Shown here: in pieces, positions 1-35,424 of the stretch | Layout: every line of letters starts with the position of its first letter | How positions within the stretch are numbered: position 1 is the first letter of the stretch | From: Bacteroidota bacterium | GTDB lineage: Bacteria > Bacteroidota > Bacteroidia > J057 | Assembly: GCA_043751755.1 (NCBI GenBank) | Contig: JAYUZN010000717.1 | Location: 1 to 35,424, forward strand | Direction: 5' to 3' | Length of the DNA stretch: 35,424 bases | Program-made: the position numbers and the translations under genes | The notes under the pieces: model-generated | What the model was told of the DNA's origin: nothing | What the model saw: the letters and a program-made list of their open reading frames with translations, nothing else | Database searches by the model: none

Positions 1-99
1 ACGAAAAACAAGAGGGGGAGTGGGCATGTTTTTTTTCTATAAATATCGCGTCCCTACGGGACTATAAAACCGTCAAGTTATTTTATTTTCATTCCTAAG
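1..99. repeat. partial copy (one arm) of the TATAAATAT/GTCCCTACGGGAC element
   Basis: Aligns with 395-499 and with the reverse complement of 9306-9418. It shares 'TTTTCTATAAATATCGCGTCCCTACGGGACTAT' and the '...AAGTTATTT...TTTCATTCC' tail. Confidence 0.7.
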
Positions 100-249
100 A
101 TAAAACTCCCGCTTTACTTCCTCTTTGAGTTTGATGAGTTCTACCATATGCGACCACGAACATTGTTGCGACAGTGTCGCAACAATCTGTGAATAAGGGT
201 TTCTTGCATAAACCTAAATCATGCCCTTATTTTATTTTCGTTCCCAACA

Positions 250-499
250 AAAAAGGATTGACAAATGAATAACTTGACAATTTCGTTATAGCAGCCATTT
301 CAGGTATTTCTTAGTTCGGCAGGCTCACTACGAGTGGTGCAGTAGGCGCGAAATATTTATAGAAAATGGAACCTCCTCCCCAATTTATCACTTTTTTCGT
401 GCAAGCACTAAAAACAAGGGGGGGCAGGCATATTTTTTCTATAAATATCCCGTCCCTACGGGACTATCAAAGTGTAGCAAGTTATTTAATTTTCATTCC
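250..499. repeat. composite ~250-bp palindromic element (two arms head-to-head around TTTTCGTGCAAGCAC)
   Basis: The left arm (250-395) is the reverse complement of the variant at 9416-9534. The right arm (395-499) matches the 1-99 type. Both arms carry 'TTCTATAAATAT'. Confidence 0.7.
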
Positions 500-591
500 A
501 AATCGCTAAAATTTTCGCAAGCTTTGTAACATTTTCTTATTTTGGCTACTTATTATTTAGATATTTGTCTAAATATTGAAATCTATGTATT

Positions 592-855
592 ATGAACACA
601 TTATTCAAAGCTCTTAATGACGCTACTCGACGGCAAATCTTGGAAATGCTGCGGCAGGGCGACCTTACAGCAGGGGAAATAGCTGATGCTTTTGACATGA
701 CAAAACCGAGTATCTCTCACCATTTGGATTTGCTGCGGCAGGCAGAATTGGTGGTGAGCGTGAGAAAAGGGCAGTTTATTTATTACTCATTGAATATGAG
801 TGTTTTGGAGGGGCTGTTAGAGTGGATTATGAAGTTTAAACCCGATAACAGTTAG
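592..855 (+). CDS. ArsR/SmtB-family winged-helix transcriptional regulator (SdpR-like)
   Basis: 87 aa. It has the typical ArsR HTH core 'LNDATRRQILEMLRQGDLTAGEIADAFDMTKPSISHHLDLLRQAELV'. An SdpI-family membrane protein lies directly downstream. Confidence 0.85.
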   Translation: MNTLFKALNDATRRQILEMLRQGDLTAGEIADAFDMTKPSISHHLDLLRQAELVVSVRKGQFIYYSLNMSVLEGLLEWIMKFKPDNS

Positions 856-888
856 CAGTGAACAGTTAGCAGTGAACAGTTAGCAGTT
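847..888. repeat. 3 tandem copies of the 14-mer AACAGTTAGCAGTG
   Basis: The units are 847-860, 861-874 and 875-888. The first copy contains the TAG stop of the ArsR gene. Confidence 0.9.
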
Positions 889-947
889 ATTTCTCATTTT
901 TCATTTCTTATTTCTCATTTTTCATTTTTCATTTCTCAATTTTATTT
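889..947. repeat. T-rich word repeat (ATTTCTCATTTTTC-type) forming the SdpI leader
   Basis: 'ATTTCTCATTTTTCATTTCTTATTTCTCATTTTTCATTTTTCATTTCTCAATTTTATTT' runs up to the ATG at 951. Confidence 0.8.
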
Positions 948-950
948 ACA

Positions 951-1616
951 ATGAAAACAACAACTTTAAAAGAACTTATTTTGGGAATCCTTATCTTGAT
1001 TCCTGTTGTGTATTTGGCGATGCAATGGGGAAATATCCCCGAAATTGTGCCTACGCATTGGGGCATAGACGGCAAAGTAAATGGATTTAGTTCCAAAAAC
1101 ACCTTGCTCGGACTTGTGTTAGGTTTGCCTATTTTGGTTTATCTTATTTTGCGTTTTGCTCCCAAAATAGACCCCAAAAAAGAAAATTATGCGATATTTG
1201 GGGAAACCTATTATCGGTTACGTTTGGTGTTAGGCATTTTTATGTGCTTTGTTATATTTGCTATTTTGTATGGAAGCCAGCATCCTGAAAATAATTTTAT
1301 GTCAAAATGGGTTTTAGTCGGAGTAAGCCTTCTCTTGGCTGCTATTGGCAATTATCTCCCTACCCTAAAACCGAACTGGTTTGCAGGAATACGCACGCCT
1401 TGGACGCTTTCTAATGAAGAAGTCTGGCGCAAAACGCATCAATTCGCAGGGAAAATATGGTTTTGGGGCGGAATCGTAAGCGCCATTTTGGGCGCAATCT
1501 TGCCCGAAACCTATGCCTTTTATGGCTTTCTGGGAATCGTTTTGGGCATTACACTTTTTCCTATATACTATTCGTATCGGGTCTTTCGCAAGAAGGCAGA
1601 GGGAATTGAAAATTGA
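951..1616 (+). CDS. SdpI/YhfL-family integral membrane protein (DUF1648 + SdpI-like)
   Basis: 221 aa with multiple hydrophobic helices. The motif 'NWFAGIRTPWTLSNEEVWRKTH' is typical of the SdpI immunity/signal-transduction family. It is paired with the ArsR-type gene. Confidence 0.7.
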   Translation: MKTTTLKELILGILILIPVVYLAMQWGNIPEIVPTHWGIDGKVNGFSSKNTLLGLVLGLPILVYLILRFAPKIDPKKENYAIFGETYYRLRLVLGIFMCFVIFAILYGSQHPENNFMSKWVLVGVSLLLAAIGNYLPTLKPNWFAGIRTPWTLSNEEVWRKTHQFAGKIWFWGGIVSAILGAILPETYAFYGFLGIVLGITLFPIYYSYRVFRKKAEGIEN

Positions 1617-1652
1617 AAATGGCTAACTATTCCGCTTGCAGATAAAATCACC

Positions 1653-1697
1653 GCAGATTTTCACAGATTAGACTTTTGTTTATCTGTGTTAATCTGC
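1653..1697. repeat. GCAGAT-family hairpin
   Basis: 'GCAGATTTTCACAGAT...ATCTGTGTTAATCTGC' has imperfect inverted arms. Confidence 0.6.
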
Positions 1698-1715
1698 GCT
1701 ATCCTAACTAATTTT

Positions 1716-1783
1716 CAACTTTCAACTTTCAACTTTCAACTTTCAACTTTCAACTTTCAACTTTCAACTTTCAACTTTCAATT
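1716..1783. repeat. tandem heptamer CAACTTT x9 plus a partial unit
   Basis: Unit starts are at 1716, 1723, 1730, 1737, 1744, 1751, 1758, 1765 and 1772, with a partial unit at 1779. The repeat overlaps the stop at 1778-1780 of the minus-strand lipoprotein gene. Confidence 0.95.
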
Positions 1784-2614
1784 AACTCGAAACCCTTGCC
1801 AAGCCCTTTTTTCAATGTCAAAAAGCCAAATAATGCGATTGGCGAAGGCAAAGTTGAAATTGCGCTGCGTAGGAGCCTCTGCGGGCAGCTGAATCGTGCC
1901 TGTAAATTCGCCTGTATTTTTTTGGAATAAATATACTTTTTTTCCTTGAAAATCTAATAGGGCGATTTCACCCCCCACAATGCCTGTATAGGCTATCACA
2001 TTTTCGTTGATGCCATAACTTTCGGGCATGGATTTGAGGACGTAGTCGCCAAGTGCCTCGCCTGTTTTGTGATTGAAACGGTAGATTGCGCCTTCATGAA
2101 ACATGAGAATTTCATCGGAATCATTGTCTAAGGTCGCTACAGCTTGTGCGTCTGGCTTTTTGAGGTCTTCTATGAGGATTTCGGTTTCGTAGGGAATGCC
2201 ATTATTGAAAACATAGCGTACAATCGGCTCTTTTCCAAAGCCATTTGCCTCTAATTCTTGCGTTTTGGGGTTGTACCACAAACCGCGAATGTCGGTGTTT
2301 ACTTTGAGGGCTTCGCCTACAGCTTTTCCTTTTTCATCGAAGGCTTGCAAAGGGAAGTATTTGTTTCCTGCAAAAGCAGCATAATATCTTTTATTTTTGC
2401 TCACAAAAGCTACGCCACCGCCATTGTAGCCGTCTCCTTCGGGCATTTGAAGGGAAAACGCGTATTGTGCTTTGAGTTGATGCGAAACCTTGACTACCGT
2501 AGAAGTCGTGCGGCAGGCAGATAGGCACAAGAGGAAAATGGCTAACAGTTCAAAAACCAATTTATGAGTAAATGCTTTTTTAAAAATCGTCCCACTATCT
2601 AAATTTGCCAACAT
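1778..2614 (-). CDS. hypothetical lipoprotein
   Basis: The ORF is 1778-2674. I chose the internal ATG at 2614, which gives 'MLANL...LLAIFLLCLSAC' with a signal peptide and lipobox (LSAC). I recognise no family. Confidence 0.55.
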   Translation of the reverse strand: MLANLDSGTIFKKAFTHKLVFELLAIFLLCLSACRTTSTVVKVSHQLKAQYAFSLQMPEGDGYNGGGVAFVSKNKRYYAAFAGNKYFPLQAFDEKGKAVGEALKVNTDIRGLWYNPKTQELEANGFGKEPIVRYVFNNGIPYETEILIEDLKKPDAQAVATLDNDSDEILMFHEGAIYRFNHKTGEALGDYVLKSMPESYGINENVIAYTGIVGGEIALLDFQGKKVYLFQKNTGEFTGTIQLPAEAPTQRNFNFAFANRIIWLFDIEKRAWQGFRVN

Positions 2615-3006
2615 ATTTTGAAAAATATTAAAGTTATGCCACAAAGATACAAAATAACTACCATTTTTCCACAAAATTCAGCTATTTTTTTTTTGCTAAA
2701 CGGTGGTACTCGGCAATATATATGTTAGTGGTGTTTTTCTCTTTTTTCTACGCATGGACTTTGTTTGTAGTCACTTGAATACAATAGCTTGAAAACATTC
2801 CACCTCTACGGCTTCTCCATTATGAAGAACTTTATCCAAGAAAGAAACATTTCTGAACAGGACATTCAAGATGCAATTCATTCCTTATTCCTTCGCTTTT
2901 AAAAATCTGTAGCGTTTTCAGTATTAATGGTAAATAATAGACAAATATCTGAAATGTTAGGAAGTATTCCAAATACTTTGCGTTTTCTAAGGATAAAAAT
3001 AAGGCG

Positions 3007-3014
3007 TATCTTTG
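3007..3014 (+). promoter_or_regulatory. Bacteroidetes-type -7 box TATCTTTG upstream of ddl
   Basis: Matches the TAnnTTTG consensus. The 100-bp GCAGAT palindromic element lies between it and the ATG at 3143. Confidence 0.45.
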
Positions 3015-3027
3015 CGCTTCATTTCAT

Positions 3028-3129
3028 GCAGAGTTGAGCAGATGGGGACGCAGATTTGGCACTTCGGCTACGCTCAGTGTCCAAATCTGCTCAACTCTGC
3101 GGTTAAATCTGCTCAACTCTGCGTGAACC
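3028..3129. repeat. GCAGAT-family palindromic element with TTCGGCTACGCTCA core
   Basis: The outer arm 'GCAGAGTTGAGCAGAT' (3028-3043) pairs with 'ATCTGCTCAACTCTGC' (3085-3100, repeated at 3107-3122). There are inner arms 'GCAGATTTGGCACT/AGTGTCCAAATCTGC'. The element ends with 'CTGCGTGAACC', 14 nt before the ddl ATG. Confidence 0.85.
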
Positions 3130-3142
3130 TAAACACTTACAT

Positions 3143-4216
3143 ATGCGCACAATCGCCTTAATGTTTGGCGGCAAATCGCCCGAACACGACATCTCTATTC
3201 GTTCTGCCCGCAATATTTATGGGGCAATAGATAAAAATAGCTTTCAAATAATGCTGCTCGGCGTGGGCAGAAGTGGAAAATGGTATGAAATACAAGTAGC
3301 TGATTTTGAAGCAGATGACTTTGAAATTGACGAAAAAGGTTCTCCTTTATCCCTCATTCCTGGCGTACCAACAGGGCAGCTACATCGCTTGACAGATGGC
3401 GCAATTTTGCCCCATATAGAAGCTGTTTTTCTCATTATTCATGGACCAAATGGCGAAGATGGCACGATTCAAGGCTTACTTTCGCAGCTCAATCTGCCTT
3501 TTACGGGACCGGGAGTTATGGCTTCTGCCATTGCGATGGACAAAGATGTGTGCAAAAGGCTCTTTTTGCAAGCAGGCTTGTTGTCTGCGAATGCCCTGAT
3601 TTTTCAGCGACACGAGTTGGATAGCATTGATTATGCCGCAGTTTGCAACAAATTAGGCAGCCCTGTTTTCATCAAACCTGCCAATATGGGTTCGTCGGTA
3701 GGCGTGAGCAAAGCCACAAATGCCGCCGAATTTGTCCGAGCAGTTTCCCTTGCTTTTCAGTTTGATAGCAAGATTTTGATAGAAGAAATGTTGGTAGGCA
3801 GAGAATTAGAGTGTGCTGTTTTGGGAAATGAATGCCCCGAAGCGAGCGGCGTAGGCGAAGTTGTGGTACTGCGCGGCTTTTATGATTATGAAAGTAAATA
3901 TCTGACAGATGCCGCAAAAACCATTATTCCTGCGGAAAATATATCCGAATCTGCCCTGCTCAAAATCCGTATGGTCGCCCGTCAAGCCTACGAGGTCTTA
4001 GGCTGCGAAGGCTTGGCAAGGGTAGATATGTTCTTGACGGCAGAGGAGGACGTATATATAAATGAAATCAATACTTTGCCGGGTTTCACCTCTATCAGCA
4101 TGTATCCGAAGTTATGGGAGGCAGAAGGACTTGCTTATCCCAAATTAATTGAGGAGTTGATAGCCTTAGCGATTGCGCGCAAAGAACGGGAAGATGGCTT
4201 GCAAAGAAGTAGGTAG
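3143..4216 (+). CDS. ddl: D-alanine--D-alanine ligase
   Basis: 357 aa. The N-terminus 'IALMFGGKSPEHDISIRSA', the ATP-grasp core and 'EINTLPGFTSISMYPKLW' are diagnostic of Ddl. Confidence 0.95.
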   Translation: MRTIALMFGGKSPEHDISIRSARNIYGAIDKNSFQIMLLGVGRSGKWYEIQVADFEADDFEIDEKGSPLSLIPGVPTGQLHRLTDGAILPHIEAVFLIIHGPNGEDGTIQGLLSQLNLPFTGPGVMASAIAMDKDVCKRLFLQAGLLSANALIFQRHELDSIDYAAVCNKLGSPVFIKPANMGSSVGVSKATNAAEFVRAVSLAFQFDSKILIEEMLVGRELECAVLGNECPEASGVGEVVVLRGFYDYESKYLTDAAKTIIPAENISESALLKIRMVARQAYEVLGCEGLARVDMFLTAEEDVYINEINTLPGFTSISMYPKLWEAEGLAYPKLIEELIALAIARKEREDGLQRSR

Positions 4217-4238
4217 GGTTGGGCTGGTTTCGGTCTGT

Positions 4239-4277
4239 AATAGAGTGGCTCACTTTTAAAAAGTGAACCACTCTATT
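4239..4277 (+). terminator. AGAGTGGCNCACTTTT hairpin-family copy after ddl (putative terminator), followed by a second hairpin at 4285-4307
   Basis: 'TAATAGAGTGGCTCACTTTT-AAA-AAGTGAACCACTCTATTA' has a stem of about 18 bp and starts 23 nt after the ddl stop. There is no clear U-tract. Confidence 0.5.
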
Positions 4278-4482
4278 ATAAAAAAGGCTGCTCACTATGA
4301 GCAGCCTAAGAGGAATGTCTTTTCGGTTAATATTGTCTTATCGCTAAAAATGAGACGAATAAAGGTCGGTTCTAAGAACGGAGTAGGAGGTTTTTGTTGA
4401 GGAAGAAGGAAAGAAAGAAGCTACTTATTGTTAGGTTCAGTCCCAGATACTTTCTTCTGTTCACTGCTAACTGATGACTGCA

Positions 4483-5001
4483 TCAGGCTTGTGCCACAAA
4501 GGTGCTGCCACTTGGGTTCATCAATACTGCCACGAGTTGCGAGAAAAGGTCTTGGGAATCAGTAGGTTGCATTGCCAACAAATCGGAATAATGCGAGGCT
4601 TGTTGGTCGTACTCATCTACTAATTTCTTGCCTTTTTTGGTCAAAGTAATCAACACAGAACGTCTGTCTTCTTTGGAATTAACCCTTTTGATAAGCCCCA
4701 TTTCTTCGATTTTATCGACCAAACTGGTGAGGGTACTGAACTTAATGCCAAAAGTTTCGCCGATATGTTTCATTTTTTGTGCGCCGTTCTTGTCCACATA
4801 TAAAATAATTTCCATTTCGGTTTCAGTGATGTCATACAGATGTCTTATGTAGCTTTGATGCTGTCTGAATGCATCACGTAAGGTAAGCAATTGCTGCTTG
4901 ATTGCCGAAATTCTTTCGGACATGCCGTTTGATACGAGGTCATGTGTCATATTTTGTACTAAATTAAAGGTTGATGTGTTGGTCCGAGATTGGTCTATCA
5001 T
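4483..5001 (-). CDS. MarR-family transcriptional regulator
   Basis: It has a winged HTH 'MKHIGETFGIKFSTLTSLVDKIEEMGLIKRVNSKEDRRSVLITLTKKGKKL'. The start is uncertain: ATG at 5001 or ATG at 4950. The track start at 5151 is a TTG with an implausible N-terminus. Confidence 0.75.
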   Translation of the reverse strand: MIDQSRTNTSTFNLVQNMTHDLVSNGMSERISAIKQQLLTLRDAFRQHQSYIRHLYDITETEMEIILYVDKNGAQKMKHIGETFGIKFSTLTSLVDKIEEMGLIKRVNSKEDRRSVLITLTKKGKKLVDEYDQQASHYSDLLAMQPTDSQDLFSQLVAVLMNPSGSTFVAQA

Positions 5002-5013
5002 TAGTTGCCGCTG

Positions 5014-5021
5014 CAAATATA
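5014..5021 (-). promoter_or_regulatory. -7 box TATATTTG upstream of the MarR gene
   Basis: TAnnTTTG on the minus strand, 12 nt from the ATG at 5001 and 63 nt from the ATG at 4950. Confidence 0.4.
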
Positions 5022-5287
5022 CGAATATTTTTATAAAACTATACAAATATGTAGGTTTTTTTTCATTTTTTTTATAATGTGGTTTTCCCAAAAAAACGAA
5101 TAAGCAAAATGTTAGGTAATGTGAAAGATATGTTGAAGGACAATTCGGCAAACCACACGAACATAAGGTACAAATTTGGGCAGTTTCTTTTTATTTAACA
5201 TACACAAGCAAATTTGTACAAATATATAACGTACAAAACAGGAAAATTAGTTGTTTATATGGAAAAATATACGCAAAATGCCGGGAA

Positions 5288-5338
5288 TTTTCCTTTAAAC
5301 AGGTCATTTCTTCAAGAAATGACCTGTTTAAAGGAAAA
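5288..5338. repeat. long hairpin element AAACAGGTCATTTCT (family copy 1)
   Basis: 'TTTTCCTTTAAACAGGTCATTTCT-TCA-AGAAATGACCTGTTTAAAGGAAAA' has a stem of about 24 bp. A second copy lies at 29246-29306. Confidence 0.8.
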
Positions 5339-5452
5339 TCTTAACCCTACAAACGGGTATAATCCTCCTGTTTGGTTGAGTTTTTGACGGGGAGTTGTGA
5401 ACTATGCTCACGATAAAAAAAGACATTCTTTCCGATATTCCATTTTTTTCCG

Positions 5453-5460
5453 TATTTTTG
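5453..5460 (+). promoter_or_regulatory. -7 box TATTTTTG upstream of the T9SS cargo gene
   Basis: TAnnTTTG, 185 nt upstream of the ATG at 5646. The leader would contain a GC hairpin (5512-5545) and CAACTYT repeats. Confidence 0.35.
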
Positions 5461-5590
5461 CAGATACTTAGATAACGATATTAGGACTTGGTAAGCCCAT
5501 TTAAGGTTAATAGGGGGGCGCACCTTTGAAAGCTGCGCCCCCCTGCAAACCTACCAATACATTATGTCGTCATCAAACTATGCGTTTTTC

Positions 5591-5620
5591 CAACTCTCAA
5601 CTTTCAACTTTCAACTACAT
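5591..5620. repeat. CAACTYT word repeat upstream of the T9SS cargo gene
   Basis: 'CAACTCTCAACTTTCAACTTTCAACT'. Confidence 0.7.
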
Positions 5621-5645
5621 ACAAGATTTTAATGCATATTTTTTT

Positions 5646-8345
5646 ATGAAACGAATAGCTATACATTTTTTGCTGCTTACGCTCACTTTTTCGCTTTCTG
5701 CGCAGTTGCTCAACTGGGATTATGAGAGCATTGCCACCGACTTGCAACAGTCTGGGCAGCATCCCGACATGATTATAGACCCTGCAACGGGCAATATTCA
5801 TGTTTCTTTTTGGGACGAAAACAGTGATAGATTGGCGTATGCACATCGCAATAAAAGTACTTATACTTGGTCTGTAGAATATCCAGATATGACCGATTTT
5901 GGCGGGTATGCCTCTGCTATCACCTTAGATGCAAGCGGAAAAGTGCATATAGCGTATTACAAAAATGAGGTAGGAACGGCATATCTCAAATATGCTACCA
6001 ATAAAACAGGGGCATGGGTGGCTACGCAAGTAGCGGATACTGTGCTGGGGGTGTATGGCTTAGAAACGGACTTTGGAAAGCATTTTGTCTTATCTGCCGA
6101 CATTGCTATTCGCCCGAATGGGCAGCCTGTGATTGTCTGTTTTGATGCAACGGCGCAAATTGACCCTAATCTTGCTTCTTGCCCTTATATCAATTATGAC
6201 CTCAATATTTTTTGCGCCCTCAAAGCAGGAAATACTTGGACAAGCTACCATCTTCCGCCCGTACCCTGTCATGGTGGACCTAATTCGCTATGTTCAACGG
6301 AGGGAGATAGATATGGGGAATTTCTCCAATTGCAGGAGGCAGGAAATGGGAAATATGACATTATCACCAATTCGTATTTGAATGGAAAGGTGATATCTTT
6401 GCGCGCAAATGACAATACCCTCACAACTTGGACAAAGCGTGTCATCGACAACGAAGACCGCTTTTTGGCGACTCCAGACTCTGCTGTAATAGGGCTTAGT
6501 TACGTCTATCGTTCTTTTGAGCATATACATTCTGCCAAAGTCCGCCCCGATAGCAGCGAAACCTATATGATTTATGGCTATTCTGATTTTTTTGGAGAAC
6601 AAGCAGCCGATAACAAAAAGCAATTTTATATTGCCAAAGTCAAATTAGATTCAGTAGGAATGATGGGCTATAGCCCTGTGTATGAGGCGGTTTATCCCAA
6701 TACCAACATTCCGCCGACCTATCCCGGCACCACATATCGCAACTATTTCAGCATTGCGCCTGTTACGGACAATCTCATTTATTTTGCCTACCAAAATGTA
6801 ACTACTTCGGAATTGATAGTAGAACATAGCTCAAATGCCATGTTATCTTGGACAAAAGAGGTAATAAAAACGGGCTTTAACACAAATGCTACCTTGCATA
6901 CAGGCATTTATCGTGCGCCCGCAGCCATTGGCTTAGATTCTTTGTACCTCTTGATGTATGATGTTGCAGAGGGCAGAATGAAAATGGCGGTGCGAAATAC
7001 AGACCCTTTGCTCGTGGCTTGGAAATGGGAGAATGTTACCCGTAATGAGCTAAGAGGCAACTATTTAGGCTCACAAATTTGGCGAAATGGCGCAAATGAC
7101 AAGGTGCATGTTGCGTATGATGAGCGATATAGTGGGCAGGTGCATTATGCCTTAAAAGATGGAAATGCGGCTTGGACAACGGAAATGATTGAGGCAGATG
7201 CGGTAAAAGCGGCTGATGTGAAATTGGTACTGAAATCTGCTACAGAGCCTATTGTGGTTTATCCCCAAAAAGCGGACAATCACCTTGTATTGGCAAGAAA
7301 AGTAGGCGCAAATTGGCTCAAAACCAATATCGATACTTTGCACAAAGCCCGCGAAATCTCTGTAGTTTATGCTAATAACAAAGTGCATATCGCTTATTAT
7401 GATGCGCAGGAAAAGGCTTTATTTTATACAAATGCTGCTCCTACTGCCACAACTTGGACGAGTGAAGTCATAGATAGCAGTTCCAATATGGTGGGACGAT
7501 ATCCCGATATGGTGGCGGAAACCAATGGTAATCTGCATCTTAGCTACATCGATTCGGACAAAGGGAGGCTTGTATATGCCTTCAAAACGCCGGCAGGAAA
7601 TTGGACGATAGACACGAGTATCACTACCCCCAATTTCGACTATTTGTGTGCTTCGCCCAGCATCAAAGTTACTTCTACAGGCAAGCCCATCATCGCCTTT
7701 TATGTTACGAATAAAAATAAAATGTATCTTGCCGAAAAACTCAATGGGACATGGGTACTTTCCGTAGCCAAAGACTTTTTCAGCAGTTCCATTTATGCCA
7801 ATCCCTTAGATTTGATTTTGGACAGCCTCAACCATACGTGGATATTGTACAATTATCCGAGCAACTTTGGCAATGATATTCGGCTTACGGGAAGAGATTC
7901 TTGGGGAACGTGGTTTGATGCGGCGGTCATCAACAATGATGGGCAGATTGGCAATACCTTTGATTTTCATATTGTCGGAACCGATTTTTATATTTTGGGC
8001 AAAAAAAATGCCTTTGAGGACAATGGGGTAGCTATGATGAGGGTAACAGGCGGCTCTTTGGTAGATATGGAAATGCTGACTTTGTTGCAAGAAAATCCTT
8101 GTCTTATTTATCCCAATCCTGCCAATGAGGAGGTGAATTTCCGCCTAAACAACCCGCGCAATCAGCCGCTTGCCATTCGCTTATATGACTTAAATGGCAG
8201 ACTGATTCATACGCTTACGGATGGACTTTGCGAAGAAGGGGAGCATATATATACGTTCAATGTCCGCGACTTGCCCACAGGTATGTATGTGTGTGCATGG
8301 ACGGTGGGCAACAAAAATATTGTGCAGAAATGGACGGTTAAGTAG
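5646..8345 (+). CDS. large secreted repeat protein with T9SS (Por) C-terminal sorting domain
   Basis: The ATG at 5646 gives the signal peptide 'MKRIAIHFLLLTLTFSLSAQ'. The C-terminus 'IYPNPANEEVNFRL...LYDLNGRLIHTL...LPTGMYVCAW' matches the Por secretion tail pattern. The body has about 60-aa repeats of the form 'G.(V/I)H(I/V)AY...L.YA'. Confidence 0.8.
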   Translation: MKRIAIHFLLLTLTFSLSAQLLNWDYESIATDLQQSGQHPDMIIDPATGNIHVSFWDENSDRLAYAHRNKSTYTWSVEYPDMTDFGGYASAITLDASGKVHIAYYKNEVGTAYLKYATNKTGAWVATQVADTVLGVYGLETDFGKHFVLSADIAIRPNGQPVIVCFDATAQIDPNLASCPYINYDLNIFCALKAGNTWTSYHLPPVPCHGGPNSLCSTEGDRYGEFLQLQEAGNGKYDIITNSYLNGKVISLRANDNTLTTWTKRVIDNEDRFLATPDSAVIGLSYVYRSFEHIHSAKVRPDSSETYMIYGYSDFFGEQAADNKKQFYIAKVKLDSVGMMGYSPVYEAVYPNTNIPPTYPGTTYRNYFSIAPVTDNLIYFAYQNVTTSELIVEHSSNAMLSWTKEVIKTGFNTNATLHTGIYRAPAAIGLDSLYLLMYDVAEGRMKMAVRNTDPLLVAWKWENVTRNELRGNYLGSQIWRNGANDKVHVAYDERYSGQVHYALKDGNAAWTTEMIEADAVKAADVKLVLKSATEPIVVYPQKADNHLVLARKVGANWLKTNIDTLHKAREISVVYANNKVHIAYYDAQEKALFYTNAAPTATTWTSEVIDSSSNMVGRYPDMVAETNGNLHLSYIDSDKGRLVYAFKTPAGNWTIDTSITTPNFDYLCASPSIKVTSTGKPIIAFYVTNKNKMYLAEKLNGTWVLSVAKDFFSSSIYANPLDLILDSLNHTWILYNYPSNFGNDIRLTGRDSWGTWFDAAVINNDGQIGNTFDFHIVGTDFYILGKKNAFEDNGVAMMRVTGGSLVDMEMLTLLQENPCLIYPNPANEEVNFRLNNPRNQPLAIRLYDLNGRLIHTLTDGLCEEGEHIYTFNVRDLPTGMYVCAWTVGNKNIVQKWTVK

Positions 8346-8376
8346 TTGAAAGTTATAAGTTGAGAGTTGAAAGTTA
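8346..8376. repeat. CAACTYT word repeat (reverse orientation) directly after the T9SS cargo stop codon
   Basis: 'TTGAAAGTTATAAGTTGAGAGTTGAAAGTTA' starts at the base after the TAG (8343-8345). Confidence 0.75.
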
Positions 8377-8477
8377 ATATAAGTTTATCATAATCAATAA
8401 GATATATCTAAAATATACGTTTAGAATATTTCTCACTCGTACTTATGAAATAGGCTTAGGATTATTTTGTTGGGCTA

Positions 8478-8510
8478 AGAGTGGCGCGCTTTTGAAAAGT
8501 GCGCCACTCT
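8478..8510 (+). terminator. AGAGTGGCNCNCTTTT hairpin-family copy after the T9SS cargo gene
   Basis: 'AGAGTGGCGCGCTTTTGAAAAGTGCGCCACTCT' is a near-perfect palindrome. Confidence 0.5.
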
Positions 8511-8552
8511 ATTTATATACACGAACCTAATTGCATTATAAAGATTTTTTTT

Positions 8553-8560
8553 TACTTTTG
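8553..8560 (+). promoter_or_regulatory. -7 box TACTTTTG upstream of the MORN-repeat gene
   Basis: TAnnTTTG, 62 nt upstream of the ATG at 8623. Confidence 0.45.
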
Positions 8561-8622
8561 CCCCGCTTAATATTTCTTTATTGTAATATATTTTTTAGCA
8601 TAATTTTTGATAGAATGAATAT

Positions 8623-9222
8623 ATGATACCAATCCATACAAATAGCGAAAGCCGAAGATGGGCTATATATTTTACCCTCATAATGAGTGGGTTAATGCTA
8701 TTTGCTATTTATAATATCCAACAAAAACAGGGAACAAAAACAGGTGAAACCATCGAAAAAGACCAAGGGAGAACGATTGTGTATGGCAAAGATGACCAAG
8801 TTGTGTTCCAAGAAGTGATAGTACAGGATAGCTTTATTGAGCGAAAAACATGGTATTCAACGGGCAAACCGAAGACGGAAATTCATTTTACCAAAGGTTT
8901 TCTCAAAGATATGCTCAATGGCGAGAAGGTAGAATGGTATGAAAATGGGCTTAAAAAGAGCCATTATTACTTTCTCAATGACAAGCCTGACGGCACGATT
9001 CGAGAATGGCATCTTTCGGGGAATCTCAAAAAAATAGGCTTTTATTCGCATGGAAATATGTGTGGACGATACCAAGAATGGCATCAAAATGGACTCCCAG
9101 CCATACAAGGAATGTTTCAATTTGGGAAAAAATATGGGGTATGGACGTATTGGGATATACAGGGAAAACGGCTGCGGACGGAACATTATGGGCGCGCAGA
9201 TTTGCGCACAGACAAGCATTGA
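8623..9222 (+). CDS. membrane-anchored MORN-variant repeat protein (YwqK-like family)
   Basis: 199 aa with an N-terminal TM segment 'WAIYFTLIMSGLMLFAIY'. It contains repeated 'G....W(Y/H).NG' units, for example 'GEKVEWYENGLKK', 'GTIREWHLSGNLK' and 'GRYQEWHQNGLP'. Confidence 0.65.
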   Translation: MIPIHTNSESRRWAIYFTLIMSGLMLFAIYNIQQKQGTKTGETIEKDQGRTIVYGKDDQVVFQEVIVQDSFIERKTWYSTGKPKTEIHFTKGFLKDMLNGEKVEWYENGLKKSHYYFLNDKPDGTIREWHLSGNLKKIGFYSHGNMCGRYQEWHQNGLPAIQGMFQFGKKYGVWTYWDIQGKRLRTEHYGRADLRTDKH

Positions 9223-9305
9223 AAATGCAACAGGCTTCCTATACCTCGAAGGGTTAGGAAGCCCGCACACGAAAATTCCACGCCTCGAGTACTGCTGATT
9301 TTTTG

Positions 9306-9534
9306 GCTAAGGAATGAAACGTAAATAAGTTGATGATTTTATAGTCCCGTAGGGACGCGATATTTATAGGAAAAACATGTCCCGCCACCTCTCTTGTTTT
9401 TCGTGCAAGCACGAAAAACGGAATAAATTGGGGGAATTCCATTTTCTATAAATATTTCGTGCCTACGGCACTAAGAAATGCTCAAAATGACTGTTGTAAC
9501 TAAATCGCCAAGTTATTTATTTTTCAATCCTAAG
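9306..9534. repeat. second composite palindromic TATAAATAT/GTCCCTACGGGAC element
   Basis: It has two arms around 'TTTTTCGTGCAAGCACGAAAAA' (about 9398-9419). The arm ends are 'CTAAGGAATGAAA' and 'TTTCAATCCTAAG'. It is homologous to 1-99 and 250-499. Confidence 0.8.
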
Positions 9535-9628
9535 AAGGATACATTGGGCTTGTATAATCTTGATGCGTTGTTGTAGTTATCAAATTTCGGTTTAAGTTTT
9601 GAAGCCTTGTTTGAGACAAACACAAAAT

Positions 9629-9657
9629 CCCGAAGTTATTGTGAAATAACTTCGGGG
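9629..9657 (-). terminator. Rho-independent-type terminator downstream of rpmF
   Basis: On the minus strand the sequence is 'CCCCGAAGTTATT-TCAC-AATAACTTCGGG' followed by 'ATTTTGTGTTTG'. It lies 26 nt after the rpmF stop. Confidence 0.7.
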
Positions 9658-9682
9658 TATATTGTCTTAGGGAGAAGCGAAA

Positions 9683-9868
9683 CTAAACTTCTTCTTTTCC
9701 TTCGAGGTATTGCTGCCCTTTGTAATGACCGCTTGTGAGGTTTACTCTGTGATACAAAGTAGCCTCTTTAGAAATGGGGTCTATGTAGAATGTTCTCCCC
9801 GTCAATTTGTCGTGCGTTCTACGCTTATCTCTACGTGTACGAGATACTTTCCGTTTTGGATGTGGCAT
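9683..9868 (-). CDS. rpmF: 50S ribosomal protein L32
   Basis: 61 aa. 'MPHPKRKVSRTRRDKRRTHDKL' is the canonical L32 N-terminus. A YceD-like gene lies upstream, as in the conserved yceD-rpmF pair. Confidence 0.95.
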   Translation of the reverse strand: MPHPKRKVSRTRRDKRRTHDKLTGRTFYIDPISKEATLYHRVNLTSGHYKGQQYLEGKEEV

Positions 9869-9950
9869 GAATTATAAATTGAGAATTGAAAATTAAGAAT
9901 TGAACAATTAACGCTTATCGCTGCTAACTGTTTACTGCTAACTGTTATCG
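9869..9950. repeat. word repeats between yceD-like and rpmF: TTCTTAATTTTCAATTCTCAATTT block plus AACAGTTAGCAG units
   Basis: The minus strand of 9876-9899 equals the 24-mer found at 28888-28911. 9919-9950 carries two AACAGTTAGCAG units that include the yceD-like stop codon. Confidence 0.8.
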
Positions 9951-10411
9951 CTTACACCTGTAATATATTGCATAATTTTGGGGTCGCATTCTTCCGAGAT
10001 GTCTTCGTGTACATTTCGGAAAGGAACTGCGATTCCAATAAAATCGTATAAATCTTGAACTAAACTGATATATGGCTCACTTTCAGCTATATAAATGACT
10101 TCCATCTCCTCTGTTTCGTCCATTTTTTTGGAAAAAGAATAGATGATTCTTTGCTCCGAAACTATCGGAATCTTGATAAGTTCAAGGCATCTATCACAAG
10201 CTACCTGCACCCAGCCTTTCAACTGAAAGGTTGTATCTAAATGGGAAAGATACTTATGTACAGTTAGGACTGCTTCGACTTCGCAATCTTCTATATAAGT
10301 TGTTTCAAAATGCGTCAAAAATTCGTTGTTTACTAAGAATTTTTCTTCATTATGTCCCATGTTTAATTTGGGAACTGCTAAGGAGTATTGCCTTTCGAAT
10401 GCCTTTTTCAC
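9938..10411 (-). CDS. YceD/DUF177-family protein
   Basis: 157 aa with a GTG start at 10411. It has the 'CDRCLE' motif and lies immediately upstream of rpmF on the same strand. Confidence 0.75.
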   Translation of the reverse strand: MKKAFERQYSLAVPKLNMGHNEEKFLVNNEFLTHFETTYIEDCEVEAVLTVHKYLSHLDTTFQLKGWVQVACDRCLELIKIPIVSEQRIIYSFSKKMDETEEMEVIYIAESEPYISLVQDLYDFIGIAVPFRNVHEDISEECDPKIMQYITGVSDNS

Positions 10412-10564
10412 TTTTTCGCCTATCTTGAAGTTGCTGTGAGGCTATATTTCAAGAAAAATATATGCCTTTTGGAAAAGAGAGCGCAAAGGTAGGTGTTTTT
10501 TTTGGATAAAAAAACCTTTTTATAAGTCTTTTTTCTTTGGGCTAAAAAAAATGATATTTTTGGC

Positions 10565-10668
10565 ACGCAGATGAACGCAGATGTGGCAGATTTCGCAGAT
10601 GTTGTACAGTGAGCGTAGCCGAACTGTTATCTGCGAAATCTGCTTTCATCTGCGAAAATCTGCGTGAA
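10565..10668. repeat. GCAGAT-family palindromic element with the same core (opposite orientation)
   Basis: The arms are 'CGCAGATGAACGCAGATGTGGCAGATTTCGCAGAT' and 'ATCTGCGAAATCTGCTTTCATCTGCGAAAATCTGCGTGAA'. The core 'TGAGCGTAGCCGAA' (10610-10623) is the reverse complement of 3063-3076. Confidence 0.85.
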
Positions 10669-10692
10669 ATAAGGGCAAGAGACAGAAATAAC

Positions 10693-11022
10693 TTATACAC
10701 TTTGCAATTGCGCTTCTAATCTGGCTTTCAATGCGCCTTTGCCTGGCGCGCCGACCATTTTATCCACCAAAACGCCTCCTTTGAAAATCAGCAAGGTAGG
10801 AATGTTCATTACCCCGTATTTGCCCGAAGTGTTGCTGTTTGTATCTACATCTAACTTACCTATGGTGATTTTTCCTTCATATTCCCCCGCCAACTCCTCA
10901 ATCATGGGTCCGATGGCTTTGCAAGGACCGCACCATTGCGCCCAAAAATCTACTAAAACTATCTCAGCATTGTTCACTACGTTGTCGAAGTTTGCATCTG
11001 TGATTTCGATTGCTTTTCCCAT
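10693..11022 (-). CDS. trxA: thioredoxin
   Basis: The ATG at 11022 gives a 109-aa protein with the active site 'WAQWCGPCK'. The longer track ORF extends into repeat DNA. Confidence 0.95.
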   Translation of the reverse strand: MGKAIEITDANFDNVVNNAEIVLVDFWAQWCGPCKAIGPMIEELAGEYEGKITIGKLDVDTNSNTSGKYGVMNIPTLLIFKGGVLVDKMVGAPGKGALKARLEAQLQSV

Positions 11023-11040
11023 AAAATTAAAAGTTGTGTG

Positions 11041-11115
11041 TTTCACGCAGATTTTCGCAGATAAAAGCAGATTGCGCAGATGAATCCTAATGATTGCGTG
11101 AACTTGAATCTGCAA
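11041..11115. repeat. GCAGAT-family element in the trxA leader
   Basis: 'TTTCACGCAGATTTTCGCAGATAAAAGCAGATTGCGCAGAT...GCGTGAACTTGAATCTGC'. The minus-strand 'ATCTGCGAAAATCTGCGTGAAA' ends 18 nt before the trxA ATG. Confidence 0.8.
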
Positions 11116-11199
11116 ATATAAACGTTTATTATAAGATATGGTTGTATCGAGTTCTTTATCAAATCATAAGAATATATTATAAAGGCTGCAAATGTCCTT

Positions 11200-11964
11200 T
11201 CATTCCGCCAAAAAACGCCTCACTTTCTCCAAAAACAAGCTCGGATTCTCGGCATGAAGCCAATGTCCTACGCCCTCCATTACCTCAAATTGCGCCAAAG
11301 GAAAATGAGAGCGAATTGCCGCATGGTCTGATTCCAAAATATAGGAGGAATTTCCGCCTGAAAGAAACAAGGTAGGTTTTTCAAAGATTTCGGGAGAAAC
11401 TCCTGCCAAAATAGCCGAATAATTGTCCAAAATGGCAGGAAAATTGAACTTCCATATAAACTGATTTTCTGCATCTCTGCCTAAGCCTTTGAGCAAAAAT
11501 TGTGTAGTAACGACATCATTTTCAAGTTTTTGCATCAAAAATGCTTCTGCCGCCTTGCGAGAAGGAATAGCAGACAAATCGATGCTTGTCAAAGCCTCAA
11601 GTACGGCGGTATGATGGGGCAGATATTGTTTGATGCCCATATCTGCCACAAGGAGCTTGTCCACTTTTTCGGGATAAAGTCCAGCAAATTCCATAACGAC
11701 CTTTCCGCCCATAGAATGTCCCAACAAATGCGCAGACAAAATGCCTTCTGCTTCCATCAATTCATACAAATCCTCCGCCATGACCCGATAATCAAAGCTA
11801 TCACTATGCGGCGAGCGACCATGATTGCGCAGGTCTATGAGATAGACGCTATAATCCGCCTCCAAATTGCGGGCATGCGTAAGCCAGTTGTCAAGTGAGC
11901 CGAACAAGCCATGCAGAATGAGAAGGGCGGGCCCTTGTCCGTAGGATTTGAAGTTTAGTTTCAT
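11200..11964 (-). CDS. alpha/beta-fold hydrolase (esterase YbfF-like)
   Basis: It has 'LLILHGLFGSLDNW', the nucleophile elbow 'GHSMGG', and a C-terminal 'GHWLHAENP' catalytic His region. The ATG at 11964 is preferred. Confidence 0.85.
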   Translation of the reverse strand: MKLNFKSYGQGPALLILHGLFGSLDNWLTHARNLEADYSVYLIDLRNHGRSPHSDSFDYRVMAEDLYELMEAEGILSAHLLGHSMGGKVVMEFAGLYPEKVDKLLVADMGIKQYLPHHTAVLEALTSIDLSAIPSRKAAEAFLMQKLENDVVTTQFLLKGLGRDAENQFIWKFNFPAILDNYSAILAGVSPEIFEKPTLFLSGGNSSYILESDHAAIRSHFPLAQFEVMEGVGHWLHAENPSLFLEKVRRFLAE

Positions 11965-11966
11965 TG

Positions 11967-12103
11967 TTTTTCGCGCAGATTTTCGCAAATTTTAGCGCAA
12001 AGATAGGGGATTTCGTAATAGAATATATAATTTTGCAGAAATATTGGTTACTAATTACGTCTGCGAAAATCTGCGAGGCATCTGCGAAAATCTGCGAGAA
12101 CCT
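11967..12103. repeat. GCAGAT-family inverted arms spanning the divergent hydrolase/DUF2279 intergenic region
   Basis: The left arm is 'CGCGCAGATTTTCGCAAAT' (next to the minus-strand ATG at 11964). The right arm is 'TCTGCGAAAATCTGCGAGGCATCTGCGAAAATCTGCGAGAACC' (ending 10 nt before the GTG at 12114). Confidence 0.8.
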
Positions 12104-12113
12104 ACATAACATA

Positions 12114-13088
12114 GTGAAAACACTTTTTTTTATATTCATTTTTTTATATAGCAGCCTATCTGCCCAGCAAAATCTCTCTTTTTCCCGAAAAATATATGAC
12201 AAAACAGAGCATTTTTTGGAAAAAGACAGCCTTCCTAATCGCAAAAAACAATATATGTTGAATGGATTTACAGGGGGCGTATATTTGGGAATGGCGGGTT
12301 ATTTGGGGGCAGTTTGGTATTCACCGAAGGATTTGGGCAAATTTCATTTCTTTGAAGACTCGCACGAATGGCTGCAATTAGACAAAGCTGGGCATATGTT
12401 GGGGGGCTACACAAGTACCAAATGGATGATAGATGCCTATACATGGACAGGAATGCCGCGCAAAAAAGCCATTTTGCTCGGCGGCGGCGTAGGCATGTTG
12501 GCGATGAGCAGCATAGAAGTCCTTGACGGATTTGGGAAAAAATGGGGCGCTTCTTGGACAGATGTTGGGGCAAATGCGATAGGCGTATCTTTGGCAATGG
12601 CAAATCAATTGCTTTGGAATGAGTACCGGATTCAGCGAAAATACAGTTATATGCCGTCTGTTTATACAAGGCATGACTCTGTGGCAAAATATGGGAATGC
12701 CTTGGGAATGAACCTTCCTGAATGGATTTTGAAGGATTATAATGGGCAGGTACATTGGTTGAGTTTTCGAGTTCATTCATTTTTGCCCGAAGGCAATTTC
12801 AAACACTATTATCCGCGATGGCTCAATGTGGCAGTAGGCTATGGCGGAAATGGCATGATTGGCAGGTATTGTCAAACAGGCGACATTATAGGCGTAAATT
12901 GCGACCCACAATCCGTGATAGATGCCCGCGAATATCGGCAATACTACCTCGCCTTTGACATAGATGTGTCAAATGTCAAAACGAAATCTAAAACGCTCAA
13001 TTCTGTGTTGAGTATGATAAACATGTTTCGGATTCCCTTGCCTGTATTAGAAATGGACAGATTTGGGATAAGGGGGGCGATAAGGTGA
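12114..13088 (+). CDS. DUF2279/YfiM-like secreted protein
   Basis: The GTG at 12114 gives the signal-like 'VKTLFFIFIFLYSSLSAQQ'. The 'LDKAGHMLGGY' motif resembles DUF2279. The first 50 codons of the track ORF only translate GCAGAT repeats. Confidence 0.55.
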   Translation: MKTLFFIFIFLYSSLSAQQNLSFSRKIYDKTEHFLEKDSLPNRKKQYMLNGFTGGVYLGMAGYLGAVWYSPKDLGKFHFFEDSHEWLQLDKAGHMLGGYTSTKWMIDAYTWTGMPRKKAILLGGGVGMLAMSSIEVLDGFGKKWGASWTDVGANAIGVSLAMANQLLWNEYRIQRKYSYMPSVYTRHDSVAKYGNALGMNLPEWILKDYNGQVHWLSFRVHSFLPEGNFKHYYPRWLNVAVGYGGNGMIGRYCQTGDIIGVNCDPQSVIDAREYRQYYLAFDIDVSNVKTKSKTLNSVLSMINMFRIPLPVLEMDRFGIRGAIR

Positions 13089-13129
13089 GTCAATTTTTGT
13101 GAAACTATTTTAAAAATATCCCATTTTCT

Positions 13130-14263
13130 ATGCAAAAAACATCCTTCATTTTCTTATTCTTGTCTTTACAGTCCCTTCTCCATGCGCAAGCCCCTGTTGT
13201 CTTAGGCATTCAAGACGCACATTATCAAAAATTGGGCATGACTAAAACCCACATCGAAGCTTGGGAAGATGCTATGCGGACTTCGGGCGGTAGAAACACT
13301 TTTGAATGGTGGTATTTTGATGCAATGTTATCAGATAGTTCTAAATGAGTGGTAGTTTTTTATACAAAGCCTGTACAAGAGGTAGCTTCTGCCCAAATGA
13401 AGCCTTGTATTTTGGTTTCTTGGACAAAGAAAAATGGGATTCATTATAGCAAAATGCACCTTTTGGAGAAAGAGGAATACGCTTTTTCAAAGGAAAAATG
13501 TGAGATAAAAATCGGCAAATCTTTCCTAAAAGGGGATTTACATAAGTATGAGGTTCATTTAGATTTGCCTGATATACAAGTAGATATGACTCTAATAGGC
13601 GAAGTTCCTGCGTGGAGACCTGGCACAGGGCATGTTTTTTTTGGCAAAAAAGAAAAACAGTTTTTTGCGTGGCTGCCTGCTGTTCCCAAAGGAAAAATAA
13701 CAGGTACTTTTTCCTACAAAAACGAAACAAAACAACTCACAGGTTCGGGCTATCACGACCACAATTGGGGCAATGCGAATATGTATTATTTGATGAATCA
13801 CTGGTATTGGAGCAGAGTGGATATGGGGGAATATACGATAATTGCCAGCCAGATTGTGGCGCAAAAAAAGTTTGGATATGCGCAAGTTCCTATTTTTATG
13901 GTGGCAGAAAATGGCAAAATCTTGGCAGATAGTGCCGTTGAATACCTGAAATTTGTGCCAACAGAACGGGAAATAGAGCCTTTTTCTAAACGTCCTTTGT
14001 ACCAAAAAATCATTTTCAACTATGATTCTCCTACACAAGCCTATATTTTGACTTTGCAGCAAAAAGAGGTTATCGAAAAAAGGCAGTTTTTGGAGGCTTT
14101 GCAGGGTTTCAAAAAGAGAATCGCCCTTTTATTGCAGATAAATTCTACCTATCTGCGCATGACAGGCGAGGCTACACTTTCGGTTTCCAAACAAGGCAAA
14201 ACGGAAAACTTGAAGGGGGAGGCGATATGGGAGCAGTTTTATTTTGGGGAGAATATAGATTGA
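13130..14263 (+). pseudogene. lipocalin-like CrtC/AttH-family secreted protein interrupted by an in-frame TGA (13346-13348)
   Basis: 13130-13348 has a signal peptide plus 'FEWWYFDAMLSDSSK'. 13349-14263 ('VVVFYTKP...GSGYHDHNWGN') is in the same frame, separated only by a TGA. Together they form one CrtC/AttH-like domain. Confidence 0.6.
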
Positions 14264-14268
14264 GTTGT

Positions 14269-14295
14269 GGGTTCATGCAGATTTTCGCAGACGGG
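14269..14295. repeat. solo GCAGAT-family unit
   Basis: 'GGGTTCATGCAGATTTTCGCAGACGGG' is the reverse complement of the ATCTGCGAAAATCTGC(A/G)TGAAC consensus. Confidence 0.7.
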
Positions 14296-14318
14296 TATAT
14301 AAAATCCCAAAAAAAGCC

Positions 14319-14326
14319 TACTTTTG
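14319..14326 (+). promoter_or_regulatory. -7 box TACTTTTG upstream of the carboxyltransferase gene
   Basis: TAnnTTTG, 26 nt upstream of the ATG at 14353. Confidence 0.5.
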
Positions 14327-14352
14327 CAGCTTAACTATTCCATTCCATACAA

Positions 14353-16002
14353 ATGAAAACAAAATACGCCGCTACAGACATCAATTTCAACAAAAATGAA
14401 GATGCTTATCGTGAGTTGATGCGACAACTCAATGCCAAATTGGACATTATCAAAAAAGGGGGAGGCGAAAAAGCCACTGCCAAACACAAAGCAAAGGGTA
14501 AAATGACGGCGCGTGAGCGTATAAAAATGCTGATAGATGGCGGTTCTGATTTTTGGGAAATAGGAGCTTTGGCGGCGGACGGCATGTATGAGGAACAAGG
14601 CGGCTGTCCTGCGGCGGGCGTAGTATGTGGAATTGGGGTAGTAGAAGGGCGCAGGGTGATGATTGTGGCGAATGATGCGACCGTAAAAGCAGGGGCTTGG
14701 TTTCCGATGGCTGGCAAAAAGAACCTTCGTGTGCAGGAAATTTGTATGGAAAACCTCTTGCCTATCATTTATTTGGTGGACAGTGCGGGCGTGTTTTTGC
14801 CTATGCAAGCCGAAATTTTCCCTGATAAAGAACATTTTGGGCGTATTTTTAGAAATAATGCCATCATGAGCAGCATGGGAATCATGCAAATTGCGGCTAT
14901 TATGGGACCTTGCGTGGCAGGTGGCGCATATCTGCCCATTATGAGTGATGAGGCTTTGATTGTGGACGGAACGGGGTCTGTGTTTTTGGCGGGTCCGTAT
15001 TTGGTGAAGTCTGCGATTGGCGAAGATGTGGCAGAAGAAGTCTTGGGCGGCGCAACGATGCACTGCGAGGTGTCGGGCGTTACCGACTACAAAATGGCAA
15101 ATGATACCGCTTGTTTGGAAAAAATAAGGTCTCTCGTTTCCAAAATCGGCGAAAAACCCAAAGCAGGTTTTCATCGAGGAAAACCGCAAAACCCTGAATT
15201 TGACCCTAAAGAATTGACGGGAATTATGCCCGTAGAACGCTCAAAACCCTACGAAACCCGCGAAATTATAGAACGTATTATAGATGCCGATTCTTGGGAC
15301 GAATATAAACAAGGTTATGGGCAAAGCATCATCACAGGCTATGCACGTGTAGAGGGTTGGGCGGTCGGCATTGTGGCAAATCAGCGGCAGGTTATCCGTT
15401 CTGCCAAAGGAGAAATGCAATTTGGCGGGGTTATATATTCGGATAGTGCCGATAAAGCTGCCCGTTTTATCATGAATTGCAACCAAAAACGGATTCCTTT
15501 GGTGTTTTTTCAAGATGTAACGGGCTTTATGGTGGGGTCTCGTTCAGAGCAGGGGGGCATTATCAAAGATGGCGCAAAAATGGTAAACGCAGTCGCAAAT
15601 TCGGTTGTGCCAAAATTTACTTTTATAACAGGCAATTCGTATGGGGCAGGAAATTATGCCATGTGCGGAAAAGCCTACGACCCGCGCCTCATTTTTGCTT
15701 GGCCTACTGCACAAATTGCGGTTATGGGAGGTGCGCAAGCGGCAAATACTTTGTTGCAAATTCAAGTTGCTTCGCTCAAAGCCAAAGGGCAGGAAATCGC
15801 ACCCGAAGAAAAACAAAAACTTTTGTCAGAAATAACAGAAAAATACATAGCGCAAACCAGCCCTTATTATGCGGCTTCTCGCTTGTGGGTGGACGGGATA
15901 ATCAATCCCTTGGATACCCGAAAAATCATTTCTGTAGGCATAGAAATCGCAAATGGCAATCCCGAAGTCAAGCCCTTTAATTTGGGGGTTATACAGACAT
16001 AG
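14353..16002 (+). CDS. acyl-CoA carboxylase carboxyltransferase subunit (methylcrotonyl-/propionyl-CoA carboxylase beta-like)
   Basis: 549 aa. 'GKMTARERIKMLIDGGS', 'VVANDATVKAGAW' and 'MGPCVAGGAYLP' are typical of the carboxyl transferase family. Confidence 0.9.
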   Translation: MKTKYAATDINFNKNEDAYRELMRQLNAKLDIIKKGGGEKATAKHKAKGKMTARERIKMLIDGGSDFWEIGALAADGMYEEQGGCPAAGVVCGIGVVEGRRVMIVANDATVKAGAWFPMAGKKNLRVQEICMENLLPIIYLVDSAGVFLPMQAEIFPDKEHFGRIFRNNAIMSSMGIMQIAAIMGPCVAGGAYLPIMSDEALIVDGTGSVFLAGPYLVKSAIGEDVAEEVLGGATMHCEVSGVTDYKMANDTACLEKIRSLVSKIGEKPKAGFHRGKPQNPEFDPKELTGIMPVERSKPYETREIIERIIDADSWDEYKQGYGQSIITGYARVEGWAVGIVANQRQVIRSAKGEMQFGGVIYSDSADKAARFIMNCNQKRIPLVFFQDVTGFMVGSRSEQGGIIKDGAKMVNAVANSVVPKFTFITGNSYGAGNYAMCGKAYDPRLIFAWPTAQIAVMGGAQAANTLLQIQVASLKAKGQEIAPEEKQKLLSEITEKYIAQTSPYYAASRLWVDGIINPLDTRKIISVGIEIANGNPEVKPFNLGVIQT

Positions 16003-16029
16003 GAACAAAAATTAAATAACTTGCCATTT

Positions 16030-16135
16030 TTATCACCTCTAAGGCACGAACGAAGAAACACGAAGTTATAGGGTAAAAGAAGATATTTAAGCCACACTTT
16101 TTCTTTCTTAGTTTCCTTTGTGCCTTAGTGGTAAA
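16030..16135. repeat. MITE-like element, CCACTAAGGCAC family (copy 1)
   Basis: The terminal inverted segments are 'CACCTCTAAGGCAC' and 'GTGCCTTAGTGGT'. The interior matches the reverse complement of 26493-26595. Confidence 0.75.
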
Positions 16136-16241
16136 TTATAAGATTATTCTTTTCGTATTCCTAAAATGTGTCCTTCTTGTTTTTGAAAGGCATATTAACG
16201 CTTTTTTTGCAATTATTGGCAGAAATCTCCCCCACAACTTG

Positions 16242-16249
16242 TATATTTG
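16242..16249 (+). promoter_or_regulatory. -7 box TATATTTG upstream of purC
   Basis: TAnnTTTG, 24 nt upstream of the ATG at 16274. Confidence 0.5.
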
Positions 16250-16273
16250 CGCCAAAAATATACACATACACTC

Positions 16274-17212
16274 ATGCAACTACAATTTCCTCGTCAGATT
16301 TCGACCTATAGCGGCAAAGTTCGGGACGTTTATAATATAGCAGATGCCTTGATGGTTATCGTGGCTTCTGACCGCATTTCTGCCTTCGATTATATTTTGC
16401 CCCGCACGATTGCGCATAAAGGGCAGGTGTTGAATCAAACGGCGGCGCATTTTTTTGAGGCGGTAGATTTGCTTGTGCCTACGCATGTACTCGCTGTGCC
16501 TGATGCAAATGTTACGATTGGGCTGCGTTGTCAAGCCTATCCGATAGAAATGGTGGTGCGCGGCTATCTTGCAGGGCATGCGTGGCGGCAGTATTCGGCA
16601 GGAAAAAGAGAGGTCTGTGGGGTAAAATTGCCCGAAGGTTTGCGCCAAAATGACAAGCTACCTACGCCTATCATTACCCCTACTACCAAGTCGCATATTG
16701 GGCATGATGAGGATATTAGTGAGCAGGAAATCATGAAATCTAATTTGGTAGAAGCCCATGAATATGCGGAAATGAAGCATTATGCCTTAGAATTGTTCCA
16801 TAAAGGTACAGAAATGGCGGCGGAAAGGGGCTTGATTTTGGTGGATACAAAGTATGAATTTGGGACTTTTGACGATAGAATTTATGTGATAGATGAGATT
16901 CATACCCCTGATTCTTCGCGCTATTTTTATGCAGAAGGCTATGCAGAAAGGCAGGAAAAAGGCGAAGTGCAAAAGCAACTTTCTAAGGAATTTGTGAGAG
17001 AATGGCTGATTGCACATCATTTTCAAGGCTTAGAAGGGCAGATAATTCCCGAAATGCCTGACGAATTTGTGACAAATACTTCTGAAAGATATATAGAGTT
17101 GTACGAAAAAATAACAGGAACGGCTTTTATTCCTGCCGATATGACGAATGTAAATGAGCGAATTATGGATAATACTTTGCCTGTTTTGACGGAATTCCTG
17201 AAGAATATGTAA
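16274..17212 (+). CDS. purC: phosphoribosylaminoimidazole-succinocarboxamide synthase (long form)
   Basis: It has 'YSGKVRDVY', 'ASDRISAFD', 'ILVDTKYEFG' and 'IDEIHTPDSSRY'. The ATG at 16274 is preferred over the TTG at 16247. Confidence 0.92.
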   Translation: MQLQFPRQISTYSGKVRDVYNIADALMVIVASDRISAFDYILPRTIAHKGQVLNQTAAHFFEAVDLLVPTHVLAVPDANVTIGLRCQAYPIEMVVRGYLAGHAWRQYSAGKREVCGVKLPEGLRQNDKLPTPIITPTTKSHIGHDEDISEQEIMKSNLVEAHEYAEMKHYALELFHKGTEMAAERGLILVDTKYEFGTFDDRIYVIDEIHTPDSSRYFYAEGYAERQEKGEVQKQLSKEFVREWLIAHHFQGLEGQIIPEMPDEFVTNTSERYIELYEKITGTAFIPADMTNVNERIMDNTLPVLTEFLKNM

Positions 17213-17226
17213 GGTAATAGAGCAAT

Positions 17227-17410
17227 ATGTCTGCCATTATTTTTTTACCTTTTTTCTTGTCCCGTAGGGACAAAATGTCGGTAGAAACACGCGTATTTCC
17301 CCCCATTTTTATTCGATTTTGAAAAATCATGCTGGGAATTGGTCCGTTTTTCTTAGGGCTACCGACATTTTGTCCCTAACGGGACAAAAGAACGAAAAAT
17401 GGCAGACAGG
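17227..17410. repeat. MITE-like element with long terminal inverted repeats
   Basis: 'TGTCTGCCATT...TTGTCCCGTAGGGACAAAATGTCGGTAG' pairs with 'CTACCGACATTTTGTCCCTAACGGGACAA...AAATGGCAGACA'. Confidence 0.75.
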
Positions 17411-17413
17411 TTG

Positions 17414-17452
17414 AATAGAGTGACTCACTTTTAAAAAGTGAGCCACTCTATT
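17414..17452 (+). terminator. AGAGTGNCTCACTTTT hairpin-family copy downstream of purC
   Basis: 'AATAGAGTGACTCACTTTTAAAAAGTGAGCCACTCTATT'. Confidence 0.45.
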
Positions 17453-17470
17453 ACAGCACTCACCGCTGGT

Positions 17471-17590
17471 GCAAGCGTCCGCTTGTACCTCCTTTCTTGA
17501 AGCGTCCGCTTCCAACTGCGAAGCGGACGCTTCAAGTAGCTACCACAAGCGGACGCTTGCGGCAGCAAGCGGCAGCAAGCGGCAGCAAGG
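17471..17590. repeat. nested AAGCGGACGCTT palindromes plus GGCAGCAAGC x3
   Basis: The outer arms are 17471-17486 and 17545-17560. The inner arms are 17497-17512 and 17520-17535. The tandem 10-mer occupies 17561-17590. Confidence 0.85.
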
Positions 17591-17672
17591 CAGCTCTACT
17601 TGGGAATATTTAGCACAATTTTATTCAAGATGTTTTTTTTCAAAAACACATACTTTTCTCCTTAGAAAAAAC

Positions 17673-17680
17673 TACATTTG
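17673..17680 (+). promoter_or_regulatory. -7 box TACATTTG upstream of the NagZ/beta-lactamase fusion gene
   Basis: TAnnTTTG, 63 nt upstream of the ATG at 17744. Confidence 0.45.
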
Positions 17681-17743
17681 TAGGCGCATTTTCATTTCGA
17701 CTTCGCTCAATGACCACTGCCAAAAAACAACCTCATAATAGAC

Positions 17744-20728
17744 ATGACCAATATCAAATATCTCTCCATTTTCCTTTTGTGTGTGGCACTCTCTATAAGT
17801 GCCTCCGAATCCTCGAATATTACCGATTCTATTCATTTTTTGAAATATAAAAACCATGCTGCAGACGAAACACAATGGGCTGATAGTGTGCTACTTACCC
17901 TTTCTACCAAACAAAAAATAGGGCAACTGATGATGACTGCTGTCTTTGGTAGGGAAGAGGGCGGACAGGACATTGAAACCCGTAATTTGATAGAAAACTA
18001 CCATATTGGCGGACTTATTTTTATGAAAGCTGACCCTGCCATACAGGTAAACCTCACGAATCGTTACCAAAATTATGCTCGTCTGCCTTTGATGATTGCG
18101 CAAGATGCGGAATGGGGTATGAATATGCGTATGCCGAATGTTATTCGCTATCCGCACAACATGACTTTGGGCGCGATTCGCAATGATTCACTTTTGTATA
18201 AAATGGGTTTGATGATTGGCGAACAATGCAAAACGGTGGGCGTGCAAATCAATTTTGCCCCTGTGGTAGATGTGAATAACAATCCTGCGAATCCCGTCAT
18301 TGGCGACCGTTCTTATGGCGAAAATAAGTTCAATGTGGTGCGCAAAGCATGGATGTTTAGCAAGGGAATGATGGACAAAAATATCCTGCCTTGTGCCAAA
18401 CATTTTCCCGGACATGGCGATACAGACACCGATTCGCACAAGGATTTGCCCACAATTCCGTTCACAAGGGAGCGTTTAGATACGGTCGAGCTATATACTT
18501 TCCAAAAAATGGTGGAATATGGTATGCCTTCTATGATGGTTGCGCATTTGTTTATTCCTGCCTTAGACCCTACGCCCAATCGCCCTTCTACGCTTTCTCC
18601 CCTGATAATCAATGACTTGCTGCGGAAACAAATGCACTATGATGGGCTGGTTTTTACAGATGCACTCAATATGCAAGGAGTCGCAAAGTATTATGCCCCT
18701 GGTGAAGTGGAATTGTTGGCATTTAAGGCGGGAAATGATGTTTTGTTATATTCGCAAGATATTCCAAAAGCTGTGAGCCGTATTGAGTTGGCTTTGCAAA
18801 GCAAGGAAATCACGCAGGAGGACTTAGATGCAAAAGTGCTAAAAATCCTCAAAACCAAATATCGTCTTGGCTTAAACAAAAGACCTTCTACGCCGTATGG
18901 CGGCACATTGGAATATCTCAATTCTGGACAATCCAAAAGCCTTAAAAAAGAATTGTTTGAAGCGGCGGTTACTTTGGTCAAAAATGAAGGAAAACTTGTG
19001 CCTTTGAATTCTTTGGAAGGTTTGAACATTGCCTACGTACAAATTGGCGGCACAAAAGGAAATACTTTTTCCCGCACTTTGCAAAAATATGCCTCCGTAA
19101 AAGTCTTCAATTTGCCCAAAAACCCTACAGGAGAACAAGTTTCAAGCACTTTGAAAACCTTGCGCAGCTTCACAACGGTGATTGTGGGCGTGTTTGATGT
19201 GGAAAAAAAGATAGCTACGAATTTTGGAATAGATGGAATGACAAGCAACTTTTCTAAGCAATTAGCCGCAATTCCCACTATAAATACGATTTTATGCACC
19301 TTTGGCAGCCCCTATAGTTTGCGGAGTTTTGGCACAGAAAAGGCTGTTTTTTGTGGCTATGAGGAAGACGAAGATGCGCAAAGAGCCGTAGGTGCTGCGA
19401 TTTTTGGCGGGCTGATAGTAGATGGGCAGTTGCCTGTAACGGCTTCTGCGCAGTTTAAAGAAGGCATGGGCGAAATTATTCCTGTGGTTACCCGTTTTGG
19501 CTTTGCCCTGCCCGAAGAGTTGCAAATGAATAGCTATGTCTTGAACAAAATAGATTCTGTGGCAAATGCCTGTTTTCAAAGACGGGCGGTTCCGGGTTTT
19601 GCGGTAGCGGTTATGCGCCGCAACAAAATTGTGTATGAAAAGGGCTTTGGCAAGACGGATTATAGCCTTGCCGCTGATTCTATAGACCCGCTTTATGCTA
19701 TGTACGACATCGCTTCTGTAACAAAAGTGGTGGTAACTACGACTTTGGCAATGCACTTGGTAGAAAATGGTATGTTAGATTTGGATAAAACTATTTCTGA
19801 TTATTTGCCTGAATTTAAAAATAGCAATAAATCCTCCCTCACTGTGCGGGAATTGTTGCAACATACGGCGGGCTTAAAGGCTTGGATTCCTTTTTATTTG
19901 GACACTTACGAGGCAGGAAGTAAAACGCAACTGCGCAGAGATTTGTACAAAACAGAATATAGTGAATCCTATAACATAGAGGTTGCCCCTCGTTTTTACT
20001 TGAATCATACTTATAAAGATAGCATTTGGCAAAAAATCATCCACTCGGAAGTAGGTCCTCGCAGCCATATGGTTTACAGCGATTTAGGGGTCATTATTAC
20101 AGGAAAAATAATTGAAAGCATTGTAGGAACGTCTTTAGATGACTATTCTTGTACCAATTTCTACCAACCTATGGGCATGTCAAACACTATGTTCAATGCA
20201 GGACAAAAGGGCTATGCGCGTTTTTGCGCACCTACGGAAATAGATTCTGCTTGGCGACACAATGTATTGAAAGGCTATGTTCACGACCCTGCTTGTGCCA
20301 TGTTTGGGGGCGTTACGGGGCATGCCGGGCTTTTTTCCAATGTCTATGATTTGTGCAAATGGGCATTTATGATAAAAAATGGGGGCATTTATGGCAGTCG
20401 TGTGTATCTTGACGAGGCGACTATCAAAAATTGGACTTCCAAACAGGTGAGTTATAGCCGCAGAGGAATCGGCTGGGACAAGCCTAATTCTGACCCTGAC
20501 AGGTCGGGGCAGGTGTCGGGCTATGCGTCAGATGAGGCTTACGGGCATTTGGGCTTTACGGGTACTTCTGTTTGGATTGACCCCAAATATGACCTTGTTT
20601 TTGTGTTTCTTTCTAATAGAACCTATCCTTCTTCGCGCCGCACCTTGTTCAACAAGCTGCATGTGCGCAAGGAGGTGATGGATTTAGTGTATGAGTCTAT
20701 GATGAAAAAAGGGAAAATGGAATTGTGA
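17744..20728 (+). CDS. periplasmic fusion protein: GH3 beta-N-acetylhexosaminidase (NagZ-like) + class C beta-lactamase-fold serine hydrolase
   Basis: 994 aa with a signal peptide. The N-terminal half carries GH3 motifs ('KHFPGHGDTDTDSH', 'FTDALNM'). The C-terminal half has the SxxK motif 'DIASVTK' and the beta-lactamase/PBP fold. Confidence 0.85.
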   Translation: MTNIKYLSIFLLCVALSISASESSNITDSIHFLKYKNHAADETQWADSVLLTLSTKQKIGQLMMTAVFGREEGGQDIETRNLIENYHIGGLIFMKADPAIQVNLTNRYQNYARLPLMIAQDAEWGMNMRMPNVIRYPHNMTLGAIRNDSLLYKMGLMIGEQCKTVGVQINFAPVVDVNNNPANPVIGDRSYGENKFNVVRKAWMFSKGMMDKNILPCAKHFPGHGDTDTDSHKDLPTIPFTRERLDTVELYTFQKMVEYGMPSMMVAHLFIPALDPTPNRPSTLSPLIINDLLRKQMHYDGLVFTDALNMQGVAKYYAPGEVELLAFKAGNDVLLYSQDIPKAVSRIELALQSKEITQEDLDAKVLKILKTKYRLGLNKRPSTPYGGTLEYLNSGQSKSLKKELFEAAVTLVKNEGKLVPLNSLEGLNIAYVQIGGTKGNTFSRTLQKYASVKVFNLPKNPTGEQVSSTLKTLRSFTTVIVGVFDVEKKIATNFGIDGMTSNFSKQLAAIPTINTILCTFGSPYSLRSFGTEKAVFCGYEEDEDAQRAVGAAIFGGLIVDGQLPVTASAQFKEGMGEIIPVVTRFGFALPEELQMNSYVLNKIDSVANACFQRRAVPGFAVAVMRRNKIVYEKGFGKTDYSLAADSIDPLYAMYDIASVTKVVVTTTLAMHLVENGMLDLDKTISDYLPEFKNSNKSSLTVRELLQHTAGLKAWIPFYLDTYEAGSKTQLRRDLYKTEYSESYNIEVAPRFYLNHTYKDSIWQKIIHSEVGPRSHMVYSDLGVIITGKIIESIVGTSLDDYSCTNFYQPMGMSNTMFNAGQKGYARFCAPTEIDSAWRHNVLKGYVHDPACAMFGGVTGHAGLFSNVYDLCKWAFMIKNGGIYGSRVYLDEATIKNWTSKQVSYSRRGIGWDKPNSDPDRSGQVSGYASDEAYGHLGFTGTSVWIDPKYDLVFVFLSNRTYPSSRRTLFNKLHVRKEVMDLVYESMMKKGKMEL

Positions 20729-20792
20729 GTTTTGGCGTGTTTTATCTGCGAAATGTATCGCAATTTAAATTGCAATATTTTTTTATAAAATC

Positions 20793-20873
20793 AGGACTTA
20801 TGCAAAACGTGTTTTTATAGTCACGAATTGCACGAATTATGGCTGTTAATTCGTGGCAAAATGCGTAAGTCCT
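20793..20873. repeat. structured inverted-repeat element between convergent genes
   Basis: The outer arms are 'AGGACTTATGCA' and 'TGCGTAAGTCCT'. The inner stem is 'CACGAATTA' and 'TAATTCGTG' (20831-20855). Confidence 0.6.
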
Positions 20874-20888
20874 AAAAATGTCATCTTT

Positions 20889-21338
20889 TCAAAGGGGTAT
20901 GTCGTTCCTATGTTCTATACTCTGTTGATACAAATTTTCAATAGAGATTTTAACAAGTCTCCGCATAAGTATTTCTGTTATTTTATCTAAGAAATTCTCC
21001 TTGGTTACCTCTTTTAAATTTTTATCCTCTTTTTCGCCTATATGACAATATATGTCAACCGGAAATCTGCCTTCTATCCCTTCAACAACTGTCAATATTT
21101 TTCGCCTAAAATTGCCCAAATAAGGTGCAACAACATAAAGCATGTAAAGCGCAACGGGCTTAGGAGGTTCTGTGTCCAAATAGGAGTCAATTGCTTCTAC
21201 CTCCATTTTTAATGCACCACTTGTTGCATCAACAAGCGAGTTTGACTGAGTTAGCAGTAAATTGTATGCTGATTCTTCTGTGGGTTCTGAAAAATCGAGG
21301 ACTTCCCAAATATTTTTCTCTGTAATTGGATGGGTCAT
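20889..21338 (-). CDS. hypothetical acidic protein, translationally coupled to the upstream EEP gene
   Basis: 149 aa with no family recognised. Its ATG overlaps the stop of the EEP gene (ATGA, 21335-21338). By my count it has about 25 D/E versus 16 K/R. Confidence 0.6.
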   Translation of the reverse strand: MTHPITEKNIWEVLDFSEPTEESAYNLLLTQSNSLVDATSGALKMEVEAIDSYLDTEPPKPVALYMLYVVAPYLGNFRRKILTVVEGIEGRFPVDIYCHIGEKEDKNLKEVTKENFLDKITEILMRRLVKISIENLYQQSIEHRNDIPL

Positions 21339-22162
21339 AATGTTAGTTTTAATATTATCGGTAAATGGTCGGAATAATTTGTCTTATCTGGACGACCGAA
21401 ATCTTTAGTTAGTTTATTATTGTAAATTTTAGTTACAATTTCTACAAATGGTTTGTTTAAATACGGTTTAAGGGTAGGACGCAAAATGATTTGGTCATAC
21501 ATATTCCATTGGTGTGAGATAGGTCCAGATGCTCTATAATAATGTGTCCCAAATGGTTCGGCAAAATCGCCGAAAAAATTCCACATGGGGTTATAAAAGT
21601 ATTTGGAGTAAGTACCATCAATTGTTCTGCCCGATTTTGCCATTGCATAATTCAAGTCTGACAAAGCATGTATTCCATTTGCATCTACAAGTCCATTTTC
21701 AAACGGGTTCATATTAAAGTCTCCTATTAAAATGGTGTTTGAACATTGTGTATCGCTTTCAATTTTGTCAATCGCTTGGGATAATTTTCCACATTCTGAT
21801 GTTAAACTATCATTCGACCAGTTTATTTTAGAAGGTAAATGAACAGCAATCAGATTGAAAGTGATTATCGTTGGAATAGATACTTTGTGTGCCGTCCAAC
21901 GAGCTGAAGGATAGAGAGAACTTTTATCTTCAAAATTAGTGTTTTCGTATCTTGAAATAATGGTTAATTTGTTCTTTGCAGATTCTATCCTATAATATTT
22001 TGTCCCTAAGGCATTTAATTTATGGATAAATGAAAGCACAATGGAGTCCTTGATTTCAGCTATACAAATAATATCCAACTCTTTTTCACGAGTCAAAGAA
22101 ACTAAGGAGTCGCTTAGGTCGTTATTGTTAGGCGAATTTACATTCCAAAATCCAATGTTCAT
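21335..22162 (-). CDS. endonuclease/exonuclease/phosphatase (EEP, DNase I-like) family protein
   Basis: 275 aa with no signal peptide. All EEP catalytic motifs are present in order: 'FWNVN', 'ICIAEI', 'AVHLPS', 'IGDFNMNP', 'YDQII', 'SDHLPI'. Confidence 0.8.
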   Translation of the reverse strand: MNIGFWNVNSPNNNDLSDSLVSLTREKELDIICIAEIKDSIVLSFIHKLNALGTKYYRIESAKNKLTIISRYENTNFEDKSSLYPSARWTAHKVSIPTIITFNLIAVHLPSKINWSNDSLTSECGKLSQAIDKIESDTQCSNTILIGDFNMNPFENGLVDANGIHALSDLNYAMAKSGRTIDGTYSKYFYNPMWNFFGDFAEPFGTHYYRASGPISHQWNMYDQIILRPTLKPYLNKPFVEIVTKIYNNKLTKDFGRPDKTNYSDHLPIILKLTL

Positions 22163-22214
22163 ATTGTTTGCTTACCATTATTTTATCAATACACAAATCT
22201 TTGATATATTAACG

Positions 22215-22222
22215 CAAAGATA
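22215..22222 (-). promoter_or_regulatory. -7 box TATCTTTG upstream of the EEP cassette
   Basis: TAnnTTTG on the minus strand, 52 nt upstream of the ATG at 22162. It lies in the spacer after the pyrR-like gene. Confidence 0.45.
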
Positions 22223-22311
22223 AAATCAAAAATACAACTATCCAAATAATTATACAATTTTTCTGCTTAAAATACAACCCCGAAGAACCCGCAGAAAGCA
22301 CCCTCAAAAAA

Positions 22312-22818
22312 TCACAGCAAAAACACCTCTGCTTTTCCGCCTTCTACTATCTCAAAAGACACATGTTGTTGCAAGGTTGTAGCCAATCTCATACCCACAT
22401 AATCAGGGGAAATTGGCATAAGCCGATGCCCCCTATCTACTAATACAAAGGCTTGAATACTCTTGGGTGCATAGCCCAAAATATGCGAAAAAGTGCTTAA
22501 TAAAGTCCTGCCAGAGTAGAGTACATCATCTATAACAATGACAGATTTGCCTACTAATGAAGGGGCTTCTGAAGCCCAATTCATCAACATTTTGCCTTCG
22601 TCATTTCTCTGCATATTTACCTGATAATGAAGGGTTTGAATAGTAGATATTTGGGATAAAAACTCCTGCAAAACCTCCGCAATAAAGCTGCCTTTTTCTT
22701 CTATTCCAATCAAAATAATTTCCATTTCCTCAAAATTTCGCTCATAGATTTGATAGGCGACTCGCAGCAGTTTATCCCTAAATTTGGAGTCCGAAAGAAT
22801 GGCTGTTTTGTTTGGCAT
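22312..22818 (-). CDS. pyrR: phosphoribosyltransferase, PyrR-like (pyrimidine operon regulator/uracil PRTase family)
   Basis: 168 aa. It has the PRPP-binding loop 'VIVIDDVLYSGRT' and 'VLVDRGHRLMPISPDYVG', typical of PyrR. Confidence 0.75.
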   Translation of the reverse strand: MPNKTAILSDSKFRDKLLRVAYQIYERNFEEMEIILIGIEEKGSFIAEVLQEFLSQISTIQTLHYQVNMQRNDEGKMLMNWASEAPSLVGKSVIVIDDVLYSGRTLLSTFSHILGYAPKSIQAFVLVDRGHRLMPISPDYVGMRLATTLQQHVSFEIVEGGKAEVFLL

Positions 22819-23103
22819 GTAAAATATAATTTGGAATATTGAAAATGATGTAATATTTTTGTCCTAAATGTAGAAATTTGGAGAAAAAAAATGGGGAAAA
22901 TTAGCCTTTTATAGATAATTTGGAACAACTTAATGATTCGAGAAACCAATATATTTATGTAATGTTTTTATTATTATAGCAAAAATTTCAATTATCGAAT
23001 TGATAAAATTGTGTTTACTTTTTGGCTTAATTTCGACATATAAAATAATGAAACCTGCAAATGCTTTTCTTTCTTCTATGGCTTATTTCTCTCACAAAGG
23101 TAT

Positions 23104-24375
23104 ATGAAAAATATTTATGTATTCGCATTAATTTTTGCAAGTGCCTTTCCTGCTTGGGCGCAACGCACTGAAATGAATGAAATGTTTGATGGAGAGAAAT
23201 TTCCCCCTGAACATTGGACCTGCGTGCCTACGATAGATGAAAATGTTTGGAAACAAGAATCTCACCCAAGCAATATCTATGGCAAACGGCGCATGTCGGT
23301 GAGTTGTAACAATTATAATCGCATAAGTTCTTCGTTTTTGATTTCTAAAAAAATAGGCTTTACAACTGCCAATAATTATATTTTAGAATTTCAAGAAAAA
23401 ACAAGCTATAACGCAGCACCGCAGTTTTTGAAGATTCACTTATTATCTGCTCCGCATCCGCAAAAAATTATTCAAACCTTAGCAGATTTCAAGTTGTTGA
23501 GCAACTTTGAAACCTTTGACCTCAAACGGATTAATTTTTCGCCTTTTGCCAATGATAGTTTTTACCTTGCTTTTGAATGTTATACAAGCGGAAATCAAAT
23601 GGGAGCTTTGATTTTGGACAATATTTTGCTCAAAGGCTGCAATGAAGAAGCCTTAGTTTCGCTGAGTCGCTCGCCTTCTTGGGACGCTTCGCCGCCTGCA
23701 AATCTTAGTTTTGCATGGTCTTCGGTGTGCAATGCGGCAGGTTATACGATTAGTTATGGCAAAAATGCGCCCGATTTTGATGACCTCGCCAAAGGCTTAG
23801 AATTAGGAAATGTCAATATTCATTCCCCCAAAAATCTTCTCCCAAATGAATCTTATGGTTGGAAAATAAGAGCTTATAACAAAGAAAAAAACACTATTTT
23901 TGAAAGCGAAACCAACCCTTTTAAGACCGAAAAAATGTGGGATTACTGTAATTGTGCTTCTGCTTCTACGAATTTTGCCTACATTTCGGAAGTTAAGGTA
24001 GGTTCTTTTTACAATGGTGATGATAAGCCTTCTTTTTTTACGGATTATAAAAATGTGCCTGTAATTTGTCAACGTCAAGATTCGCTGCCTTTTTCGATAA
24101 TTATGGGCAATTCGAGCGACGAAGCTTATATAAGCATTTTTGCAGATTGGAATTTTGATGGGGATTTCAAAGATGAGTGGGAGTATGTTTTGACCGAAGA
24201 AAGCAAAACAGGAGCGTTTAAAGGGCATTTTACCATTCCTGCAACCGCAAAAGAAGGACTGACCAAAATACGGATAAAAATGGGCTTAGTCGCAGGCGGA
24301 AGCGAGCCAAAAGTGCCTTGTGATGCGTTTTATATGGCAGGTGAAACAGAGGATTATCAGATTTTTGTCAAATGA
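23104..24375 (+). CDS. secreted protein with C-terminal GEVED domain
   Basis: 423 aa with the signal peptide 'MKNIYVFALIFASAFPAWAQ'. The C-terminal 'GETEDYQIFV' matches the GEVED motif. The N-terminal part resembles cleaved-adhesin/choice-of-anchor-type domains. Confidence 0.6.
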   Translation: MKNIYVFALIFASAFPAWAQRTEMNEMFDGEKFPPEHWTCVPTIDENVWKQESHPSNIYGKRRMSVSCNNYNRISSSFLISKKIGFTTANNYILEFQEKTSYNAAPQFLKIHLLSAPHPQKIIQTLADFKLLSNFETFDLKRINFSPFANDSFYLAFECYTSGNQMGALILDNILLKGCNEEALVSLSRSPSWDASPPANLSFAWSSVCNAAGYTISYGKNAPDFDDLAKGLELGNVNIHSPKNLLPNESYGWKIRAYNKEKNTIFESETNPFKTEKMWDYCNCASASTNFAYISEVKVGSFYNGDDKPSFFTDYKNVPVICQRQDSLPFSIIMGNSSDEAYISIFADWNFDGDFKDEWEYVLTEESKTGAFKGHFTIPATAKEGLTKIRIKMGLVAGGSEPKVPCDAFYMAGETEDYQIFVK

Positions 24376-24408
24376 GTTTTGCGCAGATTTAACCGCAGTT
24401 TACGTTTA

Positions 24409-24446
24409 GTAAGGTGGCGCACTTCTCAAAAGTGCGCCACCTTACA
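24409..24446. terminator. hairpin-family variant between convergent genes (bidirectional terminator candidate)
   Basis: 'GTAAGGTGGCGCACTT-CTCAA-AAGTGCGCCACCTTAC' has a 16-bp perfect stem. It lies between the stops at 24375 (+) and 24458 (-). Confidence 0.6.
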
Positions 24447-24457
24447 AAGCTACAATC

Positions 24458-26344
24458 CTAATACAGCACCCGAAACTTAATCGTATCTTCTATTGCTTTG
24501 AGTGCGTCTATGACTTCGGGGATATATTCTTTATTAATATCCGTAATAACATAACCCAACCATTCATTTGTTTTCAAAAACTGCCCTTCAATATTGATGT
24601 TATGTGTGGCAAGCGTATTATTAATTTTTGCCAAAATTCCCGGCACATTTCTATGAATATGAATGAGTCTATGCACATTTTTTTGCTGTGGCAGTTGAAT
24701 ATTTGGGAAATTAACCGCCCCAAAAGTATTCCCCGTATTCACATATTCAATGATACGTGCAGGCACATATTCCGCAATATTTTGCTGCGCCTCCTCCGTA
24801 CTTCCGCCAATATGTGGGGTAAGAATCACATTTTCCAGTCCCCTCAATTCCGAAATAAAAGGTTCTTGATTGTTGAACGGCTCATAAGGAAAAACATCTA
24901 TACCCGCCCCTGCGATTTTTCCGCTTTTCAAGTGCTTGACTAACAAGCCAATATCTATAATAAAGCCCCTACTTAGGTTGAGAAAAATGGAACCCTTTTT
25001 CATTGCTTTAAATTCCTCTGCTCCAAAAAATAGCGCGTTTTCCTTGCGCCCGTCCACATGCAAAGTAACGACATCAGCTTTTTTGAGCAAATCTTGCAAA
25101 GAATTACATTTTTTAGCATTGCCCAATGCCAATTTTTCTACCACATCATAATAATACACCTCCATGCCCAACGCCTCTGCCAATACAGAAAGTTGTGTGC
25201 CAATATTCCCATAGCCCACAATTCCCAACTTTTTGCTCCGCACCTCAAAACAATCTTTCGCAGATTTGTTCCATTTTCCTGCGTGAAGCTGCTCATTCAT
25301 GGCAGGAATTTTGCGCATAAGCATAATTATTTCGCCCAACGCCAATTCCACAACGCTGCGGGTATTGCTATACGGCGCGTTGAAGGCAATCGTCCCCAAA
25401 TCTGCCGCAGCTTTGAGGTTCATTTGATTCGTACCAATGCAAAAAGCCCCCACAGCAATCAAGCGATTTGCATGAGAAAGCACTTTTTCGGTCAGTTGCG
25501 TTTTGGAACGAATGCCCAAAATAGAAACGCCTTGTATCTTCTCGCACAATTCTGCCTCCGTAGGCGAGCCTGCCAGCGTTTCCACCTGATAGCCCTCTTC
25601 CTTAAAACGCTCCACTGCCTTTGCATGAATATTTTCTAACAATAGCACTTTAATCCGATTTTTGGGATAAGATAAGGACATTTGTAAATGATTTATGTAT
25701 AAAAACTCGTCAAAAGTAGGCAAAACATGGTCAGCATTTGCCAAAATTCCGGGACGCAAAATATTTTCGGTAAAGGCATAAAAGCGATGCGCAATGCCAC
25801 TTTCTTTTGCTTCATAATCGGTGTAAGAATCGCCTATAACATAGATTTCGCCTTCCAAATTCAGGGTTTTGAGGAGGGTAGATTTGCCTTTACTATGCGC
25901 CAAAGGATTGCCTTCATCAAAGCCTATAACATACCCCTTTTCGTCAAACAAAAAGGTATTTGCCAACACATGTTCCGCATCTATGTCAAAATCTGCCACC
26001 ACAGGCGCGATAAATTCCTGAAAACCCAAAGACAAAATATAGACTTTTCCTTTATTTGTTTGAAAAAAAGCCTTATTTCGCGCAAAAGAAGTCGAAATCT
26101 TTTTGCGTAGCCTTTGCGTAAGTTTTTCTATGTCTTTTTGATGAATCGTGAGTAAAGCCAACCTTTGTTTGAGCGAATCATAAAAGGAAATTTTGCCCTC
26201 CATGCCCAAGTCTGTAATTGCCTTGACCTGCTGAAAAAGGATTTTTCGTTCTTTGAGGCTGCTAACAGTGAGATTTACCAATTCTTCTAAAGCCTCTACC
26301 TGCGTAAAAGTACTGTCAAAATCTATTATAATATTTGCTTGCAT
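24458..26344 (-). CDS. serA: fused phosphoserine phosphatase (HAD, SerB-like) / D-3-phosphoglycerate dehydrogenase (SerA) with ACT domain
   Basis: 628 aa. The N-terminus has HAD motif I 'IIIDFDSTFT' and 'GDSYTDYE'. The C-terminal roughly 400 aa has the 2-hydroxyacid dehydrogenase Rossmann motif 'GIVGYGNIGTQ', 'LTPHIGGST', and a terminal ACT-like segment. Confidence 0.85.
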   Translation of the reverse strand: MQANIIIDFDSTFTQVEALEELVNLTVSSLKERKILFQQVKAITDLGMEGKISFYDSLKQRLALLTIHQKDIEKLTQRLRKKISTSFARNKAFFQTNKGKVYILSLGFQEFIAPVVADFDIDAEHVLANTFLFDEKGYVIGFDEGNPLAHSKGKSTLLKTLNLEGEIYVIGDSYTDYEAKESGIAHRFYAFTENILRPGILANADHVLPTFDEFLYINHLQMSLSYPKNRIKVLLLENIHAKAVERFKEEGYQVETLAGSPTEAELCEKIQGVSILGIRSKTQLTEKVLSHANRLIAVGAFCIGTNQMNLKAAADLGTIAFNAPYSNTRSVVELALGEIIMLMRKIPAMNEQLHAGKWNKSAKDCFEVRSKKLGIVGYGNIGTQLSVLAEALGMEVYYYDVVEKLALGNAKKCNSLQDLLKKADVVTLHVDGRKENALFFGAEEFKAMKKGSIFLNLSRGFIIDIGLLVKHLKSGKIAGAGIDVFPYEPFNNQEPFISELRGLENVILTPHIGGSTEEAQQNIAEYVPARIIEYVNTGNTFGAVNFPNIQLPQQKNVHRLIHIHRNVPGILAKINNTLATHNINIEGQFLKTNEWLGYVITDINKEYIPEVIDALKAIEDTIKFRVLY

Positions 26345-26421
26345 AGCGATTTTGGGGGCAAAGGTAGGCTTTTTTTGTCAGGTAGCTGCCATTTTTTAAA
26401 TGGCAGTCATGGCATAAAATT

Positions 26422-26635
26422 TAGGGCTACCGCACCAAAATTCTTTTGTCGATTTAGCTACTCTGAACACAAAAATATTAACCTTATAATTTTACCACTA
26501 AGGCACGAAGGAAACTAAGAAAGAAAAAATGTGCCTTAGATTCCTTCTTTTACCTCATTGCTTCGTGATTCTAATGCCTTAGTGGTGAGAAAAATATCTT
26601 TTTGTTCACTACTTAATTTTGGTGCGGTAGCCCTA
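26422..26635. mobile_element. nested MITE-like element with perfect 21-bp terminal inverted repeats, enclosing a CCACTAAGGCAC-family element
   Basis: 'TAGGGCTACCGCACCAAAATT' (26422-26442) pairs with 'AATTTTGGTGCGGTAGCCCTA' (26615-26635). Inside it, 26493-26595 is homologous to 16030-16135. It has no coding capacity. Confidence 0.7.
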
Positions 26636-26673
26636 TACAATTCAGAAAACATAAGGATTAAAAAATAAATGAG

Positions 26674-26681
26674 TAAATTTG
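26674..26681 (+). promoter_or_regulatory. -7 box TAAATTTG upstream of prmA
   Basis: TAnnTTTG, 74 nt upstream of the ATG at 26756. Confidence 0.45.
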
Positions 26682-26755
26682 CAAAAATTGAGCAAAGGGG
26701 ATAAAAAGCAAGTGTTTAAAGCCCCTATAAACTCGCCTTTTCTATAACACAATTC

Positions 26756-27613
26756 ATGCAAAAACCACAATACATACACCTTTCCGCCGCCCTTCCTGAC
26801 AAGGAATTGGCAGACTCTGTCATTGCCATTTTGGGCGAGGCAGGCTTTACGACTTTTGAAGAAAGTGAGGCAGGCGTTTCGGCATATATCGCTGAAAATG
26901 AATATGATGCAGCTTTGACTGCGGAATTGATGCAGCTTTATTTTGCCACAAATCCCATTTCCTATACGACCGAAGTCATTGCTTCCGAAAACTGGAACGA
27001 GGAATGGGAGAAAAATTATCCGAACCTATATATCGACCACTTTTGTCAAGTCTTGCCCTCTTTCCGCACGCCGTTGGAGGGCTTTGCACACACCATTATA
27101 ATAGACCCGAAAATGTCTTTTGGCACAGGGCATCACGCAACCACGCAAATGATGATGTTGAATTTGAAGGAGCTGAAACCCAAAGGCACAAAGGTGATAG
27201 ACATGGGTTGTGGCACAGCGATTTTGGCGATTTTGGCAGAACAATTAGGCGCGAAGGAAATATTGGGCATAGACAACGACCCTTGGTGCGTAGAAAATGC
27301 GGGCGAAAACCTGGTCCTCAATCATTGTCAAAAAACGTCTTTGCTGCTCGGAGGGGCGGAGGCGATTCCTACGGAGGCGAAATATGACATTTTTCTCGCC
27401 AATATAAACCGCAATATTTTGATGCAAGATGGCGCATCTTACGTAGCGCACATTCCTTTTGATGGATATTTGGTTATAAGCGGTTTTTATGAGGAAGATA
27501 TGCTCCCCTTAACCTTATTTTTTGAAGACTTAGCAATGACGCGTATTGGACGAAAAGAACAAAATAATTGGGCAAGTCTGGTGTTTAAGAAGATGGAAAA
27601 AGACTTGTTGTAA
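26756..27613 (+). CDS. prmA: ribosomal protein L11 methyltransferase
   Basis: 285 aa. 'IDPKMSFGTGHHATTQ' and the SAM motif 'VIDMGCGTAILAI' are diagnostic of PrmA. Confidence 0.9.
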   Translation: MQKPQYIHLSAALPDKELADSVIAILGEAGFTTFEESEAGVSAYIAENEYDAALTAELMQLYFATNPISYTTEVIASENWNEEWEKNYPNLYIDHFCQVLPSFRTPLEGFAHTIIIDPKMSFGTGHHATTQMMMLNLKELKPKGTKVIDMGCGTAILAILAEQLGAKEILGIDNDPWCVENAGENLVLNHCQKTSLLLGGAEAIPTEAKYDIFLANINRNILMQDGASYVAHIPFDGYLVISGFYEEDMLPLTLFFEDLAMTRIGRKEQNNWASLVFKKMEKDLL

Positions 27614-27750
27614 GGGCTGTCTATACTTATTTTGAGGCAATACACAACATTTTTGGCAGAAATAAAGTTATGCTTATGCGGAAATTTGCGTAAATGGGTA
27701 ACTTTTGCCCCAAATACTCGACCTATAATAGGTATGTTACGAAAACCAAC

Positions 27751-28359
27751 ATGGATTCAAACTTAATTACGACTTCTCAAAATACCAAAGATGACCGCGT
27801 GTGGGTGGAAAAAGCGCAAAAAGGCGATACTTTAGCCTTTGAAAAGCTGCTGCGCAAATATCGGAAGTCTGTGTTTTATATGCTCCTCAAAATGGTCAAA
27901 AATTCAGATGATGCTGAAGATTTGACTCAAGAAGCCTTTGCCAAAGCCTTTAGTTCTATTGGGCGTTTTGACGCTACGTATGCCTTTTCCACGTGGTTAT
28001 TTCGCATTGCCACCAATAATTGTATAGATCATATTCGCAAAAAACGAGTACAAACGGTCTCCATCGACCAGCCTGTAGAGGGCGAAGATGGCGGAAGCAT
28101 GTCTTTTGATTTGCGGGATTTGGAGGCAGACCCCAGCGAAAGTGTGGTGTTACAGCAAAGAAAACGCTACCTCAAAATGGCACTTGACCGTATTCCCGAA
28201 AAATATCGTATGCTGATAGAATATAGATATTTTCAGGAATTGTCGTATGAAGAAGTTGCGACTGCCTCAGGTTTGCCCCTTGGTACAGTCAAAGCACAGC
28301 TTTTTCGCGCAAGGGAGTTGCTGAACTTGGAAATGAAAAATGTAGAAGACCAAATATAA
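27751..28359 (+). CDS. ECF-type RNA polymerase sigma-70 family factor
   Basis: It has region 2 'WLFRIATNNCIDHIRKK' and region 4 'LSYEEVATASGLPLGTVKAQLFRARELL'. The ATG at 27751 is preferred. Confidence 0.85.
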   Translation: MDSNLITTSQNTKDDRVWVEKAQKGDTLAFEKLLRKYRKSVFYMLLKMVKNSDDAEDLTQEAFAKAFSSIGRFDATYAFSTWLFRIATNNCIDHIRKKRVQTVSIDQPVEGEDGGSMSFDLRDLEADPSESVVLQQRKRYLKMALDRIPEKYRMLIEYRYFQELSYEEVATASGLPLGTVKAQLFRARELLNLEMKNVEDQI

Positions 28360-28397
28360 GCCGTTAAAAGTTGATAATTTAGGGTAAAGTTCTATAC

Positions 28398-28430
28398 TAA
28401 CTCTCAACTTTTAACTCTCAACTTTTAACT
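28398..28430. repeat. AACTCTCAACTTTT x2 word repeat upstream of the 141-aa ORF
   Basis: 'AACTCTCAACTTTTAACTCTCAACTTTTAACTT'. Confidence 0.75.
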
Positions 28431-28436
28431 TCATAA

Positions 28437-28862
28437 ATGGATTTACTTTCTCAAATAGAAGCCGCTCAAGGCAAAAAAATAAAGCCCATAAATGCCAAAA
28501 AGCGTTATGGCAGAACTTGTGCGAAAATTATAATAGATTTTGCGCTGCCTTTTATGCCCAAAAACGGCGCAAATAGTGATATAGAAACCATTTATACAAT
28601 TTCGATGATTGCCTGGAATATTGCTTTGATGCCCCTTGAAGCGCAGGAAAATTACATAGAAAGAACGGTAGATGAAACGGAAATGGGCAGGCACCCCGAA
28701 ATGATAGCGAATATTTATGTGATGATAGAACGAAAAAAGCAACTTTTTGCCCAATATGACTTTCAAGTCGCGGATTATGAGCTACAATTTTTGGACAAAA
28801 CACAGGAGATATATTTGGAAGTGATAGGGATAGACGCACCTAAGTTGAAAGTTGATAGTTAA
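28437..28862 (+). CDS. hypothetical protein
   Basis: A 141-aa ORF downstream of the sigma factor with no TM segment and no recognisable motif. Its last codons are encoded by an AAGTTGA repeat. Confidence 0.5.
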   Translation: MDLLSQIEAAQGKKIKPINAKKRYGRTCAKIIIDFALPFMPKNGANSDIETIYTISMIAWNIALMPLEAQENYIERTVDETEMGRHPEMIANIYVMIERKKQLFAQYDFQVADYELQFLDKTQEIYLEVIGIDAPKLKVDS

Positions 28863-28922
28863 AAGTTGATAGTTACCCATTTCTTAATTTTCAATTCTCA
28901 ATTTTTCATTTTCAATTCCCTC
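28842..28922. repeat. AAGTTGA(A/T)AGTT word repeat plus TTCTTAATTTTCAATTCTCAATTT leader block
   Basis: 28842-28874 encodes the last residues ('KLKVDS') and the stop of the 141-aa ORF. 28888-28911 is a 24-mer identical to the one upstream of rpmF. Confidence 0.8.
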
Positions 28923-29228
28923 ATGCTTCTTCGTATCGTTCGTATGGAATTTCAGCCCGAAAAAGTGTCCGATTTTTTGGCAATTTTCAATCAAAGTAAA
29001 CAGCAAATACGGATTTTTCAAGGCTGTGAATATTTGGCATTACATACAGATGCCACAAACCCTCATGTTAGATACACATATAGCAAATGGGAATCCGAAG
29101 AAGCTTTGAATTTATATAGAAATAGCCCCCTTTTTACCCAAACTTGGGCAGCTACCAAAGCCTTGTTTGCCGCAAAACCACAAGCGTTTTCTTTATATTT
29201 AGCCGACGAAGTGAATCGTTATACTTAA
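28923..29228 (+). CDS. antibiotic biosynthesis monooxygenase (ABM)-fold protein
   Basis: The ATG at 28923 gives a 101-aa protein, 'MLLRIVRMEFQPEK...YSKWESEEALNLYRNSPLF', typical of small ABM/dimeric alpha-beta barrel proteins. Confidence 0.65.
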   Translation: MLLRIVRMEFQPEKVSDFLAIFNQSKQQIRIFQGCEYLALHTDATNPHVRYTYSKWESEEALNLYRNSPLFTQTWAATKALFAAKPQAFSLYLADEVNRYT

Positions 29229-29245
29229 AATGGGATTGTTTTTCC

Positions 29246-29306
29246 GTAAATTTTCGTGTAAACAGGTCATTTCTTTAAGAAATGAGCTGTGTACAAGAAA
29301 ATTTTA
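29246..29306. repeat. long hairpin element AAACAGGTCATTTCT (family copy 2)
   Basis: 'GTAAATTTTCGTGTAAACAGGTCATTTCTTTAAGAAATGAGCTGTGTACAAGAAAATTTTA' lies just upstream of the NTPase cassette. Confidence 0.7.
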
Positions 29307-29403
29307 CCCCGTTCAAAATATCGGCGGTTTTTCAAATTGCCCAATGATTAAAAATTTTACCTTAAAGGCTTCTTAATTTTTTGGAAAAAAGAAAAGCCTT
29401 GAT

Positions 29404-29411
29404 TACTTTTG
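29404..29411 (+). promoter_or_regulatory. -7 box TACTTTTG upstream of the NTPase/2-TM cassette
   Basis: TAnnTTTG, 28 nt upstream of the ATG at 29440. Confidence 0.5.
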
Positions 29412-29439
29412 TATAATAATTCGGATAAAAACAGCTAAC

Positions 29440-30258
29440 ATGGATTTTTTTACCGCAATAGGTGCGATAAGTTCAGGTATTGCCATTTATGATAAAGCCA
29501 ATTCTCTTTCAAATCAAGTGAAAAAGATTGTCAAATGGCTCAAAAAAGGCAATACAAAAATCGTTATAATGGGTGCAGGCGGAACAGGTAAAACTACGCT
29601 TGCCCACTTTTTGACGAATAACCCTGCCTATAAAGAACTGAATTACAGCCAAACACATACTGATGAGAAGATAAATATAGGCGGAAATACGATAGGAAGT
29701 TATTGGATTGCACCAGGGCAAGCAGAAAGTCGAGAACGTTACTTTCCTGAGATGTTTAGAGAAATTGCGAATGGAAAGGTTTGCGGCATTATTCATGTCG
29801 TTTCCTATGGTTTTCATAGCATAGACGCTCAATTGAGCCTACAAGGAATGTTGCATTACAGAGAAGGTATGCCTGATGTGGAATATTTAGCAGCCTTGCA
29901 AACCCATAACCGAGCAACAGAGCTATCTATTCTCCAAGAGTTGAAACACAGAATAAAAGATTCTCCGCAAAAAATATGGCTGATAACCTTAGTCTTGAAA
30001 CAAGATTTGTGGTGGGCAGAAAAGGAAAAAGTGCAGGAGTTTTATACAAAAGGAGCCTATTCTACGGAAATAGCAGAAATCGCACAACAAAAGGGAAAAC
30101 AACATTTTGAACATCATTATGTTTCGGCTTCTGTTATCTCCCACAATTTTTCTATAGCAGGAAAAATATTTCAGCCTATAACACAAGGTTATGACGAAGC
30201 CTTGCGCATTGCCAATCTCAATGGTTTTATCACACAACTAAAGGCTTTTTTACACTAA
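29440..30258 (+). CDS. divergent Ras-like (TRAFAC) P-loop NTPase, uncharacterised
   Basis: 272 aa. It has the P-loop 'GAGGTGKT' (aa 45-52), the switch II-like 'WIAPGQ' (aa 89-94) and the G4-like 'VLKQD' (aa 185-189). The N-terminus has a small-residue zipper 'AIGAISSGIAI'. Confidence 0.7.
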   Translation: MDFFTAIGAISSGIAIYDKANSLSNQVKKIVKWLKKGNTKIVIMGAGGTGKTTLAHFLTNNPAYKELNYSQTHTDEKINIGGNTIGSYWIAPGQAESRERYFPEMFREIANGKVCGIIHVVSYGFHSIDAQLSLQGMLHYREGMPDVEYLAALQTHNRATELSILQELKHRIKDSPQKIWLITLVLKQDLWWAEKEKVQEFYTKGAYSTEIAEIAQQKGKQHFEHHYVSASVISHNFSIAGKIFQPITQGYDEALRIANLNGFITQLKAFLH

Positions 30259-30264
30259 AAGACA

Positions 30265-30744
30265 ATGGCAGAATTATTGACAAATACCACAATACAGGAT
30301 AATAGCGACTTGGATAGGGTCGCGGATTTGCTGAAAGATTATACAATAGATACAGAGAAGAAATATGAGGAATTAAATAAAATCAGTAAATTTCATTTTA
30401 ACATATCTTATTTGCTGTTTGTTTGCCTCATTGTTATGACTATTTTTACCGTTTATAATATATCTCACCTTATTACAATTACTGAAAGTATAATATTCTT
30501 TGTATATGTTATGTTAGTGGCTTTTTTGGGTCTATATATATGGAACAGTAATCCTAAAGATAGAAAAAATAAAACAGAATTAATAGACTCCCTTCAAATC
30601 TCTCGCAAACGCCTATCAGAAGTCATGAAGTTTGCCAGCCAATATCTTGAAAATAAGGAACTTACCGACATTCGCAGATTTGAATTAAAACTCTTACTTT
30701 CAGACGCAGATGCTATTTACCTCAAATCAGAAAAATATGTATAG
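30265..30744 (+). CDS. small two-transmembrane-helix protein, uncharacterised
   Basis: 159 aa, starting 6 nt after the NTPase stop. Two adjacent hydrophobic helices (about aa 46-65 and 68-93) are flanked by charged helical regions. The gene is very AT-rich. Confidence 0.65.
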   Translation: MAELLTNTTIQDNSDLDRVADLLKDYTIDTEKKYEELNKISKFHFNISYLLFVCLIVMTIFTVYNISHLITITESIIFFVYVMLVAFLGLYIWNSNPKDRKNKTELIDSLQISRKRLSEVMKFASQYLENKELTDIRRFELKLLLSDADAIYLKSEKYV

Positions 30745-30780
30745 AAGTTCGGCGGGTTTTTAGAAACCCGCCGAACTTTT
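30745..30780 (+). terminator. strong intrinsic terminator after the NTPase/2-TM cassette
   Basis: 'AAGTTCGGCGGGTTT-TTAG-AAACCCGCCGAACTT' has a 15-bp stem and runs into TTTT. It starts immediately after the stop at 30744 and ends about 13 nt before the next ATG. Confidence 0.75.
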
Positions 30781-30792
30781 AAGGGTAAAATC

Positions 30793-31911
30793 ATGATATA
30801 CTTAGACTACAACGCCACAACGCCTACAGATGAGCGGGTATTAGCCGAAATGCTGCCCTATTTTTCCCAAAAATTTGGCAATGCCGCAAGCAATTCCCAC
30901 AGCTTGGGTTGGACAGCTTCCGAAGCCGTAAAGCAAGCAAGAGAGCAGGTGGCGGCTGCGATTGGCGCAACGCCTTCCGAAATCATCTTCACTTCGGGCG
31001 CAACAGAAGCCATAAACCTTGCGCTCAAAGGCATGGCAGAAAGCTATGCAGCCGTAGGAAATCACATAATTACCTGCCAAACAGAACACAAGGCAGTCTT
31101 GGATACTTGTGCCTATTTGGAAGAAAAAGGCTTGAATATCACCTATTTACCTGTAAATGAAAATGGCTTGATAGATTTGCAGGAATTGAAAAATGCCTTT
31201 ACGCCCCAAACTTTTTTGGTGTGCATCATGTATGCCAATAACGAAACGGGCGTTTTGCAGCCTATCGCAGAAATTGCTGAAATAACACACGAAAAAGGGG
31301 CTATTTTTATGTCGGATTGCGTGCAAGCTGTTGGGAAAATCCCTATGAATGTGCAGGATTTAGGCATAGATGTGATGCCCCTTTCTGCCCATAAATGCTA
31401 CGGACCCAAAGGCGTAGGGGCTTTGTATATCCGCCGCAGAAGTCCGCGCGTGAGCATGACGGCTTTGTTGCATGGGGGTGGACACGAAAAGGGCTTGCGA
31501 AGTGGGACACTCAATGTTCCGGGCATTGTAGGCTTGGGAAAGGCTATAGAAATTGGGGTAAATGACTTTTCTCAAGCTGTTTTTTTGCAAAAAATGAGGG
31601 ATAATTTAGAGGAAAAGTTGCTTGCATTTCCGCAAGTGCTGCGAAATGGCGATAAAGACCTGCGTCTCCCACACGTTTCAAACCTCTCTTTTGGCAGCCA
31701 CAAAGCGGATACTTTCATTATGAAAATGCCACAAATAGCCCTTTCAACGGGTTCTGCCTGCACATCTGCCCTCATTTCGCCGTCGCATGTCTTGGCAGCT
31801 ATGGGCTTTTCGGACGAAAGATGCTATGCGTCTATTCGTTTTTCGTTGGGAAAATATACGACACAGGCAGAGATAGACAAGGTCGTGGAAAGCATTTCTG
31901 CTTATTTGTAA
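30793..31911 (+). CDS. cysteine desulfurase (IscS/NifS class)
   Basis: 372 aa. It has 'IYLDYNATTP', the PLP-lysine motif 'SAHKCYGPKG' and the catalytic Cys loop 'STGSACTS'. Confidence 0.9.
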   Translation: MIYLDYNATTPTDERVLAEMLPYFSQKFGNAASNSHSLGWTASEAVKQAREQVAAAIGATPSEIIFTSGATEAINLALKGMAESYAAVGNHIITCQTEHKAVLDTCAYLEEKGLNITYLPVNENGLIDLQELKNAFTPQTFLVCIMYANNETGVLQPIAEIAEITHEKGAIFMSDCVQAVGKIPMNVQDLGIDVMPLSAHKCYGPKGVGALYIRRRSPRVSMTALLHGGGHEKGLRSGTLNVPGIVGLGKAIEIGVNDFSQAVFLQKMRDNLEEKLLAFPQVLRNGDKDLRLPHVSNLSFGSHKADTFIMKMPQIALSTGSACTSALISPSHVLAAMGFSDERCYASIRFSLGKYTTQAEIDKVVESISAYL

Positions 31912-31916
31912 TTTTC

Positions 31917-32116
31917 CGACAGATTTTGCAGATAAGTAGAAATTAGGAATTATCTAATTGTATTTTGCCTTACCTGTAGCTTAGGCTTTAGCCTGAGCAT
32001 CTCAAAATTTGCCCGTTTCTGTGCAACGCAAGCTAAAGCATGCGCTACACACAAAGCAAATAAAAACGGCTTTTCATCTGCGAAATCTGCTGTTATTTGC
32101 GGAAATCTGCGGGAAC
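31917..32116. repeat. GCAGAT-family inverted arms filling the cysteine desulfurase/proC spacer
   Basis: The left arm is 'CCGACAGATTTTGCAGATAAG'. The right arm is 'CATCTGCGAAATCTGCTGTTATTTGCGGAAATCTGCGGGAAC'. Confidence 0.7.
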
Positions 32117-32121
32117 TACCC

Positions 32122-32129
32122 TATCTTTG
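32122..32129 (+). promoter_or_regulatory. -7 box TATCTTTG upstream of proC
   Basis: TAnnTTTG only 4 nt before the ATG at 32134. This would imply a leaderless or near-leaderless mRNA, so confidence is low. Confidence 0.3.
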
Positions 32130-32133
32130 CGCC

Positions 32134-32934
32134 ATGATAAACAACCAGAAAATAACCATTATTGGCGGCGGAAATTTGGGGCTTGCCATAGCCTTAGGCT
32201 TGGTCAAAAGCGGCGATATTTTGCCCGAAAATATTACCATAACGCGCAGACATATAGAATCCATACAATTCCTGACCGAAAAAGGACTTTCTATTACCTC
32301 CAATAACATAGAAGCTGCAAGCAAGGCAGATATAATTTTGCTTGCTATAAAGCCCTATCAAATTGCCGCTGTTTTGGCGGAAATACAGCCTGTTTTGACT
32401 GAAAATCAACTCCTTATCTCGGTCGTTTCGAGTGTGAGTATGGTGGATATTGCGGAGATTGTGAAGGTAAAAATGCCTATTTTTAGGGCAATGCCTAACA
32501 CTGCGATTGCCATTCAGCAAAGCATGACTTGTATAAGTTATTTGAATACGACAAACGAGCAAAATGAAAAGGTCTTGGCGATTTTTAAGCAATTGGGCGA
32601 GGCGATTGTGATTGACGAGGATTTGATGGAAGCAGCTACGGTCTTAGGGGCTTGCGGAACGGCTTATGCCATGCGTTATATTCGTGCAAATATTCAAGGA
32701 GGGATTGAAATTGGCTTTTCGGCGCATATTGCAAGGCTGATTGCAGCACAAACCGTCAAAGGGGCGGCGGAATTGCTGCTTCAAAATGGCACACATCCCG
32801 AAAGTGAAATAGACAAGGTAACTACGCCGAAGGGCTGCACGATTGCAGGTTTGAACGAAATGGAGCATCAAGGCTTCAGTTCTTCTTTGATTCGTGGGCT
32901 TGTGGCGAGCTACCAAAAAATTAGGAAGGATTGA
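32134..32934 (+). CDS. proC: pyrroline-5-carboxylate reductase
   Basis: 266 aa. It has the Rossmann motif 'ITIIGGGNLG', 'AIKPYQI' and the C-terminal 'VTTPKGCTIAGL' signature. Confidence 0.9.
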   Translation: MINNQKITIIGGGNLGLAIALGLVKSGDILPENITITRRHIESIQFLTEKGLSITSNNIEAASKADIILLAIKPYQIAAVLAEIQPVLTENQLLISVVSSVSMVDIAEIVKVKMPIFRAMPNTAIAIQQSMTCISYLNTTNEQNEKVLAIFKQLGEAIVIDEDLMEAATVLGACGTAYAMRYIRANIQGGIEIGFSAHIARLIAAQTVKGAAELLLQNGTHPESEIDKVTTPKGCTIAGLNEMEHQGFSSSLIRGLVASYQKIRKD

Positions 32935-33364
32935 CCGTTGGGTTGTTTTTTCAAACTGAACAAAGGCTGTACTTCATTTTCATCGAAAAACTGTTTTTTA
33001 CATAATTAGAAAACGTTGAATCTTGAGTTAAAGATAAGAAACCTGCGAAAATAAGCCAAATCCTATCCTTTTCTTACCTATCAAAAAAGTGAACAAATAG
33101 GCTATTTATTACATTAAAAAAAGCGCATTTTAGAATATATAAATATTCTAAAATGTGCATATTTATGTAGTATATTTATGATATATCTATAATTTATATA
33201 ATATGTACTATTATTTTAGTGTAATATCAGATTCTCAATACTTTTTGGCATATATTTTGTAAATACAATAAAACGTAGCAAAATACGTAAAATCTAACTT
33301 TTCTATATTCGTTCTTGGAGTACTTTTTTTAGACAGAACAATCTCTCAATTATTATTTTGTATC

Positions 33365-35424
33365 ATGCGACCAACAACCACTTTCTTTTTATTTTTCATT
33401 TTTTGTGTTTCTGTTAAAGCAAATCATATTTTTATAACAAACAATGGCAATGGCACAAAGGCGGGCAATAGCTGGGCAAATGCCAAAGAAGGAGCGACTT
33501 CTTTAAACAGCCTTATTGCAGCAGCAAATGCAGGCGATTCTTTATTTATTGCAGAAGGGCAGTATATTCCGAGCGCAAATATCAATGTGGCTGCGGCTAT
33601 CAATCTCAAATCGGGCGTGAGCCTTTTTGGGGGCTTTCCAACGCCTTCTGCCAACATGCTCAACCCTACTTGGGCAAATAGAAATGCCCATTTGTATCCT
33701 ACTATCTTGTCGGGCGACATTGACAATAACGACTGGGATAGCGACAATGACCCTTATACACAAATCGCAGATGACATCATAGGTTCAAATAGCAACAATG
33801 TGCTTATTCTTCCTGCGGCAACCGCAAATGTCCTTGTGGACGGGTTTATTATTTCGGGGGGAGATGCGAAAACGGGCAATGGCGGCGGAATTTACAGTGA
33901 TTACAATGCTGCAGTTACCTTCAAAAACTGTTTTATAACAGGCAACAAAGGCACTCAAGGCGGCGGATTGTACAACTACTTTTCTCACCCTAATTCTTTG
34001 GTTATAGGCTGCACTTTTTCAGGCAATTTTGCCAATGACGGCGGGGCTGTTTTTAACCACGCAAATTCAAAAACGGCTTTCAAAAAATGTATTTTTTCTG
34101 AAAATATAGCGAATAACAATGGCGGTGCAATCGCCAACAACTATTCAAGTGTTATTACTATTAGCGGCAGTATTATCAACAATAACACAGCAGCTTTTGG
34201 CGGCGGAATTTACAACTATACTTCTTCTATCAATATTTTAAATAATGTAATCGTAGAAAACAATGGCACAAATGGTGGCGGAATTTACAATTACAATTCT
34301 TCTACCCTTATTTCAAACTGCACAATAGCAGGCAATTACGTAGTTTCAAATGGCGGCGGCATCACAAATGCAGGCAATAGTTCGCCCAAAATCAGAAACA
34401 GCATTTTGTCTGGAAATGCCACAAATGATATGTGGAATATGGCTGCTTTTACGCCTTTACTTTACAACTCTATCGTTTCTATCTATAATAACAATGTCTG
34501 CACAAGCTGCCCTGGCAATGCTGGACACACAGACCCACAATTTGTAAACCTTGCAAACGCAAAAGGCGCGGATAATATTTGGATGACAAATGATGATGGT
34601 TTGCGCTTGAAGCCCTGTTCGCCGGCTATCAATGCTGGCAACAATTTGTTGATTCCTGCGAGCATCACGACTGATGCAAAAGGCGTTGCGCGTGTTCAAC
34701 AAATCATTGTGGATTTGGGGGCGTATGAGATGTTGGATTTTGGTGGTGCAGGCTACAATTCTACAACAGATGCTGCTAATCAAAGCCTTATGGCAAACGA
34801 AGAATGTATAGATGCAAATGGCTGGACACATTATTACGATACAACGAGCAAAAAAGTAGTGCTTTCTTTGTTCAAAAATGGCTATGATATTGGCAGCATA
34901 AATGACGGGGTTTTTACGGTTTCGTCTAATACAACCAACAATTATGGCACAGGTCAAGGCACAATTATCAATGCTCCTTATACTTTAACAGGCGACTTTG
35001 TAGCCATGAATCGTTGGTGGAATGTAACGCCTCACCCACAACTTCCGCTTGGAAATACAGGCGTGAAAGTGCGCACTTATTTTACAAATGCAGATACAAC
35101 AGATGTAAATGGCTCTATTCCCGGCATTAACAATGATATTACGATTCCTGAACTTCATTTCTACAAAATAAACGACTATAACACAAGCCTCAATCCTGAC
35201 GGAAACCCTGCTACAGCGGACGCACATGCAGGGGTAGATATGGCACAGGCTTACGATGAACCCGGCTACTGGCAATATGATTTTGGGGTAACTTCTTCTA
35301 CTTCTACTTGGGCTTTGGGCAAGTTCAACAACTTGAAATTTGCAGAGTACGAAATCGCAAAATTTTCGGGTGGCGGCGGCGGGTTTTCGGGCGCAAAAGG
35401 GCAGGTTTTTCCTGTAGAATTATT
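33365..35424 (+). CDS. secreted right-handed parallel beta-helix repeat protein (partial, open at 3' window edge)
   Basis: This ORF is not in the ORF track because it has no stop. I translated it by hand from the ATG at 33365 to the window end (about 686 codons) and found no stop. It has the signal-like 'MRPTTTFFLFFIFCVSVKA', repeated 'N.GGGIYN' units every 22-25 aa, and a 'TDAKGVARV...DLGAYE' cap motif. Confidence 0.75.
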   Translation, partial: MRPTTTFFLFFIFCVSVKANHIFITNNGNGTKAGNSWANAKEGATSLNSLIAAANAGDSLFIAEGQYIPSANINVAAAINLKSGVSLFGGFPTPSANMLNPTWANRNAHLYPTILSGDIDNNDWDSDNDPYTQIADDIIGSNSNNVLILPAATANVLVDGFIISGGDAKTGNGGGIYSDYNAAVTFKNCFITGNKGTQGGGLYNYFSHPNSLVIGCTFSGNFANDGGAVFNHANSKTAFKKCIFSENIANNNGGAIANNYSSVITISGSIINNNTAAFGGGIYNYTSSINILNNVIVENNGTNGGGIYNYNSSTLISNCTIAGNYVVSNGGGITNAGNSSPKIRNSILSGNATNDMWNMAAFTPLLYNSIVSIYNNNVCTSCPGNAGHTDPQFVNLANAKGADNIWMTNDDGLRLKPCSPAINAGNNLLIPASITTDAKGVARVQQIIVDLGAYEMLDFGGAGYNSTTDAANQSLMANEECIDANGWTHYYDTTSKKVVLSLFKNGYDIGSINDGVFTVSSNTTNNYGTGQGTIINAPYTLTGDFVAMNRWWNVTPHPQLPLGNTGVKVRTYFTNADTTDVNGSIPGINNDITIPELHFYKINDYNTSLNPDGNPATADAHAGVDMAQAYDEPGYWQYDFGVTSSTSTWALGKFNNLKFAEYEIAKFSGGGGGFSGAKGQVFPVEL

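Follow-up and report, generated by a model that had tools for sequence, protein, structure and literature searches.

In the window (the whole stretch of 35,424 nucleotides analyzed here), a two-gene cassette lies between a pyrR gene and a NagZ-fusion gene. The upstream gene encodes an enzyme of the EEP (DNase I-like) fold, and the downstream gene encodes a small protein, which we call the partner. A reading made from the DNA letters only (the sequence-only reading) had proposed that the two genes are a toxin/immunity or defence pair. The question that this locus raises is therefore whether the two proteins belong together and, if they do, what such a pair may do in the cell.

Organization of the cassette

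The features of the cassette are listed in Table 1. The two ORFs and the ATGA that they have in common were found exactly as the sequence-only reading had described them in coordinates, length and strand.

Table 1. Features of the cassette and of its borders in the window
Feature	Position	Strand	Remarks
EEP enzyme gene	21335..22162	-	275 aa; predicted cytoplasmic; all catalytic residues intact
Partner gene	20889..21338	-	149 aa; downstream of the EEP gene
ATGA overlap of stop and start codons, translational coupling	21335..21338	-	read from the ORFs and the sequence
Promoter-like element in the 150-nt pyrR-EEP spacer	22215..22246	-	TTTG, 20-nt spacer, TATCTTTG
Compound hairpin followed by a U-rich run	20793..20873	-	inverted-repeat pair I10

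The cassette was also said to possess its own promoter box. The minus strand has the box TATCTTTG (22215-22222), which precedes the ATG of the EEP gene by 53 nt, and TTTG is located at 22243-22246; this arrangement matches the -33/-7 layout of Bacteroidota. In the window, the motif TAnnTTTG was counted 62 times, versus 45.6 +/- 6.9 expected. Since this is only modestly above chance, the single occurrence of the box here is weak evidence. From the published sigma-A consensus of Bacteroidota, the box may function as a promoter.

The structured inverted repeat claimed for the other end of the cassette is real. Its arms (20793-20804 and 20862-20873) are 12 nt long and 92% complementary, and the 126-nt hairpin stretch, which is followed by the U-rich run, has a folding energy of -27.4 kcal/mol (z = -3.8 against shuffled sequences). 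The element occurs as a single copy in the window. It probably terminates transcription of the cassette, and may do so in both directions, serving the convergent NagZ-fusion gene as well.

The sequence-only reading regarded the cassette as foreign DNA, with 28-32% GC in two lines of 60 nt. The GC contents of the EEP gene (33.3%) and the partner gene (36.4%) are indeed below those of pyrR (39.4%), the NagZ fusion (43.0%) and the window (40.3%), but they do not fall in that range, and the two genes, being the second and the fourth lowest among 24 ORFs, are not outliers. Base composition is thus a modest argument for foreign origin. Around the cassette in the window we found neither target-site duplications nor terminal repeats. 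When metagenomes were scanned with the pyrR protein, the relatives obtained had at most 38% identity over most of the protein. For the nearest relative of the NagZ-fusion gene (L113, 90% amino acid identity), neither flank is syntenic with the window, and the flanks of more distant relatives differ from the window too. All that this comparison shows is that the pair is absent beside the NagZ-fusion gene in these relatives.

The EEP enzyme

The EEP protein matched PF03372 (Exo_endo_phos) with 43.7 bits (cut-off, 24.5 bits; E = 3.5e-11). The motifs by which it had been assigned to the EEP enzymes correspond to invariant columns in 21 homologues (W6, N7, E36, H108, D148, N150, D223, Q224, S264, D265 and H266), and the catalytic set of N7, E36, D148, N150, D223, D265 and H266 is complete. 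The family also possesses an invariant loop of its own, FYNPMW...GD...GT, which lies in a low-confidence region of the model. As claimed, there is no signal peptide: the protein has no hydrophobic N-terminal segment, and the catalytic N7 is situated within the first strand. Throughout the family the proteins are single-domain and of 262-320 aa, with the catalytic core starting at residue 7; neither an N-terminal trafficking domain nor a T9SS C-terminal domain was found.

The AF2 model of the enzyme had a pLDDT of 85.5 and showed the four-layer alpha/beta sandwich of the EEP superfamily. Its best Foldseek matches were LINE-1 endonuclease, TDP2, DNase1L3, DNase I and ExoIII (E about 1e-10). At E <= 1e-3 the PDB gave 203 matches, and each of the 50 that were listed is an EEP enzyme. 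The alternative that the protein is a sphingomyelinase or a metabolic phosphatase was considered in this comparison. The nearest folds are DNA- or RNA-acting EEP enzymes, and no sphingomyelinase or inositol phosphatase was found among the top 50 matches; nocturnin, an NADPH phosphatase, is present among the fold matches. At the sequence level, the only characterized enzyme that the protein resembles is exodeoxyribonuclease III. Its scores with TIGR00633 (28.8 bits, E = 8e-7; equivalog cut-off, 99.05) and TIGR00195 (19.7 bits; cut-off, 182.55) are below the cut-offs, and a Mth212-type ExoIII in the PDB matches it with E = 1e-3. Sequence and model together support the view that the protein is an intact cytoplasmic enzyme of the nucleic-acid-acting type, and its substrate would be DNA or RNA.

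The partner protein

The partner had been described as an acidic protein without a recognizable family. Profile searches agree with the latter point: the partner has no match in Pfam, NCBIfam, PADLOC or PHROGs, and a sequence search of the PDB gave insignificant matches only (E about 1). As for the acidity, the count of 25 D/E versus 16 K/R is exact (pI 4.83), but the argument is weak, because the family is only mildly acidic (median pI, 5.3; range, 4.6 to 9.6). A DNA-mimic inhibitor was considered, and because of this spread in pI it was dropped as a property of the family.

The family comprises 42 close homologues and at least 215 representative clusters at 50% identity. The AF2 model of the partner, which is of high confidence (pLDDT 91.6), begins with three short helices, continues with a five-stranded sheet and ends with two helices; it has no match in the PDB or BFVD. 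The positions conserved in the whole family (W11, L28, Q31, L35, T39, P72, L74, P93, F116 and Q139) are hydrophobic or structural, and no conserved residues of the catalytic type were found. The longer variants of 222-246 aa have C-terminal extensions in which no known domain was detected, and no DNA-binding family (HTH, RHH, AbrB or other) was found in the partner or in these variants. The partner is thus a predicted non-enzymatic protein with a fold that is new relative to the PDB and BFVD.

Pairing and co-inheritance

Loci of the EEP enzyme were collected from species-representative genomes, which gave at least 575 confirmed loci in nine or more phyla, and the best 80 of them were inspected. 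In 77 of the 78 evaluable loci among these 80, the gene that immediately follows the EEP gene codes for a partner homologue. The small ORF postulated in the window is thus a real gene. The paired loci span Bacteroidota, Acidobacteriota, Planctomycetota, Desulfobacterota, Armatimonadota, Chlorobiales, Spirochaetaceae, Campylobacterota and Pseudomonadota, and the pair is commonest in Acidobacteriota, Planctomycetota and Bacteroidota. No third conserved gene stood beside the pair in the neighbourhoods compared.

The distance from stop to start codon was obtained for 67 related loci. The two genes overlap by 1-4 nt in 12 of them and are separated by 0-15 nt in 41, so that the spacing is between -4 and +15 nt in 53 loci. 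The pairwise-identity matrices of the two proteins were correlated with r = 0.89, a value that was reached in none of 999 Mantel permutations. The EEP enzyme and its partner are inherited as one unit, in which the gene order and the tight spacing are conserved. The mean identity was 27% for the partner and 40% for the enzyme, showing that the partner evolves faster.

Several single loci deviate from the simple arrangement. In L022 the EEP gene is frameshifted and the partner is intact; in L066 three diverged partner genes stand in tandem behind one EEP gene; in P0287 two partner domains are fused in one protein. The only EEP gene lacking a partner (L033) occurs in a MAG that also has a 77%-identical EEP gene with a partner (L020). 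These patterns are typical of toxin/immunity loci and are counted in favour of such a role. On a Bacillus mycoides plasmid, a variant EEP gene is followed by a 261-aa protein without detectable relation to the partner, and this protein was therefore excluded as a member of the pair.

Genomic contexts of the pair

The sequence-only reading had named a core-genome position as one of the results that would speak against it; none of the computational results that it had named in this way was obtained. The distribution of the pair is patchy, with multiple copies per genome. In Hymenobacter sp. 102, an identical 12.8-kb element, carrying a DUF1156-like MTase, HEPN+DUF499 and an integrase, is present three times, one of the copies being on a plasmid. 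The pair was also found on a phage-plasmid of Clostridium (Bacillota), and 10 IMG/VR contigs have the whole pair beside genes for RecT, exonuclease VIII, a portal protein or an integrase. RecT-like and exonuclease VIII genes are the neighbours in four related viral contigs, and on the phage contigs the pair is divergently transcribed from the recombination genes. No match was obtained in 50,697 GenBank phage genomes. These results show that the pair is accessory and mobile, with prophages and a phage-plasmid among its carriers. Three near-identical copies in an Acidobacteriaceae MAG (MFD10071; L017-L019) looked like transposition; all are flanked by arginine-biosynthesis genes, and they were therefore taken as assembly or strain redundancy and omitted from the evidence for mobility.

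Some copies lie within defence islands, in line with the context that the sequence-only reading had suggested checking. One is in an island with a MmeI-like RM system and an integrase, another in an island with a type I S subunit, NACHT and McrB, and a third near a Dam MTase and an AAA_21 ATPase. A VapBC-like pair adjoins another copy, and a retron is also among the neighbourhoods. Scans of 146 neighbours gave scattered matches to HipA, PIN, AAA_21, AriA, mad3, AbiLi and HmaBC. The association with defence genes is known from these individual cases. Secretion-system genes did not recur in the neighbourhoods of the pair.

Most copies are found on chromosomes, outside prophages, and many, including that of the window, stand by themselves with housekeeping genes on both sides. 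Six Chitinophaga species have the locus in synteny, between recA and a gene for an HhH-GPD DNA glycosylase, and in L106 the pair is located directly behind mfd.

Comparison with known systems

The EEP protein has the fold and the full catalytic set in common with AP endonucleases of the ExoIII/APE1 type. It differs from ExoIII by its family-specific insert, its obligate downstream partner and a score far below the cut-off, and whereas ExoIII is a near-universal housekeeping gene, the EEP gene here is patchy and mobile. TDP2, LINE-1 endonuclease, DNase I and DNase1L3 are similar in fold (TM 0.5-0.6) and act on phosphodiesters of nucleic acids. In contrast to the present enzyme, they are eukaryotic, have other loops and lack a co-encoded small partner, and the identity is 12-17%.

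The pair resembles toxin-first type II toxin-antitoxin (TA) systems (higBA, hicAB, mqsRA) and the barnase-barstar, colicin DNase-Im and NucA-NuiA pairs in being a tight two-gene operon with the putative toxin first, in its faster-evolving second gene, its scattered multi-copy occurrence and its presence on mobile elements, and in the eroded 'toxin' next to a retained partner. Adjacent, co-oriented and tightly spaced genes, as in type II TA systems, are what we found. However, a DNA-binding domain (HTH, RHH or other), which is typical, though not universal, of antitoxins, is absent from the partner, as is any similarity to antitoxin or immunity families. The 275-aa EEP enzyme is, to our knowledge, not a known fold of TA toxins, and we know of no described TA or defence system in which the EEP fold is an active effector.

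As a small operon with an effector of nuclease fold, the pair is also similar to the two-gene nuclease anti-phage systems (such as Gabija, Septu, Shedu variants and the PD-T4/PD-Lambda pairs), and like the systems of PADLOC and DefenseFinder it occurs in prophages and in neighbourhoods of restriction, NACHT, McrB and retron genes. Unlike these two-gene systems, it contains no NTPase, the fold of its partner is new, and many copies lie outside defence islands. With PADLOC-DB v2.0.0, no family matched either protein at E <= 1. In full-text searches of the literature we found no description of the pair; where 'EEP' did occur, it was the name of a phage or referred to an inactivated domain of ARMADA II.

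CdtB is a bacterial toxin of the DNase I-like EEP type. It is secreted with a signal peptide, is delivered by CdtA and CdtC to eukaryotic targets, and has no immunity protein, whereas the present enzyme is a cytoplasmic one whose partner is an unrelated protein. Nor does the enzyme have the PAAR, Rhs or LXG domains of secreted polymorphic toxins.

Possible role of the pair

There is about an even chance, in our judgment, that the cassette is a mobile module for conflict, with a nuclease as its effector and the partner as the protein that binds and gates this nuclease. We propose this because of the nearly constant pairing, the lack of a third gene, the co-inheritance, the conserved active site, and the mobile and conflict-related contexts. 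Such a module would probably be of a toxin/neutralizer-like type or an abortive-infection/anti-phage pair. Its effector would be the EEP enzyme, acting as a metal-dependent phosphodiesterase with DNA or RNA as the most likely substrate. The partner, non-enzymatic and coupled to the enzyme in translation, would bind it physically and gate its activity, so that the enzyme would never be produced without it; the partner may act as an inhibitor or, alternatively, as an activator or sensor. Phage infection, or the loss or turnover of the partner, might be the trigger, and the triggered nuclease would then stop growth or destroy the invading nucleic acid. Counted against this reading are the solitary copies between housekeeping genes, the synteny in six Chitinophaga species, uncommon among defence or TA genes, the restriction of the defence-gene association to individual cases, the lack of a PADLOC match, of a description in the literature searched, of a GenBank phage match and of insertion scars, the absence of a DNA-binding domain from the partner, and the mild acidity of its family.

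Since copies stand between housekeeping genes and the Chitinophaga locus lies beside recA, we kept as a rival, though an unlikely one, a role in DNA repair or processing, in which an ExoIII-, APE- or TDP2-like phosphodiesterase would be targeted or regulated by the partner on damaged DNA. The likeness to ExoIII, the high rank of TDP2, ExoIII and DNase I in the fold comparison, the flanking recA and glycosylase genes, the copy behind mfd and the RecT-like and exonuclease VIII neighbours in viral contigs all point in this direction. A repair enzyme is, however, difficult to reconcile with a patchy distribution over nine or more phyla with several copies per genome, with carriage by a plasmid, a phage-plasmid and prophages, and with the RM, NACHT and McrB islands. 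Moreover, the partner evolves fast and is tandemly duplicated, the TIGR00633 score is far under its cut-off, and on phage contigs the pair diverges from the recombination genes.

We consider it quite improbable that the enzyme is a phosphoesterase other than a nuclease, which would act on NAD(P)H-type substrates, cyclic oligonucleotide immune signals or phospholipids with the partner as a substrate-binding or regulatory subunit, and which in phages could have a counter-defence function. The EEP fold is catalytically versatile, nocturnin is among the fold matches, the invariant loop lies in a poorly modelled region, and temperate phages carry the pair; but DNA enzymes dominate the top 50 fold matches, from which sphingomyelinases and inositol phosphatases are absent, most copies are outside prophages, and the GenBank phages gave no match. 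Very improbable is an interbacterial effector, that is, a DNase toxin delivered as T6SS cargo or by other secretion, with the partner as its immunity protein. The toxin-then-immunity order with tight coupling, the fast evolution of the partner, the L066 array, which resembles orphan-immunity arrays, and the precedent of CdtB would fit such an effector. Yet the enzyme, whose core starts almost at its N-terminus, has no signal peptide, trafficking domain or T9SS domain for export, secretion genes do not recur nearby, and the pair occurs in phyla and elements (the Clostridium phage-plasmid and prophages) where such delivery is not expected.

The pairing rule is a firm and reusable annotation under either the conflict or the repair reading. 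If the pair is a toxin/neutralizer or defence pair, the EEP (DNase I/ExoIII) fold joins the intracellular conflict effectors, a partner family that is entirely missing from Pfam obtains a function, and a compact two-gene system of about 1.3 kb becomes directly testable in E. coli or Bacteroidota hosts. If it is a repair enzyme with an accessory factor instead, the pair represents a new bacterial TDP2/ExoIII-like pathway. The immune repertoires of Acidobacteriota, Planctomycetota and Bacteroidota are little explored. We speculate, with considerable doubt, that the pair is an unrecognized abortive-infection/anti-phage family whose new-fold partner is the infection sensor or switch of the EEP nuclease rather than just its inhibitor. 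Such a family would be common in soil and water phyla that have been little studied (Acidobacteriota, Planctomycetota, Bacteroidota and Desulfobacterota), and tandem diverged partners, as in L066, would widen the range of its triggers.

Pairing and co-inheritance of the EEP gene and its partner

We scanned one genome per species (185,579 species) for homologues of the EEP protein, and at least 575 EEP loci were confirmed. Pairing was scored on the best 80 of these, which belong to Bacteroidota, Acidobacteriota, Planctomycetota, Desulfobacterota, Armatimonadota, Chlorobiales, Spirochaetaceae, Campylobacterota and Pseudomonadota. The partner was sought with a profile made from its close homologues and iterated once; ORF search placed it immediately 3' of the EEP gene in 67 loci, and six-frame search did so in 10 more. 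Two loci reach a contig edge and were left out as not scorable. That is, among the best 80 of at least 575 loci, the partner lies directly 3' of the EEP gene in 77 of the 78 evaluable ones. The only exception, L033, comes from a MAG that also has a 77%-identical EEP gene with a partner (L020).

In the 67 loci the stop-to-start distance was an overlap of 1-4 nt in 12 and a gap of 0-15 nt in 41. No third gene family recurring beside the pair across lineages was found. The pairwise-identity matrices of the two proteins were correlated (r = 0.89; 30 pairs; Mantel 0/999), and the partner diverged faster, with a mean identity of 27% vs 40% for EEP. In one locus (L022) the EEP gene is frameshifted, while the partner is intact and accompanied by an extra partner fragment. 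In Desulfobacterales bacterium HSG2 (L066:1919-4175) a single EEP gene has three partner paralogues in tandem behind it (135, 144 and 169 aa), with mutual identities of 45-54%.

Layout of the cassette

The features of the window are listed in the table. The two overlapping minus-strand ORFs and their ATGA overlap agree exactly with the sequence-only reading, and the upstream box and the structured inverted repeat were likewise present.

Features of the cassette and its surroundings in the window
Feature	Position	Strand	Remark
EEP ORF, 275 aa	21335..22162	-	ORF read from sequence
Partner ORF, 149 aa	20889..21338	-	ORF read from sequence
ATGA common to both ORFs	21335-21338	-	read from sequence
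pyrR-like gene	22312..22818		upstream neighbour of cassette
TTTG	22243-22246		promoter-like, in pyrR-EEP spacer
TATCTTTG	22215-22222		promoter-like box, 20 nt after TTTG
Inverted repeat, arms	20793-20804 / 20862-20873		downstream of cassette
GH3/beta-lactamase-fold ORF, 994 aa	17744-20728	+	convergent with cassette
159-aa ORF	30265-30744	+
628-aa ORF	24458-26344	-

The spacer between the pyrR-like and EEP genes is 150 nt long, and the distance between its TTTG and box is that of the Bacteroidota -33/-7 promoter consensus. As a promoter this box is only suggestive, because TAnnTTTG is common in the window (62 observed vs 45.6 +/- 6.9 expected). The inverted repeat folds into a compound hairpin (-27.4 kcal/mol, z = -3.8) with a U-rich run behind it, and it has no second copy in the window. 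Since it stands between the cassette and the convergent 994-aa gene, we read it as a putative terminator. This 994-aa protein is a GH3 (NagZ-like) domain fused to a beta-lactamase-fold serine hydrolase, with more than 7,900 homologues, mainly in Bacteroidota.

The GC content was 33.3% for the EEP gene and 36.4% for the partner gene; the whole window has 40.3%, and the neighbouring pyrR and NagZ-fusion genes have 39.4% and 43.0%, respectively. Thus, the cassette is indeed AT-rich, but it is not an outlier, and the 28-32% derived earlier from two hand-counted lines does not hold for it. No repeats or target-site duplications flanking the cassette were found in the window.

The EEP enzyme

The 275-aa protein matched PF03372 (E = 3.5e-11), whereas exodeoxyribonuclease III models scored far below their cut-off (28.8 vs 99 bits). 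Among 21 aligned homologues, with identities as low as 38%, the catalytic residues N7, E36, D148, N150, D223, D265 and H266 were invariant, as was a family-specific block (Y190-N-P-M-W194, G198, G205-T206, W219). The AF2 model (pLDDT 85.5) was nearest to LINE-1 endonuclease, TDP2, DNase1L3, DNase I, ExoIII and nocturnin (E about 1e-10, TM 0.5-0.6, identity 12-17%). The motif conservation, the profile and the fold matches thus mark the protein as an intact EEP enzyme from a clade of its own, and we infer that nucleic acid is most likely its substrate. As the catalytic Asn is already residue 7 and no hydrophobic leader precedes it, the enzyme is predicted to be cytoplasmic, in accord with the earlier claims of intact motifs and no signal peptide.

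The partner protein

The partner has 25 D+E and 16 K+R residues (pI 4.83), the same count as noted earlier, and, as had been thought, belongs to no recognisable family: searches of Pfam, NCBIfam, PADLOC and PHROGs gave no match, and PDB sequences no significant one. It is nevertheless a genuine protein and a conserved one: the searches gave 42 close homologues and a family of 215 clusters at 50% identity (narrow profile, E <= 1e-3). Its AF2 model (pLDDT 91.6, pTM 0.81) shows three short N-terminal helices, a five-stranded sheet and two C-terminal helices. Foldseek gave no fold match to this model in the PDB (best E = 0.08, TM about 0.2-0.3) or in BFVD (best E = 0.02).

The positions conserved across the wide family (W11, L28, Q31, L35, T39, P72, L74, N76, P93, F116, Q139) are structural and contain no catalytic-type constellation; we therefore infer that the partner is probably a binding protein, not an enzyme. 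The family's pI has a median of 5.3 and a range of 4.6-9.6. Acidity is thus not a family trait, which argues against DNA mimicry as its mechanism. The extensions of longer variants (222-246 aa) hold no known domain, and in one 263-aa protein, P0287, two partner domains are fused.

Genomic settings of the pair

The genomic contexts of the pair are heterogeneous. Several are core-gene settings: between pyrR and the NagZ fusion in the window, after mfd (L106), before PEPCK (L111), and, syntenically in six Chitinophaga species, between recA and an HhH-GPD glycosylase. In the Acidobacteriaceae MAG MFD10071.bin.1.76 the pair lies among arginine-biosynthesis genes (L017) in a stretch of at least 6 kb present in three copies (L017, L018, L019; 99.3-99.5% identical), with argF-, argC- and argR-like genes on the flanks and contig ends near. 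These copies probably reflect strain or assembly redundancy, not transposition.

Other settings are mobile or defensive. Hymenobacter sp. 102 has three copies (L002, L003, L004; 99.98-100% identity) of a stretch of at least 12.8 kb, two chromosomal and one on plasmid unnamedA. Besides the EEP pair, this stretch codes for a tyrosine integrase, a DUF1156-like methyltransferase and a HEPN_Swt1+DUF499 protein, and it looks like a mobile defence element that was active recently. The cluster of a close homologue (P0008) has an MmeI-like restriction-modification enzyme on one side and an integrase on the other, and L110 is bordered in the same way by a type I S subunit and by NACHT + McrB-like NTPases; behind the partner array of L066 come a Dam-like methylase and an AAA_21 ATPase, and a VapBC-like pair stands just before L033. 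Matches of the 146 nearest neighbours include HipA, PIN, AAA_21, integrase, AriA, mad3, AbiLi and HmaBC, and also aconitase, ATP synthase, tRNA synthetases and RecA.

A true pair lies directly before the terminase genes of a Clostridium estertheticum phage-plasmid, and ten IMG/VR viral contigs have the complete pair, mostly no more than about 1 kb from an end of the contig; its neighbours there are RecT-like, exonuclease VIII, portal, structural or integrase genes. On four related temperate-phage contigs (L120, L122, L124, L126) the pair is divergent from a conserved regulator/RecT-like/exonuclease VIII block and always about 0.3-1.5 kb from the end; this constancy suggests a fixed place on the prophage border. 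GenBank phage genomes gave no match.

The closest available relative, with the NagZ fusion at 90% aa identity, shares only that gene with the window and has completely different genes on both flanks, so local synteny is poor in this lineage; the flanks of more distant relatives differ too. In a metagenome scan with the pyrR protein, no relative matched most of the protein at more than 38% identity. The accessory status of the pair rests on its patchy, multi-phylum, multi-copy distribution and its presence on mobile elements, not on site comparison.

Interpretation

These results establish the pair as a self-contained, horizontally transferred two-gene module: the EEP enzyme is catalytically intact, and its tightly coupled partner, of unknown fold, is non-enzymatic and evolves fast. 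A conflict module, that is, a toxin/neutraliser, abortive-infection or anti-phage pair, fits best, because of the gene order and coupling, the eroded enzyme beside a retained partner, the tandem partner arrays, the carriage by prophages and plasmids, and the recurring defence-island settings; we give it about even chances. The similarity of EEP to ExoIII and TDP2 and the recA, glycosylase, mfd and RecT neighbourhoods speak for a DNA-repair enzyme with an accessory factor, which we think rather unlikely. A small-molecule or signal phosphoesterase seems improbable; no sphingomyelinase or inositol phosphatase was among the top 50 fold matches of EEP. Least probable is a secreted effector/immunity pair, which is disfavoured because neither a delivery domain nor a link to secretion is present.

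For the conflict module, we favour a model in which the partner would bind the nuclease and restrain its activity until a trigger. Control as inhibitor or as activator/sensor would both be compatible with the data.

Two-gene nuclease-based toxin/neutraliser or defence modules are a known kind; compared with these, the EEP effector and the novel-fold partner are new elements. PADLOC v2 models matched neither protein, and full-text searches of the literature gave no description of the pair; the sole EEP domain that they showed in a defence context was the inactivated one of ARMADA II helicases. We regard the pairing rule and the new partner fold as solid, while the function is proposed from genomic context only.

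Additional observations

On Bacillus mycoides plasmid pl395 (L081:5588-7577), a divergent EEP gene (31% identity) forms an overlapping three-gene operon with genes for a 104-aa CxxC...CxxC protein and a 261-aa protein, with a retron Eco8 as neighbour and a prophage lysis cassette before it. It was not counted in the family, the downstream 261-aa protein being unrelated to the partner; the operon may represent a sister system in which another partner is used.

The 159-aa ORF of the window has the lowest GC among its long ORFs (30.6%, GC3 30.6%), below the EEP cassette, and may be another acquired gene. The 628-aa ORF appears by eye to be a HAD-type (SerB-like) phosphatase fused to D-3-phosphoglycerate dehydrogenase.

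Follow-up and report, generated by a model that had tools for sequence, protein, structure and literature searches.

A Bacteroidota contig (JAYUZN010000717.1) carries, within the 35,424-nt stretch analysed here (the window), a compact cassette of two genes whose products are a divergent Ras-like TRAFAC GTPase of no characterised housekeeping family (ORF1) and a helical partner (ORF2). The genes for GTPase and partner show translational coupling and co-evolution and are carried jointly among unrelated chromosomal sites in at least eight phyla, and the pair is widespread yet undescribed, moving between bacterial genomes as a unit. The reading that we favour, at a probability of roughly 45%, is that the cassette is an autonomous, horizontally mobile operon for a heteromeric membrane-anchored GTPase switch, perhaps an accessory module for stress or conflict.

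The locus and its two proteins

The cassette (Table 1) follows a gene for an ABM-domain protein and precedes a gene for a class-V aminotransferase/cysteine desulfurase and then proC, and these flanking genes are core genes. The first-pass annotation had described a self-contained unit with its own promoter box and terminator and two ORFs 6 nt apart, wedged between core genes, and this layout is what is found. The function of the promoter box is assigned from its position, since the TAnnTTTG motif is only mildly enriched across the window (62 occurrences observed versus 45.6 expected) and is weak evidence alone. The 15-bp-stem terminator noted earlier was recovered with somewhat longer arms; it has a folding energy of -30.2 kcal/mol (z = -7.9), equalled by none of 200 shuffled sequences, and it ends 12 nt before the desulfurase ATG at position 30793. 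A consensus terminator scan missed this hairpin because it has no T-tract. The long hairpin on the other side of the cassette is probably the terminator of the upstream operon and the left edge of the cassette. Searches at the cassette with Rfam and for tRNAs and flanking direct repeats revealed neither an RNA gene nor an integration site, and no repeats of att type. ORF2 is indeed AT-rich, as first claimed, with a GC content of 30.6% that falls in the lowest 2% of 480-nt windows, but its 60-nt lines span 22% to 42% rather than the 18% to 27% counted by hand. ORF1 has a GC content of 38.1% (GC3 32%), the whole window 40.3% and the desulfurase gene 46.3%, and the compositional anomaly of the cassette is modest, since the GC3 of the upstream ABM gene is similarly low (31%).

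Table 1. Features of the two-gene cassette and its borders, in window coordinates
Feature	Position	Strand	Basis or remark
Long hairpin	29248..29304	+	28-nt arms, 89% complementary; just past the ABM gene stop
Promoter box, TAnnTTTG (Bacteroidota -7-type), TACTTTTG	29404..29411	+	28 nt 5' of the ORF1 ATG
ORF1	29440..30258	+	272 aa; TRAFAC GTPase, Ras/Arf/Rag-like; its family is large and uncurated
Long N-terminal helix of ORF1 (aa 3-36)	29446..29547	+	predicted model
G1/Walker A, GAGGTGKTT (aa 45-53)	29572..29598	+	family alignment
G3/switch II, IAPGQ (aa 90-94)	29707..29721	+	family alignment
G4, LKQD (aa 186-189)	29995..30006	+	family consensus [TN]KQDLWW
Candidate G5, S-A-S (aa 229-231)	30124..30132	+	just past strand aa 223-229
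ORF2	30265..30744	+	159 aa; cognate helical partner with TM hairpin
Conserved N-terminal cytoplasmic helix of ORF2 (aa 15-37, DLDRVADLLKDY...)	30307..30375	+	family motif LLxEYxxKL
TM helix 1 of ORF2 (aa 45-66)	30397..30462	+	sequence, AF2 model
TM helix 2 of ORF2 (aa 76-93)	30490..30543	+	sequence, AF2 model
Conserved C-terminal helical hairpin of ORF2 (aa 110-152: ...LSEVMKFASQYLEN...FELKLLLSDADAIY)	30592..30720	+	family signature
Stem-loop terminator, strong	30742..30781	+	18-nt arms, 15 perfect pairs

The sequence of ORF1 displays GAGGTGKT (aa 45-52), WIAPGQ (aa 89-94) some 40 residues past G1 and VLKQD (aa 185-189) some 95 residues past G3, in exactly the order and spacing first described. 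Its family is typified by the motifs GxGGxGK[ST], hhPGQ, VVSYGYHS and [TN]KQDLWW. Within G1, all of 100 sequences keep G45 and K51, and G48, G50 and T53 are nearly invariant, while the G3 of the family, hhPGQ, conserves the Gly and a Gln resembling Gln61 of Ras. The first-pass annotation had remarked on two departures from the usual motifs, and these differ in scope. The missing G3 Asp is a feature of the whole family, where the Walker-B Asp position is occupied by V, I, A or T in nearly all members and by Asp in no clade, whereas the G4 Leu is peculiar to the subclade of the window; the family consensus of this motif is canonical (TKQD/NKQD), with TKQD in 82, NKQD in 11 and SKQD in 13 of 156 sequences, and the LKQD of ORF1 keeps the conserved K187 and D189. 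Because the Walker-B Asp is absent, catalytic competence of the family is an assumption; E76 is a candidate to take the place of this Asp. The candidate switch-I residue of G2 is S/T72 within a YxE[ST]xxxE stretch, the alignment of which to Thr35 of Ras is imprecise, and the S-A-S sequence that would serve as G5 includes a Ser (S231) invariant in the ORF1 alignment (A1).

The AlphaFold2 (AF2) model of ORF1 (pLDDT 75, pTM 0.79) presents the TRAFAC strand order, with strands at aa 41-45, 76-80, 83-88, 116-121, 179-185 and 223-229, an antiparallel β2-β3 hairpin beside the P-loop strand and a clear likeness to solved small GTPases. Foldseek places Sar1/Arf, Gtr1/RagA and G-alpha structures at the top of its matches at a probability of 1.0, with the Sar1/Arf, Rag, G-alpha and Rho matches as a whole at 0.95-1.0, and hhalign against H-Ras reaches 94% over G1 to G3, all of which upholds the earlier call of a divergent TRAFAC GTPase. 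The first ~17 residues of the 35-aa N-terminal helix (DFFTAIGAISSGIAIY) form a hydrophobic stretch with many small residues, and in the model this element is predicted to be a membrane- or partner-docking helix.

The model of ORF2 (pLDDT 78) is entirely helical and comprised of four long helices, in which the N-terminal helix runs continuously into TM helix 1 and TM helix 2 into the C-terminal helices. The two hydrophobic helices flanked by charge that were first noted are present, and clusters of Lys and Arg on both cytoplasmic flanks of the TM pair predict an N-in/C-in hairpin. Members of the partner family, 120-250 aa in length, share a plan of a conserved N-terminal helix, a TM hairpin or a short soluble linker, and a conserved C-terminal helical hairpin bearing the signature LxxLxRxASQxxEH...ELxLRLAEAE, within which L117, S125, Q126, L143 and L145 are invariant in the ORF2 alignment (A2). 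About half of the partners have the TM hairpin and some 40% lack it, including the Planctomycete type; the conserved part of the family is a soluble helical module and not the TM pair. No significant match to ORF2 was found in profile libraries and nothing in profile searches of the PDB, while comparison of its structure with the PDB returned generic coiled-coil and designed-bundle matches, all with E>0.1, and 19 database homologues carry no Pfam domain at all.

Pairing, distribution and genomic setting

A homologous partner lies directly 3' of the GTPase gene in approximately 73 of 80 genomic loci from at least eight phyla. Where a GTPase ORF could be identified, a match to the partner HMM occupies that position in 64 of 74 loci, and in those beyond the 64 the partner is mostly present under other ORF boundaries. 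The co-occurrence with a two-TM partner that was first put forward as a check is near-universal, counting partners with and without the hairpin together. Most intergenic gaps fall between -19 and +26 nt, and the evolutionary distances of the two proteins are correlated (Mantel r = 0.60), a value reached in none of 500 permutations. The N-terminal helix of the GTPase also varies with the type of partner, having a median hydrophobicity of 1.17 with TM partners (n=34) versus 0.13 with soluble partners (n=24; Mann-Whitney p = 5e-9), a test that ignores kinship and a contrast that largely separates two clades.

No third conserved gene was found at the family loci; the candidates considered proved to be Ser/Thr kinases and ABC ATPases of a generic kind, in no fixed position. 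In several loci a second match to the family HMM proved to be a frameshift fragment or an unrelated ABC-F ATPase, and true tandem GTPases occur in two Clostridia MAGs. A rare fusion joins a PNP_UDP_1 nucleosidase domain, which serves as an effector in other conflict systems, to the GTPase (P0129). Two other long ORFs, of 594 aa (L092) and 372 aa (L055), have extensions without a Pfam domain and are probably over-extended ORFs in GC-rich DNA.

The GTPase family is comprised of 1,246 clusters at 50% identity (HMMER, E<=1e-3), or 326 at E<=1e-30, with nearly all members of ~275 aa, and no model in Pfam, NCBIfam or PADLOC covers the 100 members tested. A word-indexed search had made ORF1 appear nearly unique (8 matches) and ORF2 an orphan, a picture overturned by exhaustive HMMER searches and locus mining. 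At least 86 loci are confirmed among 185,579 species genomes, a lower bound because the scan used one peptide pattern, [LVI][VI]xKQDLWW. The family is enriched in Cyanobacteria, Planctomycetota, Myxococcota and Bacteroidota, and isolates that host the pair include Psychrobacter sp. 1Y6, Bradyrhizobium japonicum in8p8, Enhygromyxa salina and Microcystis, the last with the cassette in few of its species representatives.

The closest homologues (57-33% identity) lie in mutually unrelated genomic contexts, one of them next to a transposase and a type III restriction-modification system, and the pair is not syntenic across lineages, which favours the first-pass reading; the copy in the Psychrobacter isolate, at 39% identity, is as close to ORF1 as are copies from Bacteroidota. 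Several genomes hold two copies of the cassette, and about 6 of 80 loci seem frameshifted or truncated. Within the population of the window itself, the cassette is present on every contig, and an empty site was not encountered. Looking up the exact desulfurase and ABM protein sequences returned only cassette-bearing contigs of that same population, and in a metagenome scan with the cysteine desulfurase no relative exceeded 60% identity and none shared synteny. No family match was found by tblastn among 72,556 plasmids and 50,697 phages, and IMG/VR yielded only a P-loop match and one pattern match (L174), the latter a chance occurrence inside an unrelated 509-aa phage protein.

The 144 proteins encoded within ~3 kb of 33 loci are mostly housekeeping, with no evident defence-island signal in these raw, uncontrolled counts; Uma2 accounts for 6 of the 144, and there are one methyltransferase and a few generic PADLOC matches. 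Three further contexts annotated with Pfam are similar, and across the neighbourhoods Uma2, toxin-antitoxin (TA) or methyltransferase genes are only scattered.

Known systems and competing roles

The best structural matches of ORF1 are Arf/Sar1 and Rag/Gtr1 (Foldseek E 4e-6 to 1e-3), which share with it the order of G1, G3 (GQ) and G4 ([NT]KxD), and Pfam Gtr1_RagA aligns weakly across its whole G domain. The hydrophobic or amphipathic N-terminal helix is likewise reminiscent of the membrane-inserting helix of Arf/Sar1, but is twice as long. Sequence similarity to these proteins falls under every curated threshold and TM-scores are only 0.3-0.45. The family has hhPGQ, devoid of the Walker-B Asp, where Arf- and Rag-type proteins have D[VC]GGQ, and unlike them ORF1 has a helical insert of ~50 aa past strand 4 that bears the family-specific VVSYGYHS. 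The partners differ as well, those of Arf and Rag being Roadblock/longin or Sec7-type regulators and that of ORF1 a novel helical, often TM, protein.

With a dedicated partner encoded beside it, this bacterial small GTPase also invites comparison with MglA/MglB, and MglA likewise lacks the G3 Asp, a Thr replacing the conserved aspartate (PMC3000849). A specific kinship was nonetheless rejected, as hhalign of the family profile with one MglA sequence aligns the P-loop only, at 20% probability, and no MglA structure is among the top 50 Foldseek matches of ORF1. ORF2 is all-helical and does not have the Roadblock/LC7 or longin fold, unlike MglB, and the partner gene of the pair lies downstream, with a product often embedded in the membrane, unlike the arrangement of MglA/MglB.

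These likenesses bear on a role as a cell-biological switch akin to MglA/MglB, Arf or Rag, controlling polarity, motility or the envelope with the partner as anchor, GAP or GEF. Such a role would suit the regulatory nature of the closest folds, the catalytic-type Gln kept in the family, its enrichment in lineages with complex cell biology, its housekeeping neighbours and its fixation on all contigs of the window's population. We nevertheless hold it unlikely, given the very sparse occurrence of the pair in a pattern-limited scan and in Microcystis, its unrelated context even among 57%-identical homologues, the occurrence of several paralogues in certain genomes and of apparent pseudogenes elsewhere, the partner fold, and the finding of no linked signalling or motility genes.

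The DO-GTPase/GAP1 conflict systems are built on novel TRAFAC GTPases in mobile, sporadic and often membrane-proximal operons (Kaur et al. 2020, PMC7159879), sometimes with two tandem paralogues and with effectors that include PNPase-type domains and SLATT (PMC7159879). DO-GTPases have a conserved Walker-B Glu and frequent Zn-ribbons, are nearly absent from cyanobacteria, and are accompanied by a large three-domain GAP1 plus GASH or FNIII components (PMC7159879). The family of ORF1 differs in its hydrophobic Walker B, in its single small helical partner and in having cyanobacteria as a major host, and Pfam DO-GTPase or GAP1 matches were found neither for ORF1 nor for the family members tested.

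Among curated defence models, neither ORF1 nor ORF2 significantly matches any of the 5,027 in PADLOC-DB v2, in keeping with the first-pass view that the pair is no named system. Matches of ORF1 are at the level of the P-loop (E>=0.0018), mad8 is matched by 6 of 100 GTPase family members at 1e-4, and the partners have no consistent match. The Juk system, for which the literature reports a 'Ras-like GTPase' fusion, is unrelated, JukA being Cbp3-like. The EutP/PduV model (PF10662) exceeds its cut-off (23.5 versus 21 bits), but the match spans just the P-loop (profile positions 2-38 of 143) and recurs in 5 of 8 family members, and no microcompartment genes are found near the cassette.

ORF2 resembles SLATT proteins in having two adjacent TM helices and flanking cytoplasmic helices, and this likeness underlies the view that the GTPase senses phage and releases ORF2 as a pore former, depolarising and killing the cell. 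The marginal PADLOC RTasSLATT match of ORF2 (E = 0.022) was not reproduced in the 56 other partners, and Pfam SLATT is absent from the matches of the six partners searched, so that the SLATT likeness first put forward does not stand; nor does the reading of the TM hairpin as the effector, in view of a whole clade of partners without one and of the soluble nature of the conserved helices. A compact cassette with its own promoter and terminator and the one locus beside a transposase and a type III restriction-modification system would fit abortive infection, and the patchy, horizontal-transfer-shaped distribution, multi-copy genomes, decayed copies and the PNP_UDP fusion lend it indirect support. 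Considering also the lack of defence enrichment among the uncontrolled neighbour counts, the lack of a significant PADLOC match for either protein, and the absence of the family from plasmids, phages and viral contigs, this specific scheme appears unlikely. No result here shows an anti-phage role, and a conflict or abortive-infection function is possible.

A selfish addiction module, in which one product is toxic, the other neutralises it and the pair persists by post-segregational or anti-loss effects rather than host benefit, is very improbable: the small, translationally coupled unit, scattered in housekeeping contexts like many TA loci, multi-copy, frequently decayed and near other TA or Uma2 genes at some cyanobacterial loci, would suit it, but the family was not found in the plasmid and phage collections, whose replicons commonly carry addiction modules, both proteins exceed typical type I/II TA components by far in size and conservation, and neither has the domain of a DNA-binding autoregulator.

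A proposed membrane-anchored switch and its significance

In the favoured reading of a heteromeric, membrane-anchored GTPase switch, the N-terminal helix of the GTPase would pack against the helical stalk of the partner and, in the membrane subtype of the window, the hydrophobic start of this helix together with the TM hairpin would position the G domain at the cytoplasmic membrane, on its inner face. Binding and hydrolysis of GTP may then move the helical/TM stalk, with permeabilisation or remodelling of the membrane as the putative output. Dimerisation of G domains may take part, as hinted at by the tandem GTPases of Clostridia and the conserved VVSYGYHS. Such an architecture would resemble the helix insertion of Arf/Sar1 or a split, minimal version of the plan of atlastin, mitofusin and bacterial dynamin-like proteins, in which a G domain, helical bundle, TM hairpin and C-terminal helix follow one another and which would here be divided over ORF1 and ORF2. 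The latter likeness, including the possible dimerisation, is an analogy only; ORF1 matches the dynamin superfamily in neither sequence nor fold, its G domain is small and Ras-like, and the pair also has a soluble subtype. Because a whole clade of partners has no TM segment, action on membranes cannot be the universal output.

The weakest step of this model is the role itself, which may be that of an accessory stress or conflict module, either abortive-infection or TA-like, rather than core physiology. The mostly housekeeping neighbours, the absence from plasmid, phage and IMG/VR collections and the fixation of the cassette in the population of the window speak against it. A bolder version, quite unlikely as it stands, would make the pair a minimal membrane-acting GTPase machine for GTP-dependent remodelling or permeabilisation, and an unrecognised immune or abortive-infection system of at least eight phyla, with the soluble sister type having a different output.

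Ras-like small GTPases with a dedicated partner are rare and poorly understood in bacteria, MglA/MglB being the main worked example. The family delineated here is a large one that lies outside every curated library, with an unusual G3, a near-constant and co-evolving partner, and membrane and soluble forms. Should the pair serve immunity or abortive infection, bacterial defence would gain a mechanism based on a GTPase switch; should it instead remodel membranes or act as a regulatory switch, bacteria would possess a minimal counterpart of Arf/Sar1 or of atlastin-type machines. With the family defined, its motifs and two subtypes described and only two small genes involved, the pair offers an experimentally tractable start.

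Layout of the cassette

The cassette pairs a Ras/Arf-like GTPase (ORF1) with a helical partner (ORF2) in a mobile two-gene unit whose members are translationally coupled and co-evolve, and the pair occurs in two subtypes, one membrane-bound and one soluble. Its layout is as the first-pass annotation had described it, with two ORFs spaced by 6 nt, a box, a terminator hairpin and core-type flanks. The upstream flank has prmA, an ECF sigma factor and the ABM gene; the downstream flank has proC and a class-V aminotransferase/cysteine desulfurase. The TAnnTTTG motif was found 62 times across the window against 45.6 expected, and because this excess is only mild, position is the main argument for a promoter box. 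The hairpin behind ORF2 (-30.2 kcal/mol, z = -7.9, with 0/200 shuffles equally stable) leaves 12 nt to the following ATG and was not detected by a consensus terminator scan because it is without a T-tract. A second hairpin follows the ABM gene, and the cassette is therefore flanked by stem-loops on both sides; the stem of this upstream palindrome far exceeds the usual length of a terminator stem. Searches for a tRNA, an Rfam family or flanking direct repeats at the window cassette found none.

Coordinates of the cassette and of other features in the window
Feature	Position	Strand	Details
ORF1, GTPase gene	29440..30258	+	272 aa
ORF2, partner gene	30265..30744	+	159 aa
TAnnTTTG box	29404-29411		TACTTTTG; 28 nt 5' of ORF1 ATG
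Hairpin 3' of ORF2 stop	30742-30781		18-nt arms
Hairpin directly 3' of ABM gene	29248-29304		57-nt near-perfect palindrome, 28-nt arms, 1-nt loop
Two short tandem direct repeats	28843-28918		14-nt AGTTGAAAGTTGAT x2 and 20-nt CATTTCTTAATTTTCAATTC x2
ABM gene start	28866 or 28923		TTG at 28866 in mechanical ORF list; 28923 (101 aa) in source annotations
994-aa ORF	17744-20728		Glycoside hydrolase family 3 and beta-lactamase domains (precomputed Pfam, identical contig L010)
Lowest-GC stretch of window	33001-33500		27% GC, below ORF2

The description of the cassette as AT-rich holds for ORF2, whose GC content of 30.6% falls in the lowest 2% among 480-nt windows. ORF1 has a GC of 38.1% and a GC3 of 32%, with a GC of 40.3% in the window as a whole and 46% in the desulfurase gene, but the GC3 of the ABM gene is similarly low (31%), and the compositional anomaly is thus modest. 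The lowest-GC stretch of the window sits upstream of a gene for a Por_Secre_tail (T9SS-sorted) beta-helix protein, seen in contig L010; this T9SS gene supports a Bacteroidota origin of the window. The tandem repeats are placed between a 141-aa hypothetical gene and the ABM gene, and the 994-aa ORF is a NagZ/AmpH-like fusion that bears no relation to the cassette.

The GTPase family of ORF1

Curated libraries returned a PduV-EutP match spanning 38 profile positions and a weak Gtr1_RagA match over the whole G domain (Pfam), a small_GTP match (NCBIfam, 2.7e-4) and nothing significant in PADLOC, all of them matches at the level of the P-loop only. A word-indexed search recovered only 8 relatives of ORF1; an exhaustive profile search recovered 1,246 clusters (50% identity) at E<=1e-3, including 326 at E<=1e-30, nearly all of 265-290 aa and matched end to end. 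The family displays a G1 of the form G[APS]GG[VT]GK[ST], a G3 of the form [VI]xPGQ, a family-specific motif NVVS[YW]GYHS positioned after strand 4, and a G4 of the form [TNSA]KQDLWW, which is a canonical TKQD or NKQD in most members, while a Ser that is conserved behind the final core strand is a candidate G5. The first-pass annotation had noted a missing G3 Asp and a G4 Leu as deviations of ORF1. The former is a family-wide feature, with nearly all members bearing a hydrophobic residue for the Walker-B Asp and retaining the Ras-Q61-type Gln, whereas the LKQD of the window is a peculiarity of its subclade.

In the AF2 model of ORF1 (pLDDT 75, pTM 0.79), an N-terminal helix of 35 residues precedes a TRAFAC-type core, and there is a long helical insert at aa 146-174. 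Foldseek against the PDB returned Sar1/Arf, Gtr1/RagA, G-alpha and Rho at probabilities of ~1.0, with TM-scores of only 0.3-0.45, and hhalign aligned the family profile with H-Ras from G1 through G3 at 94% probability. Together, the motifs, structure and profile comparison establish ORF1 as a genuine yet distinct Ras/Arf/Rag-like GTPase, as had been proposed, and it lies outside the characterised housekeeping families; 100 diverse members searched against Pfam, NCBIfam and PADLOC yielded nothing beyond generic P-loop similarity.

The partner and its pairing with the GTPase

Searched alone, ORF2 appears orphan-like, and neither ORF2 nor its relatives contain Pfam domains. A small ORF nonetheless lies directly 3' of the GTPase gene on every inspected contig with an ORF1 homologue, and the inspected partners have in common a helix with LLxEY at the N-terminus and the module ASQxxEH...ELxLRLAEAE at the C-terminus. 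One peptide pattern, scanned against 185,579 species genomes, gave at least 86 confirmed loci; the 80 retained are in Planctomycetota (~28), Cyanobacteria (~18) and Proteobacteria (~9), and also in Armatimonadota, Myxococcota, Bacteroidota, Acidobacteriota, Verrucomicrobiota, Chloroflexota and Clostridia. The predicted co-occurrence is borne out, as a partner HMM matches the ORF immediately 3' in 64 of the 74 loci with an identified GTPase ORF, and most of the remaining 10 have the partner under different ORF boundaries. The gaps between the two genes are mostly -19 to +26 nt, and the pairwise distances of GTPase and partner are correlated (Mantel r = 0.60; 0/500 permutations as high). There is no conserved third gene near the pair; the only neighbours that recur are kinases and ABC ATPases of generic type, and their positions vary. 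On contig L005, the partner ORF (8806-9309) overlaps the GTPase stop and is absent from the source annotation. Two Clostridia MAGs (L069, 3116-5560; L085, 9974-12436) encode two tandem GTPase paralogues of 279-285 aa each followed by a single partner gene, a hint that the G domains of this lineage are arranged as heterodimers.

The expectation of a two-TM partner holds for the ~34 partners with a TM hairpin, but ~24 others, chiefly from Planctomycetota, are soluble proteins of 120-145 aa. Of the partners on the inspected contigs, the one at L007 has no TM segments. The conserved part of the partner is thus a cytoplasmic helical module rather than the TM pair. In the model of ORF2 (pLDDT 78), the N-terminal helix runs into TM1, TM2 runs into a third helix and a fourth folds back; no structural neighbour is significant. 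The suggested SLATT-like identity is not supported, since only one of 57 partners, the window's own protein, matched the PADLOC SLATT model (E = 0.022) and no Pfam domain was found. The maximum 15-residue hydrophobicity of the GTPase N-helix has a median of 1.17 with a TM partner vs 0.13 with a soluble one (Mann-Whitney p = 5e-9), a contrast that largely separates two clades and a statistic that ignores phylogeny; the N-terminus of the window's ORF1, DFFTAIGAISSGIAIY, ranks among the most hydrophobic. Even so, GTPase and partner have gained or lost their membrane character jointly.

Genomic context, proposed mechanism and possible role

Homologues 57-33% identical to ORF1 occur in mutually unrelated contexts: behind a HupE/UreJ gene, adjoining a giant protein, behind a TPR-GerE regulator, and in the vicinity of a transposase and type III restriction-modification genes. 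The last, 33% identical, lies on L005 (4413-15189) between a Transposase_29-family gene pair and a ResIII helicase/N6_N4 methyltransferase pair. A Psychrobacter isolate copy is 39% identical to the window protein, on par with other Bacteroidota copies, several MAGs carry two loci each, and about six loci appear frameshifted or truncated, for which MAG assembly error is possible. Two Microcystis species representatives have the pair (L028, L032); L032 has a disrupted GTPase ORF and a partner cut to 75 aa, either by gene decay or through assembly error. PNP_UDP_1-type domains serve as effectors in several conflict systems. Such a phosphorylase/nucleosidase domain (E = 2.4e-12) is fused at the GTPase N-terminus, in place of the N-terminal helix, in the cluster of P0129 (602 aa), and P0144 (350 aa, N-terminally truncated) is another of these rare members; this may be an effector fusion, and PNPase is listed among the effectors of DO-GTPase systems (Kaur et al. 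2020, PMC7159879). Collectively, the contexts, the Psychrobacter copy, multi-copy MAGs, decayed loci and fusion point to an accessory, horizontally transferred module. A DsbD_TM/CcdA-like gene adjoins or lies near the pair at several cyanobacterial loci (L182, 10594-11295; L183, 9406-10107; L181, 18792-19532) and makes up 3/144 of the neighbouring proteins, probably reflecting local vertical synteny inside one cyanobacterial clade and no functional link.

No PADLOC model matches the pair, which the first-pass annotation had not recognised as a named system, and literature searches on small-GTPase defence systems yielded no description of it. DO-GTPase/GAP1 membership was rejected, as those systems have a Walker-B Glu and a large GAP1 partner and are nearly absent from cyanobacteria (Kaur et al. 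2020, PMC7159879), in contrast to the hydrophobic residue of the ORF1 family and its cyanobacterial loci. MglA/MglB was rejected because only the P-loop of an approximate MglA sequence aligns with the family profile in hhalign and the partner is without a Roadblock fold, EutP/PduV because the match is confined to the P-loop, and a Juk identity was likewise rejected.

The GTPase and partner may form a complex through the GTPase N-helix and the partner's three cytoplasmic helices, with the N-helix docking onto the helical stalk of the partner. In the membrane subtype, the tip of the N-helix would lie in or on the bilayer beside the TM hairpin, and the G domain of the window's complex would sit against the membrane from the inside. 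The GTP cycle could then move the helical/TM stalk, with a membrane change as output, and G-domain dimerisation may take part, as hinted by the Clostridia tandem GTPases and the conserved VVSYGYHS motif. Such a mechanism would resemble helix insertion by Arf/Sar1 and, by analogy only, the plan of atlastin and bacterial dynamin-like proteins ('G domain, helical bundle, TM hairpin') in a split form.

The least secure part of this model is the biological role. The distribution is sparse and patchy, with multiple copies and decaying loci, and favours an accessory module for conflict or stress; the rival explanations are the specific abortive-infection pore model, a regulatory switch in cell biology, and an addiction module. 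The abortive-infection model is possible but finds no support in the available genomic evidence, and the usual genomic signature of an anti-phage function is missing. Within ~3 kb of the pair at 33 moderate-GC loci, the great majority of 144 proteins have housekeeping roles (ABC transporters, response regulators, DsbD, sugar epimerases), with few of conflict type (Uma2, 6/144; one methyltransferase; few generic PADLOC matches). Three more Pfam-annotated contexts are similar, with a HigB-like TA pair or a NADAR gene at occasional loci. No member of the family occurs in 72,556 plasmids, 50,697 phages or IMG/VR. Every contig of the window's own population carries the cassette, with no empty site found, and more distant desulfurase relatives share no synteny.

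Both the GTPase assignment and the co-occurrence prediction are confirmed. The finding is real and broader than the first-pass annotation could tell, a large, uncurated two-gene family in which a small GTPase is joined by its cognate partner.
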